From Haplodiscus bocki (taxonomy: Eukaryota), in NCBI GenBank assembly GCA_965655095.1, contig OZ296651.1:62310001-62374000 (forward strand): DNA of 64,000 nt, in the 5' to 3' direction. Below the pieces are notes generated by a model. That model did no database searches, was not told the origin of the DNA, and worked only from the letters and a program-made list of their open reading frames with translations. Made by a program: the position numbers and the translations under genes. Shown one piece after another: positions 1 to 64,000 of the stretch (its first letter is position 1; every line of letters begins with the position of its first letter).

Positions 1-2504
1 AACATTTAAACAGGGCACAGCTGGAGCCGCAACAGTAGCACGTTCCGCTTCAGCTGAGAAAACCTTTGCCCCCATCGCTGCTACCCCAAACCCTCTCCCA
101 AGTAGAAACCAATCCCGCAGTAACAAAAACCGATACGGCCGCCGTAATAGATCCCGATATGTAGACCCCCAAACTTGGAATAAAATGTGTAAAGACGTTG
201 AACCCGGTGGCTTCTTTCCTCAAAACGAACCTCAAACGCCACATGATCCTCCCCAAACGTTCATAAGCGAGCAACCTTGACTTGAAGTACCTATAACCCG
301 TGAATTGGAGCCCCAAACGGCAAAAATTTTGCGCAAAAATGACCCCGTCATTTTTGAAGTAAAGTGCACCGATAAAAGATGTAGAGACAAGGAATCAGAA
401 GCTGTAGCTTCTGGAGAAATTGTGAGAGGTAGCGGAATGTGGGTACCTGCCCAAGTAGAAAACCAGCTCTGCTGGGCGATTCTAGATACCGGCGCCAGTA
501 GAAGTTTAATGAGCCGCAGCCTGACCTCGGAGATAGGAAATCCTATCCTCCCGTACAACTGCAATCTTTTTGGACCAATAGGGAACGTGATACCCATTGA
601 CGGAATTATGCGCGCGGAAAATAGGCCCACATGCAACCTCGGACGAGTTTATCGTAGTTGACCAGTTGTACCCCCAGCTGTTAATTGGATTGAAATTTAT
701 GACTGAAAATGGCTGCCAAATGGAATTAGCCAGTAAACAATTCCTAATCAGAGATTCCGACAGTGAACCCACTGCAGTCGGTGTGCACATAGGCGATCGC
801 TATGAGCATCCAGCGGATGATCAAGCCTACATGATCCAAACAGTAAAAAATACAGAAAACCTAGAAAAGGATGACTTAAATGCTGAAATCGAAAACGACG
901 TAGATGAAATAATGCAACTCGCAGCGAGCGAACTGCAAAATGCCGAAATAAAACAAAAACTGAGAAAGCTAGTCAAACAGTACCGCGATGTTTTTGCGCT
1001 AGCAAGGGGCCCCTTCGGAACTGCAGTCGGGACCGAGCACTGAATTGAGACGAAAGACGCCGTGCCAATGAAAAAGGCCCCATTTAAAATTGCGCCTCAT
1101 AAACTTCCCGCCAACCGAGCTGAAATACAGGAGATGTTAGAAAAAGGCGTTATCGTACCAAGTAAAAACCCGTTCAGTAGCCCTGCTGTGATGGTCCCTA
1201 AAAAGGACGGTACGAAGAGAATGTGCATATACTATCGGAACGTTAATGAAATTACTGTGAAAGATGTGTATCCGCTCCCGCGGATCGGCCAGACGATTCA
1301 TGCGCTACAAGGTGCAGGATTCTTCTCATCCTTGGATTTGGCCACGGGATATTGGCAAGTACCGGTAGCCCAGGAAGACCGACATATGACCGCTTTTTGC
1401 ACCCCAGATGGGGGTTTTTTTCGAATTTGTAAAAATGCCGTTCGGACTGACGAACGCTCCCGCCACCTTTCAACGCCATATGAACAATATTTTTGCCGCG
1501 ACCTGTTTCAGCATGTGTTGATTTTCTTATATGACGTACTTACTTACAGCAAAACGCCGAACGATCACCTACATCACCTTGAGAAAGATTTTTTGACCCT
1601 GAGACGTGCTGGCTTGAAACTAAAACCGAAAAAATGTAATCTGTTCCAAACAAATGTGCATTATCTGGGACATGTAATTGACAAAGGCGGGATCAGACCC
1701 AATCCGCAAAAATTAGGTGCCGTTAGCAATTGGGAACGCCCAAAAACAGTCACGCAAGTCCGATCGTTCAGCGCATTCTGTAACTATTATCGGAAATTCG
1801 CCAAAAACCTTGCGGAAGTAACTAAACCTCTCTACGCGCTAACCAGTAAGGCCGTGATGTTCACATGGAGTGAAGACCACGAAGAGGCATTCCAATTGTT
1901 AAAAATGAGACTTTTGCAAGCCCCAATTCTGTCGTTTCCCAACTTTTCCTACCCGTTCGTAATAGACACGGATGCCAGTGAAACTGCTCTTGGAGCAGTT
2001 CTGTCGCAAGTGATCGAAAGAGAAGAGCGACCCGTGGCGTTCGAATCTAGAGTATTGACGAAAACTGAAGTAAACTATGCCACAACGAAACGAGAAGCTC
2101 TAGGAATTGTGCAGGCAGTGCAGTGGTTCAGACCCTATTTCTACGGAACGCAATGTATTGTTAGAACAGATCATGCAAGTTTACAATGGCTGTTCAGACA
2201 GAACGCAGATGGAATGACGTGAAGAATGATCCGGAAAATGCAGGAATATGATTATTGAATCGTACATCGTCCCGGAGAAAAACACAAAAATGCGGATGGT
2301 CTCAGTAGGCGTCCCAATGAAAAACACGAATGGAAAGTAGGCGAAGAGGAAGAACTTAGAGGAATCATCCCGCAATTTGAGACATTTGACATCGCCTTGG
2401 AAGGGGCAGAGAATGATATCAAGAGAAAAACGGGCCAAATTACGGAAAATGAGGAAGTGTTTCGACATGTGAAAGTGCAAGTACCGCATCCGCCAAGAGA
2501 AGTA

Positions 2505-2930
2505 GTTCGCTTTGAGACTGGAATTTTCATGGCGGCGTCGGAATCTTTGATTTTCTGTAATTCCAGGGTTATGCGTGTAAAAATGGAGCCAGTGGCTCAA
2601 GTTGTTGCCATGTATTCACATTTGAGGCCTGGACTCGACTCCGTTAACCGAGTTGGAGGAGTCTTAATTTATTGGGACCCGGAGCGGGAGCGTTACATCT
2701 ACCTCCTTCTCGTAAAAGAAAGATATAGTGATGTAGCAGAGTACGATAGACTAAAAGAATGCTTAGAACGAGTTAGGGAGCACGCGAATGTTAATGGAGT
2801 GTCTCACTTTGCAATGCCGAGGATAGGTTGCGTGGACAATAGACTGGAATGGATCAACGTGGCGATTTGCATCGATTCCATTTTTCAAAACAGTCATTGT
2901 ACAGTGACCGTGTATACGCCGGAGGATGAG
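2505..2930 (+). pseudogene. TARG1/OARD1 (Poa1p-like) macrodomain embedded in Pol between RNase H and integrase
   Basis: RYIYLLLVKERYS..YDRLKECLERVREHANVNGVSHFAMPRIGCVDNRLEWINVAICIDSIF..VTVY aligns without gaps to recalled TARG1 [61 protein letters not shown]..ITVY. Confidence 0.88.
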
Positions 2931-3339
2931 ATAGAAAGTTATCCAGCAGTTAATTTGACCCAAAGACGTGAAGGAAGTACAGCGGATTTTTGTGCCACTG
3001 TTACGCCGGACGAAATGCTTGCCGCTGAAAATGTGACAGAACGGATTTCGTGAACTAAGTCAGATAGCGCATTGGCCGAACAACAAAAATTAGATCCAGG
3101 CATCAGCTGTTTTCTAAATAATTTGAATAGTGGAACATTGAAACTGGACGGAACGTTAGAGTCCTTCGGAAAAAATCCTATTTCCAAAGATGATGCAATG
3201 TCATGGGGAAACCCCGAAGCAGTAGAACTATGGACAAAATGAGAGGAGCTAGCTACGTCCAACGCAGTAATTTTCAAAAGATGGAAGCCGAGTAACCGAG
3301 TAAATGAAGTATGGCAGGCTGTAGTTCCGAAATCTATGC

Positions 3340-4240
3340 GCTAAGAAGTTTCGTATCAATTACATGATGCGCCAACTAGCGGAGGCCATTTCGCGGTAGA
3401 GAAGACCTTAGCCAGAATTAAGCAGAGATTATGGTGGCCTTTCATGAGGTCTAACGTAGAACGGCATATAGCAAATTCCGATCGTTGCGCGGCCCGCTCC
3501 ACAGCATGAAAAAATCGTAGAGCAGAGCTACAATCGACCCAAGTTTTTAATTCGTTTAAAGTAATAGCAGCGGACATTTTAGGTCCTGTGACTTAGGCCT
3601 CGAAGTCCAAAGCGAAATACATCTTAGTAATCTCGGATCTGTACACGAAGCATGTAGTAACTGTACCTTTAAAAGACATGACGGCCGCCACTGTAGCTAA
3701 TGCGATGTGGAAGAGTGGATAATGAGATACGGCGCACCGGATGTATTACATACAGATCAAGGTACTAAATTCAACAGTGATTTGATGCAGGATATTTGCC
3801 GCCTGTTCATGATTGATAAAACAAGAACCACTCCATATCATATCCAAGGGAATGGGCAAGTAGAACGATTTAACAGGGTAATTGCAGACACAATTTCCAA
3901 ACATTGCGCGGAAAAACCGCACTTGTGGGACACGTACTTGCCAAAAGTCACGTTTGTTTATAACACGACGGTCCATCGAACGATAATGGAAAAGAACAAC
4001 GCAGACAGCGTGATTTTTTCACTAGAAAAGTACATGGCGATCCATTTAAACCAGGTGACTTAGTCTGGTTATTTGAGCCCCATAGAGCAAAGTCGCGGAA
4101 ACTCTATTTACCGTGGCAAGGCCCTTACGAAGTGCTGAATAGGACCAGTGAAGTGACGTACAAAATTTGCCAGAGAGGTCGGCCAGAAAAATGGACAAGG
4201 GTCCTTTTCAATCGATTAAAACCGTACATAGGCGAACCTG
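3340..4240 (+). pseudogene. Integrase region (HHCC zinc finger, DDE core, GPY/F module)
   Basis: LHDAPTSGGHFAVEKT..WWPFM..DRC; IAADILGP; LHTDQGTKF; YHIQGNGQVERFNR; WQGPYEV near 4115-4135. Frameshift near 3705 and an apparent internal deletion near 3985. Confidence 0.93.
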
Positions 4241-5057
4241 AAGTACGTCGTTCGAAAAGAAACGCTGCGAGACCGACGCCGCTGTATGAGGAAACTCCAG
4301 GCTAGAGTGATGAGTCAGACAGAGAAATCCAAGACCGCCCCTTCCATGTTTTCAGCGAGACCTCGACCGAAAGATAAGCAAATTGTAATAGACCGCGCGT
4401 TACTTTCGAAAAATTACCAGTCGTAATAGAGGAAAGCCAAAGTGAGAATGACCACCGAATGATTAGTCACCCGTACGAAGAAGTATCCCCTAGACAACCT
4501 TCCCCTCCGATAGCGACATATGAACAAATCGACGGAAACGACAGTGATTATGAAATACCCGACCGTTGTAGCCCCCGAGTTCCCTTGGAGAACGCTAGAG
4601 AGAAGCCAGAGACTTTAGCGATACCTGATGTTGACGAATCGAACTCCAATGTGCCAGCCGGCAGATCCCGACGTCCGCCTATTCGCTTTGGAATAGACGA
4701 GTACGTCAGCAGCAAATCAAAATAAATTCCCGACTACGGTCGACTGTCTTGCGAGCGAAGTCGTCCAACCTTAACATGCTCGCTGAACGCGAATATTTTC
4801 TTTTTTTATTTCTTCTCTTTTTTTCCTTTTTTGCGTTCCAATTAGTCATAACGTCATCATCTATAAAATAAAACACGATTGTTTCTGAATCACATTCCTG
4901 AGTCATAAGTACGCTTACTCATAATCGACGTTATAGATTCGGTTTTCACTTATCATTCTCCAAGCAACTCTCTTATAACTCAGTCGTAAGTGCTGTGCGC
5001 GTTGCAGTGAGAAAATTAATTAACGCCTATACTTCAAAATTTCCGGAACCCAACAAA

Positions 5058-7276
5058 ATGCAGAGTTTACCCAAGTTCAACTTTTACTTGCTATCGTTAA
5101 TATTAGCAGTTGCATCCGAGGACGACGATTTCGATAGGTGGGCTTTTCAAAGACAACAGGGCGCCCAACAATTTGTAAACGGGTCTCACTCGATCTCAGG
5201 AGCCGCGTTCACGTCGGAATCCCCAGTCGTGTTAGTGAAAGCAATTAAAACTATCTGGACGTATATTCCGTTTCCCCCGTTACCCCGGTTAGACCCAAAA
5301 CCGTTGAATTCTATTCTAGAAGACGCTTTCCGACGGCTAACCGACCTAGATGTGAGAATTTTCTCAAAAGAATGCGCAGATGCGCAGTTGTTTACTTATT
5401 GGAAACAGTTGCTTGAAGACAGTTTGGCAGAGGTTTTTCACAGTCAAAAAATGTTTGAGGTGGATCTGCAAGGTATGAAAAGAGCGATGATGGTTTTCCT
5501 TCACCATACTATTGACGACATTCCGCTAGAAAGTCCGAACAGATATCGCCGAAGCATCATCGGAGCTGTAGTAGGGTCAGTAATAGGAAGCGAATTATCT
5601 AGAGTCTTCGTTCAACCCCTGACACGGCCGTTAGTGGACAAGTTTTCATGCTTCGTGGATAAGTTGGTGCCGTTCGGCTTGATATGCCAAAATGACCGAC
5701 GCAAAGCGATTGAAAAGTTATCCCAAGAAGTCGAATTTTTGGAGGATCAAGTATTTTTGCTGAAAACACGCTTACTAGAAGCCATTATGGTCAAAATGCC
5801 GGCAGATGTAATAAATCGGAAGTTAGCTAGGCTGGGAGATACCTTAGAAGAGAATGTGCGAATGTTATATAATTCCATAAACACCGCTGTACAAGAAGTC
5901 ACGGATTTTGTTGAGAAAGGAGAATGCGCGGTTCGCTACATCCAAGACCGACATAGAAATACTCTAATCATCGCCGCCAATTTTCAAAATTTATCAACGC
6001 AGTGTCGAAGAATTATTAACGACATAAACTTGAGAAGAATTTCGTTAGCTAATATGGCTGCAACGATGCAGGATGCAATGTCGTCGCTTGTACACGGTTA
6101 CCTTCCAGTTTCGCTCATACCACCGGCTACGCTGAAGGAGATATTAAACAATTTGAATTCTTTGGTCTGAACGAGGCGATCCCGCGGATGTTAATAGCGG
6201 CCTATTTTACGTTTGAGGTGGTTAGGGACGCGTATGTATCCGATGAGGGGTTGCATTTGTTATCAGAAATCCCCTTAAACTCGGGACATGGGGTACATGA
6301 AGTTCTTAGAGCCACCCCAATTCCCCAGCCAATCTCGAACACTGAACAAGCCACCCAGTATCAACTTAACAAGACGCACCTCCTAATGTCCTGGGACAAG
6401 ACCAATTTCGCTGAGGTAACAGAGCAAGAACATTCCAAACACTGCTGGGGCTCCCACTGCATAAGACTCTGCAAACAGCCATTTTCCACCACCCGATCGC
6501 AGAAAACCACTTGTCTCACGGGGTTTTCCTTCAACCTCCCTGCTAATGAACTAAAACTATGCGCACAAGAAGTGATAGCTCTCCCACAAAACCCACAAGC
6601 CCTCTATCTTTACGACTCTACCTATTTGTTGACGTCCGCCAAAGGAGATTTTGTAATTCAGAACGTCACAGCTTCGGGAGACCTCAAAATTAATGGGTGC
6701 CAAAGTTGCCTCGTTCGACCAACGTGTGATGAACGGCTACAATTGCCGAATGCGGGGTTATTCTTGATACCCGATCCACTTTCATGTTTGACGGAGAGTA
6801 GTAAAGTTGTTCGTATCCTCTCAACCTCCTTTTTACGATCTTTATTTGACAAACTAAAAAAATTTGAAGAATTTGTTGCTCCCGAATTGATGGGAGATAT
6901 TCATCTGAAGTTACTAATGCATTTGAAATTGAATTATGCTGGATTGCCAGACCGTTCCGTCACAGACGAAATGCTTGAGTTGATTGCGCCGCCATTTCTG
7001 CAAGAGTTGAAGACAGTACAAACAACCCTCATCAGGAAAGTGTGGTGTGATGTCATGCTGCCTTATGTGTCTACACGTTTGATGTTGGTACTGGCTGCAG
7101 CTGTAACATGGGCGCTCAGGAGAGGAAAAATTGTATGCAGTCCGCCGATTCATCGAGGGAACACAAAGAGACGAAGGCGCCGCTGTGCCCCTGGCAGACG
7201 TAGTAGCATAAGCAACAAAAGAAGGCGATGTATCGCAGCCCCTAGCAAAGACGACCCCTGGGAAAGCAGCTGCTAA
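5058..7276 (+). pseudogene. env: env-like class I fusion glycoprotein (errantivirus/baculovirus-F-like architecture), one frameshift near 6165
   Basis: Signal peptide MQSLPKFNFYLLSLILAVA; furin site RYRR (5541-5552) followed by fusion peptide SIIGAVVGSVIG; heptad-repeat segments; GYLPVSLIPPATLKEIL; Cys-rich region; C-terminal hydrophobic LMLVLAAAVTWAL plus basic tail. Confidence 0.85.
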
Positions 7277-7780
7277 AATAACAGCTAAGTAAAAAAAGGG
7301 AACTTAAAACATTTTGCTCTTTCCTGGAGACCTATTGTCAAAACACATAAAAAAAATATTAATGTATACATATAATCGTAAGAGAAAAAAACTAGTTATC
7401 AAAGTGCTTTAAAACCCCACCTGTACTTATTTGCCTAGATAAGCTTTTGATAAACATCCCCACCCGCATTTATCTGCAGCTGTATTGTTGATTTTGTTAA
7501 GCTTCATCCCCACTTGGATGCATGTTGATGTTTATGAATAACGTACTGCCGCAGGTGATATGTTCTGCAGGTGATATTTTATTTGTTTGAAAATTGAATT
7601 ACGAGGAGAAATAAATAAATAAGAATATAAGATTACTAAGATTAGCGAAAAACGAAAGAAGACGGACATCTCATCAGTTATCAAATTTTGTTGCTAAGAA
7701 TCAGTCGCTCCCATCTACAACAATTAGAAGAACAATTTCAGACCTGCTCTTATGCCGAAATTATTAAACGAAAAAAAAAT

Positions 7781-8623
7781 ATGTTACCTTTTGTCCCAAC
7801 CGCGCAGACAAGACCTAGAAACTTTGAATCTATGAGGTCCAGCACAGTTTATAACCCGGCACCGTATGAAGTCCTCGGAGCAAATATGCCGGAGACAGCT
7901 GGATTCTCACCGCTAACTATCAGAGTTGGGAAACCCTTGAGCTCATATAAACTTAACAAGATTGAAAGTACAAGGCCAAATTCGGACTATGTCTACTTCC
8001 ACCTCGAGAAATATTGCGCACTGGACGGCCTGTGGTATCCTCAGTGGCTGCAGTTGAATATTTACTGAGAAATGTTTAGAGAAAATTTGTTGGCCGTATT
8101 CAAGGCATCATTAGAACGGCCAGAGCGCACAAATTTCCTTTTAACGCTCGCCAGATATTTGGCCCTCAAAGACGACGCACCACAAGCCGCGAGAAATCCA
8201 AGGAGCACCCGTTACCACTGGCGAGGGCCTATGCATACCGCAATTTGGGCGGAACTACAGCGAGAAGTACCGGGGGCCGAACACTATCAAGTATACCCCC
8301 AGCCTCCCCGACGACCCTGTGTGGACGTTAGTCAATTTCAGAGGGTAATGTTGGCCTATATTTCAAGCAGTGCGGCGACTTCCTCTATCACTACACCCGC
8401 CGCTAGCACATTTACCGCGTCTACCAGGGGAAGAAACCGAGAATTTGATTGCGATGAGGTGAGCCAAACCGAAACAGAAATATCAGTCAATGTTGACAGC
8501 GACACCGACAGTGTCGACACCACTGCAGCAGTCGTCTTCACGCCGGCAGCGAAATTAATTAAAAGGCTCGCCGCAAACAAGGAAGAAACGGATGGCGCAG
8601 GCCCTTTGACGTCACATAATTAG
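7781..8623 (+). pseudogene. ORF3, unknown accessory protein (~280 codons, one in-frame TGA at 8066-8068)
   Basis: ORFs 7688..8068 and 8072..8623 share a frame and are separated by one stop; ATG at 7781; coding-like composition; S/T/D-rich tail. Confidence 0.65.
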
Positions 8624-8754
8624 AACGTAAAAGAGATGGGAGACGTAAAAAGGTGAAGTCTGTAAGCACGAACATTCACTTATGGCTATTAAAATTATTT
8701 ATCCTTGTAATAGACAAAACCCTCTCCTCATACTACTCAGGAGAGTAGTAGTCC

Positions 8755-8767
8755 AAGTGGGGGGGAA
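8755..8767 (+). other. Polypurine tract
   Basis: aagtgggggggaa immediately followed by TGTGG, downstream of the last sense ORF. Confidence 0.8.
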
Positions 8768-8927
8768 TGTGGAAAATATACTACAATTTTTTTGTTTTTG
8801 TTATTTTGTGTTTAATATTTTTTTTCTTTTTTTCGCATTATTGATGAAGGAATTACTCTTAAAGTTAAATAAATACTAACTCGAAGAGGTTGAAGAGCTA
8901 AAATTAAGACCGTTGAATAATTATTAC

Positions 8928-10016
8928 TTAAGAAGAAGGCCCTAGACCAATAGCGTCCTTACGCGTATAACCTAGCTCAGAGGACTGTAAAGGGGGGACG
9001 CGATTACTTTTAAATTTACGGGCAACCGCTTCTTCAATGTGTAAGGATGATAATAAACGAGGAGACTGCTGTTCCCAATAATTCCAGTGTTTTTGTAGCT
9101 TTTCCTTACTTTCCTTGGGGCCTGTAGGAGGAGAAAACACCCACTCGCGTAGTGCTGAAAGACCTTTTGTACGGAAAATTTCGCGCCACTCACCACGGCG
9201 CACACCAAAAGTATACCCATACAGCGTTTGAAGGATGACGTGCTGATTCGACGTAGTAGCGGCGTCCCATCCGGATAAAATTGTTGGTGAACCTGTGTCC
9301 AATGTTAAAACGGCGTGAGCAAGAAGGTGCGGAATATAAATCAAACCGCCGGGACGCTGGATAGTAAATTGTAAATAACGTGCCTCACGTTCACGTGGGC
9401 CGTGCTGCATCAATTGTATAAAACCTTCGGAAGAGTGGCAGCAACGTTCAAACAGGCGAGTACCGGAGGAGGAAGAAGAAGTGCACCAAATTTTGACTCC
9501 TTTGTTTAATAAAGCGAAAGAAGCGCCGCCGCCGACTTCCGTATGAGCGTAAGTGAACCACGGTCCGTTCATTAATAATCCCATGCAACTAGTAACAATT
9601 TGATCAAGGAAACATTACGGGGATAAACAGTGGCTGAAGTTCATATCGGCTTGGATAGAATTTATAAATTGACGTGTAACGACATAGTGGGGACCTTTGG
9701 TAATGCCGGTTAAGGGGTGTGAGGGAATAATATTTACATGGTTCCAAGTTAAATTAGGACGGTCACAGAACAGCTTTAAAACACTCTTAGGCTTTACTTT
9801 AACACCAGACAAGATACACGGGACAAGTGGGGAATTAACAGTAAAATCAAAACGGGGCCAATTTTCATTAATAAGGGAATCTTCAATGTTGACGGGATTA
9901 ATAGGCATAGGGCCAAAAAGGCTTTTCATAAGCTCTAAAACAATTAAACTACGCGTTTCAAAGTCGGAATATTAGCAGAGTTCACGTTTACAATCCAAAT
10001 CATTCATATTTGCCAT
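8928..10016 (-). pseudogene. JmjC-domain 2OG/Fe(II) dioxygenase (KDM2/7- or JMJD6-like motifs), ~362 codons with two in-frame TAA and no frameshift
   Basis: ATG at 10016 is in frame with ORFs 9615..9929 and 8928..9584. Motifs FTYAHTEVGGGASFALLNKGVKIW (H-x-E at 9545-9537, 2OG-binding Lys) and IQRPGGLIYIPHLLAHAVLTLD (distal His at 9317-9315). Confidence 0.9.
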
Positions 10017-10169
10017 TTTTGCAATTATGATTTTGCTGTGTTAAAGCACGTGAAATGAGTGAAATTTAGCAGTGAGAATGATACCCGGAAAGTGAATATT
10101 GAACTGAATAAGCACTACGTTGGAATGTGAACAAGCAGCGGAACAACTATTAGTTATTTTGGAACGACC

Positions 10170-10275
10170 TTGTCACGTGTATTAACATAGCAAAGCAACA
10201 GCAGCATGAAATTTAAAAAGTGGTTTATTTCGAGCCCTAACTTTAACGTCCATTTTCTCGAAGACTATTATAGAT
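10170..10275 (-). promoter_or_regulatory. Candidate antisense promoter of the JmjC gene (TATA-like box and E-box)
   Basis: GACTATTATAGAT (minus strand TATAATA, 10263-10275) and CACGTG (10174-10179) are both retained in the diverged copy (22503-22515; 22414-22419). Confidence 0.4.
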
Positions 10276-12299
10276 AGAACAGAACAGTTTTCACCAATAG
10301 AAACTGCATTCCAAAAGAAACAAGTTCGAGGATTTTCACTGCATTCTGAAAGTAGAAAGTTGTCGAAAGATTAAAACGAATATTATTACGGTCAGGAAAA
10401 TGGTACAATCGTGCATTCACAGTTCAGTTGCAACTTTAGAAGCGCATAAAAGTGAGAGGGGAGTGGAACCAAATTGTTGTAAATACAAAAGGAAGACAAT
10501 AGTAGTGATTTTGGAGTGATTCTTGACCACGAGCACGGCCACCAACACCCCACGTATTAGCATATTTACGCTCTCGCTGCTCAAAATTAGAGCTGTTTTT
10601 TTAATCTTCCCCAATGTTTGCTTGCTTATTTCTCAAAGATGAAAAAAGATATCGACAAACGGTTTAAACCATTGTAAACTACATCCATATGAAAACTTAG
10701 GTTTGGAATATGAGCAAAATCAGACGAATTTAAGATATTGAAAATTTGTAGCAAACGAAAAGTGTACCCCAGAAATTGGTGAAATGAGTGCAGTTAAAAA
10801 TTTATTCTGAGCGAACCACGCATCAGAAGAGGCTCGCATTAGTCTTAAACGGAAGATATTTAGATGGACTAATGTCTCTGAAAAGATGAATCGATTATAT
10901 TCAGTTATTTTGGAGAACGGAGGAAGAAATGGCCAAAAAACGCCCAAAAAAGTCTAAAATCGTCAAAAATCACAGATTTCTCTTATTAGTTAACCAATAG
11001 CCAATAGAAATCAACAATTTTACTATACTAACGATTGAAAGCTTGTTATTAGAAGGACTGGAGAATAACAATAGAACAAGCATAGCAAGCTGCAATTGGG
11101 CGCCCCACAAAATTACAACTAGCTAAAAACACGGATTTTGGAAAATGTCGACTTGCAAAACGGCTACACCCCCGCACCTTTTTGAAGATAGAAAGGTGAA
11201 AAATTAACATATTGCTCCTAAAAACCTCCCCTAACAAAACTCCCAGGGATTTGTCGAAAATTTGCCTGTACGTTGAGAAAATCGACTTTGAAGGTGGACC
11301 TAGGTAGTCAAAAATGGCCAAAATCGGTACTTTTGCGGAGAATTGAATAACTTTTTTTTGAGACCAGCTAGAGAGCTCATCTTTTCATCAAAATACTCCC
11401 CTTCAAAAGTAAAAACACGAAAATGCCACCCCCGCCCTGGAAAAAAATACACGTTGAGAAAAAGGACCTCAAAATGACCAAAAATCAATATTTCGGATAT
11501 GGAATTTCGGCTACTTTCAGACAATCGCATTTTTCGACCATGAATATTGAAAGTAACTAGAACAAAGTATACATTGCCAGAAATTACCTTTAAAACCGCG
11601 TGTAATGTTGTGCTTTTTTTATTTCTATGACAATTATGACAAACACAATTAATTGTTGAAATTTGGAAAAAATTTACGACTTTCTTCTGACATTTATTTT
11701 TGCATGGATGTTATGACGGCAATTGTTAAGGAAGATATTTTATTCGCCTATTTTGGAAGCACTTGACCCGGGAAGACGATTAGCATAGCTGACACATCAA
11801 CCGAAAGAACGTGTCAATCAAAAACGTGACACTTACCAATAAAAAGCAAATGATGAAAGAACAGTCACTTGACTTTATTACAGAATATTAGTGGTGACGA
11901 CCACCAACTACCTAGTCTTCATCTGAAACTGGACATATTATTGATACCAAAACAGGCCGAAAATAATTTACTATTACCGAAAGCCAGCGAAAGTGGCTAA
12001 AAGAGAAATTTCCATTAGTAATAACTGACGAAAAAGAACGAAAGTAATGATTTCAAGAAACGACGAAACCGGGACACCCCCTAGCGGCAAAAGGAGAGGG
12101 AAAAGCGCCAAATTCGAAAAAACAGCCTAAAGAAAAGTGCAAAACAAGAGTGAGTTGAACTGTGGGACAGTTGCTACTTTAGTGGAGCCGGAAAATCTTG
12201 TCTTTAACTTAGTCCGGGACTAACGTTAGAGATATCTCGACAATCCGGGATTGTGAAACATTTTTAGCGATTCGAAACTGTTTGCTTGTGGTCTGGGAC

Positions 12300-12365
12300 C
12301 ATAAATACCAGCTTTGTGGTCGATCAGAGCTGTCAAGTCCGTGTGCGATCGGATTTGGAATAAAG
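12300..12365 (+). promoter_or_regulatory. Candidate LTR TATA-like box and polyadenylation signal
   Basis: cATAAATAcc at 12300-12309 and AATAAA at 12359-12364. Confidence 0.4.
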
Positions 12366-15300
12366 AGAGCGAGAGTGGTTGAAAGTTATTCTGTGTTTCG
12401 GCAACAGTGTTGGTGTGCGATCCAATACTGATCTCGAGTTGAAAATCTAGAACCGTACAGAGAACGGCGTGCGAGAGTACCGCGATTCGCGGTAGCGCCT
12501 CGAAACGATTTCTAATTACGCCATTTGAGCGTGCATCAGCTTCAATCTCTTCGAGATTTCCTTTAATTAATTGTCATATTCGCTGAGTGTGCTATTATAG
12601 TGATTGTTCGATATCTACCCTGATCCTACTATTACTCGGCAACCTAATAACTGTAACGTATTACATTGTACTACCACGAAGTATTTAAACCTAATTATTC
12701 ACTTCTTAACGTATTTACCCAATTGAAAAACGAAATTTCCTTCAAAGATTCAATTGAAAACCTTCTTTGTTGCGAAATATTGTTTTCATCCCTTCTCAAT
12801 CAAGCAAGAGCCTCAGAAAACAGCAACGAGACAACCTGTTGAGCGATCGTTCAGAAATCAAAGTGTTAGGCATATATTTTGCAAAAGACCGCCACCACCC
12901 TCAAGTCACAAATTCGCTTGTGTACATTAAGGTTATAAATTTTTGTGGATCTCAGCCGTGCTCCCCGTCTCGTGGGCAACGGTACTACGGTTTAATTGAG
13001 TTAGAGCCGAAAACTTCGGTTCGAAAGCTTTTATCAATATTCTACAAATTTTTTCAAAAATGCTTCGCTATGTATGCCGAACAAACCAAGTCGAATTTTT
13101 TCACTGAGATGCTGCCATTATTCCAAGAAGATATCAATATCGTGCCAAGAAACGCTAACAAGTCGCTATCTCGAGAAAAATGAAAGAAACATCTGGATTG
13201 GTATTGACGAGGCGCCAGTGATTCATCCTATATGTTTGGGAAGAAACGTCGAAGAAAAATGGCAAGCAACTTGTTGAAGATTGTAATGCTGATAACTTGT
13301 TTCAAATTTAAACTGGTCTCAAAATAGAGACTTTTCGCAAAAAACAATTAGGAGGCTCTGATGGTTCGGGAAGGTTTGAATTTATCCACAAAAGTCAATA
13401 TCGAAAGGTATCTTCCCATTTTTTTACTCAAAAATCTAATCTAATTGGCGTAAATATGGAGGATTTCGTAGGTAGTTAGAGTATCTCAGCAAACAAAATC
13501 ATCGATTGCAAATTCTGTTTTTTCAGTGGAAAGTTCGTTAAAAAGGTGAAAAAGGTGATGTTTCAGTTAGCGAGCTTTTCGCTTTTAATTTTCTGGCAAA
13601 TTATCCCGACAGAGCTCCATTGAAGTTTGACTGGTAGAAATTGCGGGTATTCATTGTCATAAAGCAAAGCGTCGCGAAATTTACCTCGGAATGCCAGTAA
13701 CTCCGCCCATTTCTTAGGAAAGAACTAACTAGTTTAATAAATTTTATATAACGTAGTCCGAAAGTCAATTCGGCAGACCTTTTCTTGGAGAAAATCAATA
13801 AGAAATACACAGTTCTGTGGAATTTACTTTTAGTTGACGCAGTATCTTCGCTCCACATTGATAACAACTGCAATTGATGTTTAGAGAGCGGAAACTGTGA
13901 AATTTATGTCTTAATTCTGCTGTAAGTAAGTTCCTCGAACAAACTAATTTCATTGAAGACAAAAAATTCCACCTGCTTCAAAATCAAATTAGTTCTTTTG
14001 TTCAACAACTTTGTAGGAAGGTATTTCCAAAATCTGTAGACTAGATTGAGATGTGAGCCTCCATAGAGTTGACATTTTGAGTTGAGAAAAGTAAATGAAA
14101 ATATCGGCACCTATCAGTGGCAACAAGGTTTCTAGAAAAGCTGTTTTTTCCATGAAACGCCGATAACTACCAGTATTTTTTATGATATAAGGGACAAATT
14201 CCTGTTTTTTGGTGGCCTGTACGCCTTCATCATTGAAAAATTTAGGAGAAAGTTGTCACATGATTTAAATATGAGTAAACCAAAAATGACTTCCAATGAC
14301 AAACCAAAGCAATGAGGGAATTAATTCAGAAACATCGCATCATGAAAACGCATAAACATTTCTCAGAACTTCGAGACTTTTCCAAACTTTCCTGGTTCTC
14401 TTTTTCAGACTTTTAGATTAGATTTTTTTTGTAATTCTGTCTGCGAGACAGGGTGTTAATACACTGTTATTGTTTCCATCTGTTTGGTGGCTCCATCCTT
14501 TTCTCGAGATGTCATAGTTGCACTTCCACAATTCTCGTGTCGAACCTTATACATCTTGGCTCTGTGAGATATCGTCGTTTTATTACTGGTTTTTCGTCAG
14601 AGAATCAGCAAGAAACAGCAACTTGTGAGAACTGCATTTAATTACGAAACGAATCGGTTTTGTCGAAAATGGGAGTGGATTATGCGTGGACGCAACCTTT
14701 TATTAAGATTCGTCTCTCCTTTTGATCTTCATTTTTGTTTTCCCCCCCCCCCTTTGTTTTGTGTTGCAAACTGGGTCAACAAGTTAGCGCGACCGGATCA
14801 CCAAAAAACGAGGTTATTTATTTTGGGTTTCATTTTCGACACCAGCAATAAGCTTTGATATTTGAAAAAATTACATTTCTGGTTTCAACTCGTGTCGGTG
14901 GGACTTTTTTCAAGGTTTTTTCAGAAGAATTTGGATAGTGAATGTGTCGCTAGATAACTTTATACAGAGAAACCAACAGTCGAAAAAAACACTAGAAAAT
15001 ATGGAGAATGATTATAATTTGCTTAAATACGTATAAAAACTAATATCATGAGAACTTACGTTAAAATTTAACTGAGCTGAAATGATGTTAAGTTAATCAT
15101 TTTGTAGTCTAACATGGACTACTTCGGGACAACGCTAACTAATGAATGAGCTTGAGTAGAGATCTAAATGTGTTTAGTTTTTACGTACGTCAACACTATT
15201 TAACCAAATCGGTAAAATGGGACTTCTAGTGAACATTAAACATAGTGTTTTGTTTTTCCCTTGGAGAAAAATCTAAAAGGGCAGTGTTCTATTGTAGTAC

Positions 15301-15419
15301 TTTCCGTCTTCATATATATTACGAAAAGGAAATCATTTTCCCACTATGTAGACTTTTTATCCGCTGATTTGCCAAACCTGGCAGCATCAACTCCAAATTC
15401 TCGAACTTGTTCTATTCTA

Positions 15420-15690
15420 CTCAAATGTTCATTTGGACACGGAGAAAGCAGTTCTGACAACCGACCCAAAATATTTCCGATGAACTTCCGAAAAATGTAA
15501 GAAAAAACAAAACTTTTCACTGGCTCAAATAGTTCACCTTAGACATTCATATTGCATTTTTTTACAGATCCAGCCAAGAATTTTTCGCTCAAAGTCCGAA
15601 ACAAATGAAGAAAGTTTGAACAATCTTAACGAAGTTTTCTCGCTCTAAATGTTCGTCTGGACCCGTAAAAAGCAGTTTAGACAACACAAT
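15420..15690 (+). repeat. Degenerate ~105-120 bp tandem repeat (about 3 copies)
   Basis: Units start ctcaaatgttcatttggacac..agcagttctgacaac (15420), ctcaaatagttcaccttagac (15524) and ctaaatgttcgtctggaccc..agcagtttagacaac (15645). Confidence 0.55.
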
Positions 15691-18600
15691 TTTATTGAAA
15701 AAAGCCGGAGAAAAATTAACAATAATTCAATAATTCCTGACACAGTCAATTAAACATAAAAGTTTTTGAACTTTTGTTCGACTTCGACTATCAATTGATC
15801 ATCTGTCCTGGTTCCTCAGGAACCAAAAAAAGCGAAACAACTTCGAGAAAATTTTAGCTAGAACACATCATTCTGTGATCCCTGCTTGTCAAAAGAAGCA
15901 ATATTGAACTTGCAGGATGCTGAAACTCAGTTTCTTCCGAAACCACATTTTTCATTTTTTTTCTCAATCCGTAGCTTTTTAATTGAGCAGAACCCTTCAA
16001 AAAAACACTATCAGTTCTTTTGCACCCGATTCCTGGTCGGCCGAAAATACCAAAAACATTGAAATGCCAAAGACGTGGCAATAAATTTTGGATACCAACC
16101 GATTGTTATCGCAGCTCAATGAAATGACGTTCAGGTAAAATTCGGATCATTCGAAGTAAAAAGGCAGATGAAGAAATCTTTGACAAGACATAGAAGCAAT
16201 TATTAGAATAAAACAAAAACCGATTTTATTCCATCAATCGGAATCCTGAGAGTAAAAACTGCAGAAATTGCTTTTTTTGACATACCTCGAATTTCACATT
16301 TATGTTCCCCAAGTACTAATGGCTTCCGTTCTCTAAAGAAGTTCTCAATAAGCAGTTTACAATCTGTAGGATTATGCCATTGAAAAGGTATCGTTACACT
16401 CTTTGATAATTTTGACAGATTTCAGAATTCAATTTCATAATTCAGCAACACAACCTGCATCAGTCTCAATGCAAGGACCTCAATCATTAGTTTCTTACTG
16501 CAACGAAACTTTTTAAAAAAAGTATCAGTTTTTTTGCGACCGTTTTCCGACAGGCCTAAAATGCCAAAAATTTAAAAATTATTTCAAGAACTCGGTTTTC
16601 AAACTAATTTTTCTTCAAAATTACAAACTTGAATTCTGCAATCAAAAGTTGAATCGACAGATCAATACCACGGGAGGTTTATTCATTAGAATAGGCATGG
16701 ATCGTAGTCCTTACGCGGGAATCTTGATGGTCCAAAGAGGCCAAAAACTTTATTTATTTTGACAGATGCCGATATTCACATGCTCTTTTGTCCATAACTT
16801 CTGGCTTGACTTACCCCAACGAGATATTAGTTGAAAGATTTCTCTCTAAAGAAATTTCTTCGAACTCATATTCCGAGATTTTTGTAATTGCAACAAATTG
16901 TTCATGATAGTGCCCTAAAGTGCGTTTAGTATTGCTATTCTTTTTTTATTATGCTCATGATAGTATTAAAGTTTCGGCTAAAATTACTCGAGCTATTTCT
17001 CAATCGACTGCTTTCTATGTTTCCCAAAATTTCGTGAAAAAATTTTCGGCCAGATAAATAGTTTTTTGAAATTAGATAAGTAACCAAGCAGCGTTGGAAT
17101 CGCAATCAAAGGATTCATAGTGGACATCATTGTTGGAAACAAGATGTTTTTCCAACGTTTTGCCAAAAAAACACCTGTTTGGCAACATGCTGAAACACCG
17201 TTTTGAAAATAAACCAAAGTGAGCTGATGCAATTTAGATCAACTAGCTAATTTTCAGTGCAGTCCTTAGTCCTTGCAGTTTTTATTCAGTTTCCCAAGAC
17301 TACTTTTGACAAAACTTTTGGATTCTCATGTTGTTTTTTCCGGAAACATTTTGAAGTCATCTGTTATGATAAATTCCCTCACAATTTTCAAAACTTTCGA
17401 AACATTTCAAAATATACTTGAGCTTTTGGCCTCAAAACGTTTTTGACAAATTTATGTTACAAAAGTGTTTGACTGAGATTATTCTTAGCCTTTGACCAAT
17501 AACCTCTTGTCAAAACTGTGTTATAAAACAACCTGAAAGTCTTGAATATATTTGCGGTTCTGAATTTTTGAATCTACAAGTTCTGTAGAATTACCAATTT
17601 TCAAGCGAACTTTAGTCACTACTATTTAATGAAGTAAGTAGTTTTGTTAGTTTTGTCTGTTTTTTTCAAACTCTAACTAATTCAAGACTTTTTTCATTCA
17701 CAAAGTTTGTGATGGTTTCTCAGAGACAAGACAAAAGAGAAGTGGAGAAGGTCTCATGGACTTTTTCAACCAGTTTTGGACACAGACACTGAACTAGAAA
17801 ATGATCTGAGCGAGACTTTAAGTTCTGATTTTCAAAAAACTGATTTTGAGAAACAGATTTAAAGAGTTTACGACGGTCAGAACTTTTCTCCTACCGCTTA
17901 GAGAGTTAAAGTATTTAAATTTTCTTCCTGGAGGGTGGACTAAGAAATCCAATCGCCTTTTTATTGTGATAAAATTTTAGAGCATTTTGAACCCAAACCA
18001 GCTGGAACAAACAGTGGAAGAAACGAAACAGTCCGTTATCACTGAAACCAGCGTTCAGCAATTCGTTGGCAGCATTGAAGCAGAACTTTTTATGGATCAT
18101 GCTGATCCAAAACGCTGCCCCAACACTGAAGATAGTAACCGTAATTGGAAAATGTATCTCGCGAAATCCCTGGATCAGGAGAAATTTCCGCTTTCCACAA
18201 AATCCCAAATGCCCCCGCCCGTTTTCCATCTAGAACAGAATCATTACATGGGGACAAGAGCAGCTCCCTATACGATGACAAAAGCTACAGTTTTTCCAGG
18301 AGGACAAGTTTCAATAACAACCAAAGCTGACACGACTTTTCTTTCAGACATTGGATATGGCCACAGTTACAAATCTATTGATTAACTGGCACCAGCAATG
18401 AACAAAGATGAATCACAAACCACACAACCTGGAAAACTCCTCAGATCTGCAAGGACAAGCACATTTATTTTATCTGGGAAAACGGAAAGATTGAGCTGTT
18501 TTAAAATTTTCTGAATACCTGCACCACAAACAACCCGACGTGAATGAGGGCACGAGAGGCACCTACTTCCATGCCCATTTCAGAACCCCAGCTCAACGGA

Positions 18601-19450
18601 CTGTCAGGAACAACCAACTTAACTTCACAACCAACTGTGGTAGAAACTTCGTTCCTCTTTCGATACAAACATGCCAAGCCAGAGTTTGTTGCGACTGGTA
18701 AATATCGGTGGTACCATGTGAAGCTTGATCCTTCATAACTGAACATCCCAATTGTTATAGAAGAATTCCAGGAAAGTTCCGAAGGAGCAATTGGTGAAAT
18801 GACAAAAAGGACAAAGAGTGTGTTTATGCCAAACGGCGCCAGACCTCAAGAAATCTGAAAACAAAGCTTATGTTGAGAAAGAAACTTATGCTTGGTTTGT
18901 TAAATACATGGAAGATGCAAGGGAACTCCAGGGACTTGTTCCAGATGAGCAATTTCGCAAAACAAACGTCCCTCACAAAACGTACCCAGTCTGTTGAGCC
19001 AGAAAAGAAAAGTGCAAAAACAGCCAAAAAACCGAACAAACGAAGAAAAACCAACGTCATTACTGGAAACAAGAGTTTCATTTCCGAACGGAAAGCTCAA
19101 ACAAAAACACTAATAAAAACAAGAAGCCGAACAAGACTTTCAGCATGATTAACCGAGGTTTGAAAAGGAAAAAGAAAAGACAGTTGTACAAATTCTGGAA
19201 GGTTGTTGGTTTAACCTAAACATTCTTAGTCATCCAAAAGAATCAAGTTATACAACAAAAATCTGCCACTCAAGATGAATCAGAAGAACCAAAACTTCAA
19301 AGCAAAAAGAATTTTTGCTAGAGAAGCGACTATTCTCTTTAACAGATCCAACGACGCAAATCAATTCTCTTAAAAAAAGATCTTGTTATCATTTTTTACA
19401 GCGTCAGAACAACAAAAACAAAAGCAGAATCATCGACTGACTGGCCTAGG

Positions 19451-19650
19451 NNNNNNNNNNNNNNNNNNNNNNNNNNNNNNNNNNNNNNNNNNNNNNNNNN
19501 NNNNNNNNNNNNNNNNNNNNNNNNNNNNNNNNNNNNNNNNNNNNNNNNNNNNNNNNNNNNNNNNNNNNNNNNNNNNNNNNNNNNNNNNNNNNNNNNNNNN
19601 NNNNNNNNNNNNNNNNNNNNNNNNNNNNNNNNNNNNNNNNNNNNNNNNNN
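19451..19650. other. Assembly gap (200 N)
   Basis: Run of N. Confidence 1.
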
Positions 19651-20549
19651 CAATTTCTCATTGGCCAACGCCTCACTGAGCAACCACTGACGAAGAACAA
19701 GCTCCTTTACTTCATCTTGTCAAACAAAGTGCTATTGACGTGATTTTAGCGTAGCTGACGGCAACCAAGCCTTTACTTACTCCGCCGTAGTACCTTTCAG
19801 AACTTGCGTCAAAAGCACGCCAAAAACCAGAAAATTGAAGTGGAGCAGAATTAATATAAAAATGACGCCAGCGCAACATAAATAGCCAACAGGGATCATA
19901 TACCCTTACTAATGATGATTTAACATGAACATACGTAAACGTTAATTGAGAAACCCATGTAATAGTGTTTCCCAATACTCTTAGGATGGGTGACAACTAA
20001 CGTAAAGCAATTGACGAAGAACGCTAAGAGTAGGTCAAACTACCTATTTTGGAGAAAAGTTTTAACCGCACATTCTCAGGCTCATTTAGTGCTATGGAAT
20101 AAGTATGTCATATATATTCAATCATGACTCAGTTTCGTTCGCTCAATTTTACCAGTGCTTGATAAATTACTTGAAACTCTTTTCCCTAACTATATTATCA
20201 CAATTGCAGTTAGTAATAGTTATTTTTTGATTGTCATGCAAAAGCTCTTTTCTATCTTTTGCTGATTTTTTAAAAGATCATAACTTGTCTTAGAAGTACG
20301 TAAATGTGATGTCATGATTCAACGCTAAATTCTTTCTTGATGTTGTAGTTTCAGTTACGATTTTGCCTTATCGTCATTCCTGAGAATGACCTAATTGTAG
20401 AATGACAGAGAGAAAAACCCTCAGTTTTCTATGATACGAAGTCTACGGAAGGCAAGCACAATTAACATAAATTTCCCGCAGATCAGTTGAAAGCTCAATT
20501 TCAACGTTTGTCAAGAATAATTTTCCATTCAAATAGAAAATTTACTTTG

Positions 20550-23500
20550 ACTATTGATTCATTACTTTTGGTTGTTTTGTTGCATTCTTTTGATTTGTAT
20601 TTTAACTTTATTATATCTATTTACGATTTCCAATCTACATGATTTTCAAACGAATGAGAATTACCAGCACAAAAGTCAACTTAGCCAATTGAAGGAGACT
20701 CTAAACCATTCTGTCATTGACAACAATACCAATAAAAGTGCAATAGGAGACGAGACCTTAGAACCTTAAACCAACAACCGTTCTAATAACTTAGGCAGGA
20801 TTGTAGTTGGCGAAACAGTGTAGGTCAAAATCAATTCATTTAAAACAATTTTGACGACAACTTTAGAAACGTCGTCGATGGAGCCGTTATGGTTGTCGAA
20901 AATCGAATGCATGATGCGAGTTGAGATGGCTGTGAGATTAATCACCGAGTCATCAGGAGGGGGACCCAACAATGTGGTTCACAACTCTAATTGCAAGGAT
21001 TTTACGGCAAACACTGAAAACACCTCGCTCATGTTGACCTCTAGCCAAATGGATTCAAACGTTGATCAAGCTGGAATTGATGAGACTCGTAATGTCGAAA
21101 ACTTCGTGGATTTTGATTTTCCGGCATTAAGTCCGAGTTATGAACGGCGAGCTTACGCTCATCACAGGTTGAGTCTGATGGCGTCGAACCAAAATCCTTT
21201 GCCTGAAAAGGAGGCAGGTGATTTATTTCTTTTGTTAGTGGCATGCCCCTCGATAACTAACGTGTTTTTCAAATCCGGAATAAGTTAGTCCCATTATTTC
21301 CAATATTTTTACAACCCTTTTTCTTACTTTCTTCTGGGCCTGTTGCAGGAGAGAACGCCCACTGCCATAAGGGTGATGAACAAATTTTTGCGGAAATTTT
21401 CGCGCCACTTACCACAACGCACACAGAAAAAATACTCATCCAATGTTCCCATAGTAATTTGCCGATTTGAAGTAGTAACGGCGCCCTGTCTTGATAAAAT
21501 TGTTGGCGGACCGGTATTCAAAGTTAAAACTACATGAGCGAAAATATGTGGAATGAAAAACAAAGCGCCGGGAAGTTGAATAATAAAAAGTTGAAACCGC
21601 GCCACACATTCCCTCCGGCCGCGCTGTGTTAAATTTACAGAACCTTCAGGATAATGGCAGCATTATTCAAAGACGCTTGTACCGGTAAATGAAGTAGAGG
21701 CTCCCCAAACTTTTATGCCTTTGTTCAATAAAGCAAAAGAAGCGCCACAACCGATATCTGTAAAATGGAAAGTGAACCATGGGCCTTTTATCAAAAATTC
21801 TAAGCAATCAGTAAAACCGTGGCTCTTGAAACAAAATGAGAATGAACAATGGCGGAAGTCCATATCCGTTGCGATAGAATTTGAGAAGATACGGGTAAAA
21901 GTATAGTTAGGACTTTTGGTAATTTTGGTTAGGGGGTTGAGATGCCAAAAAGTACATCTTCACAAGTTGAAACAGGATGGTCACAAAACAGTTGTAATAC
22001 ACCTGAACGTTTTACATTAACAGCATTAAACCAGGTACACTGGACAAAGGAGAATTTACAGTAGAATTCACATCGCAAAAAAAATTGAAACGGGGCCAAA
22101 AGTCATTAATATTTGAATGATTGATTGCTAGTTCTGACGGATTTAACAGGGACAGGATTCAAAATGTTTTCGGTGAGCTCCAAAACCTTCAAAGTACGTG
22201 TGTCAAAAGTAGAAGAATAAGAAAGTTCATTTTGTTTCCAAATCAATTAGATTTGCCTTTTTGCAAGACTAAACTTGCTGCGTTAGCTCGCGTGATTGTT
22301 GTGAACTTGAGTAGTCAAAATAACAAATAAAATTGAAAAATGAACTGAATAAACACTATATTTGAACAGAAGCAAGCAGGGCATCACGTTTTAGTTTGTT
22401 GCACTGACCCTGGCACGTGTGTTGACATAGCAAAGCTGCCAGGGCTTAAAGTATAATTTTATTTCTCATTTGAAGTCAAACTTTAACGTTGTTTTTCCAA
22501 GCGACTATTATAGATGAAGGAAAGAAGTTTCCATCAATGAAAAATAAGATTCAAGAAAAACATGTTGGGAGAGTTTCTTTGCGATCGAAGAATTAGAAAA
22601 TGTCGTGAAATTTTAACGAATTTTTTGAAGGTCCGGAAACAGTTAAAATGTGAATTCTATGTTCAGTTGCAATAGCGTGAAAGTGAAAGCGGAGTGGAAA
22701 CAATATGTTATAAATACAAAAAAAATTTATAGGACAAAATTTGGAAAGAATGTTGACCAGGCGCGCAGCGGCCACCACCACTCGTATAAGCAAATTTACG
22801 CTGCCGTGTCCCAACAGTACAGTTTTTTTTCAAATCGATCCTAAAGTTTGCATCGAAAGTTTTGGAAGATGAAAAAATATCGAAAAAGGTTTTGATGGTT
22901 CAGAATTGCATCCAAAGGAAAAGTTATGTCTGGAAAATGAGTGAAATCGGACTAAAAAGAGATTGTAAAAAACGTTTGTGAACGAAATGCGAAGTGAAAT
23001 GAATAAACCACGCAACAATAAAGGTCAAAAATGTCCCAAACGGAAGATTTTTGAATAAACTAACGTGCGTGAAAAGATTATTTTGATTACCTTTATGCAT
23101 TTTAAGAAACGAGGCAAGAAGTTGCCAAAGAACCCACCAAATCGCCAGAAATCGCAGTTTTTCTCCGATCAGTCAAAAACGTCGCCAATAGATACTCTCC
23201 GGAGTACGACTAAATACTTTGGCATAAAAAGGTTTAGAACGAGTGTATCAAGTTCCACGTGTGTGCCACGCTTTTTTTGAATTAGCAAGTTTCTTGGAGA
23301 CTGGAAATTCGACTTGCAAAACTGCTAGCCCTCGTCCACCTTTTTGAAAATACCAAGCTCAGAACTCACTAAAAAGTTCCTATCAACATTCGCCAAGAAA
23401 CTTACCCAAATTTTTTCGAATTTTTGCCTGTATGTGAAAAAATTGACTTTGAATTTGGACCTAAGTGGTCAGTTGTGACCAAAATTGCTACTTTTGGAAA

Positions 23501-24890
23501 AAAGTTGATTAGCTTTTCCCTGAGACCATTCTCAGAGGTTGGCCTTCCTCTAAATTACTACCTGTAAAATTTACTAACATATGTTCGTTCCAGTTTTAGA
23601 AAGTTTCTATATTCGGAGAAAGATGACATCAAAATGACTAAGAGTTGACTTTACAGTTTCGAAATTTTGACTACTTTGAAAAAGTTGCATTTTTCGAACA
23701 TACAAAATGAGAATAAGTATAGGAAAGCCATTTTGCTAAACACTACATCAAAAACGGCATGTAATGGTCTGCTTATTTCGTAACTTCGGTTTTTATGATT
23801 GACACATCATTATTTTTGAACTTTTGGACAACTTTTGCACCTGTCTTGGGACATTTGTTTTTGCATGGAAATTTCGATAAAAGTAGTTAGCACTGGCTTG
23901 ATTTTTGTTGATTTTGGGACGAGTCAATTGCGCATAACGAATAAAAAGCTAACGCCTCAACCGAAAAAAACTTGTCATTCAGAAAAACGAAATAATTTAT
24001 TGGAAACGAAGACGATTTTTCTTCGTCGTTTTCAAACACCCCTGTTGTGCCAGTGGAAAGGACCGAAATTAATTATTCATAGCTGATGTAGGCCACAAAA
24101 ATCAACACCGAGTAGTTGGCAAAATGATGATTTTGAGGCCGAAGTGGATTAAACGACATTACCAGCCAAAAATTGATAAGTCAACTAAAAAATACTGGAT
24201 ACGATTAACCCGATGAACAATGGCAAGTTCGAAAATAGCCCAAGCTTAAAAGAAAACGACAGGTCAAACTCCAAAGAGCGTACCTAAAAGAAGGGGAGTT
24301 GTAATGCTGGGCAGTCGCTATTTTGGTTGAAGCGGCTTTTTTTTCAGCTGAGTCCCGGATGGTTGTAAGGAAATCTATTTTTGACAATTATATTGCAATT
24401 GTTTTTTTTGAGCAGTCCGGAACTGTTGATTTTGAGTAGTTTGTTAGATTAGGAATCTATTGATGATAGTTATTCAGTTTAGTTATGAATTGAATTGCGG
24501 TTCTGGTGAGCAAGCTAATTCGATTGATATCGAAAGGAGTTTTTCTGACTATCAAGGCAAAGTATTTATTGTTTCCCTTCAGAGTGAAGGTTTCTATTAT
24601 TTGAACCGTCGTTAAGGTACTTATTGGAAGTATTTCTTCAGTATTTTTTGGAAAACAGTTCTATAACGACACCGTTCCCTATACTGTTAACTTGTGTTAC
24701 TTTATTTTTACTGTAATTACTCACCAATATATGGGACCTTTGACTATTGTAAAAAAGATTTCCGGAAACATATAATAAAACCCGATAAACAGCAAAAAAC
24801 CTGAAAGTACTAAACAAGCTCCAAAAATCTTCAAAAATAATATCTCCTGAAAAACTTTATTCTTTAAAACATTGAAAAATGTCACCTTCT
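20550..24890 (+). mobile_element. Diverged second copy of the JmjC-containing LTR sequence (solo-LTR-like)
   Basis: Collinear homology: 21290~9072, 22342~10101, 22503~10263, 23441~11280, 23947~11787, 24310~12168, up to ~24430~12283. Outer boundaries are guesses. No gag/pol adjacent. Confidence 0.75.
21190..22262 (-). pseudogene. Decayed JmjC paralog
   Basis: KGPWFTFHFTDIGCGASFALLNKGIKVW and IIQLPGALFFIPHIFAHVVLTLNTGPPTILS match copy 1; multiple frameshifts. Confidence 0.9.
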
Positions 24891-25114
24891 AATTTTAAGT
24901 CCCAGCCAGGCGCCCCTAACCGTAATTTCAACCTTCAGAATCAACTCAAAAAACTGAAAAAAACATCAAAGTCACGTTGAGTTTTTACTCTCCTGGAATT
25001 TGTACACCCGTTTAGTACGGTATTTTCGCTGCATAAAATAGTGCTTCCGTTTTTGAACCATTTGCATACTCTTAAGATTACCCTTAAAAAATTTGTTTCA
25101 GTTAAGTTTTTTTA

Positions 25115-26215
25115 GATGAAAAACAGAAATCATCTAAACAAGAATATCTTAAAAAAAGTACGTAGCTTGTAAAATTTGTAATTTTACAATTGAAACAATA
25201 ATAATGAACGCTGTTTTTTAAAAAACTTATGGTTTTAAAATGAACTTTTCAGATACTGTTTGTGGTAGAAACACAACTGATGCCAACAAGGCCAACTGTT
25301 TGAAAAGCGAACACATGTAGGAACAGCGTAGGACTCACATTAAAAAAAAACGAAAGAAAAATTGTTGATGTGTGTTTTGTAAAAGTTTTGTTAAGGTTTT
25401 TAATGAGCGTCGTCATGAGATTTAAGATGGCCGAAAAACTACTGAATATGAAAAAAATCTGGAGAGTTTCGATTTATATTTCAAATGAGACAATAAATTT
25501 GTATTTCATTGTGAAATTTGTGAAGAAGGTTTTATTGAATTGGATTATGTTATTCATTGATCCTCAATGCAACAATTGTTAATGACGATAATCCAATACC
25601 AAGTGGTGAAGAAAATTAACTTTGTTGAGTAGAATTGAGGATTCAAGATCATAATATTAATGAAAAAGAAGAATTGGAATCCAAAAACAAGTTCGATCGA
25701 AACACAAAATTGAAAAACCATATCAAACAAAAATCTTTTATAAAAATTGATTATAAAACTTGTAAAACTTGTGATTTTAAAAACAATCATATTATTGAAT
25801 TTACCTATAAAGTAACAGAGAAGCATTTTACTTGACCTACAAAACACTACTGCCGAGAGTATAATAGTTTAAAGAAAATAAATGAAACTACCCTACAAAT
25901 GCTCCGTGAAAACCGTGGAAAAATTCCACAAAACCACAACAAAAAATTATTAATTTTCGAAAGAAGGATTTATGCCAAAATCTAAATTTTGAAGTGGGAA
26001 AAAAGTTCGCAAGTGGTTCAAAAGAAGCTATTTTCTTCAAGGAAGAAAGGATAAAACAATTAGCAAAAATAAAACTATTAAAAAACCAATTTATACAGGT
26101 TATGGTAATTTGGGCAGAAGTGAAATTTTTTATGATAAATCGGTGGAAAGCAAACTACAGGACGAAAATTTTCATGAATTTAATCTTTCGTTTCATGAAA
26201 AATTCAACAAAATAA
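25115..26215 (+). pseudogene. Decayed multi-CxxC (zinc-finger-like) gene
   Basis: Fragments YVACKICNFTI (~25160), FVFHCEICEE (~25500), YKTCKTCDFK (~25750), KHYCREY (~25845). Confidence 0.45.
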
Positions 26216-27039
26216 AAGAAAAATCAGAACCTCTAAAAAACACAATGTAAAACAATTGTTTTCAGCAAAAAAACGCAAGGGTTTTTGAAAAAGAATTAAA
26301 TATAAATGAGCTTGAAGAAATTAGAGAAGATATATTTTCACCACACGAATACAATGGTGGAGCTGTAAAAGCACTTGATTTGTCTTTGTATATCTCACAA
26401 ATGGAAAATTAAAATTTCAAAGACATTGCTGTTAAAGCCACAATACAAATACCTTTTATTGGGGGTTTATTTGATCGATTTGATGAGAGAGATGAAACCT
26501 GTAGGAAATGAATAACTTTTAACGGAAAATGAAGAGATTCATTGGAGACAGTAGATGTTGAACACAAATGATGTTGATGACATTTACTGAAGTTATTAAT
26601 GATTTTAATTTGAAACAACAAGCCACATCAAGTGTAAGAAAAAAAGAATTACTGAACAATTTAGGATTCAGTACAGAAACTAACTCATGAGGCATCAAAC
26701 TTTAAACAGAAATTGTTATTTTTTATCTCATTTATTTATTTGATTGAAAAAATCTAAAACAGATTTTATATCTGCTGTTTTACATTTATATTACAGTACA
26801 CAGTGACATTGAGAAAAATGAAAATTGATCACAATGTGATAATTGTTAGTGACATAGCAAGTTTTAAACCATATGAGTCACTTCTACCAACTGATAGCAT
26901 CACAAAAAACTTGCTTGGAAAAAGCGATATAAATAAAACAAAACACAATTACACTGAGAGAATAATGGCCGACGAAAGTGAAACTTTTATGGAGAAAGTT
27001 CCTGGGAAAAGTTTTGAAGTTTTTAAATGAACTTCAGAG

Positions 27040-28090
27040 ACTCGGAAAGTTACTACTTATAAAAGCGATACTGACAAACTCTTTGATGAAACAAGAACCA
27101 GACCTCAAGAAATTTTGTTAATTGAAAAGAATAGTCCTAATGATTATTTCTCAATTTTCTCACCTATAAGTTTAGATGAAATTAGGCTTTTATATGTAAC
27201 TATCCTAAAAGTTTTTGAGTATGGTTTTGATGTAAACAAAAGAAGAACATGTTTTCAGTTTTTCACCCCAAGGGTAAAACAATGATGTTAAAACCATTGT
27301 GAAAAAATCAATTTTTCAATCATAACAAAAAACGGGAAGTATATAAATTTCAAAACATTCTAAAATAAGGAAACGAAATAAAATTTTACAACCGAGATGA
27401 AAATTAATCATATACTTTGTTAAAACTTCTTTATGAAGTACATTGGGATTCTCTACTTCACAAACTGACATCAGAAAATTGTGAAAAGAACGTTTCTGGA
27501 GTCTATGATATGATAATTGGATTGAATTTATCTTTTGACGAAATAACATCCAAAGAGTCCTCCGAACTCATAGAAAGATTTTTTCAGTACTAACAAAAAT
27601 TTATGAATAAGCAGGTTTCATTGAAACTATGAAAAACGGTTAATCATCAAGTGTGGTGGTTGATAAGGCGTTCCATGATAATACAATGAGAGCAAATAAA
27701 ATCAAGCAAACAACGAAAAACGAAGAATTGAAAATTATTGGAAAATCTTTCCTCGAAACGTTATTAGGATTTTTGGGGAGTATTTTTGGTGATATGACTC
27801 ATAGAAGTGATCGAAATACTAATTTATTTAGGCTACAAAGATTAATTTTCATTTGATTTCTGATTTTGTTAAAGCGAGTTTTTCAATGGTGTAAGCAAAG
27901 CTTTTTTGTTAAATTTCATGAGATAGACCAAGAGGGTTTAAAACATTAAAAGTTCCAGAAAAAACAGTAAAAGAAAGTAAAATACTCTCTCACTTAGAAA
28001 TTACCATTTTTTTCGAGGATGACAAGAATAATGAGGCCAACTTTAATGGCTAATTGATAACCTTTACTGTACTTTGGAGGAAAAATTAAC
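27040..28090 (+). pseudogene. Minor capsid (penton)-like gene 1, copy A (copy B ~36480-37520)
   Basis: N-terminal DTDKLFDETRTRPQE; C-terminal EDDKNNEANFNG..TFTVL, paralogous to the adjacent gene. Confidence 0.5.
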
Positions 28091-28099
28091 AAAAAAACC

Positions 28100-28895
28100 C
28101 GGGTGTGAAAAGATTTCCTCCTCAAAACAAGGCTGAGGATTTGTTACTCCCCAATACAAAAACATCGATACACTAGTTAAACAAACAAAAACAAATCCAC
28201 AAGAAACGTAAGAATAAAAAATAACAAAATCATCGGAAACCTTCTTTATTTGATAAGCCCTTGGATTCACAGGTTGATTGGATGTTAGAAATAGTTAGTT
28301 TAAAAACAGATAACTCTGTTTTCAACATAAAGGCAAAATAAACTATTTCTATTTTTTGTTTGTTGATGTCGAGCAAAAAATTAGCAGAATGATTGATAAA
28401 ACACTCTTCGAAGACGAGGATGAACAAAAGGCTGAAGATTTTAAAGATGAACGTTTAAGACAAACTGTTAATAATAGGTTAACATAAAAGAGGTTCAGTC
28501 AAGAAAGAACCTTGGTAAAATACTAAAAATAATGATGAAAGAGTAAAGTTCAGCATTTCAGATACGAAAAACTACGCAAACCTATTTACGAATATAAACA
28601 ATCCAAAATTCAAGACTTTGATAGAAGTGTTTCCTAGGACTAAAGGGAAAACCAGAGGAATTCAAAAAAGTTTTCGTACAAAGAATGAGACTAAGCGTTG
28701 TCAGAACGTCAAAACGTTTTGGTTTTGGTTTAAACATATCTCCTGCTTCTTTTGTTTCAGCCAGAAACGCAAAACATAGAGAAAAGTCAAATCTGTTCTA
28801 GATATTTTTATTTTTTACCTAAAAGATCAACTTGAAAAAAAAGTTGATTTCAGTGGAGAAACTATGACGTTCACATTACTGTTTACGAATTTTTA
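28100..28895 (+). pseudogene. Minor capsid (penton)-like gene 2, copy A (copy B ~37530-38317, copy C ~42690-43460)
   Basis: WMLEIVSLKTDNSVFNI (copy B WLLGKISVEVYNSVFNI) and C-terminal FYLKDQLEKKVDFSGETMTFTLL resemble Polinton minor-capsid termini. Confidence 0.55.
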
Positions 28896-28929
28896 AACTT
28901 TTTAAATTTCAACTTTTTTCTATTATCTA

Positions 28930-29870
28930 AATAAGGTCTCAAGAACATTTTAACACTAATTCATTTTGTGTGGTGTGCACCATCGCACTGCAATTCCTTC
29001 TATTGAAGGTGCTATAAGTTAAACAGGGCAATTAATATCAGTTGATAACTTTGCTAAACATATAAAAAATGAACAAACAGTTGTGTTTGGTATTAGCACA
29101 CAAGCTGAAGAGATAAATAAATTCTTAAAATTATAGGAAAAACTTCTGCTAAAGCTGATAAAAAACTGGCAACTAATATAATGAAAAAGCCTGGAAAAGA
29201 GCTAGAGATTGGTTTGAAAGTTAGTAGTCCTCCTGTATTTGAAATACCTGAGGCACATTTATCTACCATACCACAATTTATCAAGATAAATTATACATGG
29301 AAAGGGCTCGATCTTGGGAATTTTGAGTAGATACAAGTATAAATACATTTTCATAGATATACAAACGTGTGCTACTAAGTTTTTTCCTTGTGCTCCATTA
29401 GAACCAAATAGAAATTTTGTAGTGAGGAAAAAGGAAAATAAAGGATGTAGACATTTTTAAAAAATCTTTTAGGAATCTTATAGAAATGATTACCTACTTC
29501 AAAGTTGAAAACCGTAAAACAATAAGGAAATGGGAAGCTTTTGGAGATTTCTCTACTAAATGGAAAACATTTGATAATTCTTTTTTATTTTTGCCACGAC
29601 TTCCAGTACCGTTTTCTGTAGTTGGTTTCGGATTGATAGTCTTACAACTTTCAGCCGGAACCGCCTGTGAATTAAGATTGACTGATAAAATTCGAACGAT
29701 CTACTTTTGAGGAAAAACAACATTCAAAAGAATTTTTTGACAAAGCTCAACAAACTAAAAGTTCCTTTGATAACGTATATAAAAAATAGGTACAAGACAA
29801 CCTGGTTGATTATAACAATAGAATTCTATTTGCAATAAATTTACAAAAAAAGAAATGAAATCAAAAGAGT
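28930..29870 (+). pseudogene. Two small Polinton genes: basic/amphipathic core-like protein and hydrophobic-segment protein (copies at ~38350-39150 and ~43505-44440)
   Basis: IGKTSAKADKKLATNIMKKPGKELEIG; then TKFFPCAP and MITYFK..SVVGFGLIVLQLSAGTAC; collinear in three copies. Confidence 0.4.
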
Positions 29871-30229
29871 TTTTTTTATAAATCGGCTGAGCTGACCGTT
29901 CGCGAAATGAACTTAACACTATAAACACAAACTTTGTAGCAAAAACGAAATACAAAAACATGTCGTTCTGTGAGTGAAGCTCTTTCAGCTTCTTGTTGCT
30001 TTGACCCACGCTAAAAATCCAGCCGAAACGAACCTCGAACAAAGACTAAAACCCGTTTTCGGTTTTTCAAATAGCTCTTTGTAGTTTTGTACAGAACGTA
30101 AAAATGTTTTAGAAGGTGATCTATTCTAGAAAAAATTAAAAACTACTTGTAAGGATTTTTCAAAGAAGAAAAATAAATTGCTTTTTTGTGAGAAACTATA
30201 TGATAAAAATTGGTTTTGAGGCCATTAAT

Positions 30230-30798
30230 GTGAAATAAATACCTTTTTTAATAATAAAACTTCGATTGCAGGTCTTTTTCTTACAGTAAAGTTTAACTTA
30301 TGTCAAAAAACAAAACTTGTTTTCAATAGAGGTGTTTTTTGCCATAACCAAATCACCTGCTAAGTTTAATGACGAATTTAATACTGAACAGAAAATGTAG
30401 TAATTGAAAATGAAGGTGGTATTGTAACTTTTGATGATATTAGTTTCTGCTCAGCAAAAACGTGATCCATTTTTCAAACGAGAATGTCAGAATGGTTTAG
30501 ATGTTTAGTATTTATCTCTATCAAGTTTTGATAAACCAGAAAGGACTACAAAGAGAACAGTAAATTAACTTTTTTGTCTAAGAAAGCTTTTAAAGTTGTG
30601 GAAAACATTGTAGGTATTGCAGGATGTGATATGAGCTATGGTGAATTGAAAGATCTTTGTAGAGGAGCATGGAAAGATCAAGATTGAAAAGTTTTTTTTG
30701 ACAGAACTAAGAAGAAATATGAGAAAAAAGTGTTTATTTGTAACGGAAGTAGACTAGGATTTTACATAAATTTTGTATCAGAAACAAATCTTTTTTAA
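30230..30798 (+). pseudogene. FtsK/HerA-type (A32-like) packaging ATPase, copy A
   Basis: Decayed Walker A; Walker B GIVTFDDI (~30420); FFKRECQNGLDV.YLS; IAGCDMSYGELKDLCRGAWKD. Confidence 0.7.
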
Positions 30799-30802
30799 GA
30801 AC

Positions 30803-31630
30803 ATGGATATGTTGTTAAATTCAATTAGAAACTACGATGACCCCTAATTGCTTCAAAAGAGGATAACGTGCAATCACAAATAAACAATGTACGTTTAATA
30901 GAAACTTTGAGTAAGCAGAATCGTTATTAGGGTTCACAAAAAAATTTTGAGCAAGTTACCAGAAGTTATCAAAGATACAAATAATGACTTTTTTAAAGCG
31001 AGTCAATCAACCAGAACAGCAATTGACGAACTGATTGATTCAAGTGTCTATGTAAAAGATTCAGAGATGATGAAGCAAATTCAGATTTTTGATGGCTTTT
31101 CAATGAGACTTTTAACTAACCTTATCAGACCAGAAAAAAATGTCAATTCGGATTGTAAGATGATTCAAACGGTAATTGGAGAGAATTTATCATGAATGGT
31201 AGAAAACTTTTGATACAGGTCGATTTTTAGAAGGAGTGGTAAAAATTTATCTGTGAAAGGATCCAGTAAAAATTAACTGACTTTATATTCAATGAACCAA
31301 ATCCACCAGATGCAAAAAAATTCATTGATTCTTTATATGAAATGATTTTTATCAAGATGCTCTAGGTAATGAATGCACTAGAAAGAAATTGTTGGGGAAA
31401 CATTAAGACAATGGAAGACGATTGTTTGCATCGGGGTTCATTTTTCTCCCCTTAGAATCCAAATGATAAAAGGGGTAGATTAGGTTGGATAAAACAAGAA
31501 AGAAATGGTGGAACTGATACTAGTAACAGTGATGAAGAAATGGTTGCTGAAAATGATAAGTTATCCGGTTACAAACTTTTACCCACAAGCCAACACAAAA
31601 TTATTTTCTTGAAATTTTATATAAAATAAA
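30803..31630 (+). pseudogene. Conserved Polinton protein with C-terminal PN(D/E)L..RL.L motif (copies ~39352-40175, ~45374-46190)
   Basis: Copy C ORF 45990..46187: FFIPENPNDLWDRLRLIMQEQIVG..DDEI; collinear in three copies. Confidence 0.55.
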
Positions 31631-31631
31631 A

Positions 31632-34600
31632 ATTGTTTAAGTCAGCCGAAAATTCTGAGCGTGATCGTTACTGAAGTCAGGGAGAAGTATCAATTGAAGC
31701 AGGCGATCCTTTGGCAACGAACAATATCGGCAACGTTTCAACTGAGAAATTTTATAAAAAGTGTTTTTGGGTTTGCTGAACATGAAGAGGTTGCTACATA
31801 TGGGTTAGAAACCAAGTCAACTTTGAAACACAGTACTGATAATGACGCAATAACTAGAGTTGCTGCTTGTGTTACGCAAAAAACTTTAAAAAATGTATCA
31901 TTTGGTTTGTGCCTTTTTATACCTCAAATAACCCTCAAAATTGTTTATCGGAAACTTTTGTATCCAGAGCGCCAACTGAAAACACTACATTGAAAAATCT
32001 TTTTTTGAAGAGCTGTAAGCAAACAGATTGATTTGAACTTTAAAAGACGCGTTGAAATTAGAATTGATTTTCCGTTTTGGGTTATTGTTGATTTCCAACA
32101 GAGAGTTTAGAGGAAAAATCCAGAACATAAAGAAAAACTTTTTACCAGACTGCCTGTCTCATGTTCTGAAATTATTCTCACTACTTAAAGAGATCCCGAC
32201 AATGGCATAATTTTTTATTAAAATGATAAGATTAATCAAAAGGCTGCGGATAATTTGTTGCATGTTTTAGACATTTAACCCTAAGATAATCACTTATCCA
32301 ATGTCCCCATGTAGTAAAAAATGTTTCTAGGTGTCAGAAGAAGACAATTTGTCTGTTTGATGTACGTTACCAAAAAAAGATTCTACACCACAAATAATGA
32401 GAGTGAAATTTTGATTGACAGGTGATGTTGACGTTAATAGTTATGTTGATTGTGCTCTTGTATTAACAAATAAAAACATATCAATTGTCAGTGACGGGCA
32501 AAGCATTTGGACTTTATCTAATTTTTATGTAACTTTCTATTTTTCTTCCACGGTTCTTTTGTGTTTTTCCTAACAAAGCTTCGTTTTATTTTTCAGGCAA
32601 GTTGTTTTAAGACAAGATGATTTTTATTCATCAAGATCTTCTGTAATTGAGAAGTATCAGCTGGAGCAGGCAGTCCCTTGGCAACAAACAGCATCGGAAT
32701 TGTTTCAAGATAGAGTTTATATATTAGGTGTTTTTGGTTTTGCTGAACAAGAAGACAAGGTTACGTATGCGTTAGGATACAAGTTAACTCTGAAAGGAAA
32801 TTCTGATAATGACGCATTAAAAAGAGATGCTGCTACTGCTAATGCAAAAGCTTTATGAAACGCTATCATTTGGTTTTGTCCATTTATATACTCCAAATAG
32901 AACTCAAAAGTTTTTATCGGAGCCTTTCGTATCCAGAGCGCCAACTGAAATACACTACAATGAATGATCTGTTTTTCGAAAAGATGTAAACGAACAAATT
33001 GTTTGAAAAAATGAATCAGGAGTTTAAAAGGAAATTGATTTGCTATATTTCAAATTTATTGGTTTCCCAGACAGAGTTTGAAGTCTTAATCCAGAACATA
33101 AAAAAAATTCTTCTGCCAGACAGCCTGTTTCATGTGCTCAATATTTTCATACTACTTAACAAAATCCCGATGCTGGCATAATTTCAAACTATGATGATAT
33201 GATTAACCACAAGGTTGTGGAAAAGTTGTTTCATGTTTTAGATATTTAACTAAGGATAGTGTCTTGTGTCCTCATATATTACAAGATGTTTTCAAATTTC
33301 AGAAAAAAAACAGTTTGTATGTTTGGATGCACGTTACCAAAAAAAAGTTCCTAGAACAAAACAATGAAAGCAAATTTTGCATTGACAGGTGTTGATGACG
33401 TTGGTAGTTGTGTTGATTGTGCTCTTCTTTTAACATTTCAGAACATTTCAATTAGCAGTGACGGGCAAAGACATTTAGATTTTATCTAATTTTGATGTTT
33501 CACGTAATCTTTAATTTTTCTTCCATGGTTTTTATTGTTTCCTTAACAAAGCTTCGTTTTAACTCTCAGGCAGGTTGATTCTAAGATGAAAACATACTTT
33601 GTCATCAATATCTTTAGTAATTCAGAAATATCTACTGGAGCAGGAAATACTTCGGCAACGAACAGTATCTGAAGTATTTCAACTGAAAAATTCTAAATTG
33701 GGTGTTTTTGGTTTTGCTGAACATGAAGAAAATGCTACATATGGGTTATGATACAAGTTAACTCTGAAACAAAGTACTGATAATGACGCAATAGAAAAGA
33801 TGCTGCTACTGTTAATGCGAAAGGGAAAATTATCTCTCGGTTTGTTGCTTTACAAACTCCAAGTAGTACTCAGAAACTATTATCGGAACATTTTGTATGC
33901 AGAGCGCCAGCTGAAATACACTACAGTGAAAGATCTGTTTTTCGGAAGGCTGTAAACGAACAATGTTTTTGGAAAATTGAATCAGGCGTTTTTAAGGAAA
34001 TTGATTTGCCGCTTTTCAATACTAATGGTTTGCCAGACAGAGTTTGGAGTCTTAATCTAGAACATCGAAAAGAATTTTCTGCCAAACTGGCTGTCTCATG
34101 TGCTCAATATAATCTTACTACTTAGAAAAATCCCGATGCTGCCATAAATTCAACGTATAATGATATGGATATTCACAAGATTCTAGAAAATTTGTTTCAA
34201 ACTTTAGATTTTTAACTGAAGATAATATCTTATGTCCTGTTGTAATACAAGATGTTCCCAGATTTTAGAAAAAAGACAATTTGTATGTTTTGATAAACGT
34301 TACCATAAAAAAATTTCACAACCAAACAACAATGGAAGTAATTTTCAAATTGACAGGTGATGTTGACATTGGTGGTTATGTTGATTGTGCTTTTGTGATA
34401 ACAAATAAGAGCATATCCTTTAGCAGTGAAGGGCAAAGGCATTTAGACTTTATCTAACATTAGTTTTTGTAAAACTTTCATTTTCTCCTCCATGGTTATA
34501 GCTGTTTTGCTTAACAGAGCTTCATTTTAACTTTCTTGGAAGTCATTCATAATTGAGAAGTATCACGTGGAGCAGGCAATCTTCTGGCAATGAACCACTT

Positions 34601-35480
34601 TTGAATTGTTCCAGCTAAAAAATTAAAATATACGTGCTTTTGGTTTTGCTGAACGTGAATACAATGCTGGATATGGTTTAGTATACAAGTTTATTTTGAA
34701 ACCAAACACTGATATTGACGCAATAAAAAGAGTTGCTGCTACTGCTGATGCAAAAATTTTAATAAAAGTTTTCATTTGCTTTGTCCTTTTTACACTCCCG
34801 TTAGAACTCAAAGAATATCATCGTAACATGTCGTATCCAGAGCGCCAACTGAAACTCACTACATTGAAAGATCTGTTTTTCGAAAAGATGTAAACAAACA
34901 AATTGTTTGGAAAAATGAATCAAGATTTTGAAAGGAAAAAGGTTTGCTGTTTTTCAAAATTATTGGTTTCCCAGACAGATTTTGGAGTCCTAATCCAGAA
35001 CATAGAAAAGATTTTTTGCCACACTGCCTGTCTAATGTGCTCAATAGATTCATACTACTTAAAAAACTTCCGATGCCGGCATAAATATAAATTATATTTG
35101 TATGCTTTTTCACAAGGTTGTGGAGAACTTGTTCCAAGTTATAGATATTTAACTGAAGATAATATCTTGTGTCCTCTCATAATAAAAGATGTTTTCAGAT
35201 TTCAAAAAAAGTTTTGTATATTTTGATGCAAGTTACCAGTAAAAGTTTCTACATCCAAACAACGGAAGTAATTTTCACACTGACAGGTGATGTTGACGTC
35301 GGTAGTTGAGTTGATTGTGCTCTTGTTTTAACAAATCGGAACGTATCATTTAGCAGTGACGGGCAAAGTCATTTAGACTTTATCTAATTTTGATGTTTCG
35401 TTTAATCTATAATTTTTCTTTCATGGTTTTTATTGTTTTCTTAACAAAGCTTCGCTTTAACTCTGAAGCAAGTTGATTTT
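31632..35480 (+). repeat. Four tandem copies (periods 968, 968, 930 bp) of a major-capsid C-terminal part plus integrase 3' tip
   Basis: Each copy has VFGFAEH..TYG..LTLK...DNDAI.R.AA and ends ISSDGQRHLDFI* or similar (stops end at 32521, 33489, 34457, 35387). Confidence 0.85.
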
Positions 35481-35849
35481 AAGAAATGCTGTCATTTGAT
35501 TTGTCACTTTTTTTACTCTTAATTGAAGAAAATGTTGTAAAAAACCCAAGTGGTTGTAGAGAAGAACTAAACATAAACGAGACTGAAGAACTTAGAGAAG
35601 TTAATCTTTCACAACACGAACAAACATAGGGAGCCGTAAAAGCATGTGTTAGGTTTTTTTTTAAACTTACAAATAGAAAATAAAAAACAAAGGAATTTTT
35701 GTTAAAGCCACCATAAAAATACTTTATAATGGTGTTCTGTTTGGTAGATTTGATAACAAAGAAGAAATTTTTAGTGATTACATCACTTTTAACAAAAAAC
35801 GAAGAGACACTTTGGAGACCCAAAACGTTGAAAACAAATTAAGGTGGTG

Positions 35850-36235
35850 ACATTTTTTTGAGTTTGTTTTTGAAATTAGTTTAAAAACACAAGCGACATC
35901 AATTATAAAACAAATTACCGGCCAAATTATGTTTTAATACAGAAATAACTCAAAAGACGTCAAATTTCAAACAAAAGATGGTATTATTAATCTCTATTCC
36001 ATCGAATGCATACACTGGGTAGCATACATGACTGAATTTCGTTGTGATTTTAGTGGATGTCCACCACCGACTTTTACATCTGATTTTAGCTTTCTAGGAA
36101 AGGGATAATGCATGTTTTTCGGACATAAGATACAGAGAGGGGGCAGGAATTGTGCTGCATATTGTTGATAAAATCTTTGCTTAACTAAAGGAAATTAAAA
36201 TAGATTTTTATATCTCCTGTTTCACCTTGATTTTA
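35850..36235 (+). pseudogene. Adenain-like cysteine protease
   Basis: KDGIINLYSIECIHWVAYMTEFRCDFSGCPPP (35974-36069) and KIQRGGRNCAAYC (36127-36165) give the H-D-Q-C catalytic pattern. Confidence 0.8.
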
Positions 36236-39200
36236 TAATAAACATGGACATTGAGAAAAAACAAAATTGGTCACAATGTGATAATTCTTAGGGACTGAGC
36301 AAGTGTAAAACCAAAGAGTCACTTCTAACAACCGATAGCGTCACAGACAAAAAGCTTCGAAGGGGCGACATAAATAAAACTAAATACAAATACAATTGAA
36401 AAATAATTGCTGCAGAACTTGAAAACTTTATGGAGAAAATGTCCCGTAAAGGATTGGAAGATATTAATTGAACTTGTGAAACTCAGAAGATTTGCTACGT
36501 TTAAATGAAACCGATACTGACAAACTCATTGAAGAAACAAAAACAAGACCTTAAGAAATTCTGTTAAATAAAAAAAAGTAGTCCTCATGAATAAATCTCA
36601 ATTTTCTCACCTATAAGTTTAGAAGAATTTTGGCTTTTTTATGCGACTCTCTTAAAAGTTTTGGAATCTGGTTTCGATATGAAAAAGGAACATGTTTTTA
36701 GTTTTTCAAACCAAGGTCATTAAAATGATCTTAAAACCATTATTAAAATCAATTTTTCAATCATAAAAAAAAGAAAGTATGAAATGTTCAACAAATTTTA
36801 AAGTATAGAAAGGAAATAAAATTTGAAAAATGAGATGACAATTACTCCTTTACTTTGTCGCATCTTCTTTATGAAGTACAGGGGGATTTTTTACTTCAAA
36901 AATTGACATCAGAAAAAAATGGATTGAACTTTTCTGAAATCCATGATTTGGTAATTGGATTGAAAATAAGTTTCGGACAAAACAATATCCAAAAAGCGAT
37001 TAAACTCATAGAAAACTTTTTTTTTCTTTTGCACCAGGTGCCTATGAAGTACCAGGGTTTAAAAAAACTATGATAAGCACTTTAATATCAATTATGGTGA
37101 TTGATATGGCGGTTGATGATATTACAATGAGAAGAAATCTAAAGAAGCAAAGAACCAAAAAAGAAGAACTAAAATTAATAGAAAATGTTTTTCCGAAACA
37201 ATATTAGGATTTTTGGGGAGTGTATATGGTGAAAAGACTCATGGAATTGATAGAAAAACCAAATTATTTAGGCTAGAAGGAAAAAAGTTCCATTGAGGTT
37301 GTGTTAAAGGTAGTTTTATGAGTGGTGTAAGAAAAGCTTTTTCTTTTGTTTTTCATGAGATAAACCAATAGGGTCTAGAAAAGTCAACGATCCAAAAATA
37401 GACAGTGAAAATAGTAAAGAAGTCTCTCATCGAAAATTTATCATTTTAATCGGAGGATGATAAGATTAATCAGATCATTTTTACTGGCTAAACTCTAACC
37501 TTTACTGTACTTCTGATAATACAAGTCCGGGATATAAAATACCTACTCCTTAAAACAAAACTTAGGACTTGTTGACTATTAAATTAAAAAAACCGATCAT
37601 TAAATTCTACAAACAAAGAAGCCCATAAAAATTAGAATTTAAAATTACAAAAGTCATCAGGAACTTTCATTATTTGATACTCCCTTGGAATTCGAAGGTG
37701 AATGGTTGTTAGGAAAAATCAGTGTAGAAGTATATAACTCTGTTTTCAATATAAAAGAAAAATATAAGAAACCTAATTTTTTTCGATGATATTGAGCATG
37801 AAAATAGCAGGAGAATTGATAAACAATCTTTGAGTCAAAGATGAAAAAAAATTTGAAGTTATCAAAGATGAACGATTATGACTATTTTTAATGCGTTCAG
37901 ATAGAAGATGTTTAGGCAAGGCAATGCCTCTGAAAAATATTAAAAATAACTGATGAAGAAGTTGAGTTCAGCATTTCAGATAAAAAAGAACTAAAAAAAC
38001 TTAATTACGGCTATAAACAATCCACAATTCAAGACTCTGGTAGTGCAGGTTCCTAGAACTAAAAGGGGCACCGCAGGAAAATAGTTTTATGTTTGTAAAA
38101 AAAATCAGACTATACGTTGTCGTGGAGCCAAAACTTTTCAGTTTTGATTCAAACCAACATCCTGCTTTCAAGTTTTCAACGCCAGAAACATTACAATTTG
38201 AAAAAAAATCAAGTCTGTTTTAGATATTATTACTATTCACTTAGAAGATCAACTTAAAATTGAAGTTGATTTTAGTGTAGAAATTTTGACGGTCACCTTA
38301 CTGTTAATCAAAATTTAAAGGTTCTACTTCTCAACTTTTTTGTATTCTCTGAATAATGTCTCTTGAAAAATTTAACGCTAAGTCATTTTGTGTCTTTTGC
38401 GCCATCGCACTGCTATTATATCTTTTGAAGGTGATATAATTGAAACGGCAAATAATACTAAACCAGCAACTAATGTTTTGGAACAGCCCTAGAGATTAGT
38501 GTGAAAGTTATTGGTGCACCTGTTTCTGGAAAACCGGAGTCAACTTTAGCTACATAACCAAAAGTGATCAGATTTAGTCATACAGGGAAAGGGTTTTTTC
38601 TTAAAAATTTTGTGTCGTTGCAAAATTAATTACATTTTCATAGATTAAAAAAAAGGTTACAACTAAATCTTTTCTAAGTGCTCCGTCAGAATATTATCAT
38701 TTTTGAAGAGACTTTGAAAAGGCAAATGAAGAATTAAAACAGCTTGAAAAATTAATTTAACAATCTTACAGAAAAAATTACCAACTTCAAATATTAAAAT
38801 CGTAAATCACTAAAGAGACAGGAAGTTTTCGAAGCCTTATCTACTGAATTGAAATCAATTGAGATTTGAATAGTTTTTGCTACAAATTCCACTACTGTAA
38901 CGTTATCTGCAAGTGGTTTTTGATTGACAGTCATACAACGTTCAACCGGATTCGCTCGTGGTTTAGGATTGACTGATATCTTTCATAAGAACTAGCTTTG
39001 AAATAAATCTCTAAAGAAAACATTATGAACGAGCTCAACAAACTAAAAGCACTTTTAATAATATTATATAGAAAAAATTACAAGTCATTTTGGTTACTAG
39101 AAACAATAGAATTTTTTGTGTAAAAAGTTTATAAAAAAATAAATGAAATGAAAATAGCTTGTTTTTCGAAAAAAGTTGGCTTAACTGACCGTTTGCGAAA

Positions 39201-40185
39201 CGAACTCAAAGTTATAAACACAAATTTTGTAGTTAAAAAGAAATTTAAAAAACATGTGGCTCTGTGAGTGAAGCTCTTCCAGCTTCTTGTTTCTTTGACC
39301 CACCCTAAAAAGTTCTCGAAAGTGTACCAGAAACAAATCTTGTTTAAGAAGATGAATTTTATGTTAAATTCAATTAAAAACTAGGCTGACCTCTAAACGT
39401 TTCAAAAACGGAAGATGTGAAAGCACAAGTAAATGATTTACGTCTACAGGTAAAAACAGGTCAACAGAGTTTTTATTACGATTCACAAAAGAGTTTTCAA
39501 CAAGATACCAGAAGCTATCAAAAATACAGTTGAAAAACTGTCTATAGGGAGTGAATCAAGCAGAAAAGCAATTGGTGAACTGAATGATTCAAATACCTAT
39601 GTGAAAGTTCTAGAGTTGATGAAGAAATGTGAAATTTTTGATGAATTTTTTGTGATACCTTTAGCTAACTTATCCAACAAGAAAAAAGTTAATCCGGGTT
39701 GTAAGATGATCCAAACTGTAATTGGAATAGTTTTATCATGAATGTTGGAAATTTCAGGATACAGATTGATTTTCAGTGCCAGTGGTATAAATTTCTCATT
39801 GAGAGGTGATCTTGTAAAAAAAACATTTGTTTCTTTATTCAATGAACCAAATCCAACAGATGCAACAACATTGATTGAATTTTTTAGATGAAATGAATTT
39901 GATCAACTTGTTTTATTTAACGAAATTACTTGAATGAATTTTGCTCAAGAAAAATTAAGACTATGAAGGACGATTGTTTGCATGGGGGTTCATTTTTCTT
40001 CCTGAGAATCCAAATTAAATATGGGGTAGGATAGGCGTGATAATGCAGGGATAAAATGGCGGAGACGATACTAGTAAAATAGATGAAGAACTGGTTGCTG
40101 AAAGTCAAAAGTTCTTTTGTCACAAACGATGAACCGCATGCCAACACAAAAACACTTTACCCCAATTTCTAACTAACCGAAAAAC

Positions 40186-41069
40186 GTGTTTAACATAAGT
40201 GAAACTTCTGAGCGTGATCGTGACTGAAGGCAGGGAGGAGTATCGAATGGTGCAGGCAATCCTTTGGTAACCAACAATATCGGTAAAGTTTCAACTGAGA
40301 ATTTATATAATACGCGTTTTTGGTTTTGCTGAACATGAAGAGAATGATTCAATTTGTTAGGATACAGGTTAAATTCAAAATGAAATACTGATAATGTCGC
40401 AGAAAATAGAGTTGCCGCTACTGCTAATGCACATACTTCAGTGAGAGTCATCATCTGGATTGTCCCTTTTTATGCTTTTAAAACGACTCAAAGAATACTA
40501 TTAGAACATATTGTATCCAGAGCGCCAACTGAATTACACTACCTTACAAGTCTGTTTTTCGGAAAGATGTAAACTAACAAAATGATTCGAAATTTGAATA
40601 AGGAGTCTAAAAACAAACTGTTTTTCCGTTTTGCGCTGTTGCTGGTTTCCAAGAGAGGGTTTGGAGGGAAAATCCAGAACATACAAAAGATTTTACCAGA
40701 CTGCCTGTCACATTTGCTCAAGGTAATCTTACTATTGAAACAAATTCAGATGCCGGCAAAAATGTTAATTGTTTTTTTATCAAATTCATTCACAAGGTTA
40801 TGGAGAAGTTGTTTCATGTTTTAGACTTTCAACTAAAGATAATATCTTATGTCACCATGAAATGCAAGGTGTTTCCAGGTTCAAGAAAAAAGACACTTTG
40901 TATGTTTCGATGCACATTACCAAAAATAAGTCTACACTAAAAACTTTGAAAGTAAGTTTTACATTGACAGGCGATGTTTACCTTGGTAGTTATGTTGATT
41001 GGGCCCTTGACGTAACAAATAAGAAGATCAATTAGCAGTGAAGGGCAGAGACATTTAGACTTCATCTAA
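40186..41069 (+). pseudogene. Major capsid remnant, copy B (copy C ~46200-47075)
   Basis: Homologous to 31632-32521: VFGFAEHEE..ISSEGQRHLDFI*. Confidence 0.75.
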
Positions 41070-42125
41070 CTTAGTTTTTTTAAGACTTTCATTTTCTCTT
41101 CAATGGTTACCTCTGTTTTTCTCAACAAAGCTTCGTTTCAACTTTTGAGAACGGTATTTTGTCATAAGTAGATAAGTAGATATTGTGTAGATATTGTTTC
41201 AACAATATCTTCTGTAATTGTGTACAACTTTTTTGCCCACTTTGTTGCAACACCTTCAGAAAAAACCGTTTTCTTGTGTGCAGTTCTGACAAATTTCTTG
41301 AATTAAAATTTGTTTTGATTTTGTTTTCTTTTGTTCTGTTCGTAAAAAAAAGTTTAAGTCGTTTTCGAGACGATTGAATTGGTGTTGATTTTTTCGGAAA
41401 AGGTTTAATAATAATATTTTTCTTTGTCACTGCCTTGATTTCGCTTTACCAATCAAAAATTCTTTTCTCAAAAACAAGTTTCAAAGATGATTTCTACTTG
41501 TTTGACTTGGACTTATAGCAAATACTGCTCCTTCTCATGTTTAACAATTTCTTCCCAAGAAAAATTTTATCTGAAAAGTTATTAAAAGCTTGATTACCAA
41601 TTGTTTTCCACCTTCGGACTTTCAAATACGTGGTTCTCTTTTTGAGGTTTTGACGATGTTTGCAAATGAAGTTTTTCCTTGAGCAAATAAGAAGTTCCAT
41701 TGGAAGCTTTCTACGTATTTGACTGAGACCTCCATCAAAAACTGCTCCTTTAGCTGTTTAGCGACATTTTGTTCCAATGATACTTTCGTTTGAAAAATTA
41801 GTGAAAGTTTCATTACAAATTTTTCCCAACGTCAGACTCTTTTTTCAAATACTTGGTTTTCTTTTTTACGTATTGAGGATGTTTTTAATTCATTTTTTTG
41901 CTTGAACAAACTTTTTTGACCGAAAAACCGCGTAAAATTTTCAAAAACTAACAGTTACTACTAAGTAAAATCTATAGCTCTTTTTGGGGCATAAACATTT
42001 AGGTCTAATAAAACCGTGCTCAAATTATCATTTACGTATTATACTTCAATTTCGTTAGTAGTATAATCTTTTGTGGGAGTTTAGCATAAATTTCAATTTT
42101 AAAAACACCGGTGGTTCTCCTAATC
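41055..42125 (-). pseudogene. Polinton rve integrase remnant, copy B (copy C ~47060-47905, also in each 4.17 kb unit)
   Basis: EIYAKLPQKDYTTN..LLDL..YAPK; KRKP..ESDVGK; KGAV; C-terminal FSSYDVATKWSEKMYTITE..SYLIKNLPEILNEALL (ORF 51250..51444). Convergent with, and overlapping, the capsid stop. Confidence 0.8.
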
Positions 42126-44789
42126 AGTGAAAAAAATAACTTCATTTTGATGTTTGCATTGACCCCATGGTACCTTTTCAGATTCATTAGAAAATTCTTT
42201 TATGATCAAAAGTATTTTGAGCTACCTTTGGTTGCTTCACTTTCAAAGTATCTTGTTTCTCACTTCTGAACAATTATTAAACTCCACATTTGGTTTCGTT
42301 ATTGCTGAACAATTTCCATAAACTTCTAAAGTGTATTTGTCATGTGATTCTATTCCTCTGAGTTTTTATTCAATTGAATTCGATGGTTTTTTAGAATTAT
42401 GAGACTTACTCCAAAAAAAAACTGCTACATATAATTCAGTTTTTAGAATTGATAAAATTTCAATTCTTCTATTATTTTCTCGTTGTTTTTTGATAATAAG
42501 TCATGTCATGGATCTAACTGGATCAAGTGTAGATCTTTACATGTTCCGAAAATAAACAGTACAATTTGTAAAAAAGTCTTTCATATAAGAATTATTACTT
42601 TACCTGGAGGATGACAAAAAATATGACGTCGACTTTGATAACTAAACTATAACCTTCACTGTACTTCTGAATAAAAAATCATTTACAAATCGGGATAAAA
42701 AAGACTTACTCCTCGAAATAGAGCTGCCGATTTGTTACATTTCAATACAGAAAACACTGATAAACTAAATAAACAAACAAAAACAAATCCACAAGAAATA
42801 ATAGAATTTAAAAGAAAAAAATCATCAGGAACTTTTTTTATTTGATACTCCCTTGGAAATAGAAGGTGAATGGATGTTGGATTAACTAATTCATAAGTAT
42901 AAAACTTTGTTTCTAAAATAAATTAAAAATATAATGAACCTATTTTTTTCGTGATCTCGAGCGATAAAATAGCAGGAGAATTGATGCATCACTCTTTGAA
43001 AATGAGGATGAAACTTATGTTGAATATAATAAAAGTTACGATGAAGACTAGTTTTTGTTGGTAAGTTTAGATAAAAGTGGTTTGGTCAAGAAAATGCCTT
43101 GGAAAATCGAAAATAAGTGATGAAGAAGTAAAGTTCCGCAGTGATAATAAAACGAACTACTCAAACCTAATTAAGATTTTGGGCAACCCATAAAGCAAAA
43201 CCATGGTGATGCAGTTTCCTAGAACTGGAAGGGGAACCATAGCAGAGGAAAATAATTTCTTTTTCGTGAAAAGAATCAGACTATACGTTGTCAGAGAGCC
43301 AATACGTTTTAGTTTTGGTTTACACAACCTCCTGTTTTCAATTTTTTAGGCCTGAAACATTTTAACATTTGGAAAAATCAAGGTTGTTTCTAGATATTAT
43401 TACATTTTGTTTAAAATATCAACTTAAAAATAAAGTTGATTTTAGTGGAGAATCTAGGTCTAAAATTCAAACAGTATTCTTCTCAATTTTTTTCTATTCT
43501 CTAATTTAGGTCTCATGAAAATTATAACACCAATTCTTTTTGTGTGGTGTGAGCCATCGCATTGCTAATATATCTGATGAGGGTGTTATAAATGAAACGG
43601 GCCAAATGAAGTTATTTGGTAAATGTGTTCAACGTAAAAGAATGAACCAATGATTGTTTTTGACTTTAGTATACAAGCTGAAGCGCCGTATAAAGTCTTA
43701 AAATCATAGAAAAGTCTGCTTCTAAAGTTGGTAAAAAACCAGCAACTATTGGAAAGAAATAACCGGGAAAAGTGCTAGATATTGGTTCGAAAGTTAGTAG
43801 TCTACCTGTATCTGAAACACCCCAGTCAACTTTATCTACAATACCAGAAGTGATCAGGTCAAACCATGGTGGGAAGGGGTTTTATATTGGATTTTTTGTG
43901 TAGATGCATGTAGAAATACAATTTCAAAAATAAACAAATGTTGCAACTAAGTTTTTTCCATGTGCTCCGGTAGTACCAATTATATCTTTGAAGAGAGATT
44001 GAAAGGGGAAATAAATTATAAAAACAGCATAAAAAACTCTTTTAGCAACCTTACACAAATGACTAGCAACTTCACTTATGAAAATCGTAAACCAATGAAG
44101 AAACAGAATGTTTTTGAAGTCTTATCTACTAAATTGAAAACAATTGAAATTTTTTTCGTTTTTTTGCTTCACCTTCCACTACTGTATCATTATCTGTAAG
44201 GGGTTTTGGATTGATAGCCATACAACGTTCAACTGGATTTGGTCGTGGATTAAGATTGACTGATATATTTCATACAAATTAGTTTTGAACAAAAACTTGA
44301 AAGATAATATTATGAGAGAGCTCAACAAACTAAAAACACGTTTGATAATATTATATAGAAAAAGTTACAAGTCAATTTGGTTACTTGAAACAATAGAAGT
44401 TTCTGCGTAAAATTTTTACGAAAAAATTAGAAGAAATGAAAAAAGCTTGTTATTAAAAAAGTCGGCCTAACTGACCGTTGGTGAAACGAACTCAAATTTA
44501 TAAACACAAGTTTCGTAGTGAAAATGCAAAAAAAAAAAATGTGGTTCTGTAAATGAAGCTCTTCCATCTTCTTGTTTCTTTGACCCTTTTTAAAAGTCTC
44601 TCAGAAACGAACCTAGAACAAAAAAAACTCTTTTTTTTCAAAAGTATACTTGTATTTATGAACAGAATGAAAAAAATGTTTTAAAAGGCAATTTTTTCTA
44701 TACAAAATTAAAAACTATTTGTAAAGATTATTCAAATAAGAAAAACAAATTGCAGATTTGTGAGAAAAATTTTAAAAATGGTTTCGAGG

Positions 44790-45370
44790 GTCTTAATGTG
44801 AAAGAATGAAAACCTTTGTTATTAACAGAACATTGATTGTAGGTTTTTTCTTCTAGTAAATCTTATCAAGAAAACAAAACGTTATTTCAAAAGAAGCGAT
44901 TTTACCTTAACCAAATCACCTGAAAGATTTAGTGATGAATTTAATACTGACAAGTAAAAGTTGTAATTTATTACAAGAGTGGTATGGTAAATTTTGATGA
45001 TATTAGATTCTAATCAGAAAAAAAACTCCATTTTTCACAAGAGGACATCAGAAAAATCTAAATGTTTATTTTTTATCTCAATCAAATTTTGATCAAACAG
45101 AAAAAACTACAAGAATTAACAGCAATTTAGTTTTTCTGCTAAAGAAAGCTTTAAAAGATGTAGAAAACAGCTATGTAGGCATCGCAAGATTTGATATGAG
45201 GTATGAGGAATGGAGTATCTTTGTAGAAGAACGCGGAAAGTTGACGATTGAAAAAATTTTCATTTTGCTGACAAAACTGAGGAAAAAAGTGAGAATAAAT
45301 ATTGCATTTGTAACGGAAGTAGTCTAAGAATATACATAAAGCGCGTAGCAGAGAAAGAAATCCTGTTTAA
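44790..45370 (+). pseudogene. Packaging ATPase, copy C
   Basis: NRTLIVGF..SK; GMVNFDDI; PFFTRGHQKNLNVYFLSQSNFD. Confidence 0.75.
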
Positions 45371-46798
45371 GAACATGAATATGATGTTGAATTCCTTTAA
45401 AAATTGAGTTGACCTCCAAAGGCGTCAAAAAAGTTCGATGTGCAATCACAAGTAAATGAAGTACGCTTTGAGGAAAAAATAGGTAAACAGGGTTTTCATT
45501 ACGATTCACATTTTGAACCAGTTACGAGAAGCCATCAAAAATACAAATGAAAATTTTTTTGAAGGGATTTCATCAAACAGAAATGCAATTGTTGAACTGA
45601 ATGTTTCAAATGTCTATGTAAGAGCTCCAGATTTGATGAAGAAAAGTGGTATAACTGATGGAATTTCAACGAGACCTTTAGTTAACCTTATCAAACCAGA
45701 AAAAAGGTCAATTCGGATTGTAAGACGATGTAAACGGTGATTAGAAAAAATTTATCATGAATGGTGGAAAGTTTACCATAGAGGTACATTTTACAGGGAG
45801 TAGCAATAAATTTCTGATTGAAAGTTGATCTGGTAAAAAATAACTGGTTAAGTATTCAATGAACCAAACCCACCAGATGCAAAAACCGATATTGATTCTT
45901 TAGATAAATTGAATATGATGAACGTGTTTTGGTTTATGAAAGCACTAGAGAGTAACTTTTTGGGGAAAAATTAGGACGATGAAGGACGATTGCTTTCATC
46001 GAGGCTCTTTTTTATCCCTGAGAATCCAAATGATTTATGGGATAGGTTACGTTTGATAATGCAAGAACAAATTGTTGGAAGTGATACTAGTAGATTAGAT
46101 GATGAAATCCTTGGTGAAAAGGATAAGCTGCTAGGTCACAAATCTTTAACGACATGCCAACACAAAAATACTTCACACATTTTTTGACTATCATAAAAAT
46201 TGTTTAAGTTGAGCGTGATCGTGACTGAAGGCAGGGAGAAGTATCAAATGGAGCAGGCAACCTTCTGGCAATGAACAACACTTGAATTGTTTCAGCGAAG
46301 AATTTAAATAATAGGTACTTTTGGTTTTGCTGAACGTGAAGAGAGTGCTGGATATGGTTTAGAATACAAGTTAATTTTGAAACCAGACACTGATATTGAC
46401 GCAATAAAAAGAGTTGCTGCTACTGCTGATGCAAAAAAGTTTAATAAAAGTTATCAAACGGTTTGTCACTTTTTATACTCTTGTTAGAATTCAAAGAATT
46501 TTATCGGAACATATTGTACCCACAGCGCCAACTGAATTACACTACATTGAAAGACCTCTTTTATGAAAAGATGTGAACAAACAAATTGATTAGAGTTTTA
46601 CAAAAGGGGTTAAAATAGAAACTAATTTTCCGTTTGATGTTATTTTAGGTTTCCAAAATAGAAATTGGAAGAATACTCGAGAACATTGAAAAGTTTTTTT
46701 TGTGACAATGCCTGTCTTATGTGCTCATTATTTTCCTACTACTTAAAAAAACCCGATGCTGGCATAAATTTAACCTTTAAGGATCTGAATAAACATAA

Positions 46799-49700
46799 GG
46801 TTGTGGAGAGTTTGTTTCGTGTTTTAGACATTTAACTAAGGATAGTAATTTACGACCTCATAAAACACAACATGTTTTCAGGTTTCAGAAAAAAGACATT
46901 TGGCATGTTTTATTGCTTGTTACCAAAAAAATTTCTATACCCTAAACAATGAGAGTAAAGTTTAGATTGACAGGTGATGTTGGCCTTGATAGCTAGTTTG
47001 ATTATGCTGTTGTATTAACAAGTAACAACATGTCAATTAGCAGCGAAGGTCAAACATTTTTAGACTTTATCCAAAATTAATGTTTTTATAACTTTCATTT
47101 TTTTCTTCCATGGTTACACCTGTTTTTCTTAACAAGGCTTCGTTTAAACGTTCAGGCAATTTCTTTATAAGACAGGTAGATAATATTGTGTCATCATTAT
47201 CTTCTGTAATTGAGTAAAATTTCTCAGACCATTTTGTTAAAACATCATCAGAAGAAAAGTTTTTTCGTCAGAGTCCCAACAAAGTCTGCGGATTTAAGTT
47301 TTGTTTAGTTTTTGTTTTCTTCTGTGAAAGATGTTCTGGTAAACATATCTTTCATTTTTTGGAGTTGCCTGAAATTGTGTTGGTTTAGTTGAAAAAAGTT
47401 CTGCACTATCATATTTCTTTGACACTGCCTTCATTTCGCTAAACCAATGACTTTTATTTTTCTCAAAAACAAATCTTTGAGAAACCTCTACGTGTTTGAT
47501 GAAGACTTCCTGTAATTACTGCTCCTTTAGGTATTTAGCGACTTTTTTTTCCAATGTTACTTTTGATTGAAAAAATAGTAAAAGTTTCATTACCAATTTT
47601 TTTCCAACATCAGACTCTTTTTTTTATACATTTGGTTTTCTTTTTGAGGTATTGAGGATGTTTTCAATTCATTCTTTTTTTGCTTGAGCGGTCTTTTTGA
47701 CAAATAATCCAAATCAAATTTTGAGAATCTAACAGTTACTACGAAGTATAATCTATAGCCTTTTTTGCGGCATAATCATTTAGGTCTAATAAAACCATGC
47801 TCAAAATATCATTTATGTAATATACTTTAATTTTGTTAGTAGCAAAATCTTTTTTGGGAGTTTAGCATAAATTTCAATTTTAAAAACACCGCTGGTTCTC
47901 CTAGTCAGTTAAAAAATAACTTCATTTTGATGTTTACCTTGACCCATGGTACTTTTTCAGATTTATCAGAAGTTTGTTTTATCTTCAAAAGTATTTTGAG
48001 CTACTTTTGATTGCTTTACTTTCAATTTATCTTGTTTCTCACTTCTGAATAAATATTCAACTCCATATTTGGTTTCGTTTTTTCATAACAAACTTAATAG
48101 CCTTCTAGAGTGTATTTGTTATATGGTTCTACTCCTCTCCTGATTTTTCATTCAATTGAATTCGATGGATCTTTAAATTTATAGGGTTTACTCCATGAAA
48201 AAACAGCTTCATCTATTTCATTTTTTGGAATTGAGTCGAGTTTTGGTTTTTCTATTACTTTCACGTTGTTTTCTGAATATAGTTCATGTGATGGAAGTAA
48301 TCCGCTCAAGTCTAGATTTTTACAAGTTCCAAAAAGGGAAAAAAGACAGTACAAAAAAGTAAAAGTGTCTCCCATTTTTGAATTATCATTTTGTTTGGAG
48401 GATGATAAGAACTATGAGGTCGACTTTAATGACTAAGCCATAACCTTTACTGTAATTTTGAAAAAAAAAGGTTATACAAATCGGGATATAAAACTTTACT
48501 ATTCAAAACAAAGCTGAGGACTTGTTAATTTCCAATACAAAAAACAGCGATATACTGATTAAACAAGCATAAACAAATCCACAAGATGTATTAAAATTTC
48601 AAATAAACAAATCATCGGGAACTTTTTTTAATTGATACTCCCTTGGAAGTAGAAAATTGAAAATTAATGGATGTTGGAATCAACTAGTTTTGAAGTATTT
48701 AACTCTTTTTTCCTTATAAATGAAAAATAAAAGAATTCTCTTTTCTTTCGGTTTGATTTGATCCATAATTGTTTTTCCCAGAAGCTTAAATTTCATTGAT
48801 CTAGTAGCCATCATTTATTCAAAGATATTTTTCAATTTTTTCCGCTCTCAACGGAATGCTAAAACTTTTTTTTTCAAGTACTTTTTGGCGGGTAATCTGA
48901 ATCACACTATATTAAGTAACCATTTTTGTGATCATCTTTACTATCTAAAATTGAGTTTGTAAATTTATCTTTAAATTTTTCAATGACTTTACTTTCATGA
49001 GAAAATTTTGTTGGCAAATATCGAAAAAACCTATTCCATGTAATTTATGGAAAATCCATTATTGTTTTGTTCTTGAATGACTTCACTTACATATCAGTTT
49101 CCCAATACAGATGCAGTTCCTCCTCTCATGTTATTTTTAGGTTGTATTCCGAGTTTGTCGTGCGTTCTTTAATCTAATGCTACTCCAGTGCCTCTTAGAC
49201 CGTTTTTCCAGGTGGAACTAGGTGTACTGTAGAAAAAGTGGATTTTTACCATATGCAGATTTTCATGTATCCAAAAAACTTTGATATATAACTGTTAATA
49301 ATTTTACAACATTTTTGAGATAAATCGTCGTTAGTTTTTTTGCGTTGGTGATTTTGTCCTTTCCAACTGTAAATTCTCTTTTTTCTATTTTTTCACCTTC
49401 TGGCATAGGTGTTTTTATAGTTAGTTAGAAGTGTTCTCCGTTCAATTTTTTGGTCCCAATACAATTCATTAACTGAATTTTATCAAGTGTGTAGGCTATT
49501 TTCTTTTTCGAAAGCTTATCTTTCTTTCAATTTGCATTTAAAATTAAAAAGGATTTTTTTGTTGGGGATAATTCTCCCAACTGAGCACTCAAAAATTTAT
49601 AACAACCAAAGAATTTCAAACAACCTTTTTTTAGAGAAACCTAATTGTCTGATAATTACGCTAAAAAATCATCTCCTTTGTTAGCAATTTTTTCTGCGGT

Positions 49701-52700
49701 TCCAATTTTTGAAAATTAGATGGCAATCAAATTCAGAAAAATTATGGAAAGAAACGGTAAATTTGAATCATATCTTTTTCTTGTATTTAAATTACACCTA
49801 TTAGGTTCTACTCCTCCGAAATTGCCTGTTAAATGGCAAAGATCTTGAGAAAGAGGATTTTCTTTTTAGTCTTCCACTTTATTTCAATTTCAAAAAATTC
49901 CATTTTTTTTCATCGTTAGCAGAGCGTTTTTTCCCCGAAGAAACATGGCTCTCTGTGCCACTGTCGCTCGAAGAGCGACCATAATGGCAATCACGTGATG
50001 TATCTTAGTTTATTTCAATCTTCTTTTCAAAAAATTAATTCATATCAGTGTCATATTCCAGGACCTCGCTCAAAACTCACTCAACACCATCTCCAATGTA
50101 GTTCTTAAACCCATGCTTTCCCACTCTTAAATTCTTAAAGTAAGATACTTTTTACTTTGTTGCATCCTACTCCTACTGGCTTGTTTAGAAACAATGTTTT
50201 TCGTTTTGAGTCGTCTACTGGTTTTTTGTTTCATTAAAAAACAGCATCTCTCCACATTGTTGGGTGTGTTTTCACATACTAAAGAATATGGTTTTTCAAG
50301 TCATCTGAAGCCATGTATGAAATGTTACAAAATCTTCGTCCAATGCATCTTGTCATATGCTCTTCAAGCTGAGATTGGCTTCCATAAGTATTGAAACACA
50401 TTCATCGTTGATGTGCACACATTTTACTTCTCCCGCAAAAAATGAGTTAGTCAGGCAATCAACAGTATTTGTGTTTGTTTATTTTCATGTGTATTTTTTC
50501 TTCCTAATAGTGTTTGTTGATGTATATTGGTGAAAAATGCTTAGAGGATGTTAATTGAAAAACGTTTTCAATTGGAATGTTCAGTTTCTAAGATTTTGTT
50601 TAAGTTTTGATTTTCCTTAGGTACTGCTTGTTTCTTATATTGAATTGGGTGAAACATTTATTACAATGTGACACTCGTTCACGATATATTTCTACTTTGT
50701 GCAAATTAGGCTTGAAAAACCACGAGAAAAAAATTACCATCTGTTTTTTGCATGTTCACAAAAGATTTTGTATGATAATATGGTTTAGGTGAGTTGCAGT
50801 ATTTAGAAGGTCCTATATCAAGGTATCTAAATTTTTTTTCGATAACTTTATTACGCTATTAAATCTAAAATCACTTTTTCCCCATTCAGTTTTATAGATT
50901 TTATCATCTAATTCACTTTGTTCCCCGATTGGGTCGTATTATTTTTCCTTTTTTAATTATGGTTGTGGAGAATTTGTTTCGTGCTTTAGACATTCAACTA
51001 GGGATAATAACTTTTGTCCTCATAAATCACAACATGTTTTCAAGTTTCAGAAAAAAAACGAATTGAATGTTTTAATGCACGTTACCGAAAAATGTTCTAT
51101 ACCATAAACAATGAGAGTAAAGTTTAGATTTACAGGTGTTGTTGGTCTTGATAGTTAGTTTAATTATGCTCTTGTATTAACAAGTAAGGACATGTAAATT
51201 AGCAGCGAAGGGCAAACATTTTAAGACTTTATCCAAAATTAATGTTTTTTCAACTTTCATTTTTTTCTTCCATGGTTACATCTGCTTTTCTTAACAAGGC
51301 TTCGTTTAAAATTTCGGGCAAGTTCTTTATAAGATAGCTAGATATTATTGTGTCATCAAAATCTTCTGTAATTGTGTACATCTTCTCAGACCACTTTGTT
51401 GCAACATCATAAGAAGAAAAGTTTTCTTGTCTGAGTCCTAACAAAGTCTCCGAATTTAGGCTTTGTTTTATTTTTGTTTTCTTCTGTGAAAGATGTTTTG
51501 GTAAACATACCTTTCATTTTTTTGGAGTTGTTTGAAATTGTGTTGATTTATTTGAAAAAAGTTCTGTATTAACATATTTCTTTGTCACTGCCTTTATTTC
51601 GCTAAACCAATCACTTTTATTTTTCTCAAAAACAGTTCTTTGAGAACATCTCTACGTGTTTGATGAAGACTTCCAGCAGACACTGCTCCTTTAGATTTTT
51701 AGCGACTTTTTCTCCCAGTGATACTTTTGTTTGAAAAATTAGTTTAAGTTCCTTTACCATTTTTTTCCAACAACAGACTCTTTTTTCATACATTTGATTT
51801 TCTTTTTGAGGTATTGAGGATGTTTTCAATTCATTCTTTTTTCGCTTGAGCGGTTTTTTTGACGGTTAATCCCAATCAAATTTTGAGAATCTAACAGTTA
51901 CTAATAAGTAAAATCTATAGCCTTTTTTGGGGCATAATCAATTAGGTCTAATAAAAACCATGCTCAAAATATCATTTATGTAATATACTCCAATTTTGTT
52001 AGTAGCATAATCTTTTTTGGGAGTTTAGCATAAGTTTCACCTTTAAAAACACCGGTGGTTCTCCTAATCAGTTAAAAAAATAACTTCCTTCTGATATTTG
52101 CATTGATTTTATGGTACATTTTCGGATTTATTAGAAACTTCTTTTATCATCAAAAGTCTTTTGAGCTATTTTTGGCTGCTTTACTTTCAAAATACCTTGC
52201 TTCTGATTTCTGATCAAATATTCAAAACCACATTTGGTTTTGTTTTCTCCTAACAAGTTTCATGAACTTCTAAAGTGTATATGTTTGCTGATTCTACTCC
52301 TCTGAGTTTTTATTCAGTTGAATTCGATGGTTCTTTAAAAAAAATAAGATTTATTCCACAAAAAATAGCTTCATCTAATTCATTTTTTGGGAGAGTCTAG
52401 TTTTAGTTTTTCAATTACTTTCACGTTATTTTCTGAATATAGTTCATGCGATGGAGCTAATCCGCTCAAGTCTAGATCTTTTCAAGTTCCAAAAAGGGAA
52501 AAAAGACAGTGCAAAAAAGTAAAAATGTCTCCCTTTTTTGAATTATAATTTTGTTTAGCGGATGATAAGAACTATGAGGTTGACTTTAATGACTAAGCCA
52601 TAACTTTTACTGTACTTTTGATAAAAAAATATTGTACAAATTGGGATATAAAAAAAATTACTGTTCAAAACAAAGCTGGGGACTTGTTAATTTCCAATAC

Positions 52701-55700
52701 AAAAAACACCGACATACTGATTAAACAAACATAAACAGATCCACGAGATGTATTAAAACTTCAAATGAACCAATCATCGGAAACTTTTTTTAATTGATAC
52801 TCCCTTGGAAGTAGAAGGTTAATGATTGTTGCAATTAACTAGTTTTGAAGTATTTAACTCTGTTTTCTTTGTAAATGAACAAATAAAAAAATCTCTTTTC
52901 TTTCGGTTTTACTTGATCCATAATCGTTTTTTCCAGAAGTTTAAATTCTATTGATTTAGTAGCCATCATATATTCCAAAGTTTTTTCATTTTGTTTTTTT
53001 TCCTCTCAACGTAATGCTAAATTTTTTGTTTTTTTTCAAGTACTTTCTGGCGGGTATTCTGATCACACTATATTAAGTAACCATGTTTATGGTCATCTTT
53101 ACTATCTATAACTAATTTTGTAATTTTAGCTTTTAATTTTTCTATGACTTTAGTTTCATCAAAAGATTTTGTTGCCAAATATCGAAAAAACCTATTCCAT
53201 GTAATTTGTGGAAAATCCATTATTGTTTTGTTCTTGAATGACTTCACTTACATATCAGTTTCCCAATACAGATGCAGTTCCTCCTCTCATGTTATTTTGA
53301 AGTAGTATTCCGAGTTTGTCGTGGGCTCTTTAGTTAATGCTACTACAGTGCTTCTTAGACCGTTTTTCCAGGTGGAACTAGGTGTGTTGTAAAAAAAGTG
53401 GATTATTACCAAATGCAGAGTTACATGTATCATCCTCATATATAATTTTGATATATAACTGTTAGAATTTTTACATCACTTTTGAGATAAATCGTCGTTA
53501 GTTTTTTTGGGTTGTTGATTTTATTTTTTCCAGCTGTATTTTCTGTTCTTTCTATTTTTTCACCTTCTGGCATAGGTGATTTTATAGTTAATTAGTAGTC
53601 TTCTCCGTTCGAGTTTTTGGTCCCAATACAATTCATTAACTGAAGTTTTTCCGGGGTGTAGGCTATTTTATTTTCGAAAGCTTATCTTTTTTTCCATTCG
53701 CATTCATGATTACAAGGGATTTTTTGTTGTGGATAATTCTTCCGACATAGCATTCAAAAAACTATAACAATCAAAGAATTTAAAACAACGTATTTTCAAA
53801 GAAATTTTACTGTCTGATAATTATAAAAAATCATCGCCTTTGTTTTCAATTTTTTTGCGGTTAAAAAGTTAAACAATTTTCTGAAAATTAGATGGCAATC
53901 ATAACCGGAAAAGTTATGGAAACAAAAATTGAATCATATCTCTTCCTCCTATTTAAATTATTTTTATTAGGTTCTACTCCTCCGAAATGGCCTGCTAAAT
54001 GGCAAAGGCCTTGAGCAACAGGATTTTCTTTTTAGTCATCCAATTTATTTCAATCTCAAAAAACCAATTTCTTTTTTCATTGTTAGCGGAGAGAAATTTC
54101 CCTAAGAGAACATGGCTGTCTGAGCCACAGTCGCTCGAAGAGCGATCATAATCACAATCACGTGATGTATCTTAGTTTATTTCAATCTTCTTTTCAAAAA
54201 ATTGTTTCATATATGTGTCAATTTCTAAGATCTCGTTTAAAACTCTTTCAACACCATCTCCAATTTAGTTCTTAAACCCATGCTTTTCCACCGTTAAGTT
54301 ATTATAGCAAGATACTTTTTACTTTGTTGCATCCTACTCCTACTGGCTTGTTTAGAAACAATGATTTTCGTTTTGAATCGTCTCCTGGTATATTGTTTCA
54401 TTAAAAAACAGCATCTCTCCACAATGTTGGGTGTGTTTTCACATACTAAATAATAAAGCTTTTCAAGGTATTTGAAGCCATGTATGATATGTTACAAAAT
54501 CTTCGACCAATGCATCTTGTCATATGCTCTGCAAGTTGAGATTGGCTTCCATAAGTATTAAAACACATTCAACGTAGATGTGTACACAATTTTCTTCTCC
54601 CGCAAAAAATGAGTTAGTCAGGCAATCAACAGTAATTGTGTTTGTATTTTTTATGTGTATTTTTTCGTCCTAATAGTGTTTGTTGATGTATATTGGTGAG
54701 AAAATGCTTAAAGGATGTTAATTGAAAAACGTTTTTAATTGGAATTTTCAGTTTCTTAGATTTTGTTTGTTTTCTGGTTCTCCTTTGGTACTGTGTGTTT
54801 TTTATTTTGAATGGGGTAAAATATTTATTGAAATGTGACACTCGTTCACGATATATATCTACTTTGTGTAAATAGGCTGGAAAAACCACGAGAAAAAACT
54901 TACCTTCTGTTTTTTGAATGTTCACAATAGATTTTGTATCATAATATGGTTTAGGTGAGATGCAGTAACTAAAAGGTCCTATATCATGGTATCTGAAAAC
55001 TTTTTCGATAAATTTTTCACACTATCAAATTTAAAATCACTTTTTCCTCATTCAGTTTTATGGATTTTAGCATCTAATTCGTTTTGTTCCACGATTGGGT
55101 TGTATACTTTTTCTTTTTTTTAATTATGGTTATTATTATGGTTGTGGACAGTATGTTTCGTGCTTTAGACATTCAACTAGGGATAATAACTTTTGTCCTC
55201 ATAAATCACAACATGTTTTCAAGTTTCAGAAAAAAGACAAATTGAATGTTTTAATGCACGTTACCGAAAAAAATTCTATACCATAAACAATTACAGTAAA
55301 GTTTAGATTTACAGGTGTTGTTGGTCTTGATAGTTAGTTTAATTATGCTCTTGTATTAACAAGTAAGGACATGTCAATTAGCAGCGAAGGGCAAACATTT
55401 TAAGACTTTATCCAAAATTAATGTTTTTTTAACTTTCATTTTTTTCTTTTATGGTTACATCTGCTTTTCCTAACAAGGCTTCGTTTAAAATTTCGGGCAA
55501 GTTCTTTATAAGATAACTAGATATTATTGTGTCATCAAAATCTTCTGTAATTGTGTACGTCTTCTCAGACCACTTTGTTGCAACATCATAAGAAGAAAAG
55601 TTTTCTTGTCTGAGTCCTAACAAAGTCTCCGAATTTAGGCTTTGTTTTATTTTTGTTTTCTTCTGTGAAAGATGTTTTGGTAAACATACCTTTCATTTTT

Positions 55701-58700
55701 TTGGAGTTGTTTGAAATTGTGTTGATTTATTTGAAAAAAGTTCTGTATTAACATATTTCTTTGTCACTGCCTTTATTTCGCTAAACCAATCACTTTTATT
55801 TTTCTCAAAAACAGTTCTTTGAGAACATCTCTACGTGTTTGATGAAGACTTCCAGCAGACACTGCTCCTTTAGATTTTTAGCGACTTTTTTTCCCAGTGA
55901 TACTTTTGTTTGAAAAATTAGTAAAAAATCCTTTACCATTTTTTTCCATCATCAGACTCTTTTTTTATACATTTGATTTTCTTTTTGAGGTTTTGAGGAT
56001 GTTTTCAATTCTTTCCTTTTTTGCTTGAGCGGTCTTTTTGACGGTTAATCCCACTCAAATGTTGAGAAACTAACAGTTACTACTAAGTGAAATCTATAGC
56101 CTTTTTTGGGGCATAATAATTTAGGTCTAATAAAACCATGCTCAAAATATCATTTATGTAATCTACTCCAATTTTGTTAGTAGCATAATCTTTTTCGGCA
56201 GTTTAGCATAAATTTCAGTTTTAAAAACACCGGTGGTTCTCCTAGTCAGTTAAAAATATAACTTCATTCTGATGTTCGCATTGATTTTATGGTACCTTTT
56301 CAGTTTTTTTAAAAACTTCTTTTATCATCAAAAGTCTTTTGAGCTATTTTTGGTTGCTTTACTTTCAAAATACCTTGTTTCTGATTTCTGATCAAATTTT
56401 CAAATCCACATTTGGTTTCGTTTTTTCCTAACAAGTTGCATGAACTTCTAAAGTGTATATGTTTCTGATTCTACTCCTCTGAGTTTTTATTCAGTTGAAT
56501 TCGATGGTTCTTTAAGATTGTAGGATTTACTCCACAAAAAACAGCTTCATCTAATTCATTTTTTGGGAGAGTCGAGTTTTAGTTTTTCAATTACTTTCAC
56601 GTTGTTTTCTGAATTTAGTTCATGTGATGGAGCTAATCCGCTCAAGTCTAGATCTTTTCAAGTTCCAAAAAGGGAAAAAAGACAGTGCAAAAAAGTAAAA
56701 ATGTCTCCGGTTTTTGAATTATCATTTTGTTTGGAGGATGATAAGAAGTATGAGGTCAACTTTAAGGAGTAAGTCATAACTTTTACTGTACTTTTGATAA
56801 AAAAAATGTTCTAAAAATCGGGATATAAAAAATTTACTGTTCAAAACAAAGCTGAGGACTTGTTTATTTCCAAAACAAAAATCACCGACATACTGATTAA
56901 ACAAACATGAACAGATCCACAAGATGTATTAAAACTTCAAATGAACAAATCATCGGAAACTTTTTTTAATTGATACTCCCTTGGAAGTAGAAGGTTAATG
57001 ATTGTTGCAATTAACTAGTTTTGAAGTATTTAACTCTGTTTTCTTTGTAAATGAACAAATAAAAAAATCTCTTTTCTTTCGGTTTTACTTGATCCATAAT
57101 CGTTTTTTCCAGAAGTTTAAATTCTATTGATTAAGTAGCCATCATATATTCCAAAGTTTTTTCATTTTGTTTTTTTTTCCTCTCAACGAAATGCTAAATT
57201 TTTTGTTTTTTTCAAGTACTTTTTGGCGGGTATTCTGATCACACTATATTAAGTAACCATGTTTATGGTCATCTTTACTATCTATAACTAATTTTGTAAT
57301 TTTAGCTTTTAAATTTTCTATGACTTTAGTTTCATCAGAAGATTTTGTTGGCAAATATCGAAAAAACCTTTTCCATGTAGTTTATGGAAATACCATTATT
57401 GTTTTGTTCTTGAATGACTTCACTTAAATATCAGTTTCCCAATCCAGATGCAGTTCCTCCTCTCATGTTATTTTCAAGTAGTATTCCGAGTTTGTCGTGC
57501 GCTCTTTAATCTAATGCTACTCCAGTGCTTCTTAGACCGTTTTTCCAGGTGGAACTAGGTGTACAGTAGAAAAAGTGGATTATTACCAAATGCAGAGTTA
57601 CATGTATCCATATATTTTTGATATAAAACTGCTGGAATTTTTACATCACTTTTGAGATAAATCGTCGTTAGTTTTTTGCGTTGATGATTTTGTGTTTTCC
57701 GGCTGTATTTTATGTTCTTTCTATTTGTTCACCTTCTGGCATAAGTGATTTTATACTTACTTAGAAGTAACCTCCGTTCAAGTTTTTGGTCCCAATACAA
57801 TTCATTAACTGAAGTTTTTCCGGTGTGTAGGCTGTTTTTTTTTCGAAAGCTTATCTTTCTTCCCATTCGCATTCAAGATTACAAGGGATTTATTGTTGTG
57901 GATAATTCTTCCAACATAGCATTCAAAAAACTATAACAATCAAAGAATTTAAAACAACCTATTTTTAAAGAAATTTAAATGTCCGACAATTTCGCTGAAA
58001 AATCATCTCTTTTGTTTTGAATTTTTTTGCGGTTCCATTGTTAAACAATTTTTTGGAAAATTAGATGGCAATCATAATCGGAAAAGATATGGAAAAGAAA
58101 CGGTAAAATTGAATCATATCTCTTTGTCGTATTTAAATTTTATTTATTAGGTTCTACTTTTCCGAAATGGCCTGTTAAATGGCAGAGATCTTGAGCAACA
58201 CGATTTTCTTTTTAGTCATCCACTTTATTTCAATCTCAACAAACCAATTCCTGTTTTCATTGTTAGCGGAGTGATGATTCCGGAAAGGAACATGGCTGTT
58301 TGAGCCACCGTCGCTCGAAGAGCGGTCATAATCTCAATCACAAGATGTATCTTAGTTTATTTCAATCTTCTTTTCAAAAAATTGTTTCATAAATGTGTCA
58401 GTTTCTAAGATCTCGTTTAGAACTCCTTCAACACCATCTCCAATTTAGTTCTTAAACCCATGCTTTTCCACTGTTAAGTTATTATAGCAAGATACTTTTT
58501 ACTTTGTTGCATCCTACTCCTACTGGCTTGTTTAGAAACAATGATTTTCGATTTGAATCGTCTACTGGTATATTGTTTCATTCAAAAACAGCATCTCTCC
58601 ACATTGTTTGGTGTCTTTTCACATTTTAAGGAATAAGGTTTTTCAAGTTATCTGAAACCATGTATGATTGTTACAAAAACTTCGTCCAATGCATCTTGTC

Positions 58701-61700
58701 ATTTGCTCTGCAAGTTGAGATTGGCTTCCATAAGTATTAAAACACATTCAACGTAGAAGTGTACACAATTTACTTCTCCCTCAAAGTTTCAGGCAATTAA
58801 CAGTAATGAGTTTTGTAACTTTTGATGTGTATTTTTTCTTCGTAATATTGTTTGTTAATGTATACTGGTGAGAAAGTCCTCAAAGGATGGTAATTGAAAA
58901 ACGTTTAAGATTGGAATGTTCAGTTACTCAGATTTTGTTAAATTTTTGGTTTGCCTTAGGTAATGCTTGTTCCTTATATTGAATTGGGTAAAACATTTGT
59001 TACAATGCGACACTCGTTCACGAGAAATTTCTACTTTGTGTAAATAGGCTTGAAAAACCACGAGAAAAAAATTACCTTCTGTTTTTTGGATGTTCACAAT
59101 AGATTTTGTATCATAATATGGTTTAGGTGAGATGCAGTAACTAGAAGGTCCTATATCATGGTATCTGAAAACTTTTTCGATAAATTTTTTACACTATCAA
59201 ATTTAAAATCTCTTTTTCCTGATTCAGTTTTATGGATTTTAGCATCTAATTCGTTTTGTTCCCCGATTGGGTTGTATACTTTTTCCTTTTTTTGAATATG
59301 GTTATTATTATGGTTGTCGACAGTTTGTTTCGTGCTTTAGACATTCAACTAGGGATAATAACTTTTTCCCTCATAAATCACAACATGTTTTCAAGTTTCA
59401 GAAAAAAGACAAATTGAATGTTTTAAAGCACGTTACCGAAAAAAATTCTATACCATAAACAATTACAGTAAAGTTTAGATTCACAGGTGTTGTTGGTCTT
59501 GATAGTTAGTTTGATTATGCTCTTGTGTTAGCAAGTAAGGACATGTCAATTAGCAATGAAGGGCAAACATTTTCAGACTTTATCCAATATTAATGTTTTT
59601 TTAACTTTGATTTTTTTCTTCCATGGTTACATCTCTTTTTCTCAACAAGGCTTCGTTTAAAATTTTGGGAAAGTTCTTTATAAGATAGCTAGATTTTATT
59701 GTGTCATCAAAATTTTCTGTAAATGTGTACATCTTCTCCGACCACTTTGTTGCAACATCATAAGAATAAAAGTTTTCTTGTCTGAGTGCTAACAAAGTCT
59801 TCGAATTTAGGCTTTATTCTCTTTTTGTTTTCTTCTGTGAAAAATGTTTTGAAAAATCATACCTTGCATTTTTTTGGAGTTGTTTGAAATTGTGTTGATT
59901 TATTTGAAAAAAGTTCTGTATTAACATATTTCTTTGTCACTGCCTTTATTTCGCTAAACCAATCACTTTTATTTTTCTCAAAAACAGTTCGCTGAGAACA
60001 TCCCTACGTGTTTGATGAAGACTTCCAACAGATACTGCTCCTTTAGATTTTTAGCGACTTTTTTTCCCAGTGATACTTTTGTTTGAAAAATTAGTAAAAG
60101 TTTTTTTACCATTTTTTTCCAACATCAGACTCATTTTTTATACATTTGATTTTCTTTTTGAGGTTTTGAGGATGCTTTCAATTCTTTCCTTATTTGCTTG
60201 AGCGGTCTTTTTGACGGTTAATCCCAATCAAATGTTGAGAAACTAACAGTTACTACTAAGTGAAACCTATAGCCTTTTTTGGGGCATAATCAGTTAGATC
60301 TAATAAAACCATGCTCAAAAAATCATTTATGTAATATACTCCAATTTTGTTAGTAGCATAATCTTTTTTGGAGTTTAGCTTGAATTTCAGTTTTTTAAAA
60401 ACACCGGTGGTTCTCCTAATCAGTTTAAAAAATAACTTCATTCTGATGTTCACATTGACTTCATGGTACTTTTTCAGATTTATTGGAAACTTCTTTTATC
60501 ATCAAAATCTTTTGAGCTATCTTTGGTTGCTTTACTTTCAAAATACCTTGTTTCTCATTTCTAATCATATTTTCAAATCCACATTTGGTTTCGTTTTTTC
60601 CTAACAAGTTGCATGAACTTCTAAAGCCTATATGTTTTCTGATTCTACTCCTCTGAGTTTTTATTCAGTTGAATTCGATGGTCTTTAAAAATATAAGATT
60701 TACTCCACAAAAAACAGCTTCATCTATTTCTTTTTTTGGGAGAGTCGAGTTTTAGTTTTTCAATCACTTTCACGTTGTTTCCTGAAAATAGTTCATGTGA
60801 TGGAGCTAATCCGCTCAAGTCTAGATCTTTACAAGTTCCAAAAAGGGAAAAAAGACAGTACAAAAAAGTAAAAATGTCTCCCATTTTTGAATTATCATTT
60901 TGTTTAGAGGATGATAAGAACTATGAGGTCAACTTTAATGACTAAGCCATAACTTTTAATGTACTTTTGATATAAAAAGTTTATAAAAATGGGGATATAA
61001 AAAATTTTACTGTTCAAAACAAAGCTGAGGACTTGTTAATTTCCAATACAAAAAACACCGACATACTGATTAAACAAACATAAACAAATTATTTTTGTTT
61101 TAAATTTTTTTCCTCTCAACGAAATGCTAATTTTTTTGTTTTTTTTCAAGTACTTTTTGGCGGGTACTCTCATCACACTATAATAAGTAACCATGTTTAT
61201 GGTAACCTTTACTATCTAAAATTTGCTTTGTAATTTTAGCTTTTGTTTTTTCTATGACTTTATTTTCATCAAAAGATTTTGTTGGCAAATTTCGAAAAAA
61301 CCTGTTCCATGTAAATTACGGAAAATCCATTATTGATTTTTTCTTGAATGGCTTCACTTACTTATCAGTTTCCCAATACAGATGCAGTTCCTCCTCTCAT
61401 GTTTTTTTCAAGTAGTATTCTGAGTTTGTCGTGGGCTCTTTAATCTAATGCTACCCCAGTGCTTCTTAGACCGTTTTTCCAGGTGGAACTAGGTGTATTG
61501 TAGAAAAAGTGGATTATTACCAAATGCAGAGTTACATGTATCCTAATATATAATTTTGATATAAAACTGTTGGAATTTTTACATCACTTTTGAGATAAAT
61601 CGTCGTTAGTTTTTTTGCTTTGGTGATTTTGTGTTTTCCAGCTGTAGTTTCTGTTTTTTCTATTTTTTCACCTTCTGGCATAGGTGATTTTATAGTTAAT

Positions 61701-64000
61701 TAGTAGTCTTCTCCGTTCGAGTTTTTGGTCCCAATACAATTCATTAACTGAAGTTTTTCCGGGGTGTAGGCTATTTTATTTTCGAAAGCTTATCTTTTTT
61801 TCCATTCGCATTCATGATTACAAGGGATTTTTTGTTGTGGATAATTCTTCCGACATAGCATTCAAAAAACTATAACAATCAAAGAATTTAAAACAACGTA
61901 TTTTCAAAGAATTTTTACTGTCTGATAATTATAAAAAATCATCGCCTTTGTTTTCAATTTTTTTGCGGTTCCAAAGTTAAACAATTTTCTGAAAATTAGA
62001 TGGCAATCATAACCGGAAAAGTTATGGAAACAAAAATTCAATCATATCTCTTCCTTCTTTTTAAAATATTTTTATTAGGTTCTACTCCTCCGAAATGGCC
62101 TGCTAAATGGCAAAGGTCTTGAGCAACAGGATTTTCTTTTTAGTCATCCAATTTATTTCAGTCTCAAGAAACCAATTTCTTTTTTGATTGTTAGCAAGCT
62201 AAATTTCCCGGAAGGAACATGGCTGTCTGAGCCACCGTCGTTCGAAGAGTGATCATAATCACAATCACGTGATGTATCTTAGTTTATTTCAATCTTCTTT
62301 TCAAAAAATTATTCCATATATGTGTCAATTTCTAAGATCTCGTTTAATACTCTTTCAACACCATCTCCAATTTAGTTCTTAAACCCATGCTTTTCCACTG
62401 TTAAGTTATTATAGCAAGATACTTTTTACTTTGTTGCATCCTACTCCTACTGGCTTGTTTAGAAACAATGATTTTCGTTTTGAATCGTCTACTGGTATAT
62501 TGTTTCATTCAAAAACAGCATCTCTCCGCATTGTTGGGTGTGTTTTCACATTTTAAAGAATAAGGTTTTTCAAGTTATCTGAAGCCATGTATGATTGTTA
62601 CAAAAACTTCGTCCAATGCATCTTGTCATTTGCTCTGCAAGTTGAGATTGGCTTCCATAAGTATTAAAACACATTCAACGTAGATGTGTACACAATTTAC
62701 TTCTCCCTCAAAGTTTCAGGCAATTAACAGTAATGAGTTTTGTAACTTTTGATGTCTATTTTTTCTTCGTAATATTGTTTGTTAATGTATACTGGTGAAA
62801 AAGTCCTCAAAGGATGGTAATTGAAAAACGTTTATGATTGGAATGTTCAGTTTCTAAGATTTTGTTTAAGTTTTGATTTTCCTTAGGTACTGCTTGTTTC
62901 TTATATTGAATTGGGTGAAACATTTATTACAATGTGACACTCGTTCACGATATATTTCTACTTTGTGCAAATTAGGCTTGAAAAACCACGAGAAAAAAAT
63001 TACCATCTGTTTTTTGCATGTTCACAAAAGATTTTGTATGATAATATGGTTTAGGTGAGTTGCAGTATTTAGAAGGTCCTATATCAAGGTATCTCAATTT
63101 TTTTTTCGATAACTTTATTACGCTATTAAATCTAAAATCACTTTTTCCCCATTCAGTTTTATAGATTTTATCATCTAATTCACTTTGTTCCCCGATTGGG
63201 TCGTATTATTTTTCCTTTTTTAATTATGGTTGTGGAGAATTTGTTTCGTGCTTTAGACATTCAACTAGGGATAATAACTTTTGTCCTCATAAATCACAAC
63301 ATGTTTTCAAGTTTCAGAAAAAAAACGAATTGAATGTTTTAATGCACGTTACCGAAAAATGTTCTATACCATAAACAATGAGAGTAAAGTTTAGATTTAC
63401 AGATGATGTTGGTCTCGATAGTTAGTTTGATTATGCTCTTGTAATAACAAGTAAGAACATGCAATTAGCAGCGAAGGGCAAACATTTTTAGACTTTATCC
63501 ATTATTAATGTTTTTAAAACTTTCATTTTTTTCTTCCATGGTTACATCTGTTTTTCTTAACAAGGCTTCCTTTAAAGTTTCGGGCAAGTCCTTTATAAGA
63601 TAGCTAGATATTACTGTGTCATCAAAATCTTCTGTATTTGTGTACATCTTCTCAGACCACTTTGTTGCAACATCATAAGAAGAAAAGTTTTCTTGTCTGA
63701 GTCCTAACAAAGTCTCCGAATTTAGGCTTTGTTTTATTTTTGTTTTCTTCTGTGAAAGATGTTTTGGTAAACATACCTTTCTTTTTTTTGGAGCTGTTTG
63801 AAATTGTCTTGATTTAGTTGAAAAATGTTCTGTATAATCATGTTTTTTGGTCACTGCCTTTATTTCGCTGAAACAATCTTTTTTACTTTTCTCAAAAACA
63901 GTTCTTTGAGAAGATCTCTACGTGTTTGATGAAGACTTCCAGCAGATACTGCACCTTTAGATTTTTAGCGACTTTTTTTCCCAGTGATACTTTTGTTTGA
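46799..64000. repeat. ~4.17 kb tandem array of Polinton fragments (units start 46799, 50961, 55140, 59312, 63228)
   Basis: Recurring ggttgtgga junction; periods 4162, 4179, 4172, 3916 (unit 4 has a ~260 bp deletion near 61088); repeated ORFs at 51250/55429/59601 and 56563/60736. Confidence 0.95.
48730..50955 (-). pseudogene. Protein-primed family B DNA polymerase, 3'-truncated (repeats at ~52880-55120, ~57060-59295, ~61090-63222)
   Basis: AYLHKVDIYRERVSH..KY; QDLCHLTGNFGG...RCNL (cf. RDHCHLTGKFRGAAH..CNL); Exo II FHNFSGYDCHLIF (53922-53884); Exo III YLKSDV (53489-53472); NNMRGG; DD...GY....D..YP. Motifs B and C (YxDTDS) not seen. Confidence 0.85.

Follow-up and report, generated by a model that had tools for sequence, protein, structure and literature searches.

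The window analysed here comprises 64,000 nt of the Haplodiscus bocki contig OZ296651.1 (assembly GCA_965655095.1, positions 62,310,001 to 62,374,000, forward strand) and holds part of an 18.4-kb, env-bearing Ty3/gypsy element, including its 3' LTR. On the plus strand, a pol in pieces (107..4725) encodes protease, RT, RNase H, a TARG1-like macrodomain (at about 2595-2894) and integrase, and is followed by a frameshifted env-like gene in two frames (4902..7276), an F-type fusion-protein look-alike, and by ORF4, in two pieces and of unassigned function (7766..8623). An env-like ORF of 787 aa has Atlas look-alikes at 0.91-0.93, including Fusion_gly and Baculo_F clusters, at a low recognition score, and a Pfam scan of this ORF gave no match. 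A polypurine tract (8755..8767, plus strand) directly precedes the TG at 8768, with which the 3' LTR begins (8768..13046, plus strand; 4,279 bp, TG...CA), and the LTR is flanked by a 5-bp right target-site duplication (13047..13051) with one mismatch to the left copy; the duplication is perfect in the five other insertions read. The partner 5' LTR falls outside the window on its upstream side (contig positions 62304633-62308887) and is 92.5% identical to the 3' LTR (248 mismatches and 74 gaps over 4304 columns). With two direct LTRs bearing TG...CA ends, a PBS, a PPT, a TSD, and gag followed by a pol ordered PR-RT-RH-IN, the element has the organization of Ty3/gypsy. A second LTR-like sequence of this group, an older relic at 68% identity, occupies 21191..24555 (plus strand), and the antisense JmjC that it holds at 21192-22234 has decayed.

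The 3' LTR contains, in antisense, a JmjC-fold ORF (8928..10016, minus strand) with its ATG at 10016 and its stop at 8928-8930. The codons of the metal and 2-oxoglutarate motifs fall within 9315..9545 (minus strand): His at 9543-9545, Glu at 9537-9539, Lys at 9492-9494 and the distal His at 9315-9317, which align with H187, D189, K204 and H273 of JMJD6. The first-pass annotation had described the H-T-E...H triad and the 2OG lysine as intact, and their codons are all present, but the frame itself is broken by in-frame stops at 9972-9974 and 9615-9617. Since the JmjC copy in the 5' LTR has stops at the same two positions, the window copy was already broken before its element inserted. Open copies of the gene need no intron.

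The same annotation had placed the gene in the U3 of a ~4-kb LTR ending at 12744, with the PPT and TG start about 160 bp before the JmjC stop codon. That spacing and the approximate LTR length hold, but the true LTR end is at 13046. The promoter and polyadenylation signals on which it relied, a TATA-like word at 12300 and AATAAA at 12359 (12300..12364, plus strand), do occur in this copy but are unconserved in sister LTRs, and the U3/R boundary is therefore one that we infer. Its expectation for the upstream side was borne out: the 5' LTR matches the 3' LTR, contains the antisense JmjC and is followed by a PBS matching tRNA-Asn, which rules out a short 5' LTR devoid of JmjC, while the expected target-site duplication is present with its single mismatch. 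The presence of the gene in both LTRs means two copies per full element and one per solo LTR, as had been proposed.

Proteins of this kind are 270-370 aa long, show no hydrophobic segment (the 19-residue Kyte-Doolittle mean peaks at 1.6) and carry basic patches in their C-terminal part. Matches of single proteins to Pfam JmjC are below significance (E 0.046-0.12; best 19.4 bits against a curated cut-off of 24), and the assignment rests on motifs, Atlas matches and fold searches. Ten of 16 alignment members do match Pfam JmjC, the best of them at E 0.0005, and Atlas matches to JmjC clusters reach 0.96-0.97. Among 120 relatives the iron ligands are kept as H in 113, E in 117 and the distal H in 101 of those aligned there, and the strand-4 Lys equivalent to K204 of JMJD6 is kept in 111; a basic residue in strand 4 binds 2OG in the JmjC superfamily (Iyer 2010). 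All four residues (H, E, K, H) are also conserved in relatives from outside this genome, at 57-61% and 36% identity. AlphaFold models were of low confidence (mean pLDDT 41.5 and 45.8), too poor for active-site geometry or subfamily to be read from them, and both have a helical region after the barrel. When such a low-confidence model was used as query, all 40 rows listed by Foldseek were JmjC oxygenases (best E 7e-4) and the top 20 rows of the VIA fold search were JmjC/2OG oxygenases (Z 4.3-5.7, rmsd 4.2-6.8), with DPY-21, TYW5, JMJD5, FIH and JMJD3 tied at the top (Z 5.2-5.7, rmsd 4.3-6.8) and AlkB-type chains lower (Z 3.6-3.8). A PDB search with a single JmjC sequence returned only chance antibody matches, an NCBIfam scan of five proteins returned nothing, and neither did a viral-structure search with the model at E 0.001 or better. 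Taken together, the motifs, Atlas matches and fold searches of low-confidence models lead us to conclude that the ORF is a predicted JmjC-fold Fe(II)/2-oxoglutarate oxygenase gene.

The active-site motif has 675 matches genome-wide. In all 70 loci checked the LTR start adjoins the JmjC and none lies outside an LTR, and a second family (B), whose JmjC is 35% and Pol about 50% identical to those of the window family (A), has the same antisense-in-LTR layout; a nested insertion, an alternative to the placement first proposed, is thereby ruled out. In family C, a distant gypsy lineage, pol and env are separated by an antisense JmjC that is more distantly related, an observation absent from the earlier annotation. 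The JmjC profiles of families A/B and C match at a probability of 89% (E 2e-6), and the H-x-D/E...H iron triad is kept in B and C. No JmjC was retrieved from the PDB with a family C profile. Over 480 between-subfamily pairs with a dS of about 0.7, dN/dS is 0.145, compared with 1.1-4.0 in shifted-frame controls, except for the strand-mirror frame (0.27); between subfamilies of family C, pS is 0.73-0.86 versus a pN of 0.22-0.37. Position and orientation of the gene stay constant in families with saturated synonymous divergence. By these sequence comparisons, the JmjC is a fixed feature of the retrotransposon family and under purifying selection. It occurs in at least three retrotransposon families and in two different places, which suggests that it was either gained more than once or retained over a long time. 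Homologue searches were restricted to near-length matches; scans of viral contigs gave no relative, and metagenome scans yielded at most a match of 33 residues, in a GC-rich contig, which we took as chance.

Individual copies are mostly broken. Of 20 motif loci picked by hand, a single one has an open frame, stops are common to both LTRs in three of five LTR pairs tested, and two young elements are without JmjC in both LTRs, their JmjC-less LTRs being 99% identical, which indicates recent transposition. These deleted variants were found from split matches in an LTR similarity search; a pattern search for deletion junctions found nothing. Because broken and JmjC-deleted elements still transposed, the gene is not needed in cis, and is accessory or acts in trans. 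Upstream of the JmjC start lies a non-coding block (10018..11817) that is about 91-96% identical between younger copies, compared with ~57% for the LTR ends of the same subfamilies, and we regard it as a candidate promoter block that may have been exchanged by recombination. Overall, we put at about 90% the probability that the JmjC-fold ORF is an accessory gene under selection that acts in trans.

Which JmjC subfamily it belongs to is less clear-cut. The distal His is followed by H-x-x-x-T in families A and B and by H-x-x-x-S in family C. The former is listed for the JHDM1/KDM2/PHF family (Iyer 2010, Table 1, printed as 'HxxT instead of HxxxN'), and KDM7A and PHF8 read HAVLT at this motif. 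A His-to-Lys spacing of 17 and a T/S at three residues before the first His are the same as in host KDM7 and JMJD6. Set against these are the H-x-E of families A and B, unlike the H-x-D of host KDM7, the strand-3 position, Asn in the demethylase clade, where 116 of 119 aligned relatives have Ala and host KDM7 has Tyr, and the strand-8 position, where families A and B have Ser/Gly instead of Asn. A Pfam scan of the ORF found no PHD, CxxC, JHD (PF17811) or other reader domain, and a genome-wide search for PF17811 found host KDM7 alone; an upstream exon joined by splicing could still supply such a domain. When JMJD6/JMJD4 is taken as the standard, both the strand-3 Asn and H-x-x-x-N are absent; of the KDM4/KDM5 features (H-x-E, strand-3 Asn, a spacing of 18, JmjN and partner domains), H-x-E alone is present. 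The best solved-structure sequence match, obtained with family profiles, is JMJD6, the only JmjC among those matches and non-significant (E 0.06-0.22). Host KDM7, JMJD4, JMJD6 and KDM6 all give low block scores of much the same size, with the lowest second-block score for KDM4/KDM5; host JmjC genes were compared as exon pieces and these scores carry no usable signal. The gene matched no host JmjC subfamily and no host donor was identifiable; its motifs lean to KDM2/7, JMJD6 or JMJD4.

We read the gene as a long-standing accessory of a clade of env-bearing Ty3/gypsy retrotransposons, and suggest the following scheme for how it could serve the element. The ORF, at the 5' end of the LTR, is copied into both LTRs by each round of reverse transcription and kept in solo LTRs. 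Its expression would start at an antisense promoter of its own within the conserved ~2-kb upstream block, head-to-head with the sense promoter, and the protein would act in trans, such that the few copies still open provide for all members of the family. By oxidatively stripping a repressive methyl-lysine mark in the manner of KDM2/KDM7, it would help the elements to escape chromatin silencing, and the TARG1-like macrodomain in Pol may act as a second eraser of host-added marks. From sequence, we predict the demethylase activity and the counter-silencing step as a serious possibility that nonetheless falls somewhat short of even odds, given the strand-3 Ala, the replaced strand-8 Asn, the lack of a reader domain in the ORF, and a fold search that ranks demethylases no higher than hydroxylases.

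The closest competitor, possible if rather less probable, is that the enzyme hydroxylates proteins, as JMJD6, JMJD4 and JMJD5 do, acting on lysine or arginine of host defence, splicing or translation factors or of the element's own Gag/RNP instead of on chromatin. JMJD6 as the sole JmjC among the solved-structure matches would fit this, as would the first named Atlas cluster, JMJD4 at 0.93, the position of TYW5, JMJD5 and FIH in the tie atop the fold search, and the missing reader domain; yet none of these matches is significant or clearly above the demethylases, the JHD-bearing (KDM2/7-type) Atlas cluster likewise scores 0.93, and H-x-x-x-N and the strand-3 Asn are absent. An oxygenase of nucleic acids, which would remove or oxidise a base modification on the element RNA, the tRNA-Asn primer or the cDNA and so be functionally analogous to the orchid AlkB gene, is an unlikely reading: according to the accessible part of PMC9289625, a 2OG oxygenase carried by gypsy elements of orchids demethylates m6A in vitro, the tRNA hydroxylase TYW5 is among the tied top fold matches, and the C-terminal patches are basic, but the motifs are of JmjC type (strand-4 Lys), AlkB-type chains rank lower, and the motif layout is that of the KDM2/7-JMJD6 group rather than of the TYW5/FIH group.

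Slightly less likely again is that catalysis plays no part, and that the product is a binder or that the antisense transcript itself is functional, for instance by regulating the genomic RNA. Two of the usual 2OG or substrate residues are indeed changed, and antisense-RNA roles are discussed for plant elements in the accessible part of PMC7264820; however, three iron ligands and the 2OG lysine are kept across proteins only 35% identical, and selection acts on the amino-acid frame. That the JmjC is a mere passenger, captured host sequence or a nested insertion hitchhiking without function, we consider very improbable. The 19 broken copies among the 20 examined and the transposition of deletion derivatives would be expected of a passenger, whereas a dN/dS of 0.14, the same position and orientation at saturated synonymous divergence, and 0 of 70 loci outside an LTR would not, and retroelement genes of every kind ordinarily decay once inserted.

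Our literature search found no LTR retrotransposon carrying a JmjC gene, and partial parallels come from several directions. The Tat/Ogre-like gypsy elements of Phalaenopsis likewise have kept an extra 2OG-Fe(II) oxygenase, an AlkB (2-ODD) ORF, over many replication rounds, with intact cofactor residues and a proposed role in countering host marks; as far as the accessible part of that article goes, this enzyme is AlkB-type, near host ALKBH5/9B, recently captured and active on m6A (PMC9289625). The predicted enzyme of the window is instead JmjC-type, antisense, inside the LTR and without an identifiable host donor. ORF11 and ORF13 of LbFV are JmjC genes in a virus-like genome, proposed to manipulate host gene expression, but according to the accessible text LbFV is a large DNA virus whose JmjC genes are recognised by Pfam and group within their wasp homologues (PMC5381508), unlike the present gene, which is in a retroelement, falls below the Pfam cut-off and has no donor found. 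Ty3/gypsy errantiviruses with F-type Env share gag-pol-env, LTRs, a tRNA PBS and young multi-copy insertions (Chary and Hayashi, PMC13524379), and the window elements differ from them by the added TARG1-like macrodomain, ORF4 and the LTR-borne JmjC; the accessible main text of that article mentions no macro, oxygenase or antisense, and its seven text supplements no Jmj. Grande, RIRE2 and Retand, which are plant elements, keep an accessory ORF in antisense close to their 3' end, driven by a promoter of its own and in one case with a nuclear product, but in the accessible part of PMC7264820 these ORFs follow pol and precede the 3' LTR, and no enzyme fold is recognised in them. The JmjC genes described here are instead inside the LTR (families A and B) or in the pol-env gap (family C).

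An accessory gene tied to the LTR is the likeness that MMTV sag, HIV nef and HTLV offer. The first two overlap U3, are in sense and are not enzymes of the JmjC kind, and in HTLV the antisense gene is located beyond the LTR. An antisense promoter in the 3' LTR is described for HTLV in the accessible part of PMC7264820. Among cellular proteins, KDM2/KDM7/PHF8, JMJD6 and JMJD4 share with the window JmjC the DSBH fold, the spacing of 17 and the T/S three before the first His, and KDM7/PHF8 also H-x-x-x-T, while the window JmjC differs from them by H-x-E in place of H-x-D, the strand-3 Ala, and the lack of a strand-8 Asn-Phe and of a reader domain, and sequence searches matched it to none of them significantly.

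Returning to the demethylase reading, its fullest form remains tentative: a lineage of JmjC demethylases unlike the host subfamilies would work alongside the TARG1-like eraser, with a minority of open cassettes acting in trans and the cassette swapped by recombination between diverged families. If this is true, LTR-borne JmjC genes with their promoter would seed hundreds of expression cassettes, solo LTRs included, and, to judge from our literature search, no enzymatic gene against silencing would have been described before in an animal retroelement. Even if the enzyme is a hydroxylase, it would represent a JmjC lineage without an identifiable host donor. As a result of its unusual location in the LTR, the gene doubles at insertion and survives solo-LTR formation, and its dosage is thus uncoupled from the number of intact elements. 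It is a long-standing question how animal retroelements withstand chromatin silencing, and a small soluble JmjC protein provides a direct, testable candidate.

The gypsy element at the start of the window is 18.4 kb long when its 5' LTR, which lies outside the window at C4:62304633-62308887, is counted with the part inside. Broken pol, env-like and ORF4 frames (1-8767) run up to a PPT (8755-8767), directly before a 3' LTR that starts with TG at 8768, as the first-pass annotation had proposed. The LTR extends 302 bp past the limit of 12744 given there, to a terminal CA at 13046. The 5' LTR predicted upstream is present; over 4304 alignment columns it differs from its partner by 248 mismatches and 74 gaps (92.5% identity). 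A PBS able to pair with tRNA-Asn, checked against host tRNA genes, comes after it. The expected target-site duplication exists as 5 bp with one mismatch; in the five other insertions read, which include a solo LTR, the 5-bp duplications are perfect. TATA-like and AATAAA words, taken earlier as LTR signals, are found in the window LTR but are not conserved in sister LTRs. The antisense JmjC ORF (ATG at 10016, stop at 8928-8930, minus strand) retains H-T-E, K and the distal H, as first noted, and very likely lies in U3, since it takes up the LTR's initial 1.25 kb. It is interrupted by stops at 9972-9974 and 9615-9617, and in the alignment the 5' LTR has a stop at each of these positions as well, which means that the ORF was already disrupted in the template RNA.

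A nested insertion is contradicted by the LTR start adjoining the gene in 70/70 JmjC loci (L018-L087, a few entered twice), preceded by the PPT or by unrelated flank; the gene is copied into both LTRs and retained in solo LTRs, as had been supposed. With P0001 (359 aa, the predicted protein of a naturally open copy, which served solely as a search query), the 1.5-Gb assembly yielded 113 matches with a score, of which 94 lack a stop; this set is biased to open frames because it consists of the best-scoring copies. The genome contains 675 occurrences of a degenerate active-site pattern (control, 0), and only 1 of 20 such loci, hand-picked from the first 100 listed and mainly new to the analysis, has an open frame. 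Taken together, these counts indicate decay in most copies and an open frame in no fewer than 94. Stops are common to both LTRs in three of five LTR pairs, and the same clean ~1.16-kb deletion removes the ORF from both LTRs in two A1 elements, L151/L153/L180 (G000:C6:46.916-46.932 Mb) and L154/L155 (G000:C12:40.067-40.082 Mb; LTR pair 99.1% identical). We conclude that the JmjC gene is dispensable in cis. Both JmjC-less elements also lack ORF4, and another element (L012/L013) keeps JmjC with ORF4 absent.

Antisense JmjC genes occur in three gypsy groups. Family A comprises two subfamilies, A1, to which the window element belongs, and A2. Family B shares gene order and PBS with A, and its 3.27-kb LTRs (pairs 99.7-99.8% identical) carry the gene at the same place; identity to A is 35% in JmjC, 47-53% in Pol, 41% in Env and 33% in Gag. 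ORF4, between env and PPT (window 7766-8623; L017:4651-5577; L088:6649-7239), is weakly conserved between A and B (23% over 101 aa, E = 2e-6) and has no match in Pfam or NCBIfam. Family C is a distant lineage (Pol ~25% identical; 118 matches, many decayed; loci L128-L133 and L136-L137, e.g. G000:C10:56.30-56.32 Mb) in which each of the four elements compared has LTR-like repeats 0.4-0.5 kb long. The more remote JmjC of this family, with H-x-D, lies between pol and env and faces env head-to-head over ~2 kb, an arrangement reminiscent of the internal env promoter described for Oikopleura Tor elements (PMC4402516). Profile comparison with A/B (probability 89%, E = 2e-6) shows homology, which does not establish one capture. 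Database relatives at 57-61% identity, from clusters with 54 and 67 members, and at 36% lack a close counterpart in this assembly, where the best matches reach 59% and 36%, so the gene is present in other genomes.

Of 58 copies examined, 46 are open; in these, dN/dS is 0.64 for near-identical pairs and drops to 0.145 for the 480 A1-A2 pairs (dS ~0.7). Shifted-frame controls give 1.1-4.0, apart from the strand-mirror frame (0.27, as expected), and in family C pS is well above pN. As read from these codon comparisons, the JmjC protein is shown to be under selection. Synonymous sites of gag, pol and env are near or at saturation between A1 and A2, while JmjC dS is 0.5-0.7, one short segment excepted, and a 1.8-kb non-coding block upstream of the JmjC start (window 10018-11817) is ~91-96% identical among younger A1/A2 copies. 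This disparity suggests that the cassette was swapped between subfamilies. From that block, identity between A1 and A2 declines to 88-90% in the 5' half of JmjC, 74% in the 3' half and ~57% at the LTR ends, a gradient that suggests repeated recombination between them.

Single-sequence searches barely see the cargo (Pfam JmjC E = 0.046-0.12, with scores under the cut-off in single-protein scans), and a single-sequence PDB search returned no JmjC match. Across the family, Pfam JmjC matches 10 of 16 members (best E = 0.0005), family profiles align their H, acidic, K and H positions with those of JMJD6 (E = 0.06-0.22), and the Atlas search returns JmjC clusters at 0.96-0.97. Two poor structure models (pLDDT 41.5 and 45.8) have solely JmjC/2OG oxygenases as top fold matches, with subfamilies unranked. 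The host's own KDM4/5/6/7, JMJD4 and JMJD6 genes served for comparison; together with the type of element, they suggest that the host is an animal. The cargo resembles KDM7, JMJD6 and JMJD4 in a His-to-Lys spacing of 17 and T/S at His-3, and it shares H-x-x-x-T with the KDM2/7 family and H-x-E with KDM4/5/6. In families A and B the Asn/Tyr position of strand 3 is Ala, and strand 8 lacks Asn-Phe. The block scores of the cargo against every host subfamily do not exceed those between different host subfamilies within the KDM7/JMJD4/JMJD6 group, which singles out no donor. The cargo is predicted to work like a JmjC oxygenase, with no demonstrable membership in any named subfamily.

We suggest, with a probability of roughly 0.4, that the JmjC protein removes methyl groups from lysine in the service of anti-silencing, as the first-pass annotation had raised. 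It would be expressed from an antisense promoter within the conserved upstream block, where a ~54-nt motif lies (window ~10270-10315, minus strand; L016:3107-3160; L088:4438-4491); this candidate promoter element, 81% identical and occurring twice in A2, is common to A and B upstream of the JmjC start in LTRs that are otherwise unalignable. The protein may act in trans and is probably nuclear, given its basic patches and lack of a membrane segment. Protein hydroxylation, the other activity proposed at the outset, is a possible reading that we hold tentatively, and action on nucleic acids is improbable. The catalytic residues are kept in the cargo, and a non-catalytic or RNA role seems less probable still; with selection on the protein as described, mere hitchhiking of the gene is very improbable.

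Beside the demethylase reading stands a TARG1/OARD1-like macrodomain in Pol (window 2595-2894; L016:9216-9740; L119:340-771), matching human TARG1 at E = 2e-15 and 5e-23 in families A and C and assigned in family B via similarity to the family C domain. It lies between RNase H and integrase in A and B and after integrase in C, and no description of such a Pol domain was found in the literature searched. The macrodomain is consistent with a theme of undoing marks added by the host and is no proof of the JmjC substrate.

Elsewhere in the window, an old JmjC-LTR relic with its surroundings (20916-25054) has an inverted 79% copy ~45 kb off (G000:C4:62282032-62286178). Long AT-rich tandem arrays fill 31600-64000, with a ~970-bp unit at 31.6-35.5 kb and a related ~4.17-kb unit at 46-64 kb; adjacent copies are mostly 85-98% alike. 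A big tandem array of genes for tRNA-Asn, the primer type of families A and B, lies at G000:C4:38.77-38.89 Mb (L138; ~410-bp spacing). At L006 (G000:C7:23.28 Mb), a PBS and internal sequence directly follow a 3' LTR, which suggests tandem elements with one LTR in common.

Full-text literature searches turned up no account of a JmjC gene in an LTR retrotransposon; subscription journals, repeat-database entries and bioRxiv supplements fell outside their reach, so an earlier mention is possible. No such case appears in an errantivirus survey (PMC13524379; main text by macro, oxygenase and antisense, seven supplements also by Jmj), and word searches of a rotifer extra-ORF paper (PMC5408684), a giant-transposon review (PMC6431247) and a plant extra-ORF review (PMC7264820) returned no JmjC-bearing LTR retrotransposon, nor did the searched text of Iyer 2010 (PMC2938197), from which 'transpos' is absent. 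The closest precedents are an AlkB gene in an orchid gypsy element (PMC9289625) and the JmjC genes of LbFV (PMC5381508). The LTR-borne JmjC gene is real and under selection. It seems to have gone undescribed in the searchable literature and represents a fresh case within the known theme of retroelement accessory enzymes.
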